NCBI GenBank assembly: GCA_013416795.1 | Contig: RQSC01000001.1 | Span: 317,834-381,833, forward strand | Source of the DNA: Prasinococcaceae sp. CCMP 1430 | Taxonomy: Eukaryota; Plantae; Prasinodermophyta | Direction of reading: 5' to 3' | Length of the DNA: 64,000 bases | In this document: positions 1-64,000 of the stretch, piece after piece | Position numbering within the stretch: the first letter of the stretch is position 1 | Layout: every line of letters begins with the position of its first letter | The notes under the pieces: model-generated | Databases searched by the model: none | What the model was told of the DNA's origin: nothing | What the model saw: the letters and a program-made list of their open reading frames with translations, nothing else | Translations under genes and position numbers: made by a program

Positions 1-1139
1 GCGCGCGCGGGCCGGCGACGCACTCGCTCGCGGCGGGGGGCGCCGGGCTGGCTGGCGGGTTCCTCCGCCCACAGGCTCTGCCGCCCGGCGTCCCGTCGTG
101 CGCGAGAGGAGAGCGCACCCTCAGTCAGTAGTCGGTCCGTCTGTCTGTCCTCTCGCTAGCTGTGGCTGGAGCGGCGGTCGGTCGATGGGCGTCGCGAGCC
201 TGGCCAGTACCTCGCGCGTGCGGGGCGTGGGTGGGTTGGGTGGTGGGTTGGTTCGGGTCCCCTTGCTTGTTGGGTCGGTCGGTCGGGTGCTCTCGCTCGC
301 TCGCATGCCTCGCGCGAGCCGAAGAACCAACCAACCGGTGCTCCCACACACCCACCCAGCCAGCCACCCCAGCCAGCCGGCCGGTGGGGTAGCAGGCCGG
401 CGCGGAGGTTGTCAGTCAGGCTCGCCCTGGTTCGGTTCGGCCGCGGCCGGCGCGTGCGTCGGCTCAAGCCTTTCGCGGCTCGCACTGGCTGGCTGGCTGG
501 TGAGCTCAGCCAGCCGCGCGGCCCATGCAACCGCAACCTCCCCCGCCGGCGACCATCGTGCGCGCCCATGCATTCCGACGACAGTTTGCGTGCAAGACCC
601 CAAACCGTCGGCGTCCGCCGTGCATGTTGTTTGTCGGCCATCGACATCGAAGGAAGTTTTGATTCGTCACTTTGCATGCGACGAAGAGCGCGCGTCGGGC
701 GAGTGCAAACCCTGTCGAGGCCAGCCGCCGACGCCGGCCTGACGGTGCTCGAGGCGCTCGCGGGCGCGGCGGCAGTGGGCGCGTTGGGCGCGGGGAGGGG
801 GGCGCTCGGGGTGCGCGAGGCGACGCTCGCGTGCGGGACGCCCGGCAGGGGCGGCGCCGTCGGGATTGACGCGTGGCGGCGCGGCGTCCGCGACGCGATG
901 CCATGCGGGTGGATGCACAGGCCGCGGGCGAGGCGATGGCGGGCGATGGCGCCCATCCAGCGCGCGCACACCGCGCGCTGCACTCTGCGAGTGCAAGCGC
1001 AGGAAGACACATGCGCAAGAGGTGCGGCGGAAGGTGAGGAGGCAACCATGGCCTGGGGAGGGCACGAGACAGGCCTGAAGCGCGTACCTCTCCCCCCGCC
1101 GAAGAGAACGGGCTGGCCGCAACTGTGCCGCTGCCGCTG

Positions 1140-1913
1140 NNNNNNNNNNNNNNNNNNNNNNNNNNNNNNNNNNNNNNNNNNNNNNNNNNNNNNNNNNNNN
1201 NNNNNNNNNNNNNNNNNNNNNNNNNNNNNNNNNNNNNNNNNNNNNNNNNNNNNNNNNNNNNNNNNNNNNNNNNNNNNNNNNNNNNNNNNNNNNNNNNNNN
1301 NNNNNNNNNNNNNNNNNNNNNNNNNNNNNNNNNNNNNNNNNNNNNNNNNNNNNNNNNNNNNNNNNNNNNNNNNNNNNNNNNNNNNNNNNNNNNNNNNNNN
1401 NNNNNNNNNNNNNNNNNNNNNNNNNNNNNNNNNNNNNNNNNNNNNNNNNNNNNNNNNNNNNNNNNNNNNNNNNNNNNNNNNNNNNNNNNNNNNNNNNNNN
1501 NNNNNNNNNNNNNNNNNNNNNNNNNNNNNNNNNNNNNNNNNNNNNNNNNNNNNNNNNNNNNNNNNNNNNNNNNNNNNNNNNNNNNNNNNNNNNNNNNNNN
1601 NNNNNNNNNNNNNNNNNNNNNNNNNNNNNNNNNNNNNNNNNNNNNNNNNNNNNNNNNNNNNNNNNNNNNNNNNNNNNNNNNNNNNNNNNNNNNNNNNNNN
1701 NNNNNNNNNNNNNNNNNNNNNNNNNNNNNNNNNNNNNNNNNNNNNNNNNNNNNNNNNNNNNNNNNNNNNNNNNNNNNNNNNNNNNNNNNNNNNNNNNNNN
1801 NNNNNNNNNNNNNNNNNNNNNNNNNNNNNNNNNNNNNNNNNNNNNNNNNNNNNNNNNNNNNNNNNNNNNNNNNNNNNNNNNNNNNNNNNNNNNNNNNNNN
1901 NNNNNNNNNNNNN
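1140..1913. other. Assembly gap (N run)
   Basis: Continuous Ns from 1140 to 1913, flanked by GC-rich and (GC)n sequence. ORFs that span it are artefacts. Confidence 0.99.
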
Positions 1914-3607
1914 GCGCGCGCGCGCGCGCGCGCGCCGCTCCGCGCCGCCGCCGCCGCGGTACGGAAGCGCGAAACCGCCGCGCTTCCGCTAAATCGCCTT
2001 CTCACGAATTCCAATTTCAATCCTCACACCTTCCGTCGATTCTAAGAGGTACGTTTCCATCTGCATGGCTCGTACGCCGATCGTTTCATTTGCATTTGAT
2101 GTGGGGGTTCGCGTACGTCACGTCTCGAGCGCCGACTGAGAGCTTCCATGAAAACGCATTCGAACGGCGAGGGAGGGAAGCGGGCGTCTCGAGCGCGAGC
2201 GGGGTTGAGGTTCGCAACGCCGCGACGCGCTCATGACTGCTTTCTCACGTCGATCGCATGTACGGTATTTTGTGTAGGGTTTGTTGTGTCAGATGCGTTT
2301 TGACGACGGGTGCGTCTCGCCGCGTTTCGCCCCCGCGCCCCCGCGAATTCCCGCCGGAGCGGCGCGCGCTTTCGCGGCCGGCGTCGCGTCGCCTCCGCTT
2401 TCCGCGATACCCCGCGCGCGCGCGCGCGCGCTTTTTCGGCGCCGGCCTCGCCCGGAACCGGGCCGCCTCGGAGGGCCACGTAGCGACACCTCGGCCGGCC
2501 ACGTCGATGTTTACGCGCGAAATCGCGGCGGGGGGCGCCGCCCAAATTCCGGCGTTTTTTGGTGAGGGGGCCGTCCCCGCCCTCGCCGCCCGCGCCCCGA
2601 AATCCCGCTGTGTGTGCGCTGAAATGCATTTGACGCATGCGTTTTCGCTCCCGTTTCGAGCCGCGCGCGTGAAGATTCGCACGCGCGCGCACCCGACGCG
2701 CGCGCATTTGGAAAACCGCGCGTCAGGAATAGAGGCATTCGATGGAGAAGAAGAACGGGAGTTTCCGCCGCACTTGCATGCGATTTCGCCATCGCTCTAA
2801 AACACATGACCACAGTTGTTGTTGTCGAGGAGAGCGTAGAGTCGCCCGTGGGCAATCATGCCATATTTGTTGACGTCGTTTCGAGCGTTGTGGGAGGGCG
2901 AACGAGGGCCACACACGCACGCGCGCGCACGCGGCCTCGCGCGCTCTCGCCGGGCCGCCGCCGCTTCCGTTTCCGTACCGCCCCGTGCCCGTGCCTGGCC
3001 CCTCCCGCGGCGCGCCCGCGCCCGCGCGGCGAGAGCGAGAGCCCGGTCGGACCCCAGTCCAGCCAGGCGCGCGCCTGGCGACGCACGCACACGCACACGC
3101 ACCTCCGCGCTTCTCGGGTCCCGCCAGTCGGGCAGGAAGCGCCGCCGGCCGCGCGCGCGCGCGCGCGCGCGCCGCGACCGGAACCCTTTCGCCCGCACCT
3201 CACCCACACCGAAACTCCATCCACCCCTCCAAACCACCCCCGCTTTTCTTTCCATTGCGCCCTGACCTACCCCTCACCGACATATCATTCGCACCGCTAG
3301 TCCCCCACGCCAACGTCTTTTGACGTGCGAAACATCCGCCCTCGACGCAAGGCATTGTAACGCACAAATTCCGAATGAGGGGCGCGAGCGATGCGAAATC
3401 GTGTGCGATGATCGACGGAGACGCGATGATTGCGGGCGTCGAATATGCGGGTTCCGCGCTTTTAGGGTTCCGCGCTTTTTTTTTTTTTTTCCCCTACGGC
3501 GGCGGCGGCGTCCCGAATGGGTGGGCGACACCCGCCGCCGGGGCGGCCGCGCGGATTGGCGTTTCGGCGCGCGCGGCGTTCCGCGGTTCGTGCCCGTTCG
3601 GGTCGCG

Positions 3608-3728
3608 NNNNNNNNNNNNNNNNNNNNNNNNNNNNNNNNNNNNNNNNNNNNNNNNNNNNNNNNNNNNNNNNNNNNNNNNNNNNNNNNNNNNNNNNNNNNN
3701 NNNNNNNNNNNNNNNNNNNNNNNNNNNN
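3608..3728. other. Assembly gap (N run), may hide the 5' part of the BBX gene
   Basis: Ns from 3608 to 3728, just upstream of the B-box coding region. Confidence 0.99.
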
Positions 3729-3797
3729 GGCGCGTGCGATGCGCGCACGGCGCGCGGCGGGGGCGAGCGCGTGGCGCTCGCCCCGCCGGCGGGCGGC

Positions 3798-4839
3798 ATG
3801 GCCATGTGCGACATCTGCCAGTCCGCCGAGGCGCACTTCTTCTGCATGCAGGACCGCTCGCTGATGTGCCGCGCGTGTGACAAGGGACTGCACTCCAAGG
3901 GCGGCGCGCGCAAGCACGGCCGCTACCTCGTGCCCGGCGTGTGCGTGCCGCCGTTGGAGGAGGCCGGCGCCGGAGGCGGGAGCGCAGACGCTGGTGCCCC
4001 TGCGAGGAACGGCACGGCCGTGGCGGCGCCACAGAAGCAGCAGCAGCAGCCGCAGCCGCAGCAGCAGCGACAGCGGCAAAAACAGCCGCAGCTTCAGCAG
4101 CAGAACGGGAGGGGCGGGGCAGGCGCGTCTGCGGGCATCAGCGGCATGATGGGCATGGGCTCCACGTACGCGTTGGCGGGCCAGCAGCAGCGATCACAGG
4201 TGCGATGGCGCGCGCGCGTTGCGCGCGCGCGGCGCGCCCGACGGTGCTCGCTCGCACGCGTGCGCTGACGTCTGCAACTGCCTGCGAACGCGCCCCTCGC
4301 AGCTCGATCACGTTGCGAACATGCAGCGCCTGCAGGGGCAGCAGCAGCACGTGGCTCAGGTGCAGATGATGCCGGCAGGCGGCGCGGGCGCGTCTGGCTC
4401 GCGAGCGGGGACAGTTCCGATGGGACGGCAGGTGAGCCTCGGCGACCCGTTGCAGCTCGACGAGCTCCTCGGCCTGCAGGGGCTCGCCGAGAACGGCTAC
4501 ACGGTGCAGGACGTGATGGTGCCCAAGAACGATGCCGATCCAGACGGGTACCTCTTCGAGGGCCTGGCCGACTTCGACGACGAGGACCTCATGGTCCCTG
4601 GCTACGATCCCAACGCAATAGGCGCTCTGTCCAGCCGCGGGTACTCGGGCTTTCCGGGCATGCCTGGGGTGGGCGTGGCGGGTGGGAGCGGGCCGTCCAA
4701 CGGAAGCTTCAACGACGACGGCGTCGTTCCGGACTTCGGCGCGTCGGGCGCCGCGTCGGGCGGCGCGCGGGGCACGAAGCGACAGAGAGGGCAAGGGCTG
4801 GGGCTTGCACAGGCGCTCAGCTCCAGACCGAGGCGGTAG
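3798..4839 (+). CDS. BBX: B-box zinc-finger protein (plant BBX, DBB/group IV-like, no CCT domain), 2 exons; true start may lie in the upstream gap
   Basis: Exon 3798-4199 encodes CDICQSAEAHFFCMQDRSLMCRACDKGLH...KHGRYLVPGV, a plant B-box2 pattern, then a Q-rich tract. Intron 4200-4302 (GT..AG, phase 0, GCTGAC branch point). Exon 4303-4839 ends with GVVPDFG and a basic tail. In-frame ERVAL upstream resembles the end of a first B-box. Confidence 0.85.
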
Positions 4840-5336
4840 ACGCGCGCGGGGCGGCGGGCGAAGCACGCGCGCAGCGCGCGCGCGCGCGCCAGATCGACGC
4901 ACGCACGCACAACACCTGGCGACGCCGGTGTGCCTGAGATCGCGGGCGCTGCCCTGTCGGGGGCGCGTGGGCCTGGCACGAATGATGAGACAGAGCGCTC
5001 GACGTGCGCTCGCCGTGCGCGCATGCACGCCTCTGGACGCGGGCGCGCAAATGCGTGGCGATGAGGAGAGACCGGGAGGAGGCCCGCCGTCACGACAGCG
5101 TGACAGCGGGCACAGCATGTGAAATAGTATATGCACAGCACATAAGCAACTTCCGTTGACTCGACGCGCACCCTGAGTCGCGCATAGCGCTCCCCACGCG
5201 CGTGCCGCCGCGCTCAGACCTCGCTCGCGAGCTGCAGCACGCGCGGTTTGGCGCGCGCACTTGGCGGCCCGCGCTACGGCACGCCTGATGTGCTGGATAT
5301 TACTTGCCGCGCGCGCGCGCGCTCCCGTGTCCGCGC

Positions 5337-7466
5337 TCAGCCCAAGACCTTCGCCATCGCCTCGTCCCTCTCCCTCTTTTCCGTCTCGCAGTCGTCGTTT
5401 GGCGCCAGCACATTCTCCCAGTACTTGCGCACCACCTGGGGCCAGTTGACCGTGTCGCGAAACCACGGGCGGCACAACACCGTATACAGCACGGGGGGCG
5501 GGAGGTCGCCTGTGTTGCCGGCGCCGCGATGGACCACTCGGAAGTCGAAGAGCAGCGCGTCGCCGGCCTTCAGGTCCACACGCGCGGGCTTGACGGGGCC
5601 CTTGGGGTAGCCGTGGCGATGGGAGCGTGGGATGAACTCGGTGGGGCCGTTGGTGCCATCAACATCCACCAGCGGCATGAAGACGTTGATGGCGTACGGC
5701 GGCAGATCGAACTGCGGCGGGCCCTGCGGGCCCGCGCCCTCAGCCTGCACGTCGAGGCCCTCGGCGAAGAGAGGCCTGCCGTCGGCGTGAAACTGTTGGC
5801 TCTGCGCGCTTGGCGTGGTCCACAAAACGCCCATGTAGGCCACCGTGGGTTCGCCACCGAGCAGGCGCCGACCGAGGTCCATCCACGGCGCGTCGCGGTG
5901 CGCGAAGGCGTACTCGTCGGCGGCGAGCTGCGGGACGACCAGGTCGTACCGCCCGGCGGTGCGCTGCTGCGAGAGGGTGTACTTGCCGGCCTCAGCCGAC
6001 GCGCCGACCTCGTGCGCGAGCTTGGACGACTGCTCGACTTGCGCGTCGGTGAGCGCCCCGCGCACCACGCACACGCCGAGCTCGCGGAATGCGGCATCAT
6101 CTGTTCCACACGCGGCGATCTGCTCGGCGAGCGGAGTGTCGTCCACCTCTGCAGCCGCTGCGGCTGCGCGCTTCGCCGCGCGCTGCGCCTTGAGCTCCTC
6201 CACGAGCGCGCGCAGCTCCGCCTTGCGGGCGGGCTCGTCCGCGGCGTCGTAGTCGCCGTCCTCCTCATCGGCTGATGTGTCGGTGTCGTAGTCATCGTAG
6301 TCATCGCTGTCGTGCTCGCCATCCTCGTCACGCGCAGCGCCGTCTGGGCGCTCGCCCGCGTCGCCCCAGTCGCCACCCCGCTCCGCTTCAGCGGTGGCGT
6401 AGCCGTTGACGTTGGCGTGGTAGTCCGCCATGGCCGCAGCGACCTCCCCCTCACTCGGCTCATCGCCACTGTCGCTGTCGCTGCTGCCGCTGTCGCCATC
6501 GCTCAAGTCGCTGCCATCGCCGTGCGCCACGTTGGCCTCGAAGTCGGCGACGGCAACAGCATCGTCGTCCGAGTCGGTTTCGCTCTCGTCGCTCTCGTCG
6601 CTGTCGTCGCTGTCGTCGCCGTCACCGTCGCTGTCGCTGCTCTCACCGGCAGCGGCGCCGCGGGCGACGTTTTCCTCGTAGTCTGCCATCGCATCCGCAT
6701 AGTCATCATCCGAGTCGCTGTCGGACTCTCCGAAGCTCTCGCCCCCATCGCTATCGCTCGCGCGCATGGCGTCCTCGCCGGAGTCATACGCCACCAGACC
6801 AGGGCCGTCGGAGTCATCGGAGTCGTACGCGCGCAGGACGAAGCCTTCGCCGGCGCCAGCGCCGTTGATAGGTTCGCCGTCCGAGCCTGAGTCCTGGTCG
6901 TCATCGTCGGCGGCGCGCGCGCGTCGCAGCTTTGCAAGAGCGCGCCGCGCCGCCGCCGCCATCGCGCTGCCCGGAGCGCGCGAGCGCCGAAGCTTGCGCA
7001 GCGCCAGCTCCGCCACGACATCCTCGTGGTCTTCCTCGCCCTCGCTATCGAGACCGCTCCCACTCATCGTGTCCTCGGAGCCGCTGTCGCTCGCGCCAGC
7101 GCCCTCGAAGTCGAAGCCTGCGGGGGGATCGGCGAGGTCGAACGTGACGGTGTACTCATCATCGCTGTCGCTCTCGCTCTCGCTGTCGCTCTCGCTGTCG
7201 CTGTCGCTGTCGCTCTCGCTGTCGCTGTCGCTGTCGCTGTCGCTGTCGAGGTTGAACGTGACGGCGTACTCATCGTCGTCATCGCTGCCGTCACTGTCGC
7301 TGCTGCCGCCGCCGCCATACTCAGCGGCGAGCTCCCCCAGCTCGGCCGCGCGCGCCACCGCCGCGCGGCCGCGATGCGCTGCCACGCCTGTGTGGTGCGC
7401 CACCAGCCGCCCCCGCCCGGAGCAGCCGCCGCGGCGGCTGCAGCGGCCGCCGGCCGCCCCCACCAT
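5337..7466 (-). CDS. Phytanoyl-CoA dioxygenase (PhyH)-family Fe(II)/2OG oxygenase with a long Asp/Ser-rich N-terminal region
   Basis: 709-aa ORF. The C-terminal domain has HAD (QQFHADG), GPTEFIPRSH and DALLFDFRVVHRGAGN, giving the HxD...H triad. The N-terminal ~430 aa are acidic and low complexity. Confidence 0.8.
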   Translation of the reverse strand: MVGAAGGRCSRRGGCSGRGRLVAHHTGVAAHRGRAAVARAAELGELAAEYGGGGSSDSDGSDDDDEYAVTFNLDSDSDSDSDSESDSDSDSESDSESESDSDDEYTVTFDLADPPAGFDFEGAGASDSGSEDTMSGSGLDSEGEEDHEDVVAELALRKLRRSRAPGSAMAAAARRALAKLRRARAADDDDQDSGSDGEPINGAGAGEGFVLRAYDSDDSDGPGLVAYDSGEDAMRASDSDGGESFGESDSDSDDDYADAMADYEENVARGAAAGESSDSDGDGDDSDDSDESDESETDSDDDAVAVADFEANVAHGDGSDLSDGDSGSSDSDSGDEPSEGEVAAAMADYHANVNGYATAEAERGGDWGDAGERPDGAARDEDGEHDSDDYDDYDTDTSADEEDGDYDAADEPARKAELRALVEELKAQRAAKRAAAAAAEVDDTPLAEQIAACGTDDAAFRELGVCVVRGALTDAQVEQSSKLAHEVGASAEAGKYTLSQQRTAGRYDLVVPQLAADEYAFAHRDAPWMDLGRRLLGGEPTVAYMGVLWTTPSAQSQQFHADGRPLFAEGLDVQAEGAGPQGPPQFDLPPYAINVFMPLVDVDGTNGPTEFIPRSHRHGYPKGPVKPARVDLKAGDALLFDFRVVHRGAGNTGDLPPPVLYTVLCRPWFRDTVNWPQVVRKYWENVLAPNDDCETEKRERDEAMAKVLG
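7160..7250 (-). repeat. Coding hexanucleotide repeat encoding (Ser-Asp/Glu)n
   Basis: (CTGTCG/CTCTCG)n on the + strand reads SDSDSDSDSESDSDSDSESDSESESDSDD on the minus strand. Confidence 0.95.
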
Positions 7467-7475
7467 AGAACATAG

Positions 7476-7497
7476 AACCCTTAATACCTAACCCTAA
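7476..7497. promoter_or_regulatory. Telomere-like/telo-box motif just upstream of the PhyH start
   Basis: AACCCTTAATACCTAACCCTAA lies 10-30 bp upstream of the minus-strand ATG at 7466. Confidence 0.45.
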
Positions 7498-7709
7498 CAC
7501 CTCGGTCCGAGGTCAAAACGCATCCGACGACGCGATTTCATATCAAAACACCCACACTACGTACGTACTGTACACCACGCGCCGCGCCCATGCACGCGGT
7601 GCCCCCGCGGGCCCCCCGCGTCAACCGTGGGCCCGCTCCCGCTCGCGCGGGCGCGCGTGAGTGTGCGTGGGGTGCAATGTGTCGGTATTATGTTGTTGCT
7701 CGCGGGCGC

Positions 7710-10700
7710 TCACGCGCCGCGCGTGCCCAGCTTGGGCGCCTGCCACATGGGCAGCGTGCGGGCGAGCGCCTCGAGGCGCTCCACGACCTCGTCGAAGGTG
7801 GGGCGCGCGTCGGGGTCGGTTGCCCAGCACTGCTCGATGAGCTCCCTGTAGCCGGCGCTCACGCCAGCCGGGATGGCGGGCCGCTCACCGCGGTCGATGA
7901 GGCGCATGATCTGCATGGGCGCCAGCCCCTTGAAGGGCTCCTCCTGCGTGAGAAGTTCCCACAGGATGACGCCGTACGAGTACACGTCAGCTTTCTCGTT
8001 GTACGGCGCCGAGTCGAGCACCTCAGGCGCCATCCAGCCCCACGTGCCGACCTGCGTGAAGGCCACAGAGGACGCCTTCGTCCTCGCCAGGCCGAAGTCA
8101 GCCGTCTTCACGCGAAAGCGCGCGTCGACCAGCAGGTTGCAAGATTTGAGGTCTCTGTGCAGCACGGGGCGGTCGAGCGTGTGGAGGTGGAGCACGCCGC
8201 GCGCAATGTCGGTCGCCCATTTGATGGCGAGCGGCAGCGGCAGCCGTCCGCGCAACTGCCGCAGGACGTGGAAGAGCGAGCCATGCTCGCAGTGTTCCAT
8301 GACAATCCCCAGGTTTGGCGGCGTTGTGCACGCGCCCTTGAACTCGACCACGTTGGGATGGCGCACCTGCATGAGCGTGTTGACTTCGCGGAGGAAGTCA
8401 TCCAGCACCGCCGAGTCGCGTCCAGCGTTAACATTCTGCAGGCGCTTCATCGCCACCGTCTGCCCACGCCACTGCGCAGTAACCACGTCACCGAATGCGC
8501 CACGGCCGATCGTCCTGCCAATGTCCAGCTCGCTGAAGTCAATGCTGTACTGCGCCGGCAAGGGCACGAAGCCCGACGGCCCTTCAAAGTCGCCCACGCG
8601 AGGCGGACGAGGCGCGATCGGCTGGCCCAGCTCGTTCACGTTCGAGTTGATCACGAACGTGCCAGCAGCCGACGAAGAGGCGGGCACCACAGTCGGCTGC
8701 GGCGAGGTCTGGTACATGGCCGCGGCCCACTCGGCGTCGAGATTCTGCGTGTGCATGTGCGTTTGGAGCTGGTCGAGTAGGTCGCGCTCAGCGGTCGCGC
8801 GCGCGGCAAGTTCGAGCTGTCGCTGCTGCTCAAGGGTTCGCTGCTCATTCATCGACAGCCCACGGGTCACTTTGGGAGGCACTGCAGCGAAAGCACTTGT
8901 ACCAGCGGAGGCGTCGGGCGAGCCTCCCAATTTGGGTTCCGGTTGAGCCTTGGGGGCTGCCCGCGCGGCGGTGCCGGGATGCACTTGCGGGTGCGTAGGT
9001 GCAGCACCTGTGGCGGCCTTTGCGTGCGATCGCATGACCCCCGCGGGCGGCGACTTGCGCCTGTCCTTGCTCCACGCACGGCTAAGCCGGTGCGTTTCGT
9101 CCATGTCCGCGAGCAGATTCTGCGCGGCCTGCTGCATAATCTCCTCCGCTGAGCCACCGCTGAAAGAGCGCCTGCGATGTGGCTGCTTGACCTGCTCGGG
9201 CGCAGTCGTGCGCGCTCCAGGCGAGCCACCGCGGCCCGCCGCACCCGAGGGGGCCTGCGTCGTCTGCGCTGCTAGTCCGTAAGGGGGGCGCGATTGCTGT
9301 AGCATCGGACGCTGTACGAACGGAGGGGGTGGCGCCGCCGCACCGGTGGAGTGCGCGTGATGTGGAGGCGAGGTACCGCCCGCACTCGCGCTTGGTGGCG
9401 CCGGCACACGCGCATTTGGCGGCAGCGGCGGCCGTACGCCGGCTACAGTCGCGGATACCTGCGCGCTCGACGTGAACGTCTGCCACCCCGGCGGGCGCTG
9501 CGCGTCACTACTCGAAATGCGTCTGTCTGGGCTCGATCCTCCGGAAGGGGTTCCCGCGCTGCTGGTTTCGAATGGCTCCCACTGCGGCGGCGGAGCGAAC
9601 GGAGAGGCTCTGTTCTGAGCCGCCTGCGGCGCTGGCGGCGGCGCGAGTGCTGGAATGTTCTGCTGTGCCGGCACCTGCTGCTGCTGCCGCGCCGACGCCT
9701 GCTTTTCCTGGTGAAAGGGCTGCTGCTGCACCTGCATCTGCAGCTGTGCCTGCAGCATCTGCGCGAGCTGCGCCTGCGATTGCTGTATCTGGGCCTGGTG
9801 AGTCCCCTTGGGCACCCTGTCGGGAGTGCTCGCACCGTCTAGCGCCTGTTTTGCGTGCGTGCTGCCGGGCACCGCGCCCTGAGAGAGAAGGGCGCTCAGT
9901 TCCGTGTTTGCGCTTCTGTTGCGCCTGTGGTCACCTGCGGGCGCTGGCAGCGCCGGCATGGGAGGGCCCGCCTTGATCTCAGGCGGGAGCGTCATGAACG
10001 CCTCCTTTGCGCGCTGCGATGGCGTCCCCACGTCGGGAGCCTGCACCTGGGTGAGCGCCGCGGCTGCTGTCTCCTGTTGTGCCTGCCCATGCGTCAGCGA
10101 GGTCGCCTCACCAAACAGCGCGGCCTGGAGCGGTGGTAACGCCTTCTGCTGAGTGCCATTCCCATCCTGCCAAAGCGGGCGGGCGCCGACCTGCACGCGC
10201 CCGGCGAGGTAGCCGAGCACATCGGGTGCGGCCTTGGAGAGCGCGGGAGGCTCCAATCCCGCGAGGCGGATCTCGGCGCGCGCGCGGCGAAAGACGTCAC
10301 GAAGCTCCCCGTGCAGGCGGCTGAAGAGCCCTGCCGCTTGCTGGATGCGCTTGAGTTCCGCTGGGGTGAGCGGTGGCGGTGGCGCCCCCGCGGCGCTCAC
10401 GCCGCGCGCCACGTTGACAAGCGTGTATCCCGCGATGTCATATAGCAGGTCGGCCTCACGCAACAGCGGTAACGCCGCCATCAGTTTCAACTCAATAACG
10501 CCGAGGGCGGCCTCGCCGTCCTCCTCGTCCTCCGGTCGAGCCGTGCGGTATCGACGAAGGGACGATAGCAGGATCTCCAGGGCGTGAACCACGTGGCTGA
10601 GTATACGAAGCAAAGACTCGGCGGCATCGATCGAGAGCGGCGAATCCTGGCCGGCCGAGGCCGCGTGACGGCGCGGTCGGAAAGAGTAGTTGTTCTCAAA

Positions 10701-11603
10701 GGCGAAGAAGCGCGCATGGAAGGCGGCCTTGGCGTCGAGAAAGCCAGCGTAGGGGGCCACGAGTGCCGCGAGCTCGATGTCGGCGTCGCCCGCGGCACCT
10801 TCCGCAGCGTACGCGGCCGCGCCTGTCGCATCCCTTCCGACGGGGCGCCACGCCGCGCGACATTCGCGCAGCCAGCCACGAATGGATTCGCGCGACGCAC
10901 TCGCGTCGGCGCCACGCAACGACGACCGCAGCGCGACGAGCACATCCGCGGATCCCTGCTGCAGAAGTTTGTGAAGGACGACCAGGCACTTGAGCGCGAC
11001 TGTGGGCGACCTGGCCACGGGGCGCAGGCTGAGGTCGCCCAGCACCAACGCCGCCGCTTGCCGGCTGCCGCCGCCGTCGGCCGCATCATCGCGGTACGTC
11101 TCTAGCACCAGACGGCGCAGGTGCTTGGGGCGAATTGGCGTCACCTCATTGCTCGTCGCGCGGAGCATGGCCTTGCGAATGGCGCCGTGCTGCGGAGGCG
11201 GCGCCTGCTCGCCCATGTCGGTGCCCCCCCCCGCGCCGCCCGCGGCACCGCCGCCGCCCGCCACCACAGCCGCCTTGGCGCCGCCGGCGGGCGCCGCGCC
11301 GACAGCGGCGCTGCCGCCCGCAAGGGATCCGCTGAGCGAGCGCGACAACCTGCTCGGCGACATTCCCCCCCGCACGCCCTCCCCCTTTGCCGCGGCTGCC
11401 AGCCCGGCCTTCACCCCGAGCGCGGTGAACTCGTAGTCGCCCCACGACCCGCAGCCACGCACGGTGTAGCCGGTGGCTGCGGCTGCGCGCCCACCCTTCG
11501 CATTGCCCGGTGCGCCTCGCACGGGTGCCCGCCCGTCACTCGCCTTGCGCGCTGGCGCTGCCGGCACCGCGCCATGCGGCCGCGGCCGCGCCGACACGTC
11601 CAT
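7710..11603 (-). CDS. ANTH domain + Pro/Gln-rich linker + Raf-like (TKL) protein kinase
   Basis: 1297-aa ORF. The N-terminal part has KAMLRATSNEVTPIRPKHLRRLV...VALKCLVVLHKLLQQG and KAAFHARFFAFENNY (ANTH-like). The C-terminal kinase has GRGAFG, VAMK, HRDLKSCN, DFG and GTWGWMAPE. The start is uncertain because of the gap at 11715. Confidence 0.88.
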   Translation of the reverse strand: MDVSARPRPHGAVPAAPARKASDGRAPVRGAPGNAKGGRAAAATGYTVRGCGSWGDYEFTALGVKAGLAAAAKGEGVRGGMSPSRLSRSLSGSLAGGSAAVGAAPAGGAKAAVVAGGGGAAGGAGGGTDMGEQAPPPQHGAIRKAMLRATSNEVTPIRPKHLRRLVLETYRDDAADGGGSRQAAALVLGDLSLRPVARSPTVALKCLVVLHKLLQQGSADVLVALRSSLRGADASASRESIRGWLRECRAAWRPVGRDATGAAAYAAEGAAGDADIELAALVAPYAGFLDAKAAFHARFFAFENNYSFRPRRHAASAGQDSPLSIDAAESLLRILSHVVHALEILLSSLRRYRTARPEDEEDGEAALGVIELKLMAALPLLREADLLYDIAGYTLVNVARGVSAAGAPPPPLTPAELKRIQQAAGLFSRLHGELRDVFRRARAEIRLAGLEPPALSKAAPDVLGYLAGRVQVGARPLWQDGNGTQQKALPPLQAALFGEATSLTHGQAQQETAAAALTQVQAPDVGTPSQRAKEAFMTLPPEIKAGPPMPALPAPAGDHRRNRSANTELSALLSQGAVPGSTHAKQALDGASTPDRVPKGTHQAQIQQSQAQLAQMLQAQLQMQVQQQPFHQEKQASARQQQQVPAQQNIPALAPPPAPQAAQNRASPFAPPPQWEPFETSSAGTPSGGSSPDRRISSSDAQRPPGWQTFTSSAQVSATVAGVRPPLPPNARVPAPPSASAGGTSPPHHAHSTGAAAPPPPFVQRPMLQQSRPPYGLAAQTTQAPSGAAGRGGSPGARTTAPEQVKQPHRRRSFSGGSAEEIMQQAAQNLLADMDETHRLSRAWSKDRRKSPPAGVMRSHAKAATGAAPTHPQVHPGTAARAAPKAQPEPKLGGSPDASAGTSAFAAVPPKVTRGLSMNEQRTLEQQRQLELAARATAERDLLDQLQTHMHTQNLDAEWAAAMYQTSPQPTVVPASSSAAGTFVINSNVNELGQPIAPRPPRVGDFEGPSGFVPLPAQYSIDFSELDIGRTIGRGAFGDVVTAQWRGQTVAMKRLQNVNAGRDSAVLDDFLREVNTLMQVRHPNVVEFKGACTTPPNLGIVMEHCEHGSLFHVLRQLRGRLPLPLAIKWATDIARGVLHLHTLDRPVLHRDLKSCNLLVDARFRVKTADFGLARTKASSVAFTQVGTWGWMAPEVLDSAPYNEKADVYSYGVILWELLTQEEPFKGLAPMQIMRLIDRGERPAIPAGVSAGYRELIEQCWATDPDARPTFDEVVERLEALARTLPMWQAPKLGTRGA

Positions 11604-11714
11604 GCTGCCACGCGGCGGCGCGGTTCACCACCTCGTCTACGACGCCTCGGCGGCCGACCCCCGCGCGCGCGCACGGGGGGTGGCGAGCGGTGCCTGCCCG
11701 CCCCGGCGCGCCCG

Positions 11715-11881
11715 NNNNNNNNNNNNNNNNNNNNNNNNNNNNNNNNNNNNNNNNNNNNNNNNNNNNNNNNNNNNNNNNNNNNNNNNNNNNNNNNNNNNNN
11801 NNNNNNNNNNNNNNNNNNNNNNNNNNNNNNNNNNNNNNNNNNNNNNNNNNNNNNNNNNNNNNNNNNNNNNNNNNNNNNNNN
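11715..11881. other. Assembly gap (N run)
   Basis: Ns from 11715 to 11881. Confidence 0.99.
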
Positions 11882-12042
11882 GCCGCGCCGCGCGCAGCCG
11901 CCGCGCGCACGCCATCGCGCAGGGACCTGAGGCGGGGGGAGGGGGAGGGGGAGAGGATGGGGCGGGGGAAGGTGGCGAGGGGCGCCGCCGGCCGCGGGTG
12001 TGGCGCCCCCCCGGCGCGCGCATCGCCCCAAAAAGGGCTTTG

Positions 12043-12054
12043 GGGTTAGGGTTA
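12043..12054 (+). promoter_or_regulatory. Telomere-type repeat GGGTTAGGGTTA (telo-box-like)
   Basis: Two TTAGGG-type units in the intergenic region upstream of the kinase gene. Confidence 0.45.
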
Positions 12055-12216
12055 CTATTTACGGTGTATTCGAGAGGGTTTATTCACGCACATCGGAGCT
12101 CGCGCGGCACGCGACACCCGGCAGCTTCCGGGCTCTCGGGCCAACGACTCGGGTTCGTCCTCCCGCCACCCCGGGCGCTGTCGGGGGCGGGAGACCCCCT
12201 CACCCCGGGGTCGGCC

Positions 12217-12450
12217 CCGGAGTCTGGGAGATTGCGAGCCCCTTCCCCCGGGTTCTCCTCCGGAGTCTCGCAGATTGCCAGCCGCTTCCCCCGGGTTCGC
12301 CTCCGGAGTCTCGGAGATTGCGAGCCCCTTCCCCTGGGTTCTCCTCCGGAGTCTCGGAGATTGCCAGCCGCTTACCCCGGTTTCGCCTCCGGATTCTGGG
12401 AGATTTCGAGCCCCTTACCCCGGGTCCGCTTCCGGAGTCTGGGAGATTGC
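12217..12450 (+). repeat. 43-bp tandem minisatellite, about 5.5 copies with alternating A/B variants
   Basis: Units start CCGGA(G/T)TCT at 12217, 12260, 12303, 12346, 12389 and 12432, an exact 43-bp period. Consensus is CCGGAGTCTSGGAGATTGCSAGCCSCTTMCCCGGGTTCKCCT. Confidence 0.95.
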
Positions 12451-12733
12451 GTTAGGGTTTGGATGGGGTCGGATTGGCAGGTCGAAACGCATGCGGAGGG
12501 ACGGGAGGGTGCGGTGCGCGCGCGCGCGGGCCTGGGGTGCGTGCAGGGGGGGGGACGCGGGCGGCACTAGGACGCTGCACGACGATGTCGTACGTGGGCT
12601 TCGGAGGATTTGGGTTTACCATTACGGTTTAAATGTAGGGTTTATATCTACATAAAGTATGCATTACCCTGTGTGGACGTGACCGTGTATGCCAAACCGC
12701 ATGTGTCGTGTGGTTACAATGTTTTGGCTGTCG

Positions 12734-12734
12734 C

Positions 12735-12824
<90 letters not shown>

Positions 12825-12827
12825 CCA

Positions 12828-12869
<42 letters not shown>
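12734..12869. repeat. (CA)n microsatellite with CG interruptions
   Basis: About 135 bp of CA repeats with CACG variants, followed by GTGTGTGCGCG. Confidence 0.98.
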
Positions 12870-12872
<3 letters not shown>

Positions 12873-13382
12873 TGTGCGCGCCAGCAGCGCGCCGGAGCAT
12901 GTGCGTGTGCCAATCGCGTCGACCCCGGAAGTTGTTGACAGTTACAAACATAGTCAGATTCGTTGCAATGATTGGTTGCGTTCACCAAAAATTAATTGAG
13001 CTGCCGGCCGCCCGCGCGAGAAATATCTCCACGATGTACGGGGCACGCGATGATGGTTGCGGCCGTGGCTGCCGCGCGTGCCACAGCGCACGCGCGCCTG
13101 GGGGCGTTGGCGGGCGCTGGGCGATCGACGGTGAGCCGCGGCGGGCCAGCGGCGCTGGCCGGGTGCCAGCGAGGAGCGCTGCGGTGGCGCGCGCACGCGG
13201 TGTGCGAGCGCGGCCGGAGCCCGCTCGCGTCGCTCCGCAGAACGGAGTCTTTGGCGCGCGACGCTGACGCATTGCCAGGTTCTGGGCGCGCGGCAGCTCC
13301 CTTGCGAGGGCACACACAGTGTCACACAAATACACACATCAACACTGCGAGGGCGTCGGGCTGCAGCGAGCCCGAGTCCGGC

Positions 13383-15113
13383 ATGCGGCGCGCGCTGCTC
13401 CTCCCTGCGGTTGCCGTGGCTGCCGCGGCGGCGAGCCGGGCGCAGGCGGCGGTAACAGCGTGCGACTGCGGCATCAGCGGTGAGACATGCACCGGAGGGC
13501 CAGTCTTCAAGGAGAACCCCGGGCCGGGAGCGTCCTTCAGTTGCGACCCCGCCGACGGCGTGGGCAACGCCGGCGTGGGCCCCGGTGGCTGCCTGACGGT
13601 CGCGCCGGTGGAGTGTCTGGGACTGACTCAGGCGTCCTTCGTGGTGGAGTTGTGCGGCGTGGTGGCGCCGCACAGCCACGCCAACACGGCGGAGCTCAAC
13701 ACTGTCATCGCCGGACGCGGGTGGATCTGCGTGCAGGTCCGCGAGTCCGCGACGCATCCCTCAGCTGAGCACACACGCGCACACACACATGCACACATGC
13801 TGGCACACTCAACCTGCGTGGACGGAACACTCAGACGAGCACTGACATTGGGCCGCTAACTAATCCTGCCTGTATTGCGCGCGGCGCGCACACAGTTTTC
13901 GCAATTTTTGGCAAATGCATCGTCCTCGGGGATGCAGTGCGCATTCGTCAACCCTGGTGACTCATTCATCTTTCCGAAGGGCACCTACCACAGCTGGCTG
14001 AACGCGTACGAGAGCGACGACTACAACACATACTACGACATCACGGATTCACCAACGTCCGCACCTACCGCCTCACCCGGCCCTTCGCCCGCAGAATCTA
14101 CGAGCGCGAACGGCGGCAGCGGCGGAGGCACCGGCGACGTCAACGTGGCGTCGGAGCAGCTCGTGACTGTGACGACCTTCCTCGACGCCGCGCCGCCCGA
14201 CGCGTCGCTGCTCATGGTCTCGCCCACAGGCCCGGACTCCGACGGCACCCTCGACGACGCCGTGCCCGGCGGCGTCGTCGGATCCTTGGTCGTCGATGGC
14301 GGCGGCTCACTCGTCAATGGCTTCGGCCCAACGGCGCCGTTGGTGTCCGTGACCATCGGGAATTTCGACCTCGGCAACGTCGAGGGGCCGCAGCCCAACA
14401 GCGGCTCCCCGCTCTTTCCGCAGATCACTGGGCCGTCTGACTACGGCGAGCCCTCGGCGTGCAGAGCGGCTCAAATCAAGGCGGACGATTTCACCAACGA
14501 GTCGGACGACGGCATGGGCCTGCGCTCGCCCATCGCACTCTTCGAGACCAACGAGGTTGAGACCGGCGTCTTCGCCACGGGGTGCGATGGCCCGTGCGGC
14601 GGCGGCTTTCGCTTGGTGAGCGGCGCCGCCTGGCCGCTGCTCGGCGACAACTCCGTGGCGCTGCAGATCGTGAGCTACTGCGGCGTGCAGAATCTTCACG
14701 TGCACACGACTGCTAATGAGTGGGGAACCGTCCTCAACGGCACCGCGTATGTGATGCAGTACCCAGTCAACTCGCCGGCCAACATCACGAGCACGGTCGT
14801 GCGCGCTGGCGAGACGTATTACGTTCCCGCCGGCGCCGTGCACTGGTTCGTCAACGCGGAACCAGGCACCCAATTCGCCACCATCAGCAGCTACGATGGG
14901 AACAACCCGGACGTTTCCTTCCTGGTAGGTTACGTTGGCGCACTCTCGTCCGCAAACTCTGTCATCACGGACACCGTGCTGGGCGAGGCATGGACGCCCC
15001 CCAACACGGCCAACCCGGTGTACCCCTTGCTCTCGGGTGCCTTGCCCGCAGGCTGCGGCGGCGACACGCCTTGCGAGAGCTGCGGCGACGTCGACTTCCT
15101 CGCGAACTACTAG
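13383..15113 (+). CDS. Secreted bicupin (oxalate decarboxylase/germin-like), 2 exons
   Basis: Signal-like start MRRALLLPAVAVAAAAASRAQA. Cupin 1 has PHSHANTAE...G, and after intron 13737-13895 (GT..AG, phase 0, GCTAAC branch point) GDSFIFPKGTYHSWLN. Cupin 2 has LHVHTTANEWG and GETYYVPAGAVHWFVN. Confidence 0.85.
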
Positions 15114-15315
15114 TGGAAGAAGTCGCAGCAGACATCATCGCGCGAGACTGCCAGTATTTGCCGCATGCAGTCATCGTCGTGCTCTAAAGCTAGCGGCGCT
15201 CTGGCTAGCGTTATACAACTTACGAATCGCGGCAGCAGCCACTGGCAGCCATCCCGGGCCGAGGGACACTCGCCCGCAGCCGCGCCGGCACTGTTGTGCA
15301 CGCGCCACGCCCTCA

Positions 15316-15316
<1 letters not shown>

Positions 15317-15350
<34 letters not shown>

Positions 15351-15382
15351 CCCCCCACCCCCCCCACCCCCCTTCCCCCCCC
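15317..15382. repeat. Poly-C tract (G-quadruplex-capable on the minus strand)
   Basis: A run of about 31 C followed by interrupted C runs. Confidence 0.95.
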
Positions 15383-15654
15383 ATGCGCCCCCCGCGCGCG
15401 CTAAGCTCGGCGGCGTGGATCGTGTCGAGAGTGGCCGCCCTCTGCCCTGCATCCGCCCTCCCACTCGCGCGCTCGCTGCGCAGGGCCGAGTTGTTTTGAA
15501 TGCATCGGTTCGTTTCGAATGGCGTTTGATTTGCGGTTACGGCGCGCAGCAGCGCCTGCCGCCTCACGCCACACACCGCGTGCGGCGCGGTGGCGCGCTG
15601 GCGCGCACGCGGGCTCGCACGCGCGCACGCCGGTGGCTCGCCGCCGTGCGCCCC

Positions 15655-18600
15655 TTCTGCGTGGTGTACGACCACGCGGGCGTCCAGCGCAGGCGCCTCG
15701 ACCGGGAGGTCGCCGCGGTGGAGCGGCGTGCGCGTGAGCGCGATGCGCTCGCCGCGGCGGTCGCCTCCGCCGCACGTGATGCCGCCGAAGACGCCGACGC
15801 CGCCGAGCTGGACGACAGCGACGCCCCGCCCGCCTACGGTGATTTGGGCGAGCTGGAGGAGGCCATGCGCGCGCAGCTGCGCGGGCGCCATCGCGTCGCT
15901 GCCAGCTGGAAGGACGTGCTCATGCGCGCATGCGAGCGCGCGAGCGGCGCGCGTGCCGCACCTGGTGCGGGTCCTGCCGCGCGCGCCGCGGCGCGCGCCG
16001 CGGCTCGCGGCGAGCTCGCCGTAAGCGCCGCGCAATTCCGCGCGGCCTGGCGCTCGCTGGGTGTGCGCATGAGCGCGTCCGACGCGCTCTCCGTGTGCGC
16101 GCGCCTCGGCTTTGCACCGGGCATGCGAGTGCGCGTCGAGGCGTTCGCCCGTGCGCTCATGCGTGGCGCGGCGCGCAACGCGACATCTACACACGGCGTG
16201 CAGAGGGGTGCCTTCAACGCCGAGACGTACCTGCTGTCGTCGGAGCGCATGGACGCTCGCCCTGCCTTCGAGGGGAAGATCACCTACCCGCCGTGCAAGT
16301 ACGTCACGCCCGTGCACACGCGCGCACGCGCCAGCCGTGCGCGCACCCGCTCGACTCTTCTTCGCGCGCGCGTGCGCGCCTGGACGATGCATTGCTGACA
16401 CGCGCGAGCGCTATCGATAGGACGGGCGTGTTTGCGCCGGTGGGGTTCACGCGCGCGGGCGTGCGCGAGAGCGCGCGAGCGCCTCGCACAGCGGGGCTGG
16501 CGCTCGACTTCGTGGCGGGCTACGGCGGCCTACACAACACGGCGCCCAATCTATTTTACACCGCTGCGGGCGAGTGCGTGTACTATGCGGGCGCGCTGGG
16601 CATCGTGTTCGACCCGCGCACGCGCACGCAGCGGTACTTCGGGCGCGCGCAGGGGCGCAGGCACGGCGAGCGGAAGGGCGGGCTCAGCAGCGCGTTGCTG
16701 GGGGCGCCGGGGGAGCGGCACGAGGCCCAGGTAGGCCACGACGACGACATCCTCTGCCTGAACATCCACCCCGATCGCACCCGCGTCGCGAGCGGCCAGG
16801 CGGCCGCCGCACCCTGCGCGATCGTGTGGGACACTGGCGACTGCTCGCAGCTCGCGCGGCTGCAGCACGGCGAGGGCATGCGCGGGGTGCTGGCGGTGGC
16901 CTTTTGCGCGCGCGGCGGCGGGCGGTGGTTAGTGACGGTGTGCTCCGACAACAGGCACACCATCTGTGTTTGGGACTGGGCGCGCGGCGTGCGCCTCGCG
17001 AGCGCGCCCTCACGCAACGGCGTCCCACCGCAGGTGTACGGGATCACGTGGAACCCAAACACCGACGAATTTCTTTCGTACGGCGTGAAGCACCTGACGC
17101 TGTGGGAGATTGACGCCAGCTCGGGGGCGCTGCTGTGTGAGAAGGCGTCCTTCGGCCGCGCGTCGCCGCACGATGTGCTCTGCGCGGCGTTCCTGGAGAG
17201 TGGGACGGTGCTGAGTGGTTGCGAGACGGGCGAGATCGCCAGCTGGCGCGGCGGCGTGCTGCGCTCCGTTTCGCCCGCCCACGCGCCGGGCAAGCGTGGT
17301 GGCGGCTGCCGTGTGCTACGCGTACGATCGGGTGGCCGCACGATGCTTAGCGGCGGCGCCGACGGCCGAGTGCTCGTGTGGGACGTTTCCAGCGGCGCTC
17401 TGGGCAGCGTGCTGCGCTCGGTGACGCTCGACGCACCTCCGGGCGAGCGCGTGCCGGCCTTACGCTCGCTAGACTGCATGCCCGGATCGGACGTCTTCGT
17501 GGCTGGCACGAGCTCATGCGACATCTGGGAGGTGGACCAGGATCCGGAGGTCCTCATATACGGCCACTCCGCAGACCTGTATGGAGTGGCATTTCACCCC
17601 GACAGGTCTCTGGCACATGTCTTTGCCACTGCTTGCGACTCGAGCAGAGTCTTCATCTGGGACGCTCGCAACCGCCGCAGGCTGGCGGCGGTGGAATGTG
17701 CGAGTAACGCTCGCAGCGCCGCGTTTGCGACTACCGCCAACGGCGGCGGCGAGCTCGCCGTTGGATTGGTAGATGGCTCAGTCGAGGTGTTTGACGTCCG
17801 CGAGGTCCTGTCATTGGTGGCGGTGAAGACCAAAAAGCGAGCGAGCGACGAAGCCAGCGACAAAGAGCAGCGAGAGGAGGAGGAGGGAGACGATCATGGG
17901 GATGTCGCTGCGGTCGGCGCAGGCCGCTTGCGCCCACCGGACCGCGTGTGCTGTGTGCGCAAGGCCAAGTCCGCTGTGGACGTCCTGGCGTACTCACCCG
18001 ATGGCCTGACGCTCGCCGCAGGCACACACGACTGCCACGTGGAACTCTTCGCGTGCGCGGGCGGGCTTCTGGGACATCTCGCGACGTGCAAGGGTCACAG
18101 CGCCACCATCAGCGCGCTCGACTGGAGCGCAGACGGCACACTCATACAGTGCACATCCAACGCGTACGAACTTCTGTACTTCAATGGCCAGACCGGCGCG
18201 CCCGTGACTGCTGCCGCGGGTCTGAGTGGCCGTCGATGGGCGAGCTGGACGTGCCCGTTGGGCTTCCCCGTTATGGGGATCTGGCCGGACGGTGCGGACG
18301 GCACAGACGTGAACAGCGTGTGCGCGACCTCCGATAGGAAGTTGCTGGCAGCTGCCGACGACTTCGGCGCCGTGCGCCTCATGAATTACCCGTGCGTCGT
18401 CGATGAGGCTCCCTCGCGCATATACTATGGGCACTCTAGCCACGTGATGGGCACCCGATTTTCGTGCGATGACAAGTGGCTTGTGTCCACCGGCGGGCAT
18501 GACCGTGCTGTCTTCATCTGGAGCCTCGATCCGGGCATGCACGCCTCTGAGGTGGAGCACGAAGTCTCGCCAGAGGAGGCTCTGCAGTATCATCCGCCGG

Positions 18601-19061
18601 TGGCGCCCCCGCGCACGCAAGCACCCGAGGCGGAGCCCATCACTACAGTGACCATCGGAAAACGGCCGGACAGACGTCTGGCAGAGCCTTCTGAACCCGA
18701 GCAATATGGAATCGCACCGGCGTTGCGCGCACATGAGGAGCCCAGGGACGTGCACTCGCGCACGCACGTGCGAGCCGTCGATGCGACTGTGCGTGAAAGC
18801 GCACTCGAATCCGACGATGCGGAAGATGCGGCTCGCGCGACGGTGGCGGGCGCGTATGACGCGCTGCGCTCCGAGCTCGACGCTACGCTGGCAGAGGGCG
18901 CGCGCATTGAGGCGGTGGCAGCGACTGCGGATGCATACAGTGCACTTCGGCGCACACTCGACGACGCCGAGGCGCGTGGCGCTGAGATCGAGGACATCGC
19001 CTCGAGCGTGGGGACGTCGCTGGCGTCCACGCCCGCACAGTCACCCGCGTGGCCTCGCTAG
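15655..19061 (+). CDS. EML: EMAP/EML-like protein (degenerate EF-hand-like N-terminus, HELP motif, WD40 repeats); 5' end uncertain
   Basis: An upstream exon in the 14935 frame (QFRAAWRSLGVRMSASDALSVCARLG...KITYPPCK) splices over intron 16299-16420 (phase 2) to TGVFAP. This is followed by HELP-like LALDFVAGYGG...NLFY...VYY, then GHDDDILCLNIHPD, GHSADLYGVAFHP, GHSATISALDWS, WASWTCPLGFPVMGIWP and GHSSHV. Confidence 0.85.
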
Positions 19062-19337
19062 GGATTCGGCTGGGCCACCAGACAGAGCAGCAGCACATGG
19101 CCTGTAAAATCCAACAGAGTGTACAGTACATTGATTCAATTTGCTTTCTACTTACGAGTACCACAGAGAAGCTTCCGTCAGAGTCGATGGAACTGCCACC
19201 ACTGCGGTGGTGCGTCGGCATGACCCCGGTGCCACTCTGCGCCGAGCGGACGCACCCGACAAGCGGGGGGCCAGCCGCTGGCCCCACGCGCGGGTGAAGA
19301 CGCCAGCGCGTTGGTAGGGGTCAGGGTGTGGGCGGAC

Positions 19338-20060
19338 ATGGCCTTGGCCGAGGCGCTCGGCGCGCGTCCGCGCGTGCAGGCGCTGGGCGGCGCCCGTCGT
19401 GCTCGGCGGCGCGACGCCGCGCGTTGCGTTCGTCGCGAGCCCGCTCCCGAGACGACGCGCGAGCTGCGCGAGCGTGGGGCGGGCGCCGTGTGCCGCGAGC
19501 GCTTCCTCCTCGCGGGTGCGGGGCCGACACCGCGCGTGCGCAGGCTGAGCTCGCCCGGAGGGCACAAGGCAGCGCTGGAGGCCTTCGTCGAGGTCTGCGT
19601 CGAGGCGTATGCGTTGGGTTACAGCTCAGACAGCCTGCTGGCGGAGGCGCGCGGCACCGAGGGCGCTGCCGAGGGCACGCAGGACGCCGCGGGCGGCGGC
19701 GTGGGCCCCGCGGCACTGCTCCTTCGAGAGCCGATGTCGAGCAACGAGTTTGCCGAGCTCGAAGCCTGGGTGGGCCTCGTTTTCCTCGCGGTTGACGCGA
19801 CGGGCGCTGTGCCTCGCTGGACGCCGGCCGAGCCGGGCAGGTCCACAGTTGTGGGCGAGGCAACCGCTGCCGCGTGGGGCGGCTTCGCGGCGCACATCAG
19901 CGACGCATACGCCCGCGGCTGGAGCGCCTGCGACGTGCAGCGACTCACGGCTCTGCAGCTCGTCGCACAGGGACGCGCGGATAGGCCCGACGTTGTCGCT
20001 GAGCTTGGGCGGTTGGTCTTCGCCGCGCTCGCTTACGTCGTCCCACAGTTTCCCAGCTAG
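19338..20060 (+). CDS. Hypothetical, probably plastid-targeted protein with an internal two-fold repeat
   Basis: Ala/Arg-rich transit-like N-terminus. Two similar blocks: AFVEVCVEAYALGYS...WVGLVFLAV and GFAAHISDAYARGWS...LGRLVFAAL. Confidence 0.65.
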   Translation: MALAEALGARPRVQALGGARRARRRDAARCVRREPAPETTRELRERGAGAVCRERFLLAGAGPTPRVRRLSSPGGHKAALEAFVEVCVEAYALGYSSDSLLAEARGTEGAAEGTQDAAGGGVGPAALLLREPMSSNEFAELEAWVGLVFLAVDATGAVPRWTPAEPGRSTVVGEATAAAWGGFAAHISDAYARGWSACDVQRLTALQLVAQGRADRPDVVAELGRLVFAALAYVVPQFPS

Positions 20061-20700
20061 ACAGGGACACAGACGGAGGGCGAGGCTCAGCGTACCTACA
20101 GTATGAAGGGCTAGCGAGAGACGCGCCCTGAGCTCTAGCTAGGTTGGTAGTGCTCGCTCCGGCTCCCCTCCGAGCTCACTCGCTACAGCTCTGCCTCTCT
20201 CTCCGATGTGCGCGAGAGCCAGCGACACGAGCTGGGCACCACACTTGTTGTTTCCATTAACTTGCACCTGTATTCTTCGATTCACCCGCTCCTCGGACGC
20301 CCCACCGCCCGCGCCGGCCAGCGCTCTCGGCCCCGTCGCTGCGCGCCGGCCGCGCCCTCGCCGCCCACGCCACCCCCTCCGACCCGTGGCTGCGCCCGCT
20401 GGCGTCGCCACGTTGTGCTCTCCCCCCCCGACTGCACCAGCGAAACGTCGGACCCCAACCCCCACCCACTCCAAATTGGGGTAAAGTAATGCAAGTAGGG
20501 TTTGAAAATTCGATCGGGCGAGGTCAATGTGCAGGCGCGAGAAAAGCGTCGGAGGCGGTTCGAAAACGCGCAGAGGCGCGCCACACCGCGGTCGGGGTGG
20601 GGTGGGTGGGTGGGGGCGAGGTGTGTGTGTGTGTGCGGGGTCTTTTCCGAGGGCGCGGTAGCTTTGAGGGTCGGGCATTCCTGCGGCGGCGCGCGGCGCG

Positions 20701-22497
20701 ATGGCTGCGGGGGCGGACGCGGGCGCGGTGGCGCCCGGCGCGCTGCGCGAGGCCGTGCGCGCGGTGCTGCGCAAGGTCGAGTCGCTCGACGACGCGACCG
20801 ACGAGCACGTGCGCGCGGCGGCGGAGCAGGCGCTCGGCCTGGCGAAAGGGGCGCTCGACAGCCGTCAGGCGGAGATAGACGAAACCATGGACGACTGGCT
20901 TGTGTCCGACGAGGCGGAGCTGGTCCAAGCCAAGCAGCTGGGACAGCAGCGCCAGGCTCCGATGGAACAGCAGCCAGCCGTGGTGGCCTCCGCGGAGCCC
21001 GTGCCCGAGACGCAGCCAGTTCCCCACGCGGCAGCCCCTGAGGTGCCTGCAGCGCCGAGCCCGCAGGCAGAGGCGTTGCCGCAGGCCCAGCAGGCAGCCC
21101 CGCCCCGCTCGCCGCAGCAGGAGTTTGCGGCGGCGATTGGCTCGCAGCTTCCGGGCGCGTCTGCAGGCGCTTCTGCAGGGGCCGCCACCGACATTGGCAG
21201 CGGAAGGAGAGCTGGTCTCGACGACGGCAGTGCGCCAATGTTCGGCAGCGCCGAATTTCTCGGCTCCAAGTCGGCAACGAAACGGCGCCGTCCCACGGCA
21301 AGGACCAAACCGAGCACGAGCCGCGCCGGTGGGAGCGCCTCCGCCGTCCGCCCGAGCTCTGTCGCGCAGCGCCGGCGAACGAGCGGCTTCATGCAGCTGC
21401 TGCTGCTGAAGCTCCTCTCTCTGCGCCTACCCCTCCTTCTCCTGCTCCTCCTACTTCTGATGCTAACGCGTTGCTGTGGCCTCCAGTCAGACGATGATGG
21501 CCTCGGGCTGGACGACGAAGGCGACGACGGTGGTGTGCCCGCGAAGCGCAAGGCGAAGAAGCCAAAGAAGACGACGCAAACAGTCCGCGCGTCTAAATCT
21601 GCCGCATCGACGTGGAGCAAGCCCCGTGCTCCAGCCTCGTCCGCCGGCGCTGCAACCTTGGCGGCAACGCCAATGCCAGGAGGCGCAGGAAACGTCGCGC
21701 TCGCAGCGGCAACCGCTCCGCTACCGGTGGACGCACCGCTGGATGAGCGCGTCGTCGCGGTATTGGGCGCCGCAGCTGCGCCCATGAGCGCGGCGGAGCT
21801 CGCGAGGAAGGTATCGAGCAAGAAGTCTGAGGTGAACTCCATCCTCTACAAGATGATGTCGCAGCGCAAAGTGGTCAAGCATGCTGGCGGTGGCGGCGCA
21901 CCAACCTGGTGTGTCCCCGGTGGGCCCTCGGTGGCCGCAGCCGCAGCCGCCCCGGGCGCGGATCTGCCTGCAGCTATCCAGGCGCCAACCGGCGGCGGCC
22001 AGTCCGCGCATCCCCTTGCTGGTGGCGTCTCCACAGCTGGCCTGGAGAGCAGCGGAAGGGAGCCGCCACCAGAGATGGACGGCGATACGAACATCGCCGA
22101 CCTTGGCCGGCTGCGCTTTTTACGCGTGCGGACGTACGGGGGCAAGCCTTTGGCAGACATCCGCGAGTTCTACGACAAAGAGGGCAAACTCGCACCCGGC
22201 AGGCGTGGCGTTTCACTCACCGCGCCGCGCTGGGAGGCGCTGCGAGCAAACGTGGAACAGATCGATGCGGCTGTCGCCGCGCCAACAGCCGAGGACAACG
22301 TCGTATGCCAGCTGGACGCCAAGTTCCGCGTGTCCGTGCGCACGTACAACTCGAAGCTGCTGGTCGACATCAGGGAGACCTATGAGAAGGACGGCCAGAC
22401 TCTGCCTGGCAAAAGAGGCATCGCCCTCTCTCCCGAGCAGTGGGCCGTCGTGCGGGATTCTATGGACGCTGTGGACCAGGCCATCGCAAAGCTGTAG
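20701..22497 (+). CDS. KELP: KELP/PC4-family coactivator: DEK-C + Z-alpha-like winged helix + two PC4 (SUB1) domains; one probable intron at about 21329-21490
   Basis: DEK-C-like LREAVRAVLRKVESLDDATDEHVRAAAEQALG...IDETMDDWL. Z-alpha-like domain at 21740-21915. PC4 domains LADIREFYDKEGKLAPGRRGVSL and LVDIRETYEKDGQTLPGKRGIAL. The Leu-rich stretch is a pyrimidine-rich intron with a GCTAAC branch point read through in frame. Confidence 0.85.
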   Translation: MAAGADAGAVAPGALREAVRAVLRKVESLDDATDEHVRAAAEQALGLAKGALDSRQAEIDETMDDWLVSDEAELVQAKQLGQQRQAPMEQQPAVVASAEPVPETQPVPHAAAPEVPAAPSPQAEALPQAQQAAPPRSPQQEFAAAIGSQLPGASAGASAGAATDIGSGRRAGLDDGSAPMFGSAEFLGSKSATKRRRPTARTKPSTSRAGGSASAVRPSSVAQRRRTSGFMQLLLLKLLSLRLPLLLLLLLLLMLTRCCGLQSDDDGLGLDDEGDDGGVPAKRKAKKPKKTTQTVRASKSAASTWSKPRAPASSAGAATLAATPMPGGAGNVALAAATAPLPVDAPLDERVVAVLGAAAAPMSAAELARKVSSKKSEVNSILYKMMSQRKVVKHAGGGGAPTWCVPGGPSVAAAAAAPGADLPAAIQAPTGGGQSAHPLAGGVSTAGLESSGREPPPEMDGDTNIADLGRLRFLRVRTYGGKPLADIREFYDKEGKLAPGRRGVSLTAPRWEALRANVEQIDAAVAAPTAEDNVVCQLDAKFRVSVRTYNSKLLVDIRETYEKDGQTLPGKRGIALSPEQWAVVRDSMDAVDQAIAKL

Positions 22498-22577
22498 GTC
22501 GGGGGGTGAGAGCCGTTTCTGTACTTATTAGATGACTGCGCCTTGGCGCGTTCTGATGTATTGATATGATTGATCGC

Positions 22578-24413
22578 TCAGGCCGCGGGCACTGCCTTGC
22601 CCGCGTCGTCGGCGCCCCCAGCCTCTTCCTGCGCCCCCGGCGCCCTCGCCTTGCCCTCGCCTTCCGCGTCTTCGAGCGGCGGCTCAGGCGCCGTCGTTAT
22701 CTGCTGCCCGAAGCCCGCGATGGCGCCGAGCGCGGCGCCCGCCAGGATGAGCGTAAGCTCGTCCTGTTCAAAGATGGGATGCAACACGCGCTCGAACTCC
22801 TGGGGCGTCATGAGCAGCATCTTCTCGCGCATGACCTCCTTGAGGTCCAGCGTGTCGTCCACGTAGGCATGCAGAGGTTCGAGGTGGGGCTTGAGGCGCT
22901 CGACCATGCTGTCAACCACCTCCTCGACCACTGGTCCCGACGCCACCGCCCCGGCTCCGACCGCGGCAGCCTCGGCGGCGTTGCCGATGCCGAATCTGTT
23001 GGCCCCGCTGTTGAGGAACTCTTTCGTGTGCTGGCCCAGCACCTTCCGGAACTCGTCCTTGCTCTGGCCCTCGAGCATGGTCTCCCACATCTTGCGGCTG
23101 GTGAGCACGTTCTCCGCGAGATAATCGGAGAACGCAATGCTCACTTCATGCTGGCGCTTGAGAAACATGCCCTGGATCTCAAAGGGGCCAACCTGAACGG
23201 GCTCGACCGGCTCAAAGATGCACTTGAGAGCGAGCCAGTTCGTCGCGAAGCCCACGATGAGGCCACCGATGGTGAGCGTCCACGGGTTGTCGTAGAACAT
23301 CCACACAATCATCTGTATGACGCCCAGCAGGAAGCCGAACCACAGCCCGGAGTCGACCAGGAATTTGAGCTCAACGTCCCCGCAGCGCTGGAAGAGCTCG
23401 ACGAGCACCCTTTTGTCCTCGCACATGGCGCAGACAACCAGCTCCTTGAGGTCGAGCGTCGTGTCGACGACCTTTTGCAGTGCCGTCGTAAACCCCGCCA
23501 CATACGCGTCCTGCGCGGCACGCAGCGCGTCGAGGACGTAGGCTGGCAGCGCGGGCAGGCCGCCCGCGGCGATGTCCACCGCGAACTCAGGCACGCCACG
23601 AAGGCCGCGCGCGACCTCCTCGGCGAGCAACGGCACCTCCGGTCGCAGCAGGCGCGCGACCTCGTCGGGGTCAAGCCGACCGAAAACCTCCCGCACGTCA
23701 ATGAGCTTCGCGGTAACCATCGACACCATGTCGAAGCTCATTTGCGCCGCCTTGGCGGGCACGATGCCCTGCCAGCCAACCAACCCCAGTGGTTCCAGCA
23801 CCGCGCAGCCGTACATGCTGCCGCTGATGAACTGCTTGATGGGCACGCCCATGAAGCTTAGCGGGTAGAATATCATCTGCACCGCGAGCCAGTTCGTCAC
23901 CCACCCGACGGCTGCCGCGACCAGCGGAATGATGAGAGCGCCGCGCGGGTTGCGCCAGAACTTGCGCAGCGCGAGCTCCGTGCGGTGGCTTGCGAAGCGC
24001 CTCACGGCCCCTGCCGCGCCGAGCACCCGCAGCACGAGGTTCAGCGGTGGTGGCATGCGCGGCCCGCGCGCGGCGGCAGCGTGGACGGTGCTGCCCTCAC
24101 CGCCTGCGCTGGCGCCAGCACCCCCCTCTGCAGCGTCTGACCTCAGCACGCCATCCTCCCGTGCCGCTTCGCCATCGCCGCTCACGCCAACGTCGCCCCG
24201 TGCTCCTGCCGCCCCGCGCGCGGCGCGGCGGGGGCGCTCGACCGCCGCTGGAGCGCGCACCCACCTTCCCCGAGCCTCAGCCCGCCACCTTTCCCCTCCC
24301 AACCCCTGGCCCCGCGGGCGTAGCGGGCGGAGGGCGCCTGCGAGCGCGAGTGCGGCGCGGTGGCCGGCGGCACGCGTGATGGCACCGGACGACGAGAGGG
24401 CCAGCGAGGACAA
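22578..24413 (-). CDS. DUF445-like integral membrane protein (start codon uncertain; first in-frame ATG is 24056)
   Basis: LIIPLVAAAVGWVTNWLAVQMIFYPL, repeated later as LIVGFATNWLALKCIFEP. C-terminal FERVLHPIFEQDELTLILAGAALGAIAGFGQ. The upstream region reads like a transit peptide. Confidence 0.75.
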   Translation of the reverse strand: MSSLALSSSGAITRAAGHRAALALAGALRPLRPRGQGLGGERWRAEARGRWVRAPAAVERPRRAARGAAGARGDVGVSGDGEAAREDGVLRSDAAEGGAGASAGGEGSTVHAAAARGPRMPPPLNLVLRVLGAAGAVRRFASHRTELALRKFWRNPRGALIIPLVAAAVGWVTNWLAVQMIFYPLSFMGVPIKQFISGSMYGCAVLEPLGLVGWQGIVPAKAAQMSFDMVSMVTAKLIDVREVFGRLDPDEVARLLRPEVPLLAEEVARGLRGVPEFAVDIAAGGLPALPAYVLDALRAAQDAYVAGFTTALQKVVDTTLDLKELVVCAMCEDKRVLVELFQRCGDVELKFLVDSGLWFGFLLGVIQMIVWMFYDNPWTLTIGGLIVGFATNWLALKCIFEPVEPVQVGPFEIQGMFLKRQHEVSIAFSDYLAENVLTSRKMWETMLEGQSKDEFRKVLGQHTKEFLNSGANRFGIGNAAEAAAVGAGAVASGPVVEEVVDSMVERLKPHLEPLHAYVDDTLDLKEVMREKMLLMTPQEFERVLHPIFEQDELTLILAGAALGAIAGFGQQITTAPEPPLEDAEGEGKARAPGAQEEAGGADDAGKAVPAA

Positions 24414-24503
24414 CTACGCGTGCTCGAACATGGCCCCCGTGGAGGAGCGGAAGGGGCAGTGGACGGAAGAGGAGGACATTCAGCTCCGCGAGCTCGTCGC
24501 CAA
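24378..24503 (+). pseudogene. Orphan exon encoding the first half of a Myb/SANT repeat
   Basis: MAPDDERASEDNYACSNMAPVEERKGQWTEEEDIQLRELVAK is followed by a GTGCGT donor. No clear continuation of the Myb repeat follows. Confidence 0.5.
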
Positions 24504-24914
24504 GTGCGTCGCGCCTCGCGGCGGCAGAGCGCCCGCCGAGCGACCCTGCTGCCGCCAGCGCTCGCCTGCGCGCGTTTTGTTTTGCCGCCCGCCCCGGCCG
24601 CAGGCCGGGCGGCGTGCGGCGCGGGCCGGGGCGGTGCGAGGCCGGCGGCCGCGGCTTCAGCCGCGCGGCGATCTGCGGCGCCGCGGGCCGCACCGCACGC
24701 ATCGCGACCGAGCGATCGCCCCCCGCCGCGCCCCCTGCTGAGGGGGGGAGGGAGGGGACCTGCGCTACCTGCTCCGCGCGCGCTGTGGCGCCCCCCCCCC
24801 CATCAAAACGCATTCGCAAGATTTGAAAATGAACCGTAACCGAGTGTCGAGTGTCACATCAGAATGAATTCAACATTGACAAGGTGTGCGAATCGACGCC
24901 AGAAAGGGCAGAAA

Positions 24915-25027
24915 TAGGGTTTAATCTACATAGGGTTTGTGTTGCGCAGTCGGTGTGTGCCGGTCGCGCTGCTCTTCGTCGATCTCATCGGGGTCGTACT
25001 CGGTTAGGGGACGACGAGGGTTAAGGG
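24915..25027 (+). promoter_or_regulatory. Cluster of telo-box-like motifs upstream of the ABC-F gene
   Basis: TAGGGTTTA at 24915, TAGGGTTT at 24931, TTAGGG at 25004 and GGGTTAAGGG at 25018, all 90-200 bp before the ATG at 25117. Confidence 0.5.
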
Positions 25028-25116
25028 TGAAATGGTGGATAGGGTCTGGTGCGGCGGCGGTTCGCGGCGGCCGGTCCGCCGGCGGAGGGTGTGGGCCGGG
25101 CGGCGCGGGGGTGGGT

Positions 25117-27286
25117 ATGGACGCGGAGCGCGCCGAGGCGCTCGCGCAACGCGTGCTGGAGGGGCCGCTGCGTGAGGCGGGCGCCGACGAAGAACTCTCG
25201 GAGTACGCCGTCGGCGCGGCGGCATCGGCGCTCGAGGAGGCGCTCGAGGACGGCGGCGGCGAGGACGAGGCGCGAGAGGCGCTCGCCGATGCGGTTGAGC
25301 CAATCCTCGAAGGCGCCGAGCTCGCAAACGCGGCGGATCTCTGCGCTGAGCTCGCGAGGCTGGCTGTGCGCGGCGAGGATGGGGACGACGGTGGTGCGAA
25401 CGGCAGCGCGGCAGAAGCGAACCCCAACGTTCTCGACCTTCGCAACATCATTCTCATGTTTGGCGGCCGCGTCCTGCTCAAGCGCTCCGACTTTGTGCTT
25501 CGTCGCGGCGGTGTGTATGCGCTCATCGGCCGCAACGGCGTGGGAAAGACGACGCTACTGACGCGGCTCGCCGCGCGTGACATCAATGGCTTCCCTCCTG
25601 CTGTGAGCTGCGCGTACGTCCAGCACGAGGTGCAGAGCGACCGCGACGTGACGGTGGCGGCGTACGCCCGCCGCAAGGCGGACTTGCTGCTCAAGGAGGA
25701 CCCGCTCGCCACGGCGGTCTCCGATGACGCGCTTGATGACGCGCTGCACGAAGTGGGCTTCGACGAGGGCGCAGGCACGCCGGACATGGACATGAAGGTC
25801 GCCGAACTGTCCGGTGGCTGGCGCATGCGCCTCGCGCTCGCGCTCGCCGTCGCACGAAAGGCCGATGTGCTCATGCTGGATGAGCCTACAAACCACCTGG
25901 ACGTCGAGGCCGTCGCGTGGCTTGTCGAGTGGATCAAGTCTCTCGAGGATACGACCGTGCTGATCGTCTCGCACGACGTGCCCTTCATGAGCAAGACTGT
26001 CGACAACGTCATTCACTTCCACGACCTCACGCTTGACTTCCACGAGAAACCCTTCGCGCAGTTCCACGCGGAGAAACCCGACGCGCAGGAGGGCATCGAG
26101 GGCGCCACCGGCGGTGGCGGTGGAGGCGCCCACGGCAAGTCCACCATGAGCCGGGAGGACCAGATGGCTGAGCGCGACACGCCGGTTTTCAAGTTCCCGC
26201 ACCCCGGCCCCCTCGACGGCATCAAGCGGCGCACGCAGCCCGTTGTGAAGCTCACCGGCGTGACGTTCCAGTACGAAGGCGCATCAAAGGCCTCCCTCAA
26301 GAATGCGACCGTGCGCCTGCCGCTCGGGGCACGCGTGGCCATCGTCGGCCCCAACGGCGCGGGCAAGAGCACGCTCCTCAAGCTGATGGTGGCTGAGCTC
26401 GAGCTCGTGAGCGGCGCCCGGGGCGCTTGCCGTGGCGAGATCTGGCGGCATACCAGCTTGCGCGTGGCGTACGTCGCGCAGCATTCGATGCACCACCTAG
26501 AGAAGCAGATGGATGAAACCCCTGTGGGATACATCATCCGGCGCTACGGGCGTGGAGTGGACAAAGAGGCGCTGAACAAGGTTGCGGCCAAGCTCACCGA
26601 GGACGAGGAGGCGATGCGCACTAGACCGGGGCAGGTGAGTGCCGTCGTGGGGCGGCGCATGACCGCGGGGCTTCTCATGTACGAACTGACCAAGGCAGGT
26701 CGACCGGAGGACCGCACCGACTGGGAGCCCGTGGTGAGCATCGAGCGCATGCCGGCGTACGTCATGAAGCTCTGCAGGGGATACGACGAGACTATGAAGG
26801 TCCGTGGCCGAGCGCGCCCACGCGCGCATTCCGGCGCGCGTTCCACACAGCCGCAGCTGACACGTGCGCTTTGTACATACCGCATGGCTCTCTCTTCCGC
26901 GCACGCGCACGTCGCGGGCCCAGGCCATCCAAGGCGGCGCGGAGGTGCGCCCTCTGGACACCAATGAGGTCAAGGCGCACTTGCTCGACTTTGGCATCGG
27001 AAAGAGGATCTGCTCCGAGCCCATCCGCCAGCTGTCGGGCGGGCAGCGATCGCGGCTGCTCATCGCCGCCGCGCTTTGGAACAAACCGCACTTGCTGGCT
27101 CTGGATGAGCCCACCAACTACTTGGACAAGGAGTCCATGGCTGGCCTCGCGCTTGCGCTACAGAAGTTCGCGGGTGGCGTCATCGTCGTGAGCCACAACC
27201 AAGGCTTCTTCGAGGCCGCGGGGCTTGAGGAGTGGCACGTTGAGCAGGGCGTCGTCACGCTGCCGGAGACGCGCACCGTCAAGTAA
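25117..27286 (+). CDS. ABC-F/eEF3-like translation ATPase with a chromodomain-like insert in ABC2 and no HEAT region, 2 exons
   Basis: Walker A motifs GRNGVGKTT and GPNGAGKST, signatures LSGGW and LSGGQ, Walker [10 protein letters not shown] and LDEPTNYLD. eEF3-like insert [18 protein letters not shown]...[11 protein letters not shown]. Intron 26800-26923 (phase 0). Confidence 0.9.
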
Positions 27287-27486
27287 GGCGGTGCGACGCT
27301 TTGTTTATAACAAATCATGTTTGGCGCCTGCGGTTGTCGGCAAGAGCAAACAGACAGACTACACGGTGGCAGCCGCGGGCTCCGGCGTGGCAACCTCGTG
27401 CGCACGTGCAATACCGTGCGCGACGATGGCTGCGTACCCGCCCCCCCCCCCCCTCCCTTTTCTGGTTGCCTCGCTCTAGCGGGCGC

Positions 27487-29756
27487 CTACATCTTGGGGC
27501 GCGTGCGCATGGTGGCGCCAGCGTCCGCGATGGAGATGCCCCTCGCAGCAGCCTGCTTGAGGAGCGCGCAGGGTTCGAAGAAGCCCTTGTGCTGTGGGCA
27601 GCGATGCGCCCACATCTCGAGCGTGTCAACGATGCGCTTCGCGCCGACGGTGTCTGCGTACTTGATGATGCCGCCTTTATGTGCCGGGAAGCCCATCGAG
27701 AGGACGGTGGCAATGTCGAGGTCGGCAGCCTTGTCCACCACGCCTTCGGCCAGCACGCGCGCGGACTCGTTGACCACCGGGAAAAAGATGGCCTCCTGGA
27801 TCTCCTCGGGGGAGAGCGACGGCACCGGCGGCAGGTTGGCAGCCGACCGCGACGCCGCGAGAAAGGGCGCGATGCCTTCCGGGTCGGGGTCGGCCTTGCG
27901 GCCCTTGCCGTACTTATAGAATCCCGTCTTGGTGGTCTCGCCAAGGCGCTTGGCGTCCACCATCGCGGGAACGATGCCGTTCGTGTACGAGCGCTCCGGG
28001 TAATTGTCTGTGAACTCCTTGCCGACGTGCATGGTGGTTGCCATGCCCACCAGGTCGTTCAGGCGCAGCGGGCCCATTGGCATGCCAAAGCCCTGTCCAG
28101 GGCCGATGGCCTTGTCGATGGCGTACGGGTCGACGCCCATATCGATGAGCATCATGGCGGCCTGGCCGTACGGGAAGAAGACGCGGTTGACGGCGAAGCC
28201 GGTGCAGTTGCCCACCACCACCGGCACCTTCTTGGTGGCCTTGGCGAAGGCAATGGCGTCGAGCAGCACCTGCGGCGAGGTGGTGTCCGTGCGCACGATC
28301 TCGAGCAGCGGCATGACGTGCGCGGGCGAGAAGTAGTGCAGGCCGCACACGCGCGAGCGCGCCTCGGGAATAAGCTTGGACACAAGGTCGATGTTGATGG
28401 TCGACGTGTTGGTCGCGAGGATGCAGTCCTTGCGGGTGTTATCGCACAGCTCCTTGAAGATCTTCTGCTTGAGGGGGATGGCCTCCACGGCGGCCTCGAT
28501 GACGCAGTCGACCGTGCCAAACTTGCCGTAGTCGACGGTGCCCACCACGAGCTTCATGGCGGCCTCGAAGGCGTTGGGAGTCATGCGCCCCTTCTTGACG
28601 CGGCTGAAGAGGTTGGCGCGGACCCGCGCGACGCCCGCCTCCATTGCCTTCTTGTTGATTTCCTTGAGTAGCACCTTAATGCCCACGAGGACGCACGAGG
28701 TGGCGATGCCGCTGCCCATGAGGCCGCCGCCGACGATGCCCACCCTCTTGAACGGGCGCGGCTCGAGGCTGCGATCGGTGACGCCGGGCACCTTGGACGT
28801 CGCGCGCTGCGAGAAGAAGACGTGCACGAGCGCCTTGGCGGTGTCCGAGGCGAGCACTCGCATGAACACCTCGCGCTCCTTGTGCAGTCCCGCGTCGCCG
28901 CCGTTGACAGCGCCCTCCTCGATGGCGTCGAGGCAGAGGAGCGGGTGCTCGACCCCCTTGGGCGCCTTCTTCATGGTCTGCGCGCGGACAAAGCCCACGA
29001 TCTGTTTGGCCTGCTCGGGCGGCTCGATCTTGTCGACGCGCGCGAGCGTGCGCGGGAAGTCGCCGCCGGCGGCGAGCTCGAGCGCGAGCTCCGTGGCCGC
29101 GTTGAGTGTCTCTCCCTTGGGCACGATCTTGTCTACGAGGCCGAGCTCCTTGGCCATCTCCGCCTTGACGGGCTTAGAGCTGAGTATCATCTTGCACGCC
29201 GTCGGCAGGCCCACCAGGCGCGGCAGGCGTTGTGTGCCCCCGAAGCCCGGGATGACGCCCAGGTTGAGCTCGGGGAGGCCGAAGAGCGCGCCCGGCGCCG
29301 ACACGCGCGCGCAGCACGCCATGGCGAGCTCGCAGCCTCCGCCCAGCGCGAGCCCCTCCACAGCGGCCACCACGGGCTTTGGCGAGTTCTCCACAAGGCG
29401 GGTCATCAGCCCCGAGCCGTCGGGCACGGCGTCGAGCGAGCCCCGCTGGGCGGCGGCGATCGCCGTGATGTCGAAGCCGCCGGAAAACTTGCCCTGCGGG
29501 GCGCGCGCGGGAAGGGCGGCACGTCAGCGCCGATCGCGCCAATCGCGCACATGTCGGCGCGCGCGCGCGCGTGCGCGCGTGCCTTGTCGCCCTTTATGAC
29601 GATGGCGCGCACGCTGCGGTCGGCGTGCGCCTTTTTCAGGCACGCCTCGAGGTCGCGCAGCAGCGCGACGGCGAGCGCGTTGACGGGCGGGTTGCGCAGC
29701 GTGACGACGGCCACGCCCGAGAGCGGCTGCACCTCGAGCGACGCGCTCGCGCTCAT
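27487..29756 (-). CDS. MFP: Peroxisomal fatty-acid beta-oxidation multifunctional protein (AIM1/MFP2-like), 2 exons
   Basis: Hydratase motifs NPPVNAL, FSGGFDI, ALGGGCEL and PGFGGTQRLPRLVG. Dehydrogenase motifs GGGLMGSGIA, LATNTST, GLHYFSPAHVMPLLE and GNCTGFAVNR. C-terminal PKM is PTS1-like. Intron 29582-29494 has a GC donor. Confidence 0.95.
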
Positions 29757-30465
29757 GGCAGCCGGCGAGCGGGATCCGCCTGCGCCGTGTAAGCAGGGAG
29801 GGAGGGTTGAGAAGGGAAAGGGGCGGGGGGGCACAGGGAGGAGGGAGGGCTGGCAGCGCGCGGCACGCGCGCGCTGTGGCGCCATCGGGGATCGCCCCGC
29901 GGAGCAGGCGGCGGCCGCGCGCCGCCGCCCCCAACCCCAACCCTCTCCGCTGATTTTCCTCATCACATGTCATTCATGATCGCGTGCGCCGACATGATGG
30001 AGTCCATGCTGGCGCAGGAGTTCCGCGCCCCTCCGCCGCCGCCGCCGCCCCCCTCCCCCTGCTCACGGTGCTCCTCGAGGGACCCTGCCACGTCAGCGCC
30101 TGCTGCACCAAAAACACACAACAGCAAAAAAAAACGTTTTCCGCGCATTTTTGCCGGAAGCCGGCACGCCGGGTCAGATTCTGGGCAAGTATCCGCTTCG
30201 ACAGCGTCGGGGGCTGCGCCCTCGGATGCGTTGTCGGTATCTATTTCGTGCCAGGGTCGCCAGACCCGTAGGCGGGAGGAAAAACCGTCGAAAATCAAAA
30301 TCAAAAAGGCATACTGTAAGCCCTAAATTTGATGTGGATTGAATTTCAGAAATGTGTATGAATATGCGAATCCGCGTGTTTGTAATGTGTTTTGAAATTG
30401 TAGTGATTAAACGGCGGGGATGGAAACGCGTGTGATCGTGATCCACGCGCAGCGGCGGTGCGGCG

Positions 30466-31386
30466 GTGCGCGGTGTGCAGGCGGCGCCGCTGCAGGGCCA
30501 CAGCGCGGGCGCGGGCCTGGCGGCCTGTGCCGCAGCGCTCGCGCCTGCGCGCGGCGCGCGGGCGCTCGACACGGTCGCGCCGTCCGAGGTGCAGGGCGCG
30601 CCGCTCCAGAACAATGGCCCGCCGCCACCCAAGGTCAGCCGGGTGATCCTGTTCTCCTTCCTCTACTCGGGCTCGCTGCTGCTGGGCGCGCTTGCGGTCG
30701 AGCGCGTCGAGTTCTTCCGCAGCTGGTTTCCGGCCATCTTCAAGGCGAACGACATGATGCGCGAGAACAGGGAACAGCGCGAGTCGCCGGCGGAAGAGGC
30801 CGCGCCGATAGATGCGAGTGCGAGCGCTGCCGCGCCCTCGCAGGCGCAGCTCTCCACGCCTACCCCGCCCGCCGCGCCTGCGGAAACGTCCGCGGCGGCA
30901 CAGACATTCCCGAGCGAGCTCTCCGCCGACGAACGCGCCCCGGAGCCGATGGGCGACGAGCGATACGTGGGCGCCGAAGGCGACTTCGAGGCGGCGATTG
31001 CCGCGGAGGTGGCGCGGCAAGAGGCGGCCGAGGCAGCGCAGGCCGAGGCCGCCTCGGCGGCTGAGAGCGAGACCACCCCCACCCCGTCCACCGCCACGAC
31101 GGACGTCGCTGCCGGAGCCGCAGCAGCGGGTGTGGGCGCCGCTGAGGCTGAGTCCAGCGCTGAAGCGGACGCGCAGATCATGGCGGCAGTGGAGGCGGGC
31201 CTGGCGCGCGCGAGCAAGAGGGCGGCATCGGCAGACGCGGCTGCGGCCGCTGCGGCCGAAGCGGCCGCCGATGCTGCGTCGGCGGCGGCCGACGCGAGCG
31301 CCGCAGCGGCTGGCGCGGCCGAGGCCGCCGATGCGGCCGAGGCGGCGGCCGCAGAGACTGGGAGCGCGCCGAAGCCGCCCGAATGA
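30466..31386 (+). CDS. Hypothetical single-pass membrane protein with an Ala/Glu-rich tail (start uncertain)
   Basis: Hydrophobic segment VILFSFLYSGSLLLGALAV, then WFPAIFKANDMMRENR and a low-complexity acidic C-terminus. No in-frame ATG was found at the 5' end. Confidence 0.6.
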   Translation: MRGVQAAPLQGHSAGAGLAACAAALAPARGARALDTVAPSEVQGAPLQNNGPPPPKVSRVILFSFLYSGSLLLGALAVERVEFFRSWFPAIFKANDMMRENREQRESPAEEAAPIDASASAAAPSQAQLSTPTPPAAPAETSAAAQTFPSELSADERAPEPMGDERYVGAEGDFEAAIAAEVARQEAAEAAQAEAASAAESETTPTPSTATTDVAAGAAAAGVGAAEAESSAEADAQIMAAVEAGLARASKRAASADAAAAAAAEAAADAASAAADASAAAAGAAEAADAAEAAAAETGSAPKPPE

Positions 31387-31559
31387 GCTGTAACACGCCT
31401 GTTCGCGCCGCCTCTCTGCGCGCGTCGAGGCGCGCACGGCGCGCTCCCATGTCGTGGCGACTGAAACTAGATTGAGGTACATTTAGTAGGGATGGTGATC
31501 GGGGAAATAGGAGGGTGTACTAGATTGCGCCTATGCTCATCGCGAGGTCCCTGACGCGC

Positions 31560-34500
31560 TCATGTTGCCTGCGCCTGGCAGCCCGTCGAGCCAGGCCAGC
31601 AGTACTCGCCAGTTTGCGCGTTGCGCGCCCCGGGCCCGTAGCCAGGGCGCCCCAGGTAGTACGGCCTGGTCTGCGGATCGATGTACGGGTTGAGCGTGCA
31701 GCGCCTCGTGACCACGCCGTGCATGGACACGGAGCCCTTGCCGTTGGCGCCCATGGCGTTGCGCTCCTGGTTGAAGTGGACCAGCCCGAGAGGCTGCTCC
31801 CCGCAGTCGATGGTGGCCTGATGGGCGTTCTCCGCCCACACCTCGACCATCTTGCCGTGAGGCGAGAGGTTGGAGTTGCCCAGCCCACGGTACACGCCGT
31901 CCTTGAGCACGCAGCGGTCGCGATTGACGTAGTAGCCGAAACCCTTCTGCGTGTCGCGCGTGTCGAAAGACTGGCCGCTGGCGCCGTACAGCCCGCCAGC
32001 CGTTGTCCGGCCGGTGATGCGCCCGTTGCGATACGCCATGCGCGTGCCCGTGTAGCCCTTGTCGTATCCGGTCGCGCCGATGTCGCCGGTGGCATCCACG
32101 CGCATACCCGCCGACTCGGTGCCGTGGCGAGCGCTCGTCGAGTGTTGGTGCTCAGTGGTCGTGCCGTCGAACGAGGTCGAGCCAGGCACGGCCGGATCAC
32201 GATCGCCGCCGTCGGCGCGCTTGTACACGTAGTGCATGCGAGGCTCGTTGAGCGCCGCCTCCAGGCAACGCTGGATGGTGCGGTAGGGACGCCCGGCGGT
32301 CCCCTGGCCCGTCTCGTCTGACCCGCTCGGGCTGACGTATATGTCAGAGTAGAGGAAGTAGATGCAGTCTTTGTTCGGGTGGCCGAGGTTCTCGTTGCCC
32401 GGGTGGCCCGGGAAGGCGCCGTGGCCGAAGTCCATGTTGGTGTCCTGCTTGTACCTGCCGTCGAAAACCGAGTTCGCTGTCTCGTCGAGGTTGTACACGT
32501 TGTGGCCGACCGAGTCTGGCGTGGTGGAGCCGTCGCCGGCACCGTCGTAGGCAGTGGGGTTGACGGCGGCGGAGATGGTAACGATGGGCGCGCGGGTGCA
32601 CATGCCCGTGCCGCGTGCCGACAAGCCGCGGTTGTACTGGTCAACCACGATCTCGTACACGGTACCGCCAGAGAGGATGGCCTTTGCCTGCACGTGACGG
32701 CACGTGTCCTCGCCCAAGTTGACCCCGTCCGCGTCGTAGTCCGCTGGTGCGACCGTGACCGTGGGCACGGTCCTGTACCCCTTGCCAGGGTTGGTGATGT
32801 TGATCGACTTGACCACGTAGCATGGCAATCCATCGCCATCCTCATCTGGGCAGTCCGACAGGATGGCCTCCGCCGTAGCGTCCACTCCAGGCGCGCCGCT
32901 CACCGATGCCGAGGTGAGGTCATTGAAGCCCGTGTGGCTGCCAACGTTGTCGTGCTCCAAGTCTGCGACGCCGAGCCCCAGGTGTGAGTCAGTGCCGTGA
33001 CCTTGGATGGTGCCGAATTGGTGCACCGGCGGATTGTTCGACACGCGGCACTTGTCGAGCTCGGCCTTCGTCTGCCCCGAGATGGACCAGATCCAGTAGC
33101 CGCTCGCGTCGCTGCTGTCCCAGTTACCAACGAAGGGGTTGTTCGGGTTCCCACCGACCGGCAGGCCTGCCACGTCGCCGTACAAGTCTGGATCGGAGAG
33201 CAGGTCGGCGCCCTTCTCAGCGTAGTTGTTCGACACGCGAATGAGGGCCTGGTGGCCAGGTTTGATGGAGCCGTCCATGAAGGCAAGGCCCTTCGCCGGC
33301 AGCAGTGGGCCGCGGCCCTCGGCACTGAGAACGTCCAGCGGGTACAGGTCCTGGCCGTTGGGGGCGCGCGCCTGCTTCTCTACGCTCGAGTAGCGGTAGG
33401 CGAACTCCTCCTCCTCAGTGTAAACTTTGTAGTTCGGAGCGTCGTGCGAGAGCCCCGAGCCCGCCGAGCCGTCGGGAAAGGTTGACTCGGACCGCACGTG
33501 TCCGGAGGCCGCCAGCCCCTCATCCACCGCAAGCTGCGTGCCCGACGACGCGCCTTCCACGTGCATGCCGCTGGGGTCGAGCTCCTCCGCGCCCTTGCCC
33601 TGGTGCGAGTAGTACCCGACCTTGGGCGGATAGTCGCGGTTGCGCTTGTCCCAAATCTCTTCCGAGATCGCCTTCACCCCCGGCGGCTGGGGCACGATCG
33701 TCACCACCGGCCGTTCGCTGTAGTACTTGCCACCGTAGGTCACGACGATTCGCACAACTTCTCCGTTCTCCAGGACGGTGTGCGCGCGCGCGTGAATGCC
33801 GGGGGACACGCTGCGTGTGTCCCCGCTCATGAACGCGGCCGTGCCGCCGCTCACGTCGCCCTGGTAGAAGCAGCTGTAGCCACCACTCGCGCAAGAGAAT
33901 ACCACCCCCGGTGGAAAGAGGTAGCCGCTCCCGTTGTCGTCGACCTGCACAGTCGAGACGACGTACTCGCTGTGGTCGTCGTCGAGCAGCGTGCCGCTCT
34001 GGTCGCCGTCGACGAAGCGGTGGCCGCCCTCCGACATGATCGCGGTCGCCGCCGCGCCCGCGCCGGCGCGAAAGTTCTTACCGCCGTAGTGCACGGTGAC
34101 GCCCGTGATGCAGCCCTCGCCCTCGCCCACACGCTGGCATTCGGAGGCTGTGCCGATGGTCGCAGTCGCGTTTACACAGCAACCGCCGCCGCCAATGAAC
34201 ACGATCTTCGGCGGAGTCGTGTACCCGGACCCGCCGTTCACGACCGTCACGCTTTCGACGTTGCTCTGGTTGCCAAGCACCGCCGTCAGCTGGGCGCAGC
34301 AGCCCCCGCGAGGGTAGTACTGCACCGTTTGCGACGCGGGCCCGTACACGGGCGACGTGCAGATGATCTCCGTTGAGGAAATGTAGCGCACCTTGCCGCC
34401 GGGCTCGCCCACGATGTGCGAGTCGTCCCAGTCGTCGTAGGAGCCGCCCGAGTACGTGTTGCTGTTGTGATATCCGTCGCCGCCCGAAGTGTGTCCGCCG

Positions 34501-35707
34501 AAGCGGCAGCTGAGGTACTTGCTCGGAAGGAAGTTCGTCCCGATCACCGTCACCTCGGTGTTTCCCATGAACGGCCCGCGCGCAGGCCACACGGAATGCT
34601 GGTTCGACTTGATGTTCGTCACCGTGGGGCGCGGGTCGGCGTACGTGAAAGTCACGTGCGTGTCCGCCAGCTCGTCGAACGTCTGCATGTTGTTCGACAC
34701 GCGGATTTTGCACACCGTCTCAGGAATCGAGTCGAGGCCCGTGGCCTTCGGCGGCGTCATGAAGGGCGACACGCACATGATGCGAGTGTAGTCGATCCAG
34801 CGCGCGTGCACCCACTCAGAGGTCTGCATGATCGTCGCCGTGTCGGAGTCCACGTCGTGGTCGATCTCGCACTCGAACTGGCACTTGAGGAAGACGTGAG
34901 GATAGAACGTCCCCGTGATCGGCGGGCCGTTGGCCTCAGAGGTCGGGTCGACGCTGAACGGGTGCGGCGCGCCCGGCCCGCCCGTGGGCGTGCTGTAGCG
35001 CTGTATGGAACCAACGCCGCCGTAGAGCGTCGCCTGCTGTTGGTTGGCGCCGCGCGCGCCTGGGCCGCTCGCGCCGCCGTCGTTGGAGAGCGCGATGGAG
35101 CTGATCGTCACCTCCGTGCCACCTATGTATGGCCCGGTGGCGTTGTCGACGCGCCAGACCTCGTTCACGAAGGACGGGTTCATGCCCGAGGCGCCCTGCA
35201 GGCAGTCGAGGCAGCCAGGCGCCGAGTTGTCGTAGATGAACTTGAGGAACGTGCCCGAGCCCTTGGTGTACACCAGGGGGTAGCCCGAGAAGGTCACGCC
35301 GTCGTTCGAGGCCGTCACATGCGCGGTGTGCACGCTATCGCGCTCGGGGCTGATGCAGCGGATCTCCGACTCGGAGACGAAGGTGGCGTCCACCTCGTCG
35401 AACTCATTCTCGATGGCAAAGCGGACCTTGAGGTACTTTGACCTTTTGAAGCGGCTGCCATAGATGGTCACCTCCGTGCCGCCCTTGACATGCCCCTTGG
35501 GCGGAGTCAGCCACGTGACCTTAGGCGGATCCGCCAGGTCCTCGTCCGCCCCGAAGAACGAGTCCGAGTCGGCCAGCGCGTGCGCAGTGCGCGCCGGCAG
35601 CAGCAGCGCGGTCGCTGCGGTCGCGTACGCGAGCGCGGCGAGCGCGCGCGGCGCCACCTCCCCACCCCACCCTCCCCCTCCCCCCGCGCGGGCCCGCTCG
35701 CGCCCAT
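31560..35707 (-). CDS. Large secreted mosaic protein: IPT/TIG domains, six phage-like GSGY repeats and a DUF1565/beta-helix-type C-terminal module
   Basis: Signal-like ALAALAYATAATALLLPARTAHA. IPT motifs PKVTWLTPPKGHVKGGTEVTIYG...IRCISP and GPFMGNTEVTVIGTNF...IICTSP. Repeats such as VTVVNGGSGYTTPPKIVF. C-terminal IYVSPSGSD...PYRTIQRCL. The nearest ATG (35707) is out of frame across G runs, suggesting a homopolymer indel. Confidence 0.8.
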
Positions 35708-36311
35708 CAACGCGCAGGCGCGCGCGCGCGCAGACAGGTGGCGGGCCGCCGCGCACGCCTTTTCATATGGATTCCATTTTTAACACAAACAAAATGACAT
35801 ACGGAACTTTTTTATATCATCGTATACATAAAGTGATTCCTTCATGCCTGTTCCATTCGGCCATTCTCATGGAATCCATTCGGGGTCGTTTTTTTTTTTT
35901 TCGCCCTCGATTCCGGCCGTTGGGCGGGCGCGCGCGCCCCGCCGGGGCATCAAAAAGTGCATTCTCAAATGCATTCTGATAATGGGCGTATTTGGATCTT
36001 TGTTTTTTTTTTTAATCCGTTGAAAAGGGGGCGCGGCGGTGCGCCTTTTGACGTGCCTGGCGCATTTTGCGGGGCGAAGGAAAAAAAAGGTCGAGGGGAG
36101 GCTGCGATGCAAGCGCAGGGTGTCGAATGAAAGAGTGAGTGTTATAAGACCACGGGAGACTATGTTGTCGTTTGGGCGTTTTTGACGTGTGCTCGATTGG
36201 GCACGCGGCGCACCACAGCGCGCGCGCGGCGACGCCGCCTCCCCTCCCCCCCCACACACACACACGCCTTCCGCCCTCCCGCGCCCCCGCGCGCTGCGCG
36301 GCGCGGCTGCG

Positions 36312-37690
36312 ATGGCGGACGCCGCGACGGACGTGCACTCTTACACGGGGTACAACAAGTACCAGAACCAGTCCACGCTGGTGGGCAACTGGGTGGAGGA
36401 GCGCGCCCTCAAGGCGGCGACGGGCACGCACCGCTACAAGGTGCGGCGCCGCCGCTGGCGTTTGGCGGGGAGGGTGCGAGGGCAGGGTGGGGGTCTCCGC
36501 GCGCGCGCGCGGGTCAGCGCGAGCGTCAGCGTAAGTACCCTCGCCGGCATCAGCGTCGCACGCGCGAAAAGGGGAAGAAGAGGTTGGCCCATAGCAGCAC
36601 GCGGGCTGTGCCGCGGGCTGAGGCTGCGCCGCGTGGGCACGCACGGTTTGGGGGGTCGCGCGCATCTGCCGCCCTATCTCTATCTCACGTCCCCGTGCTG
36701 ACGTCCGTCGCTGCTCGCCTCTCTCGTCCATCGCCCCTCAGGCATGGGTGGACACCTCGCTCGAGGTCACGCTGTATCCGAAGGAGACACATCGTGACGG
36801 AGACTCGACGGCGGCGCGAGTGATGGTGAACGCCGACGCGCTGCCGCCGACGGCCTACGTGACACACATGCAAGAGGCGTACAGCGACCCCAGCAAGCAC
36901 AGCGAATACCTGCCTGCGGGGCCCGCCGCCGGCAAGCGCACCGCCGCAAAGCTCGCGGCGATGATGCGCCAGGCGTCCGCTGAGCCGGAGGCAGAGGAGA
37001 GGAAGGTGGGTGAAAAGTCACAAATCGGGATCGCCTCGCCGCGACCTGTGTGCACAGGAGTGGGCGCGCGGGATCGCGCCGATCGCGCGCGCCGAGCGCA
37101 TTTCTGCGCGCTGCGTGCATGGACGCGTGTGACCGCGCGCGCGTGCATCCTGTCCGCGTGCCACGCCCCTGACACGCCCTGCGGTGCTCCGTTCGCAGAT
37201 GGATTTCACCACCACATCCCGCGCAGCGTATGTCCCAAAGCCCATGACGGGCCCGCTGGGTAGGCGCGTAATGAAGACACAGGATGGCGTCGAGTTGCCG
37301 CCGGAGGCCGCGGACAGGCTGCTGCAGAAGGTGCGGGCGCCCTTGCGTGGCTTGCGTCGCTCTCGCCTCCCCACGTTTGCCTCACACTGCGGTCACGTGC
37401 CCGGCCTGACACTGCGCCCCGCAACCAATCCCTACGCGCCTCTATAGGAGCTGGGCATAGTGTCCGCAGGCCTCTGCGGGCGCCTCGAGGGCGCCGCGGA
37501 TGTCAAGGCCGCTGCGGACGCCGTGAATACCGACCTCTCGGGCGTGCCGTGCACCATCTACAGCGACGGCATCAAGCCGGGCGTTTTCCCCATGAGCGAT
37601 CCCGAGCACAGCGCCAACCCCTTTGCGCGAACCAGCGTCTTCTCCAAGCCCATGACGGATCCCATGAAGATTACCGAGGACTGCATGTGA
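36312..37690 (+). CDS. Ciliary microtubule inner protein of the GNW-motif family (SPAG8/FAP143-like), 4 exons
   Basis: Exons 36312-36440, 36742-37005, 37199-37330 and 37448-37690, all joined by phase-0 GT..AG introns. N-terminal STLVGNWVEERAL and C-terminal NPFARTSVFSKPM. Confidence 0.65.
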
Positions 37691-37993
37691 TGAGCCGGTC
37701 CCACTCGTACATAATCTACTAAACTAGCACAACGAGGTGGGTCGGACGCAGTTGCGCGGGCGCGCGCGCGCGCGCTCGCGTGCCGATCTGCGCTCGCGCG
37801 TGCCGCCGACACCCGTGCACTCGCGCGAGGCCGCATGGACGTGCAGAGACGCGCGCGTGCGGCCGGTGACACGCGCGCGCCCCAGCACTCGAGCCTGCGC
37901 ACGAGCGGCCTCGCGCGTGTGTGCGGCGCACGCCTTTCGGCGGGAAGTGGTGCCGCCTAACTACGCCATGTTATTGTGTGCTCCCACTATTAA

Positions 37994-38620
37994 TCACATG
38001 CGCTGCAGCACGTAGAGGTTGCCCTTGTCGTCTCGGCCGAGGCGCGTGTCGTCGTCGACGTAGGTGATGTCCAGCCACCCCTCGGGGTTGAAAACCTGCA
38101 GAAGCAGGTCCATGTTGGCGCCCAGCAGACGCTCGAGCGCCTCCGGCTCCAGCCGCGACTCCTCGTACGTGATGTTCACGCGCGAGTTGCTGCCGCTGCC
38201 GCTCTCGTCCTCCGCCTGGGAGTACGCAGCTGAGACGGTGAGCGTTCCGCTTGCGGCCGCGCCGAGCCCGGCGAGCGAGAAGTGGACGACGTTGGCGGCG
38301 CGGCGCTCCTCCGTGTCGATCGACTGCACGAGCGAGTCGATCGTCACCACGCCGCCGCGCAGCCCAAGTTTGGTGCGCTTGGATCCAAGGATTTTCACGG
38401 TGGAGTAGAGCACGGCCCAGTCCCCGGCGACGTGCTGGGCGAGCGCCTCCTCCGCAGCGGGCGCCTCCACGAACGCGCACGCCTCGAGTGCCTCGGCTGC
38501 AGCTGCGATAGCGTCGCGCTCGTCGGGTTTGCAGCCAAAGATGCCGAAGGTTTCTACGCGCGCCACGGCCGCCAGGAGCGCCTCCTTCGCCTCCACCGCC
38601 CCCGCCGGCGGCGCCGCCGC
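37994..38620 (-). CDS. FBN: PAP/fibrillin-domain (plastid lipid-associated) protein; 5' end missing or overlapped by XRN
   Basis: EAKEALLAAV...RDAIAAAAEALEA...VAGDWAVLYST and GWLDITYVDDDTRLGRDDKGNLYVLQR. Confidence 0.85.
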   Translation of the reverse strand, partial: AAAPPAGAVEAKEALLAAVARVETFGIFGCKPDERDAIAAAAEALEACAFVEAPAAEEALAQHVAGDWAVLYSTVKILGSKRTKLGLRGGVVTIDSLVQSIDTEERRAANVVHFSLAGLGAAASGTLTVSAAYSQAEDESGSGSNSRVNITYEESRLEPEALERLLGANMDLLLQVFNPEGWLDITYVDDDTRLGRDDKGNLYVLQRM

Positions 38621-41600
38621 GCCCGCCGCCCTCGTGCCATAGCGGCTTGGGCCTGGCCAGGTCATACTCACGCACGGTGGGCTCGTTCAGGACAGCACCC
38701 TCAAGCAGGTGGCACACGTGCTTCTGCTTGGGCGGGTCGACGTACACGACGCCCATGGTCTTGTTGCTACCGATGTCAGGCATGCCCCCAACTGGAGAGC
38801 GCATGCTGGCGGGCATCGCCTCTGAGGCCGCCGTCAGGCGCAGGAAGCCGTTCATGCCCTCCGATTCGGAGGGATCGATGATCTCCTGGGCAGCCGCACG
38901 CTCGGCTCCCTCAAGGTGGCCGTGGCGATCATACAGCCGCTCGATCGTCTTCGCCAGCGGGTGCTGCGACGAGATGTACATCACGTCGGTGAGGTTGGAG
39001 TTGCGGCGAGTCTCCTCGGGGCCGAGGGTGTCGTGCACGGGCTTGGTGGCCTCCAACAGGCGCTTCTCATCGATGAAGGGAAGGAGCGCCACGCCCTGCC
39101 ATGCGAAGCGCTTGCCATTCATGTCTACCTTGAACTCGGTGGGGTAGAAGTCGATGATCGGTGAGGTGGGCTCGCTCATCAGCTCGCGGTACGGCTCCGG
39201 GAGACAGTGGGAGCTCGCCGCCGGGAGCACTCCCATGAGCTGATCGAAGGGGCGGAACGGCGTGCCCAGGCTGAACGATATGTCCAATTTGCCACAGTCG
39301 GCCAGGTCCGAGGCGAACGGCGCGTAGTGGTAAGGGAAGTACCACGTCCAGCTCACGCAGCCTTCGTAGTAGTACTTGAGGGTCCAGCAAAGCCCCTCGA
39401 CGTACGTCCTGACCACGTCCTCGCGCACGTCCATCGTGCCGAACTTCACATTGTAGTACCGCTCCCTCCAACCCTGCTGGTCGAGTTGGATCTCGTCCGT
39501 GATGCTGTCGATCATGTCCGTGCGGTCCTTGTTGCGCTTCGACAGGCGCTCCTTGAATTCGGCCTCGGCCTTGGCGTCGAGCTCGCGCTCGCGCTCCGAC
39601 TTCTTGCCCGCCGCCGCCTCAGGTTGGACGAGCAGCGCGTCCATGTCGGCATTCGTCGCCGGCTTCTTCTCCTGGGCATCCTCGGCGTCGGCCCCTGGGG
39701 CCCCCTCCTTCCCCTTGCTCTTCTTCTTCTTGCCGCCAGACTCGGGGGCACGCACGAACGCGCCGACCTCCGCTTCCTCATCCTTCGCACTGCCCCCCTC
39801 GACCTTGGCGCGCTTGGCCTCGGCCTCGGCCTCGCTCGTCTGGGCGGGCCGCTTCTTAAGCGAGGCGGCCTTGCGCATCGCCTCGCGGAGCCTCTCCGCG
39901 GCGCTCTGATTCTTAGACTGCGGTGGCGGCGGTGGCGCCGCTGCCATAGCCGCCTCGGCCGAGGGCGCCCCCGGACGTTTGAGGCCGCCTGCCCGGCCGG
40001 GAACGCTGTACTGCTTCATCTCGTCCGGTCTCCCGCGCCCCGCCCTAGCGACGAACGCCGCCGGCGGCGCCACGTTCATGTCGGTGAGATCCGACCTGTC
40101 GCGCATCTTCTCGTGGCGGCGACGCTCGCGCTGGCGCGCGGCGATGCGGGAGCGCTTCGAAAAGATTTGCTCCTCGTACTGGCCGATGATGCCCATGAAC
40201 TTCGCCACACGCTCGAGGCTTGCGTCGCCCCCTTCGCACAGGTAGCCCCCGAGCTCGGGAAGCACGCGTTTGTAGGTGGTCATGAGCAGTTCAATAGCGC
40301 CCTCGCGAATCTCGAGGGTGGGCATGTGCGGCAGGAAGTCGTTGCCACAGAAGAAACACATGAAGACGAAGTCGTCGATCAGCCGCTCTTTGTCATCCTC
40401 AAAGGGCAGGTCTGGGACGTGCAGCTCCAGCTGCAGGTACTCGCGCAGAGTTTGCAACACCACGATCTGGTACGGCTTCTGCTCGAATTGCTTCGCAGCC
40501 GCCTGCGCGCATCGCAGCGAGGGTAGGCGCCGAGCGTCAGCGGGCGGCACCGCCATGCGCTCGCACGCCGCTTTTTGGAACGCCGTCCGGCAGCACGCGC
40601 CGCCGAAGGGGTGTAGGCTACTGAGAAACACAGCGGGCGGGCTAGGAGCCACCTGCTGCGATTATAGATAGCCGCGACCAAGAGGTCGCGTCGTTGCTAT
40701 CCCCGGGGCACATCACTCGAGGGCCAATCGCACACCAAGTGGCGTGCGTAGATATCCCTCGAGTTTAAAATATCCGGGCTGAGGCGTTCGGGCGAGGCAG
40801 CAGGCACCGCGGCGGGCAGCACGCACCTCCGCCTCAAGGTCAGTCTTCTGCTTGTTTGCAGCCAGCAGCTTCTCCTCGACATTCTGTTTGGCATTCTTGA
40901 TGAACACGATCTCACGCAGGATGTGGAAGTGCGCCTCGTGCGTCGCCAAGCCCAGCATGATCAGGTCAGCGTCCAGGCCATACAGCACGTGCTTGGTGTT
41001 GGGGTCGTGGCCCGGCAGCCCGCGCTGCCTGCGCACGTAGTCCATGATCTTGTGCTCGCCCTCGCCCGGCACGTTGGCGTCGGAGAGGATCACCTGCGCG
41101 GCGGGCCAGTGAGCGTGCGCGCGTGCGTCAGCGCGTGCATGGGCGCCCCGCGCAGGGGCAGCGCGGCGGGGCCCGCAATGCTCGCGGCCGTGGCGCGCTT
41201 TGTCGATACCAGGCGCGTGATGTCGGCAACGAGCGAAATCTCGCAGACACGGGTGCTCCGCGAAATATTAAGCGCTGTCTTTCTGCTCTCCCCAGCACCT
41301 ATCACCCTCGGGGCCAAATGGCGCCGACCGTGGCCGGCGCGTCGATGCCCCAGAGCGTAGCTAATTGGCCGGGGCCGCGCGCGCAGTCGCTCGCTCGCAC
41401 GTGCGCCGCCACACGCGGCGCGGCGCTCGCGGGCGGCCTCTCACCTTAACGTTCTTCCACGCCGGGTTGGTGTTGAGCCGCACGTGCACGTAGTACGCCA
41501 GTGCCGCGCTGAGTTTGGCCATGAAGGGTGTGCCTGGCGTGATGACGTTGGAGTCGAAGGCCTCGGTGGCGGGCTTCTCAGGCACCTCCATCCCCGCGCG

Positions 41601-42020
41601 CCTGAACTCCTCGCGCAGTTTAGCCTCTTCCTCCTTGGCCTCCTTGGCGTCCTGCACCGCGCGGAAGCGGCGCGAGCGCTGCTGGTTCATCTTGGCGCGC
41701 GGTGCGACGCCGTCGATCGCCATGTAGAGCACCTTGCGCGGGCGGATCATGTTGAAGAGGCGGTCGATGTAATCGAAGATGCACTCGAAGACCTCGTCCA
41801 CGGTCGTCGGTGCCGGTCGGTCCTCCGGGTGGAAACACGGGTGGATGATGCCGTTCATGTCGAGGTAGAGGTTGTCGAACTCGATGCCGTTCGGGTTGGG
41901 CGCCGTCGCGTCGATCGGCGCGAGCACGCCGTCGACCTCGACCTGCGACTGCTCGACCACATCGAGGATGATCTTGGGGTACTTGTCGCTCAGCCAGCGG
42001 TAGAACGCCGGCACCCCCAT
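38600..42020 (-). CDS. XRN: 5'-3' exoribonuclease of the XRN2/XRN3/XRN4 family, 3 exons; 3' end runs into the fibrillin ORF
   Basis: Exon 42020-41445 has [10 protein letters not shown]...[11 protein letters not shown]...[19 protein letters not shown]. Exon 41093-40827 has [15 protein letters not shown]...[12 protein letters not shown]. The exon from 40502 has [16 protein letters not shown] and [14 protein letters not shown]. Recognisable similarity ends at LWHEG (~38631); the in-frame stop is only at 37971. Confidence 0.93.
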
Positions 42021-42979
42021 CGCCCCCTCCCCTCTTCCCCCCGGCCAGACGCCCTGCCCTCACGCACAGCGGCGCTCTCCGGCGCTCCCGCCCCGGGCGG
42101 CGGGCCTCGCCGCCTGCGGCGGGCGCTCGCTGGCAACCCGCGGCGGAGGCGGCGGAGGCGGCGGCGGAGGCGGAGGCGGCGGCGCGGTGACGCACGCGGG
42201 CGGGCGAGGGGATACGCATCGCCGCGCACTTTCCCCTCTTCTCCCCTTATCCCCCACCCCTTCCTCTCTGTGCTCTCTCTCGCGGGCGCGAGCGCGAGCG
42301 CAGGCGCGAGGGAGGGAGGGGTGGCTAGCACGACGTGCGTTTGAGGGCGCGGGCGGGCGAGGCTGCTTGCGGGTGGGCGTGGGGCTGGGGCCGAGCGTGG
42401 GCGCGATGGAGGCGTGCACGGGAATCGCGCGGGTGGGGACGGCGGCGCGGCCCGCGGCGGCGGCCACGCGTGGAAGGATCCGGGCAGCGGCCGCGGCTGC
42501 GCCTCGCCCCGCCTCGCGCGCGCGGGCCGCTCCATCGATCGATGGGAGGCGCACGCGCGCGCACCCGGCCGGCCGAGGGCCCCATCCGCAACGGCGGAAC
42601 TCGAATTCGACGACCCGCGCAACTCGCGGAAGGCACGTGGCGCAAACGGAAACGGAAAATTGGCGCGGCGCCGCAAAACACGCCGGAGCGAACAATCCGA
42701 TACGCACCGCTGCGGTTCCGGCAAAACTTCCAGGCAGCCAGCCAGACAGCCAGACCGGCAGGCAGGCAGGCAAAAATCGACGCTCGGGGCAAGAAGCAAG
42801 TCCAGCCAGCCGGTGCCAACTTGACCAGCCGATTGATGCACGCACGCGGATCCATAGTGAAAAAATGCCCCCGAAACAAATCCACGCGGCTATTTCGTCA
42901 ACAGCGGCTGGTGTGCGCGTGCCACTCGATTTGATACGAAATCAGCGAGCGAGCGAGCGGCTCGCGGCCACGTCGGAAC

Positions 42980-44236
42980 GTGGCAGTTCAACCTGCCCGC
43001 CACATCAGCGCTTCGCCGCCCCCCGCCCCCGCCAGCGGGGCCTCGCGGCGTTGCGCGCGCGCGGGCGGCGGGCGGCGCGGAGGGCGCCAGTGGGAAGACC
43101 GATACGACGAGTTTTACTCGGAGTCCAACCCCTTCCCCGAGGAGCTCGTGGCAGGCCCCACAACTGGTGCGGGCCATGCAGCGCTCAGCACGTGGTCAGC
43201 GGCGCGCGTGCGCCTCGTCGGCACTTTCATCGGGCCATACCACCGCACGCGCGGCGAGGACATCGGCGGGCTGGATCCGCAGCGAGAGGCCGTGTACACG
43301 CCGCCGCCTTTCACTGGTGGCAAGCTGCTCGACCCCTCGATGGGCCTGATGCCCGGGGTGGCCCACAGCTATCCCGTCGGTCACGAGCACATATACTTCG
43401 ACGCCGGTAGGGAGCTGCGCGCGCCGGCCGACTGTGGCACGCCCGCGCCGCGCGCGGCACCGCTGCCCAACGGCGTGATGAGCAAGGTGATGACCGTGGG
43501 ATCCAAGGAGCGCTACCCCAAGGACATTGACGTGGTCAACTTCCACGCGACCGCGTGGGACAGGGAGAGTGGCATCATGCTGGGCACGACCACGCGCGGC
43601 AATGGCACGCCGCAGCTGCGCCCTCTGGACTCCATTGACGGAGGCCTTCGCGGGGTCCTCGAGGCCATGTCTCCGGGCGAACGGCGGCGCGCGTGGGTGG
43701 AGGACAGGTGCTACGATCTGCACATGCTCGACTGCCTCGAGTGCTGGACCCCCGAAACGCCCGCTGACGTCGGGAACGCGCCCGCGTCTGCCACGAGCGT
43801 TGAGCTCGTTGCCGACGACGGCAGTGGTGCTACCGCGTCACTTCATTACATCACGCTCTCCGAGGGCGCGCCGGGCGGTGACACGCCTGACGTGTTTGAC
43901 GAGGTGCGCGTTCACTACTCGTGCTGGACCGCCGACGGAGAGCTCGTCGAAACGACAGGATGGCACGGCATGCCCGCAGAGCTCCCCGTGGGCGCCGTCG
44001 TGCCCGGGCTGTCCGCTGCGCTGCAGCAAATGAGCGTCGGCGAGAGCGTGCGCGTGTGGTTGCCGTCCGAGCTGGCGTACGGCGATGTGGACCTGCCCGA
44101 GAACGATGTCCCCACGGGCCCCCTCACGTTTGAAGTTGAGCTCCTGGGCATCCAGCGCGAAACCAAGACGGGCATCAGACTCCCGACGGTCGTTGAGCCA
44201 AACACCGGGCCATCTGCGATCCAAAAGATGTTCTAA
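42980..44236 (+). CDS. Tandem FKBP-type peptidyl-prolyl isomerase domain protein, probably organelle-targeted (start uncertain)
   Basis: C-terminal FKBP: DEVRVHYSCWTADGE...VVPGLSAALQQMSVGESVRVWLPSELAYG...LTFEVELLGI. An upstream degenerate copy reads DVVNFHATAWD...GLRGVLEAMSPGERRRAWV. Confidence 0.8.
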   Translation: MAVQPARHISASPPPAPASGASRRCARAGGGRRGGRQWEDRYDEFYSESNPFPEELVAGPTTGAGHAALSTWSAARVRLVGTFIGPYHRTRGEDIGGLDPQREAVYTPPPFTGGKLLDPSMGLMPGVAHSYPVGHEHIYFDAGRELRAPADCGTPAPRAAPLPNGVMSKVMTVGSKERYPKDIDVVNFHATAWDRESGIMLGTTTRGNGTPQLRPLDSIDGGLRGVLEAMSPGERRRAWVEDRCYDLHMLDCLECWTPETPADVGNAPASATSVELVADDGSGATASLHYITLSEGAPGGDTPDVFDEVRVHYSCWTADGELVETTGWHGMPAELPVGAVVPGLSAALQQMSVGESVRVWLPSELAYGDVDLPENDVPTGPLTFEVELLGIQRETKTGIRLPTVVEPNTGPSAIQKMF

Positions 44237-44387
44237 GTTGCGGCGCGCTTGGGGTACCGCTACGGCCGGTAATGTATTGTGGACACCCGTGCACACCCAC
44301 ATGCGCAACGAACGCGCCATACGTTGCGGCCAATGCAGTAGAGCGCAACGAGCACGCACAGGGCCCTTGCTTACGCGTGCGTGCTAG

Positions 44388-45926
44388 CTAGGGACCGGCG
44401 CCTTCCTCGATCCCGAAGCGTTCTCGCATCTCCCTCGGCAGAGAGAAAGGGTTGACTATCTCACCACCAGCACCACACCTGTGCCGCCTATACTTGGGGT
44501 CCTCGTGGTCGAAGAACGGGCAGCGCCCTATCTTGGTGTGGCTCTGCAGCCCGCAGCCGCATCGCATGCACAGGAAGCTACTTGTGTCGTTGTGGCCGCT
44601 GCCAAGCTTAGCGAAGTAGCCCTCGCAGGCTAAACACTCCGTGCAGCGCCCGCGCACGTCGTTGAACAGGTCACAAGAGGTCTCGTCGAGCTCGGGGCCG
44701 TCGGGGCCAACGTGCACACGCCACTATCGCGGAGTTTGTGCGCGTCAGGATCCAAGCCTTGCGTGCACGGACGCACAATGTACACACCAACGCACTCACG
44801 TTCGTGCGCAAGCTTTCGCGGCACACACCTTATGCGCTGTCAGCTCCCGCTCCGAACCGCGCTTCTCCTTCTCCGCTCGATCTCGCTTGCGATTTAAGTC
44901 TGTCATGGCGGTGAATTTCGCCACATTGCTGCCGTCCACCACGCCTCCCTGCATGCCGATCGACTCGAAGCCATTCGAGAGCTTCTTGCCGTCGTTGTTG
45001 TGCGGCGAGCGGTACACAGGCAGGCGCGCGGCGTTTTCGAAGGCCTTGCGCCGCTCGGCGGCCTCACATCGCTCGCGCTCTCGCCTCTCAATCGCGCGCG
45101 AAGAATCGCCCCCCTTGGCCTGCGCCTGGTCCAAGCCCTCTCGCAGCCCTCCGTCCTCGCCGCATGCGGCCAGGCCGCGCTCGTACGCCTCTGCCGCCTC
45201 ATCATACTTGCGCAGCATGAGCATCGCCTGCCCAAGTCGGCCGTATGGTTTCGCCCATGCGCGATTGAGCTCGATCGCGCGCTCTGCGTCCCACGCCGCC
45301 TCGGCGTACCTTTTCAATTTGAGATAACACGCCGCGCGATTCGAGAGGCACTTCCCGCCGAGATTGTCGTCGCCCCGTCCGGCCCGGCTCCCCACCGCAT
45401 TGATGGCCTGCGTGTAAAAGTCGCACGCTTTCTCGGGCCTGCCGGCGCCGAAGGCAGCGTTGCCCTCGTCGCGGTAGTGTGCAGCGCGCTCGAGCGGTGG
45501 TTTATCGCGGAAACGCTCCGGCGCGGCGCCTGCGGCCGACTCCGCGGCGCGGCGTACCTCGTCGCGCTCGGTCTGCGTTGCCGAAGGATCGAAGAAATCG
45601 CCGTCATCGGCCTCGCCCTCGAGGATGAGACGACAATTCTGGTTGAGCTTGAGGTCCTTGAGCTTAGTTGCATCAATGGTGAGCCCAAGCTTGACCGCGG
45701 TCCTCTTCGCCACTGCGTCGTCTGCGGGACGTATTTGCTGCCTGCTCCGGCGGACCTTGGTGCGCTCTTGGATGGCGCGCCTAAGATCGAGCACGGTCGC
45801 GTTCTCGTCGAGCTCGAGCTTGATTGTGCGGCCATCCCAAAAGACGACAAAGCCTAGCTTCCGCACGGACTTGAGAGTGCCCATCAGGTCGCCCAGTTTG
45901 AGGGCTGTGCCCTTCTCCACAGGCAT
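44388..45926 (-). CDS. Ubiquitin-like domain + TPR repeats + C-terminal Cys/His-rich module, 2 exons
   Basis: UBL-like VFWDGRTIKLELDENATVLDLRRAIQERTKV. TPR motifs YRDEGNAAFGAG, LSNRAACYLKLKRY and YGRLGQAMLMLRKY. Phase-0 intron 44828-44724 (GTGTGT...CCTGAC...TAG) joins the short Cys-rich ORF 44388-44717. Confidence 0.75.
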
Positions 45927-46634
45927 GGTGCGAACCGCCGACAGCCCCCCCCACCCTCGCCTCCCTCCCGCACGAGCGACAACACCCACACGCGCTCACC
46001 GCCCGCTCTCCTGGCACTCGCACCCTCCGCTCCCTTCACCCTCCTCTCCGCGCCTCCGCCCGCGGCTGGGCCACGGGCCGCGCGGGCGCCGCCGGCGGCG
46101 GGCAGCGGTGTGTGGCGCGTGCGCCCGTTCGCGCGCGTTCCCCCGGCGCGCGAGGACGCTTCGCGCGCCCGCTCATCGTCCCGCCCCGAGCGCATGCGGC
46201 GCGCCCCTCACAAACGCCTCCGTTGTGCGCCTGCGTTTCGATACGGCGATCCGTTCCCCGAGACCGGCAATGGATCGCCCATCAAATAACCTCTCGGCGT
46301 GGGAGTGGCTTTTTGGTGGCCACGCGGAGGGGCTTTGGTTGGGGAATCGAACGGCGTCGACGCCTCCCCTCCCTCCAGCGTTGGTTTACTGTACATACGG
46401 CTGACGCCGATCAAGCGCGTGGTCGAGGGAGACGGGGGTTGCGGGTCGGACCCAAGCGGGAGACGGAGAGGAGGGGTGCTACGGACCTCGCCGCATTAGG
46501 TGACAAGCGGGCGTCGTGCTCGCGCTTGCGCACGCTGACATGCGTCACCCAGGCTCAGAGCGACGCGCCTGCCAATCTGCGTTGCATCGTCTGAGGTCAC
46601 TTAAATGCGGCGCCTCAGGCCGCGAAGGCAGATC

Positions 46635-47991
46635 TCACAGCTTGTTGAGCCTGGAACAGATCACAACGCGTATGGACTGGTCGAAGGAGCCACACACGGC
46701 GAGCCCCTCCTTGTCCTGGCTCCAGTCCCAGCAGTTGACGGGTTGCGTGCTCAGCTGGCGGTACGTCAGGCAATGGACCTCACCACACACGCCGTAGTCG
46801 TGGCCCTCTGCGTCCTGCGCACGGCGTTGGTCGGGGTACGAGTACTGTGCACGCCCACACACGAGCACGTTGTCGGGCACGGACGGGCGCGCACGTGAGC
46901 GCACGTTCGTCGAAAAACGGCGGCATTTGCATCAGCAGCGTCAGCTCATTTCTGGCACGCCGAGCACGCGCGCGCCCGGCTCGACATGCGCGTACCTTGT
47001 ACAGCGAGACCGTTCCATCACCTCCTCCTACCATGAATAGATCGCGATTCTGGGGTAGGTGGCGTGTGCCCCAGAGTGTGGCCCCTGTGGGGAACTTCTC
47101 CGCTACACTCGCGTACCCCTTCTCCTTGTGACGTGTGCGCATGTCGAAGACGTGAAACTTGCCCTCGAGCGTGGCCACAGCGCATTTGTTCATGTGTATG
47201 TCCTTGCGGTCAAATTCAACGGCACACACGCCGTTCTTGACGTTCTTCTCCCACCTCACCTGCCCGTTGCGCAAATCGAAGAGCTTGACGTCGCCGTTGT
47301 CGTACCCAGCCAGCACGGACCTGTCGTCGTCGCAGTGCGAGTCACCGAAGGAGACACTCCAACAGTCGGGCACGGCCTCCAGACCCGCGGGCGGCTCAAA
47401 GGCCGCCACGGGCGCGTCCCGCTGGCGCGGATCCCACACGCACACGCGACCGTCCCGCGCCCCTGTCACGATTTCGGGCGCGCCATACCCTCTGCGCTGC
47501 CCCCCCATAGCGTCCATGGCGTTGATAATACCGCCGTGCGCCTGCACTTTCCACACTGGCGACGCCAGGCGCTCCAGGTCCCAACTGGCGAGCGTGCCAG
47601 CAAAGTCACCCGTAGCGATGTGGCGATCCGTCAGCGACGACGCTCCAAACGAGCCACAGCGGAGCGGGCTGGCGCTCTCCGCTTCGGTGAGCAGCTTCAC
47701 GCCCGACCCATCAAGCTCGTACACTTGAAGCGCGCCGCTTCCGCGCGCATGGCTGCCGAGTACAACGAAGCGCGCACTCAAGGGCACCCATTTTGTGTCG
47801 TACACCGTGAGTGCCAGCGACTTGTGCACGTGTTCGAGGATCTGTGGACGGTTGGTCGCGTCGAGGCCGCCATACGTCGTTCGCTCCTCCTGCGGCTTGC
47901 CGCCGTCGGCACCGGGAGCGCCGCCGGGTGCGGCCGCGGCCGCGCCGGCCATCGCCTCACGCGCGAGGGCCATCTGCGCCTCCATCGACAT
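46635..47991 (-). CDS. WDR92: WD repeat protein 92 (Monad/DNAAF10), 2 exons
   Basis: PQILEHVHKSL..TVYDTKWVPLSARFVVLGS..RGSG, CVWDPRQ, AGYDNGDVKLFDLR and NGVCAVEFDRKDI.MNK. Intron 46995-46845 (phase 0) gives LYK|YSYPDQR...DKEGLAVCGSFDQ. Confidence 0.93.
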
Positions 47992-48681
47992 GGCAGGCTT
48001 GCCTCTTCAGGCGCACGCCCGAGAGCCTCGAGCCTGGCGACGCGCGTGTCCGCGCAGGCCGGTCAAACGGTGCCACGTGCGCGCGCCCACGCCGCGCCCA
48101 CGAGCAGGCGGGTTGGCTTTCGCTTTCGGTGTGGCAAGCTGCGGCCGGCCTCGGGCCGGCGAGGGCAGCCGGACACGACCTCGCTGCTCAATTGGCTGGC
48201 TCCAAGCGCACGGATCGCCGCCGCCGCGCGCGCGCGGTGTGCCACCCGCCCGAGCGCGCTGGCTGCCCGCCAGGCGGGCGCGCGGGTCGCCGATCACCGC
48301 TGCCCTGCCTCGGGGAACGCATGCGGCGCCGGTCAAATGCGGCGGCCTCGGCCACTCGCAGCCAACATTTACTTAACCCTACATACGACCCCAAATGAAC
48401 CCAAACCTCATTTTCTTCATTGGACGCGTGCTGGCAGCCTGGGGCGCCGGGCGCGGGCGCGGCACACAGCGTGCGGCCACCGGGCTGCCCCCTCCCCCCC
48501 CCCTCCCCCCCCCCCTTCGGGCCCCAACGCTCGGCCTCGCTTCTCTGTGGGCTTCTTTCGTGTGCGCGGGGCGCGCGCGGTCGTGAGGAGTGCCGCTCGA
48601 CGGGTCACGCGCCTCAGTGTGCCCCCCCTCCCCACCCGCCCTCATCGTGCTCCGGCCAGTGGGCGCACCTCGAGGTCTTGG

Positions 48682-48951
48682 ATGGGCGGGCGTGAGGCGC
48701 GCGCAGGGGCGGCGGCCGTGGCGTCGGGAGCAGGCGCGGCGCCAGGCGGCGCGCCGACTGCTGAGCAGCTTCGCGTTGCCGCTGCTGAGCTCGGCGCAGT
48801 CAGGCCGGGCGCGCGCGTGTTTGCCGCCGCCGCGCCCGGTGGCGCGTTCTTCCCGGCGACGGCGGCGGATGCAAAAGCGCGCGTAGAGAAGGCCCTCAAG
48901 GCGGAGGAGGAGCGGGCGAAGGAGGAGCAGGCGAATCGTACGGTCTTATGA
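48682..48951 (+). CDS. 89-aa beta-prefoldin-like microprotein, ASDURF-like
   Basis: EQLRVAAAELGAVRPGARVFAAAAPGGAFF...KARVEKALKAEEERAKEEQ has an EL-x8-VF-x8-FF hairpin between two helices, the same spacing I recall for human ASDURF (EL-x8-VY-x8-FF). Confidence 0.6.
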   Translation: MGGREARAGAAAVASGAGAAPGGAPTAEQLRVAAAELGAVRPGARVFAAAAPGGAFFPATAADAKARVEKALKAEEERAKEEQANRTVL

Positions 48952-49022
48952 GAGCACAATGTACTAAGGGAATAATGATCACAGCCCGCAACCTTCTACG
49001 GCACCCATCTCCGCCTGCGCGC

Positions 49023-50508
49023 TCATGCCTGTAGGGGCGCACGGCGCACCGATTCGGAAAACGGCATGGCGCGCGCTTCAGGTCCGGGGCTAAGGCTGGC
49101 CTTGGCCGCGAGAGGGGCCGCCAGGTCGTCCTCCTCATCGTCGTCCAAAGCCCATGGTGGACGAATCAAGCGCGGGGGCAAGGTCATCGCGCGCACAGGC
49201 TCAGGCGCTGGTTCGGGCGCGGCCGGTGGTGCGCCACCCCGCGAAGTCTCTCCACTCGGCTTTCGCTGCTTGCGCTCTGGCTTCTCTCGCTCTCCGTCCC
49301 GATCATGCCCCTTTCGCTCGCGATCCGTCGGCAACACAAGGTCCTCTCCCTTGCCCTCCGCTCGGTCGGCGGCCGCCGCCGCCTCGGCTGCCGCCTCGAG
49401 CCGCTCCAGCCTGTCGATGACCGCCGCCAGCGATGGCCTCTGTGCCCTCTTGGGCTTGATGCATTTCTTGGCGACGCGCGCGATCTCGAGGAAGGCATCG
49501 CGAGGCCATCGCGCGCTCGCGTCCGCCAGCGCCAGCGCCGAGCGCTCGCGCTTGAACGCGTCCTCCACTACCTCCACCAGCTCTTTGTCATCCACCATCG
49601 CAGGTTTGGCCGTGAGCATCTGCAGCACCATCACGCCGAATGAGTACACGTCACACGCTGCGTCATATCGCCCGGTGCGAGCAAACTCCGGACAGATGAA
49701 GCCGTACGTGCCCGCCAGGTGGCGCGTGGCCGCGTGTGTTGCTCCGGAGGCTTGCGCGGGGCCGTGCCTCGCGAGTCCGAAGTCCGCGAGGCAAGCGTTG
49801 TTTGACTTGTCAAGAAGCACGTTCGAGCCCTTCACGTCGAGGTCTATTCAGTCGCGCCGAGACGCCGTCAGCGCCATGCACTCAAGCGCATCGAGCAGCG
49901 ATAGAGCAGCGAGCAGGAAGGGCAGGCGCAAACGCGCGCGCCTTGGCGCAGGGTACGCTGCGAGCTAAGGGAGGGGTGCGATCTGCCCCCCGAAGCTGGT
50001 GGCGACACGTACGTACGACGGGCGGGCTGAGCGAGTGCAGGTACATCAGCGCGCGGGCGAGCTGGCGCAACACCGAGAGGCGCACGCGCCAGTGCAGTGG
50101 TGGCAGCTTCGGGCCGTCCCGCCGCGGAAACAGCCGGTCGTCCACCGTGCCAGCGTCCATGAGCTCATACACTAACGCCCGCTCGCCATCGGGGCCGATA
50201 GCGCCCCCGATGAAGGTCACAACGTTCGGGTGCCGCAGTCTGGAGAGCACGGCCGCCTCCTGCTCATACTCGGCGGCGCTCTGGAGCGTGCTGATGCCAT
50301 AGCGTGGGGTGGCCTTGAGGCGCATGCGCTTGACCGCCACAGGCGTGCCCCTTTCCTTGTTGAAGAGCTTACCGCTGTACACAGGCCCGAAAGCTCCGTC
50401 GCCCAGGAGGTTGCGTTCGGAGAAGCCGTCGGTCGCCGCGACAATGTCGTCCCACTTCAGCTCCAGCGCCGACCCCCGCGGCACGTGAGGCGCGACCAGG
50501 GGCGCCAT
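49023..50508 (-). CDS. RLK/Pelle-type receptor-like cytoplasmic kinase, non-RD, 2 exons
   Basis: WDDIVAATDGFSERNLLGDGAFGPVY, VAVK, LRHPNVVTFIG, LVYELM and WRVRL..L...ARALMYLH. Intron 50012-49844 (phase 1) gives VVHLDVKGSNVLLD. Then DFGLAR, GTYGFICPE and DVYSFGV. Confidence 0.9.
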
Positions 50509-50833
50509 CGCCGCCCCCGCCTCAGCCGCCGCGGCCCTCCCCCACGCGGCCCGCTGCCACCCGCGTCCCGCGGCGACGGTGTGGCTCAGAGGCGCGGGCG
50601 CCGGCGTCTTCGGGGAACGAACCAATTCAAACCTTGCGTGCATGGAGACGCGCCCCATGCATTCTGATGAGCACGGATGCAATCATCATGTATCTGTGCG
50701 TGCGTGTTTTTTTTTTGCCGAGCATTTTTTATTTATTTTTGTGGCGTTTGGTGTTTGCGTGAGCGCGCGCGCGCGCGCGCGGGTGCCACACTGCACGCGA
50801 GGTGCCCCCCGCACATCCTCCCCTACAGGCGTC

Positions 50834-52638
50834 ATGGTGCGTGCGAGCGCATGCGATCGGGTGAACCGCGGCGGTGCCGGCAGCGGCAGCGCGCGCGCGC
50901 GCGGTGGGGGTGGATCAGGGGTCGCGACGCGCGCGCGCGCGCCCGCGCCACCACGCGACGTCTTTTTCTTGCGTTTTCTGCGCAGCTTTTCCGTGATTCG
51001 TCTTGGTGCACGTGTCGCGAACTCGAGGGGGACGCTCTTCGCGCTGCGCGCGCTCGCCCCGCCCGCGCTCGCCCTCACCCCCGCTCCCCTGTCGCCGCGA
51101 GGGGCGATTTCCCTTGCCCACCGGCGCGCCGATGCCCGACCTCCCCAACCCCACCGCGTGTCCACGCTGACCCAGCCGCCGCACCGACCGACTGCCGTCG
51201 TTTCAAATGCACGCGCGCGATTCGATCGCCGCCGGCCGCCGCCCCGCGCTGCGGGCTCTGTCCTCCACGCACCATCTCCTTCGCCCCCCCTCCCCCTCTA
51301 CCGTGCATTCCACAGGCGCTCCCCGGTCAGGTCACGCCCGCTGGCGTGCCCGAGTTCAAGCTCGTGATCGTGGGCGACGGCGGCACCGGTGCGTCTGCGC
51401 GCGCCTGCGCTCCGCTGCTTCGCCCCCTCCACCGCCCCCGCCGTGCCCTCGCGGCGGCGGCCGCCGCCCAGCGACAGCGGGGCCAGTGCAAGCTGACGCG
51501 CGCCGTACCCCCATCCCGCCCGTCGTATCCTACCGCCGCGTAATAGGCAAGACCACCTTCGTGAAGCGTCACATCTCCGGCGAGTTCGAGAAGAAGTATG
51601 AGCGTAAGTGGCACGCGCCCGGTTGCACACCGCTCGCTCCGCTGCGGGCGCCGCCGCTCCATGCCTTTCGAGCGCGCGCTGCCCGCGTGCCGCTGACATG
51701 CCGCGCCGCACGCGCGCACGTGCCGCCCGCCGGTCCCGACCGCTCGCAGCGACCATCGGTGTGGAGGTCAAGCCGCTTGACTTTACCACCAACCTCGGCA
51801 AGATCAGGTTCTACTGCTGGGACACCGCCGGCCAGGAGAAGTTCGGCGGGCTGCGTGACGGGTGCGTGTGCGCGCTGCGCGAGGGTGCGACTTCTTGGCG
51901 CGCGCCGCGCTTGGCAGGCGCAAGCGCGCGCACCCGGCCAGCTGGAGGGATGCGTGGCTGGATCTTGTAGGTGCAGGGCTGCCCTCAGTCGCGTGCCCAC
52001 CCTGGCCAGCGCGTGCACATGGGTGCGCGATGCGGTGCATTGCAGCTTGGTGCATGCTTCGAATGCGGCGCGCTCATGCTGACGCGATCCATGCGGCACA
52101 GGTACTACATCAAGGGCCAGTGCGCCATCATGATGTTCGACGTGACGTCGCGCCTGACGTACAAGAACATCCCCACCTGGCACCGTGACCTCACGCGCGT
52201 GTGCGAGAACATCCCGATCGTGCTCTGTGGCAACAAGGTCGACGTGAAGAACCGCCAGGTGAAGGCGAAGCAGGTGACCTTCCACCGCAAGAAGAACCTC
52301 CAGTACTACGAGATCTCGGCCAAGTCGAACTACAACTACGAGAAGCCCTTCCTGTACCTCGCGCGTAAGCTCTGCGGCAACCCCCAGCTGTTCTTCGTGG
52401 GCGAGGTGGCGCTCGCGCCGCCCGAGGCGCAGGTCGACGCGGCGGCGCAGGCGCAGCACGAGCAGGAGCTGGTGGCCGCGATGGCGCAGCCGCTGCCCGA
52501 GGATGACGATGACTTCATGGTGAGTTGTGCGACGACAACCGTGCGCGATCGCGCCCGTGGCATTCTCGCCGACGTCCCCACTGCGGGCATGCGCTGACAC
52601 GCGCGCACGCGCCACGCCTGCTGCACGCTGCACAGTAA
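50834..52638 (+). CDS. RAN: GTP-binding nuclear protein Ran, 6 coding exons
   Basis: Exons ATG 50834-50836 (only ATG|GT candidate found), 51316-51388, 51547-51603, 51750-51861, 52102-52519 and stop-only 52636-52638. Motifs [36 protein letters not shown] and acidic tail PEDDDDF. Confidence 0.93.
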
Positions 52639-52850
52639 TCCGCGAGCGCCGCTGCCCTGTGCTTTGTAAATGAACCCTTCCAAAAAAAAAAAAAAAAGCG
52701 GCTCACTGGACTGGACCGCATGCGCGGCCGGCGGCTGGCTCGCAGTGCTCGCTCGCGCCACAGAGCGCACGCGCCACGGAAGGGGTGGGGCAGGGGTGGG
52801 GGTGGGGGGCACAGCGCGCGGCTGGGACGTGCGCCGCGCGCGGTGTGGCG

Positions 52851-53943
52851 ATGGCGGAGCGGCTGGCGCAGCTCCACGGCACGGAGAAGGACAAGGTGAA
52901 CTGTCCGTTCTACCACAAGATCGGCGCGTGCCGCCACGGCGACCGCTGCTCGCGGCTGCACAACAAACCCGAGGTGTCGCGGACACTGCTGCTGCCCCAC
53001 CTCTTCCAGGCGGCGTTGACCAACACGGCCGTGCCTGCCACGCAGGGTGCGCAGGAGAGCTTCGAAAGGCGCGAGGAGCAGGAATTCTTCGGTGCGTCGG
53101 CCGGCGCGGGGTGGCGCCCCGCGCTGCGCGCGCGCAGCGCTAGCGCCGACGGTGCCAACGTTGGAGCTGCCCGGCGCTTGTGCAGGACCGCACGAACGCG
53201 CGCGCGCGCGCGCGCGTACGCGCCACTTACTTGGCGACAAGGGCGGCAGGACGAGTGCTGATTCTCACCCCCAACGCGCGGTCCACCTGACTCCCTGCCA
53301 TGCCTCACCCACGCACCGCCCGCGCTCCTCACCCGCTCCTGCCGCCCCGCCCCTGCCCGCGCCCTGTTGCATCGCAGAGGACTTCTACGAAGATGTGTTC
53401 ATGGAGCTCGCCGCGCACGGCACTCTTGAGGCGCTGAACGTGTGCGACAACAGCGCGGACCATCTCGTGGGCAACGTGTACGCCAAGTTCCGGGACGAGG
53501 AGTCCGCGACCGCCGCGAAGAAGGCACTTGAGGGGCGCTTCTACGCAGGCAGGCCGATCCACTCCGAGTACTCGCCCGTGACAGACTTCCGCGAGGCGAC
53601 CTGCCGCCAGTACGACGAGCACACGTGCACACGCGGCGGGTACTGCAACTTTCTGCATCTCAAGCCTATCACCCGCACGCTCCGTCACGAGCTGTACTGC
53701 GGACAGTGCAGCAGCCAGGGGGAGCGCCAACGCGAGGAGGGCCGCGGGTACGGCCGCCGCGGATACGACCGCCGCGACGACTACTATCGCGATCGCGACC
53801 GCGACTACCGGCGGCGCGAGCGCTCGCCACCGCGCGCGGCGCCGCAGGAGCAGCCTAGGGAGGAACGCGAGAGCACGCCAGAGCGCCGCGCGAGGATACA
53901 GGCGTGGAACGAGGCGCGCCGCCGCGAGAATGCTGCCAAGTAG
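52851..53943 (+). CDS. U2AF1: Splicing factor U2AF small subunit (U2AF35/U2AF1-like), 2 exons
   Basis: [28 protein letters not shown]. Intron 53092-53377 (phase 1). UHM with [14 protein letters not shown], second CCCH finger [19 protein letters not shown], and an Arg/Asp-rich tail. Confidence 0.93.
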
Positions 53944-54222
53944 CGGCTGGCGCACACACCCGACGCGCGTAATTCACCTCCTGCGGCATCATGAGACCCA
54001 CAGCTGTGCGCCTCACGACGGTGCGCAACGAGACAACAGCGGGTGAGGGTGGAGCGAGGTGGTGCGTGTGCCATGCGGACGCGCGCGCGTGCGTGCCTGT
54101 GGAGAGGCGTGCGATGCTTGGTCCGCGGCGTGGCGTGGTCAGAGTGGGCGGGCGGCAAGGCATGTGAGTTAAAGAACAGTCCCGCGTATTTACATCCGTG
54201 ATGTATGCTGGCATGCATACGT

Positions 54223-54426
54223 TTATCCCGCCCCATAAATGTTGGAAACGGAGCTCTCATCGTGCACGCGCCAGATGGTCTCGCCGAGCTGCGCAGGATG
54301 CGCACGCGGGGCGCGGGACGCGGGTGCGGTCGCAAGGCGTCAGACAGCCGTTCGCCCTTGCCGACTCGGGTGCGAGCGCGCGCGCGCGGGGGGAGCTCGA
54401 CGACGACGCGGGTGCGTGCGCGTGTG

Positions 54427-54462
<36 letters not shown>

Positions 54463-55345
54463 GCGCGGCATCACGCGGGCGCTCGCGCTGCCCAGAAGCG
54501 CGAATCGCAGCGGCGCACCGCGCACGCACCAAGTTGGCAACCGAGAGCACGGTGAGCTGCGGGAAGTACGACCCCACAGGCAGCTCGATCGTGTTGGCCA
54601 CGATGACCTCCTCGAACACACCGCTCGAGAGGCGTTCGATCGCCGGGGGCGAGAACACCGCGTGCGTGGCGCAGGCGTACACGACCTTCGCGCCCTTGTC
54701 GCGCAGCAGCTGCGCCCCCGCCGTGATGGTCCCCGCTGTGTCGATCATGTCGTCGACCAGCACGGCCACCTTCCCGTCGACGTCACCGATGAGGTTCATC
54801 ACCTCGGCCACGTTGTGCCCCGACCTGCGCTTGTCGATGATGGCCAGTGGGGCGTCGCTGAGCTTCTTGGCGAACGCGCGCGCGCGCGCCACGCCGCCCA
54901 CGTCGGGCGACACGATGACGAGGTCCTCGGTGCTAATCATCTTGGACGCCAGGTAGTCGAGGATCACGGGCGAGCCGTACACGTGGTCCACGGGAATGTC
55001 AAAGTACCCCACGCACTGGCCGCTGTGGAGGTCGATGGAGATGACGCGGTCGGCGCCGGCCTTGGTGATGAGGTTCGCCGTCAGCTTCGCGCCGATGGAC
55101 TCGCGGCCGACCACCTTGCGGTCGGCGCGCGCGTAGCCAAAGTACGGGATGACGGCGGTGATGCTGCGCGCCGAGGCACGGCGGCACGCGTCGATCATCA
55201 CGAAGAGCTCCATCAGGTGGTCGTTCGCCGGCGGCGACGTCGGCTGGATGAGGAACACGTCGCAGCCGCGCACGGACTCCTGGACCTGCACGTACGTCTC
55301 GCCGTCCGCGAAGTGCTTGATGTTGATCTTGCCAAGGTTCACGCC
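54223..55345 (-). CDS. PRS: Ribose-phosphate pyrophosphokinase (class I PRPP synthetase), 5' exon(s) lost in the gap
   Basis: Exon 55345-54530 has FADGETYVQVQESVRGCDVF, PYFGYARADRK, VVSPDVGG-like IVSPDVGGVARA and VDDMIDTAGT. Last exon 54288-54223 reads LGETIWRVHDESSVSNIYGAG*. Confidence 0.93.
54429..54459. repeat. Poly-G run (about 31 nt) inside the last PRS intron
   Basis: Uninterrupted G homopolymer. Confidence 0.95.
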
Positions 55346-55451
55346 CTGCGACATGCGGGGAGCGCGGCGGCGGCGGGCGTCAGCCAGCGGCGGCGCGGGG
55401 CGGAGCTACGGCAGCAGGGGGCTGCCACGCGCGGCCGCCACGGAGGCGGCG

Positions 55452-55480
55452 NNNNNNNNNNNNNNNNNNNNNNNNNNNNN
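55452..55480. other. Assembly gap (N run)
   Basis: Ns from 55452 to 55480; the missing PRS N-terminus implies the true gap is larger. Confidence 0.99.
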
Positions 55481-56275
55481 CCACCCGCCGCACCCGAGGC
55501 ACCCCGCCCCCGCCACAACGCACCGCACCGCACCCCGCGCGCGCGCGCGCGCGCAACCCAGCAACAAAACAGCATTTCATGCAGCGCACACCCGCCACAT
55601 CACCCACATCCCCACCCCAATCACAACCCAAATCAAAATCCCACCCACCATCTCGACTGGGCCGGACTTGGAATCGCGCGCGCGCGCGCGCGCGGCGGCG
55701 GCGAAAGCGCGCGAAAGCGCGAAAGCGCGCCCAACCGACCGATCCGAACCGACCCGACCAAACCTTTTTTCCCAACCTTTTTCGGCGCGCGCTCCCTCCG
55801 CGCGAGGCTCCCGCCACTTTTTTTTTTTGCGGACTTGGGTGTTTTTTTTTTTGTTTTTGTTTTTGGTTGGTTGGTGGGTGGGTGGCTCGGCTCGATTCGA
55901 GTCGGGTGTGGGTGGCTGTGTCTGTCCGTTTCGGCGCTGGCGCGCCCTTTTTTTTTGGTTGGTGGGTGGTTGACTCGGATCAGCGCGTGGGTTCGCGGGG
56001 CGCGGCTTCCGCGGCCTCGCGCGCCGCGCGCGTGGGAGCGGAAGCGGAAGCGACGACGGCCGGGGAATCTTTTCCCTGCCTCCCTCCCTCCCTCCCTCCC
56101 TCCCGCCACGCCAGCATGTCCCGCTGCTGGCCACCGGCCGGCCGACGCAGAAGTCGATTCGCCCAGCCCGGCGGGCTGGGCCATCGGGGGGATGTGCGAG
56201 GCTTCGGTGATGGCGTTCGTGATGAAGTATCATATGTACCCACAGGCGATTGCCTTTTGAGTGATCATGTGATGG

Positions 56276-57126
56276 GTGTCTGTCTCTGCGTCCGGGCGCG
56301 CAGGCGCGCGGGCGCGCAGCAGCGGCGCGCTCGCGGATGAGGCGCGGGTGGCGCACGCAGAAGTCGATTCGCCCAGCCCTGTCGCGCGGCGAGCGCGCGC
56401 GGCCGCGAGCGCGCCGGCGACACTCGGCGCGGAGACCGAGTGGGCGCTGCGCTTCGACCTCGCCGTGCCCACGCAGGCGCCGAATGAGGACACGGCGGAT
56501 GCGACGGGCGATGATGCCACAGCGTGCGTGCGCCTGCGCGTGCGTTTCATCACAGAAGAAGGGTACGAACCTCCACAGGGCGTCGTGGAGGTCGTCGAAG
56601 ACGAGGCAGGCTGCATTGACACGAGCGAGAGAATGCGCTGGTCTCTGTCTGAGGATCCGAACGATCGGAAGGACAGTCTGTGGGTGCGTCTCTTTACCTG
56701 TCTGCCTGCCTCTCTCTCCCTCCCTCTCGTGCGCACATGCACGCATTGCTGCCGCGCGCGCTGAGCGGCCTGCGCGCGTCGTGCGCTGCCTGCGGTCGCG
56801 CGCATGCTGACCTCGTCATTGCCTCCCGCACGCCCCTGCAGATTTGGGGCCTCTTCGAGCAACCGCTGTATCCTTTCCTATTGCTTGAGCTCACCACGAC
56901 CGGCAACGTCGCGCTGAGCACCGGCCAGATGCTCGCGGCGGGGACGACGCTGTACTCGCAGCTGCCGCACGCCTACGGCTCCAAGAGCGGCACCGTTCTG
57001 GGCGAGGGCGGCGTCAACGTCCGGCGTGTCACGCGCTACCAGGCGGACTTGGCAGGCCTCAGCACAGCCGACGTGGCGGAGGACGTGCCGGTGGGCACAT
57101 GCACGGCCGTGCGCACCGACAGCTGA
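56276..57126 (+). CDS. Hypothetical protein, probably plastid-targeted; 5' structure uncertain
   Basis: MRWSLSEDPNDRKDSLW joined over intron 56684-56841 (phase 0) to IWGLFEQPLYPFLLL. Clean splice sites and a well-structured aromatic motif. Confidence 0.65.
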
Positions 57127-57494
57127 GCGATGCACGCCGGGGGTCCCCCCCGTCTGCAGCACGCATCGCGCTCGCGAATCCGCGTAATTAAGGGTACGAC
57201 CCATAGGGTCTCTCTTCCGACGCGAAGCATGCAGCACATGCAGAGCGCGATGCAATGCGCCCTTCGCCTGGGCCGCGCCGACGCGCGGACCCCTGCGCGA
57301 ATCCCAGACGAAACCTGATGTGAATTAATCTACGGGTTCTTTTTTAAATCTGGAATCCTGTGGAATCCAGTGGACTCCCGGTTGGTGTGCCGTTTCCCGA
57401 CGCGGCGCGGACCGGCCTCGGCGCGCGCGCGCCACAGGCGGGCGCCGCGGGCGCTGGGCGCGGTGGCGGCGCGCGGCCGCCGCCGCCGGCGGCG

Positions 57495-60400
57495 ATGGCG
57501 GGCGCTGGTCATGCGGGGCTCTCGTTCGATGTGTCGGTGGACGAGACGCGCTTCGTGCCGGCGCAGCTGAGCGTGCCTGTGGGGGCGACCGTGACATGGA
57601 CGTCGACGGCCGCGCGCGGTGCGCGCGCGCCCGAGCACTGGCTCGAGGTCGAGGTCGGCGACGGCGCGCCAGCCGCGATGCTCGGGGACTCGCGTGTCGC
57701 GCCGGGCCGGCCGTTCTCATGGACATTCCAGGAGCCTGGCGTGTACTCGTACGCAAGCTGCATCTTCTCTTTCATGAAGGTGCGCGCAGCCAGGCGCAGC
57801 GACCGCCCCTCCCCGCTTCCATCCCCCCCTCCCCCGCCGCCAGCGCAGGCGCAGCAGGCGCAGGGTCCCGCGTCGCGCTGACCTCCTATCCTTTCTCCCC
57901 CCGGCTGCCTACGCGCGCCTTCGACGCTCGCGTCCGGCCCGCGCTTGTTCTTGTCTCCTGGCGTTCTGCGGCGCAGGGGGAGATCGACGTCTACGACAAA
58001 GCCGCCACCGATGAGGCCCTCGCCCATGCTGAGGCGGCGGAGACCATCGCAATCGACACGGGAGGCGGCGAGCACGCGAGGGAGCTCGCGAGCGGTAGCT
58101 GCAGCGAGGGCGAGGGCGATGGGGATGGATGCGGGGGTGAAGTTTCGGCCAAAACGGTGGCCGTGGCGACAGTCAGTGCCGCTCGCGGCGAAACGTCGGG
58201 CGCTGATGCGCCATGCAGTGCAGACCCCGGTGGCGTGGCCGATGTGTTGTCGATGGTCGCAGCCGCACGCGCGGCAGTAGCCGCCGCGCGCACAGAGGCG
58301 GCCGAAGCTGTCGTCGAGGTGGAAACGTCACGCGTGACGCGCACGGCGGACGATGCGCGGCTCGAGGAGGGCCTCCGGCGCGCCCAGCGCGAGCGTGAAG
58401 GCGAACGCGCGCAGCGGCAGAATCGAGAGCGTGAGCGAGCACAGGAGAGCGCGCGGGCGCGCGAGCGTGCTAGTGCAGCGTCGGTTGTGCGCGCGGCCTC
58501 GCGCTGGGAAGCGCTCGCTCGCGCGGCGGCGCGCGCGCGCGTGCAGGCCGCCGCTGTGGCAGCCGTGGCCGCGGAGGCGCGCGAGGCAACCGCTGGCAGA
58601 GCAGAGGGCGACGAAAGTGGAACAGGACGAGGGCGCACGTCGCACAGAGCCCCGCGCGAGGCACAGCGCAAGCGTCGACGAGCCCCGAAGGTGGCCACGG
58701 CCGCCAAGAAAGCGGCACAGGATGCTGTAGAGACGCCCGGTGCTGCGCCGAGCGCGACGGGTGCGCTCGAGAGCGACACTTCTCACACAGGAGAGAGCGC
58801 AAGCGCTGCCGGCGCACGCGTGGGTCTCGAACGTGAGATCGAGTGTGAGATCGGGTGCGAGGCTCCGATACGCGAGCCGGAAATTCAGCCCGTCTCTACT
58901 ACCGATGACATCGAACAGGCATCGTGTGCCCACGGGGAGGCTCGGGTGGAAGAGCTGACGCTGCTGGAGCAGCAGGAGCTCAGGCGCTCGCGGGAATACG
59001 AGCACCAGCAGCTGCACAGTGCGGTGGGGGAGGGTGGCGAAACGTCTGAGTGGCTCCCCGCAAAGGGGTCGCGAGCTTCGCGCGCGCGGCGGACGCGCGA
59101 GGCGAAGTGCGATGCAGAGCGAGCAGCACGCGAAACACAGCGACGCGTGCGAGCCGATGACGCGAGGCGGCGCAAGGCAGAGGCCGCGCGAGCTGCAGTC
59201 TGGTCGCAGACGGAGGTACAGCACGGCGCGCAGCAAGCAAAAGCGCACGTGCAGGAACTCAGGGAGCACCCGCAACGACAGCGTCGTTGCGCGCTCGCGC
59301 CGCAGCCACCGCATGCGGCACGCTCCGAGGAGGTTGCAGCCTCTCCTGCAACAGCGCCGAAGGAAGGCGAGCGGCTGACGCGTCGGCAGCAGCGAAAAAA
59401 GGCGCAGCTTGAGCGCCAGGAGCGCGCACAGAAGCGCAAGCAAGACCAGAAGTCAGCAGATGGAAGGACGCACGCCCAGGCAGAGGGGGCGAAGCCATTG
59501 GTTGGCACCACTGACAACACTGGCGGGGTGGACGCGGGCGTGCCCCCCACAGCAGTCGCGGCGGCTCTGTCTGCAGCGAAGAGCGCTGGGGCGCAGCCAC
59601 ACGCGTCCACAAAGGCGCAGCGAGTGACTGGCGACGCGGCCAAGCCGCTGCCTCAGCCCAGGTCGCAGCCGACCACGTATCATTACGCCTCTCCACTCAA
59701 CGCACGCCGCGCGGCGCTTCGCGCAGGCTCGCGCGCGGGTGCTGGCCCCGGTTCATCCGCGCGCGCGGCATCCTTCTCTGCGCTGGTGGACTTCCTGGAG
59801 CTGTTGCCGCGCGAGGCTCTTGTGGAGCTACTCGATCTTCGCGGCGACGTGAGCGTGCCCACCGTGCGTGCCCTGTCCGAGCTGCGCCACCACAGGCAGC
59901 GTGCGAGCGGCGGCGGCGGCGGCATGTCGTTCGGGTCGATGGTGGTGGGCTACGCCGCCGGCGGTAATGCGCTGCTCGACCTTGTGGCATCCGCAGAGGC
60001 GGGGGCCGCATCGAGAGTGTCGGCGAGTGCGCTAGTTGCGGCACTTCTGGCAGCATCTGAGGGCGAGTTCGCGTGTGCGGGCACCTCCGAGCGCGCGACC
60101 GAATTCGAGGCCGCGCTACTGGGCGGATCCTATCGCGAACACCTCGCTGCTCCAAACCTCGAGGCCGTCCTCTGTCTTGCTATTGAGGCGCGCGTACGGC
60201 ACGCGTGCTGCGCTCTGCACGATGCGGAGGTTGCCGTGCGAATAGGTGGTGAGATTGGAGAAATGGGTGCTGGGGGACACCGCAGTGGTGAGAGCGGACC
60301 AGTTGCTGAGGCTCCCATAGCCCAGCACGTCTCACCTGCTGTTGCGCGCATTGGCACTCCATTTCGCCGCGCGAGCTCATACCCAACTGCTGCGGGCAGC

Positions 60401-60922
60401 AGCAGCTCGAGCTCGGACGACGCTGCCAGTGACGGCGGTACTTCGCAGTCCGCCAGCGACGTTGATGAAGACAGGAGCGTGGGCGGCGCTTTGGTGGCTC
60501 GCCCTCGCGTGCACACGCGCGCGACGATCGCAGCTGAGCGAGCGTGCGCCCTTGCTGAGGTTACTTCCTCTCCAAACGGCAACGCGCACACGAGCGCGCC
60601 CTCGATTGCGAACTCATTTGACAACGCGCAGGGTAGCGCTATTCGTCACGCTCGGCGAGGTGATGGCAAGACAACCGGGCAAAAGCGGGCGCAACAGCTG
60701 CCAGCGGCCGCGCAAGAGGCGGCTGCTCGGCGTGCTGAGCGGGTCAAGGGCGACGCGGCGCCGTCGCTTGCGGCGACATTTTTGGCGCGCTTGGAACTGG
60801 ACTGCGCGGCTGCGAGCAAGGTGGCGGAAGCGTCAGCAGCTGGCGCGTTCGACTACGCTTGTGCAGCAGCGTGGATGGCGGAGCGCTGGGAGGCCCAGGC
60901 GGGCGAGAGCAGCGTGGTGTGA
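57495..60922 (+). CDS. N-terminal cupredoxin-fold domain (degenerate Cu site) fused to a very long Ala/Arg/Glu-rich region, 2 exons
   Basis: FVPAQLSVPVGATVTWT...H...FSWTFQEPGVYSYASCIFSFMK, joined over intron 57780-57976 (phase 0) to GEIDV, then open to 60922. Confidence 0.7.
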
Positions 60923-60929
60923 CCCCTCT

Positions 60930-61477
60930 TCACCCTCCTGTGTCAACGCGCGCGCTCACAGAAACACGTTCGTAAGAATCCCAACCTGGACACCCAGTCA
61001 GCGCGAGAGCCACAGCGGCAAGTGTGCCTACTCGCGCGAGCGAGAATGATGTTAGCGCGCGGGCGCAAGACAGGTATGCGGGTGGGATTTGCGAAAGTGA
61101 TGAGAGCCTTAGATCCTCCGTCCTTGAGCGTGCGCACCAGCGGCGAAGACCGAGTGGAGGCACCTTATGTGGAAACCGGCGCCCGCATGCACATGCAAGC
61201 GCGCGCGCACGCGCCCTCAACCTATGGCGCCTGCGAGGCCGACTCGCAGCACGAATGCGCTCACCAACACTACAACTGCTGCATACTCCGGTGGAATTTG
61301 CTTCAAGTAGACGCCCCAGCCCGCGCCGACAGCGAACACGGCAGCGGCGATGACGACACCCTGCAGGAACCTCTGCCACGTCGTCGTTTTCGCCTTGCGC
61401 AGGTGCCCCTGCTTGGACGCGGCAGGGGTAGCGCCGCCCTTCTTGGCGGCGGCAGCGCGGCGCGTGACCGGCGCCAT
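60930..61477 (-). CDS. Small multi-pass membrane protein, probably 3 exons (tentative model)
   Basis: ATG at 61477 gives MAPVTRRAAAAKKGG...FLQGVVIAAAVFAVGAGWGVYL...YAAVVVLVSAFVLRVGLAGAI. Plausible downstream exons read ASTRSSPLVRTLKDGG and TLAAVALALTGCPGW. Confidence 0.45.
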
Positions 61478-62080
61478 CGTGGACTTCCCGCCGCGGTCGC
61501 TTCCCTGCCGCGCCCGCTCACCCCAAACTGCAGCCTGGGGCGCCACACGACGCACACGGTGTGGCGCGCGCTCGTGCGCACAGCCGCGCGCCCGCCGTTT
61601 CGCCCAGCCTTGAACGCGCGCGCGAGCGGTTGCGCGCGTCGGACCGCGCGCGTGGGCATGACCAGCAGCGCGCGCAGCACGAACGCCCTGCGCGAGCTCC
61701 CTAGAGACGCCGGGGGCGCGCGCGCTCGCCCTGCCAGCGCCATCGGCCGCGGCCGTGCGTTCCCTCGTCGCCTCCGGCACGGAGCCCACGTGGCACGTGG
61801 CACCCATGGGCTGCTGTGCTCGGTCCGTTGAGAGAGCTAGCTAGGGCACGACCACGCGCGTGGGTTCACAACGGAATCATGAGGCATTCACAGAAATGAA
61901 AGTTTTACCCACGGGCGATGTACATGGCTGCCGATATCGCCGATCGGCGATCGGGAGCGGTTTCGTCGTCGAAACGCGCGCACCGGGGGAACGGCCCACG
62001 GGAGACCTTGATTTTGACGGGCTCTGAATGCTATCCCTAGGACTAGCTAGTCTGGTACTGTACTAGCGGCCAACCCAAAT

Positions 62081-64000
62081 TTATGCTGCAGTGTCCTTCG
62101 CCTTGACAGCCTCGACGTCGAGGAGGAGCCGCAGCAGGTCCAGGCCCGCACGGCGGTGCAGGATCTTGTTGTATCCGGTGCACTCGGAGAAGACGGTACA
62201 GCCCGGGCACCCACGGGCGGTGAAGCATCGACACGCCTTGACGCTCGCGTGCGCGTCACGAACCAGCTGCGGAAAGACCTCCGCCACGCGCTCAGCAAGG
62301 CCCATGCCGCCCTGATGTTTTTCGTACAGCAGGATGCGCGTGGGTCGCCAGCGCGGCGCCCTGCTCATGCCGCGTCTGTGTTGTGCGACCGCAGCGCAGC
62401 GCAGTTGCGCGTCAGCTACCCGGGAGCCGCATGGATACGCCTTTGCGCATCTGGCATGCTTTGGCGGCCTCTTTGGCATCGCAGCGCGTGTGACAACGCA
62501 CCCGTATCCCTCTGGCGTATCAGGCACACCGCACTCCGCCCCGATGTCATTTCCACTGGCCGCCACACGCAGCGGCACTGCATTGATGATGGCATGGGCC
62601 GCAGCATGTGCGCCTGCTGCAGCGGCACCGCGCCCATACTTGGCACGAATCGCCGCCGCCACAACTTCAGGCACATCCACCCAGCAAGCGCGCGTCTCGA
62701 GGATCCGGTCAGGCAGGCTCCCTCGCGCATAGTCAACCCGCTCGGTCTGGCGGGTGCCCGAGCGCCACTTCTTCACGTAGCCGTGATAGACCGTTGTAAC
62801 GGTGCAGCTACCACATCGAACAATCATGCGTGGCGCGCCCGCCGCAGCCTGATCCACCGTCCGTGCCTCCGCGCCGGTTGCATCCAGGTCGGCGACGGCG
62901 CCAGCGGGGACGCTACGATCGCCAGCGCCAGCATCGTCGCCACCCTCGCACGCTTGCAGCACTTCATCATCGCCGTTTGACATCTCGTACGCTCGGCGCC
63001 CGCCTTCGACCTCGATGACGTCTTCATCGATCATAATGGTGTAGTATCCAACATTATGAGCGTGCCGCGCGGTTGCAACCATAGTGTCGAGGTCGAGGGA
63101 CTCGCATATATACTCTCGCCCCTGATTGTAGTACACTGCCCCCGGATAGACGGTCCAAAATGCCTTGCTCGCCTCGATCGACTCGAGTTCGACGCCTGTG
63201 GCGGCGTCCTTCACCACAAAGGACTCGTCGCAGATGGCACGAATGTCTACGCCCGCGGCAGGAGTTGTGTCACCACAGCCCAGCGGGATGAGAGCGAGCT
63301 GCGCTGCCGACGTCAGATCGGCCGGGGGGCGGCCCAACTCGCCTGCTCGACGCGCAGCTGCAGCAGCCGCGAAGAATGCCGCCTCTCCGACGAAAGCATC
63401 GCGATCGGCGGGCGTGATGGGATGCTCGAATGCAGCGCACGCAAGATGAGCTCGTAGCACCACAGGGGCGCTCGCATCGGCGAATACGCGCTCAAGCCGG
63501 CCCTCGAAAAGAGCCTTCGGATTTCGCATGAACCACTGGTCCAGGGGACCGCGGAAAGCAACCATGATGGACAGAGCTCGCCCCTGCCTGCGGCCTGCCC
63601 GCCCCGCCTGCTGCCAGAGGCTCGCCTGCGAACCTGGCCAGCCCAGATGCAGCGTGCAGTCGAGCGCACCCACGTCCACGCCGAGCTCGAGAGCACTGGT
63701 CGCAGCGACGCCCAATAGCCGTCCAGAGAAAAGATCGGCCTCAACCGAGCGCCGTTCCGCTGGGGTGTACCCGCCACGGTACGCACGCAACTTTGACACC
63801 AGCTCGTTCGCGATCTCTTCGCTGAGATTCTTCCTGAGCGTATCGCGTGTGTAGCGCAGCACCATCTCGGCGAGCTTCTTGGACTTGCAAAATGCGATGG
63901 TGCGAACGCCGTGCTGGACGCACTCCGCTAGCAGCAAACTGATCTCGACGATCGAGCTGAGTCGACGCTCCTCCTCTTCGCCATGTGCGGGTGCGTTCCG
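62081..64000 (-). CDS. HRQ1: Hrq1/RECQ4-related DEAH helicase with C-terminal DUF1998 Zn site (5' part outside the window)
   Basis: TIAFCKSKKLAE, AYRGGY..ERR..E..LFSG.L.GVAATSALELGVDVG and LWQQAGRAGRR. C-terminal CRCFTARGCPGC...C. In-frame 141-nt intron 62501-62361. Confidence 0.92.
   Translation of the reverse strand, partial: RNAPAHGEEEERRLSSIVEISLLLAECVQHGVRTIAFCKSKKLAEMVLRYTRDTLRKNLSEEIANELVSKLRAYRGGYTPAERRSVEADLFSGRLLGVAATSALELGVDVGALDCTLHLGWPGSQASLWQQAGRAGRRQGRALSIMVAFRGPLDQWFMRNPKALFEGRLERVFADASAPVVLRAHLACAAFEHPITPADRDAFVGEAAFFAAAAAARRAGELGRPPADLTSAAQLALIPLGCGDTTPAAGVDIRAICDESFVVKDAATGVELESIEASKAFWTVYPGAVYYNQGREYICESLDLDTMVATARHAHNVGYYTIMIDEDVIEVEGGRRAYEMSNGDDEVLQACEGGDDAGAGDRSVPAGAVADLDATGAEARTVDQAAAGAPRMIVRCGSCTVTTVYHGYVKKWRSGTRQTERVDYARGSLPDRILETRACWVDVPEVVAAAIRAKYGRGAAAAGAHAAAHAIINAVPLRVAASGNDIGAECGVPDTPEGYGCVVTRAAMPKRPPKHARCAKAYPCGSRVADAQLRCAAVAQHRRGMSRAPRWRPTRILLYEKHQGGMGLAERVAEVFPQLVRDAHASVKACRCFTARGCPGCTVFSECTGYNKILHRRAGLDLLRLLLDVEAVKAKDTAA

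Follow-up and report, generated by a model that had tools for sequence, protein, structure and literature searches.

A constrained 89-codon gene divergent from WDR92 in a marine green alga is a probable ASDURF-like prefoldin microprotein

Introduction

Human ASDURF, the ASNSD1 upstream reading frame protein, is encoded by a uORF of the ASNSD1 mRNA and is represented in Pfam by PF21975 (ASNSD1-SEP). It is a well-known functional microprotein that was overlooked by annotation for years. To our knowledge, its distribution is barely documented beyond animals and Arabidopsis, and sequence searches miss it. ASDURF is the smallest beta subunit of a prefoldin-like module made up of URI, UXT, PDRG1, PFD2, PFD6 and ASDURF itself. 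It acts together with the prefoldin-like complex, and WDR92 has ties to that complex as well (PMC10187264, PMC6727741). WDR92 associates with the same complex and is required for dynein assembly (PMC6727741, PMC4831875, PMC6821370). In Arabidopsis, ASDURF is a separate gene, At1g49245, of the beta type, and was recovered together with URI and UXT in AP-MS (bioRxiv 10.1101/2023.12.13.571423; PMC10893143). Because the plant gene is separate, the arrangement as a uORF of ASNSD1 is not defining outside animals (PMC10893143). A stand-alone ASDURF is thus already known and is not new here.

We analyzed a stretch of 64,000 nt from Prasinococcaceae sp. CCMP 1430, hereafter the window, in which an earlier note had proposed an ASDURF homologue next to WDR92. 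The algal protein is like human ASDURF in size, in its predicted beta-prefoldin layout and in its nearest language-model clusters, and its EL-x8-V[FY]-x8-FF spacing agrees with what we take to be the human core. It differs in that the human protein comes from a uORF of the ASNSD1 mRNA, whereas the algal gene is separate and has no ASNSD1 downstream. The algal protein also differs in being without HMM-level similarity and in having a short N-terminal helix after a Gly/Ala/Pro-rich tail. Like At1g49245, a stand-alone small gene in Viridiplantae, its candidate algal counterpart stands alone. With the beta-prefoldins (PF01920; 1fxk_B, 2zdi_A and chains of 6nr8) it shares, by prediction, the order helix, beta-hairpin, helix. 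Those subunits, however, have 100-155 aa and two long helices, while the algal folded core is about 65 residues and its N-terminal helix, at 12 residues, is shorter than a normal prefoldin tentacle. Structural alignments to beta-prefoldins give 12-19% identity with the algal protein, which has no PF01920 match.

Results

The small ORF and its neighbors

An 89-aa ORF had been placed at 48682-48951 on the plus strand, about 690 bp from the WDR92 ATG, and both coordinates and spacing proved exact. The start codons of WDR92 (47991, minus strand) and of the small ORF (48682, plus strand) are divergent and 690 bp apart (Table 1). Also confirmed is that no ASNSD1-like ORF lies downstream; a convergent protein kinase gene ending at 49023 is found there instead. 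The kinase domains, PF00069/PF07714, are detected on the same gene in metagenome contigs L001 and L021-L031.

Judged by sequence similarity, the divergent neighbor is WDR92/DNAAF10, orthologous over its full length. The two exons were searched separately, each as its own query. Exon 1 matches human WDR92 (PDB 3i2n) with an E-value of 9.3e-112 over residues 45-333 and has 1030 relatives at E<=1e-60, many of them named DNAAF10/WDR92; matches with 57-65% identity carry these names across eukaryotes. Exon 2 joins exon 1 in frame across an RNA-supported joint, at which a metatranscriptome contig connects 46844 to 46996 over a minus-strand GT..AG intron. This intron is highly variable: indels affect 22 positions, and segregating sites occur at 4.6 per 100 bp. 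In exon 1, 12 of 17 polymorphisms are at third positions.

Table 1. Features of the region between WDR92 and the convergent kinase gene, in window coordinates
Feature	Position	Strand	Remarks
WDR92/DNAAF10 exon 2	46635..46844	-	69 codons + stop; WD40 match; RNA contig 46607-46845
WDR92 intron	46845..46995	-	151 nt, GT..AG (CT..AC on plus strand); skipped by metatranscriptome contig
WDR92/DNAAF10 exon 1	46996..47991	-	332 codons; ATG at 47991
Divergent spacer	47992..48681	.	690 bp; length-variable C tract at 48487-48515
Small ORF	48682..48951	+	89 codons + TGA; MGGREARAG...EEQANRTVL
Residues 1-26, Gly/Ala/Pro-rich N-terminus	48682..48759	+	predicted mostly disordered; pLDDT ~49 for residues 1-20
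Residues 27-38, short N-terminal helix	48760..48795	+	predicted, DSSP H27-38; pLDDT ~82
Residues 45-60, beta-hairpin with VF and FF	48814..48861	+	predicted, DSSP E45-49, E56-60
Residues 61-88, C-terminal helix	48862..48945	+	predicted, DSSP H61-88; pLDDT 81-83
Gap between convergent stops of small gene and kinase	48952..49022	.	71 bp, A+T-richer
Convergent protein kinase gene, 3' part	49023..49835	-	PF00069/PF07714; RNA contigs 49002-49708

Coding evidence and population constraint

The small ORF is a genuine, separately encoded and constrained coding gene. We take it as real because of its codon usage, its constraint in the population and a predicted fold found in the sense frame only. Length alone is no better than chance, since shuffling the 1031-bp spacer yields an ATG ORF of at least 89 codons 80% of the time and 182 such ORFs are present in the window. 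We considered a chance ORF in the G+C-rich spacer, its low diversity coming from a non-coding role as kinase 3' UTR, antisense transcript or regulatory element. A random ORF of this size is expected, and the frame is stop-free for 630 codons (47059-48951). Against it stands codon usage, scored as log-odds with five long window genes as the training set. The ORF scores +0.265 bits per codon, a gene-like value (held-out true coding windows, 0.256 +/- 0.119) that exceeds 381 of 381 control windows, 321 off-frame and 60 intergenic. The score switches to positive values right at the start codon (48682) and peaks in the part encoding the C-terminal helix (48862..48945). It is negative for the spacer in the frame of the small ORF and at or below zero in the remaining five frames over the ORF. 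An in-frame upstream start at 48338, which would give 204 codons, was rejected: the added stretch scores negative for codon usage, is highly diverse and, in other strains, has its frame broken by 2-bp and 10-bp indels. No ATG occurs from 48398 to 48681.

Population data also weigh against a chance ORF. For one set of eight ocean-metagenome sequences, the ORF has a pi of 0.78%, close to the 0.73% of kinase coding sequence and well below the 2.83% of the spacer (Fisher p 0.001). The spacer is the diversity maximum of the region, with 57 segregating and 48 indel columns, compared with zero indel columns in the ORF. The 71-bp gap, which is necessarily kinase 3' UTR, varies more than the ORF, with 5.6 segregating sites per 100 bp among 13 sequences. 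The ORF is intact in all 12 same-species contigs checked and four of its seven SNPs are synonymous third-position changes, counts in which non-synonymous variation is hidden, as 10 of the 12 contigs were retrieved because they encode one particular protein variant exactly. Five protein variants, from about 41 contigs, differ at only four amino-acid sites. The polymorphisms within residues 1-26, at 48687 and 48708, are all synonymous, and 48860-48949 is substitution-free among 13 sequences. Two hairpin residues, A55 and P58 in the window, are V55 and T58 in the allele common in the ocean. The window compared with contig L001 alone is ambiguous, with five differences in 270 bp, three of them non-synonymous.

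Transcript coverage is more in keeping with a chance ORF, in that no RNA signal is specific to the plus strand. The sole RNA contig over the ORF covers 48871-49046 and crosses the gap into the end of the kinase gene; assembled metatranscriptome contigs carry no strand or expression-level information. That RNA may derive from the kinase gene as its 3' UTR. Metatranscriptome contigs gave no coverage of 48520-48870. Two peaks in depth, at 48487-48515 and at 48900-48931, were rejected as low-complexity contigs of other organisms. The sense frame is predicted to fold and the antisense frame is not, and overall we find a chance ORF very improbable.

Predicted fold

AlphaFold2, given the single sequence, returned the helices and strands of Table 1 with pLDDT 69 and pTM 0.55. 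The antisense ORF, run as a control, was unfolded (pLDDT 50, pTM 0.29). The prediction recovers the helix-hairpin-helix layout described earlier, and the motif EL-x8-VF-x8-FF is exact (E36-L37, V46-F47 and F56-F57). In this model, the small protein is predicted to adopt a beta-prefoldin layout. The best five Foldseek matches in the PDB are archaeal prefoldin beta subunits; for 1fxk_B the probability is 0.84 and the TM-score 0.54, but the E-value is weak at 0.53. The best two VIA matches are 2zdi_A and 1fxk_A, with Z 6.5 and an rmsd of 2.0-2.2 over 64 residues, a score poorly separated from unrelated helical proteins, which reach Z 6.0-6.3. The closest atlas structure belongs to a 79-aa Streptophyta cluster that carries both the Prefoldin_2 and the ASNSD1-SEP annotation. 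Its TM-scores with the small protein are 0.65 and 0.73, the latter by target, with an rmsd of 1.4 over 63 residues.

Family membership

In a language-model feature search of 7.7 million clusters, ASNSD1-SEP (ASDURF) clusters take ranks 1-3. Their scores are 0.85, 0.83 and 0.82 for the whole protein, where the tool's trust level is 0.9 and one third of shuffled proteins reach 0.8. The core (residues 24-89) finds the same three clusters at 0.86, 0.86 and 0.82. Between 168 and 196 features are shared with them (192 in the whole-protein search). ASNSD1-SEP clusters in the atlas have 73-96 aa, a range that includes the 89 aa of the small protein.

Sequence searches gave no such relative. By hmmscan against Pfam-A at E<=10, neither PF21975 nor PF01920 was matched by the whole protein, by residues 24-89 or by the common allele P0001. 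PDB sequence searches, by phmmer and by hmmsearch with a six-variant profile, returned only noise and no ASDURF or prefoldin. Exhaustive phmmer over 1.84 billion representatives likewise found no ASDURF or prefoldin relative. Apart from the cluster of the species itself and two low-complexity giants, it returned one apparent 80-aa relative, P0128, which we rejected as an orthologue: it is a noisy copy of the small-gene locus, from a contig of low coverage with 128 gap openings. In a word-based protein search, the sole match was a strain variant with 97% identity. Neither HMM nor sequence searches reached a relative outside the species, and ASDURF membership is therefore only probable. The claim of an algal ASDURF homologue is backed by predicted fold and language-model rank, and found no backing in Pfam, PDB-sequence or phmmer matches.

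Two other identities fit a real gene. It may be a constrained, lineage-specific orphan that arrived at helix-hairpin-helix by convergence and shares no descent with ASDURF or the prefoldins. The sequence searches and the missing Pfam match would suit an orphan, as would structural and language-model scores in a range that the tools grade as leads only, and a simple fold in a sequence that is 37% alanine. However, sequence-feature and predicted-structure searches both point to one small family, and 10 of the 10 best family-bearing feature matches are in the same family or clan. True family members typically share as many features as are shared here (186-196). The length also falls within that of the ASDURF clusters, and the neighboring gene encodes a partner of this complex. 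We think an orphan unlikely, though it deserves to be kept in mind.

The protein may otherwise be a beta-prefoldin relative distinct from ASDURF, such as a shortened PFD1-, PFD4- or PDRG1-like paralogue. In the structure searches it is generic beta-prefoldins that match, and "Prefoldin subunit 1 family" clusters are in the atlas list. These score lower in the same feature search, at 0.76-0.77, and ASNSD1-SEP clusters outrank clusters with Prefoldin_2 only in both atlas searches. Canonical beta subunits and PDRG1 are also longer, about 110-155 aa, and are normally caught by PF01920, which is unmatched here. A paralogue of this kind seems improbable to us. We favor the reading that the small protein is the ASDURF orthologue of this alga, beta-prefoldin-like in its predicted fold, and hold it to be somewhat probable.

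Pairing with WDR92 in other genomes

The proposed gene pair with WDR92 did not hold up elsewhere, as the head-to-head arrangement is missing around WDR92 in each of four other green algae. In an abundant marine picoalga, a Complex1_LYR gene lies upstream of WDR92 in tandem; in Pedinophyceae sp. YPF-701 the upstream gene encodes an Arf GTPase, in Chlamydomonas a mitochondrial carrier and in Cymbomonas, at a distance, a phosphatase. When metagenomes were scanned with WDR92 exon 1, the loci found were only 39-73% identical, and those at 60% identity had no relative of the ORF upstream. A weak tblastn match upstream in L002 and L004 was rejected, being antisense to another gene. The only closer WDR92 relative, L020 (84%), from a sister species (Logan run SRR30000419), has 131 bp of upstream sequence.

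In the window, the 690-bp spacer would hold both promoters and 5' UTRs, and the small gene and WDR92 may share a bidirectional promoter. It is doubtful that this flagellate alga's ASDURF orthologue and WDR92, the dynein-specific adaptor of the PAQosome, share this divergent promoter so as to be made together, for example for flagellar assembly.

Discussion

The 89-residue protein would be a miniature beta-type prefoldin, with a disordered N-terminus, a short helix, a beta-hairpin and a long helix. By analogy with known prefoldins, the hairpin would contribute to the double beta-barrel that makes up the hexamer's hub, with the helices as one short tentacle. The prefoldin-like module docks on R2TP to form the PAQosome, and the algal protein would be incorporated there. 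Its divergent neighbor, WDR92, is a known partner of the module, and axonemal dyneins need it for their stability in the cytoplasm and for their preassembly. That the small protein belongs to the ASDURF family, enters the complex or shares any regulation with WDR92 is what we infer.

The gain is modest, because plants already have a stand-alone ASDURF and the WDR92 pairing is not conserved. A link between the module and dynein preassembly has been suggested by WDR92 interaction data (PMC6727741, PMC4831875), and the adjacency of WDR92 bears on a possible part of the prefoldin-like module in preassembly of axonemal dyneins. Were the shared promoter true, PAQosome subunits would for the first time be seen linked in a genome, which would hint that ASDURF and WDR92 work together when dyneins are preassembled. 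If the small protein is the algal orthologue, codon usage, population constraint and fold prediction would together recover genes where HMMs fail, and a complete prefoldin-like module would reach a marine green alga.

A small open reading frame opposite WDR92

The region upstream of WDR92 contains a small ORF on the opposite strand. An earlier note had placed this 89-aa ORF 690 bp from the WDR92 ATG (47991), and both its coordinates and that distance are borne out. The EL-x8-VF-x8-FF motif is present as E36-L37, V46-F47, and F56-F57, and the absence of an ASNSD1 ORF after it also holds, as the next gene encodes a convergent protein kinase. The divergent arrangement of the ORF and WDR92 is real.

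Coordinates of the small ORF and its neighbours in the window
Feature	Position	Strand	Remark
ORF	48682 (ATG) to 48949-48951 (TGA)	+	89 codons
WDR92/DNAAF10 coding exons	46996-47991 and 46635-46844	-	human WDR92 match, RNA contig joint
Convergent protein kinase gene	stop codon at 49023	-	3' neighbour of the ORF

Judged as an ORF alone, it is not beyond chance. Its frame is stop-free for 630 codons (47059-48951, +), running antisense through WDR92 exon 1 and then the spacer, which illustrates how little ORF length says in this genome. In the window, 182 ATG ORFs have 89 codons or more, and one of that size arises in 80% of shuffles of the wider 1031-bp intergene spacer. Length is therefore uninformative, and the reality of the gene needed other evidence. 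Three independent lines, codon usage, population constraint, and fold, make it highly probable that the small gene is real.

WDR92 was identified by searching each of its two exons on its own. The match to human WDR92 (PDB 3i2n) has an E-value of 9.3e-112 over residues 45-333, and more than 1000 relatives, many labelled DNAAF10/WDR92, were found at 57-65% identity; identity to named green algae and plants is at most 65%. Its 151-nt GT..AG intron is confirmed by a metatranscriptome contig that links 46844 with 46996. The protein has an Ala/Gly-rich N-terminal extension of ~44 residues (47860-47991, -), missing in human WDR92, with the alignment starting from residue 45. The kinase gene (49023-50682, -) reads as two ORF pieces, 49023-49835 and 49882-50682, each with a Pkinase match in strain contigs; it is probably interrupted near 49836-49881 by an intron or frame change and carries a 9-bp insertion polymorphism at 49954. 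The window is rich in G+C, with local values of 61-82%.

Codon usage

Codon usage was scored with a log-odds table trained on five window ORFs (893-1398 codons), contrasting the true frame with the five others. The score of the ORF is +0.265 bits per codon, compared with 0.256 +/- 0.119 for windows of true coding sequence held out from training (WDR92 exon 1, the kinase, and one further gene). None of the 321 off-frame windows exceeds 0.137 and none of the 60 spacer windows exceeds 0.016; the remaining five frames of the ORF DNA range from -0.46 to -0.01. Along the ORF frame the score is negative upstream, turns positive exactly from the ATG at 48682, and climbs to the C-terminus. An in-frame ATG at 48338 was discarded as the start codon, since other strains have indels of 2 bp and 10 bp that disrupt the upstream extension. 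Between 48398 and 48681, a search of all frames found no ATG.

Population constraint

The WDR92-ORF locus occurs repeatedly in Tara Oceans metagenomes. A word-based protein search found a 97% identical ORF protein in a Tara Oceans contig, and the 90% cluster holds five variants representing ~41 contigs. Twelve same-species contigs were compared with the window (13 sequences), eight sequences spanning the spacer, ORF, and kinase coding sequence. Among these eight, the spacer has a nucleotide diversity of 2.83%, compared with 0.78% for the ORF and 0.73% for the kinase coding sequence beside it; there are 57 segregating sites in 702 spacer columns versus 6 in 270 ORF columns, and 48 indel columns versus 0. 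A Fisher test of the ORF versus the whole of the flanking non-coding DNA (spacer and 71-bp gap past the stop codon together) gives p = 0.001. That 71-bp gap, necessarily kinase 3' UTR, exceeds the ORF in variability (5.6 versus 2.6 segregating sites per 100 bp, n=13). Positions 48860-48949 are substitution-free across all 13 sequences, and four of the seven ORF SNPs are synonymous third-position changes.

For ten of the twelve contigs, retrieval was by exact identity to one protein variant, and non-synonymous variation among them is thus excluded by design. The pair formed by the window and the independent contig L001 shows 5 differences in the 270-bp ORF and 20 in the 690-bp spacer, which is ambiguous on its own. 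The constraint argument survives this bias because the cluster listing shows few protein variants, with amino-acid variation across all of them confined to A33D, A55V, P58T, and R31C, and because exhaustive search gave no disrupted version bar one on an indel-error-rich contig. This exception, the 80-aa P0128 (L037:4640-4882), is not a relative; it is the same algal locus as a frame-shifted chimera of two frames, owing to indel errors in L037 (1.26x coverage, sample labelled 'chicken', 94.7% identical, 128 gap openings over 6.5 kb).

The window's hairpin allele (A55, P58; positions 48845 and 48853) is a minority form. All twelve fetched ocean contigs carry V55 and T58, and P58 is retained in protein variants P0123 and P0125, which come from contigs outside those twelve. 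Both V and T favour beta strands.

Within the otherwise highly variable spacer, 48020-48049 and 48200-48259 are substitution-free among strains and are candidate promoter or WDR92 5' UTR elements. The spacer also holds a C-rich tract, ccccctcccccccccctcccccccccc (48487-48515), whose length differs among strains through indels of 10 bp and larger. It draws 31-nt low-complexity metatranscriptome contigs at depths up to 2400x; this deep coverage is a mapping artefact, not expression. Assembled metatranscriptome contigs span both WDR92 exons and the kinase, and over the ORF they cover 48871-49046 only, in a strandless piece extending to the kinase stop codon.

Predicted fold and family identity

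The helix-hairpin-helix layout read from the sequence is reproduced in a single-sequence AlphaFold2 model (helix 27-38, strands 45-49 and 56-60, helix 61-88; pLDDT 69, pTM 0.55). An antisense-ORF control from the same DNA, of similar composition, gave a single helix (pLDDT 50, pTM 0.29). Archaeal beta subunits take the first five places among Foldseek matches in the PDB (1fxk_B: E 0.53, probability 0.84, TM 0.54), ahead of human PFD chains. Among 48,161 representative chains, VIA-align placed 2zdi_A and 1fxk_A on top (Z 6.5, rmsd 2.0-2.2, 64 residues), with unrelated helical proteins next at Z 6.0-6.3. By structure, the closest ESM Atlas entry is a 79-aa cluster from Streptophyta with the annotations Prefoldin_2 and ASNSD1-SEP (TM 0.65 by query and 0.73 by target, rmsd 1.4, 63 residues). 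These structure searches point towards beta-prefoldin, and the protein is probably beta-prefoldin-like. Unlike the usual beta-prefoldin layout, its N-terminal helix has just 12 residues, after a Gly/Ala/Pro-rich tail.

In the Atlas feature search (7.7 million clusters), ASNSD1-SEP (PF21975) clusters rank 1-3 for the whole protein with scores of 0.85, 0.83, and 0.82; the tool rates anything below 0.9 as a lead, and the 192 shared features are, per its calibration, typical of true family members. Core residues 24-89 gave ASNSD1-SEP at 0.86, 0.86, and 0.82, then the plant cluster. However, every sequence-based test was negative: a Pfam search at E<=10 gave no relevant match, PDB phmmer and hmmsearch found nothing, and phmmer across 1.84 billion representatives returned no ASDURF or prefoldin relative. 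Taken together, we lean towards the small gene being an ASDURF orthologue.

The WDR92 neighbourhood and a possible role

The pairing is absent at all four WDR92 loci examined in other green algae, where the upstream gene encodes Complex1_LYR in an abundant marine picoalga, an Arf GTPase in Pedinophyceae sp. YPF-701, a mitochondrial carrier in Chlamydomonas, and a distant phosphatase in Cymbomonas; on the upstream side of metagenome WDR92 loci there was no relative of the ORF. Compact algal genomes commonly have divergent neighbours less than 1 kb apart.

ASDURF belongs to the prefoldin-like module as a beta-type subunit, alongside URI, UXT, PDRG1, PFD2, and PFD6 (PMC10187264, PMC8567396). WDR92 is associated with both this module and R2TP, and in Chlamydomonas, planaria, and Drosophila the axonemal dynein heavy chains require it for their stability and preassembly (PMC6727741, PMC6821370, PMC4831875, PMC6028525). 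In such an assembly, by analogy, the algal protein's hairpin would go into the hub and the protein would supply one short tentacle. Arabidopsis has the same module, and its ASDURF comes from a separate, stand-alone gene, At1g49245 (bioRxiv 10.1101/2023.12.13.571423; PMC10893143). A stand-alone ASDURF in Viridiplantae has already been published; what is new is an ASDURF candidate in a marine green alga, missed by every HMM, and adjoining WDR92.
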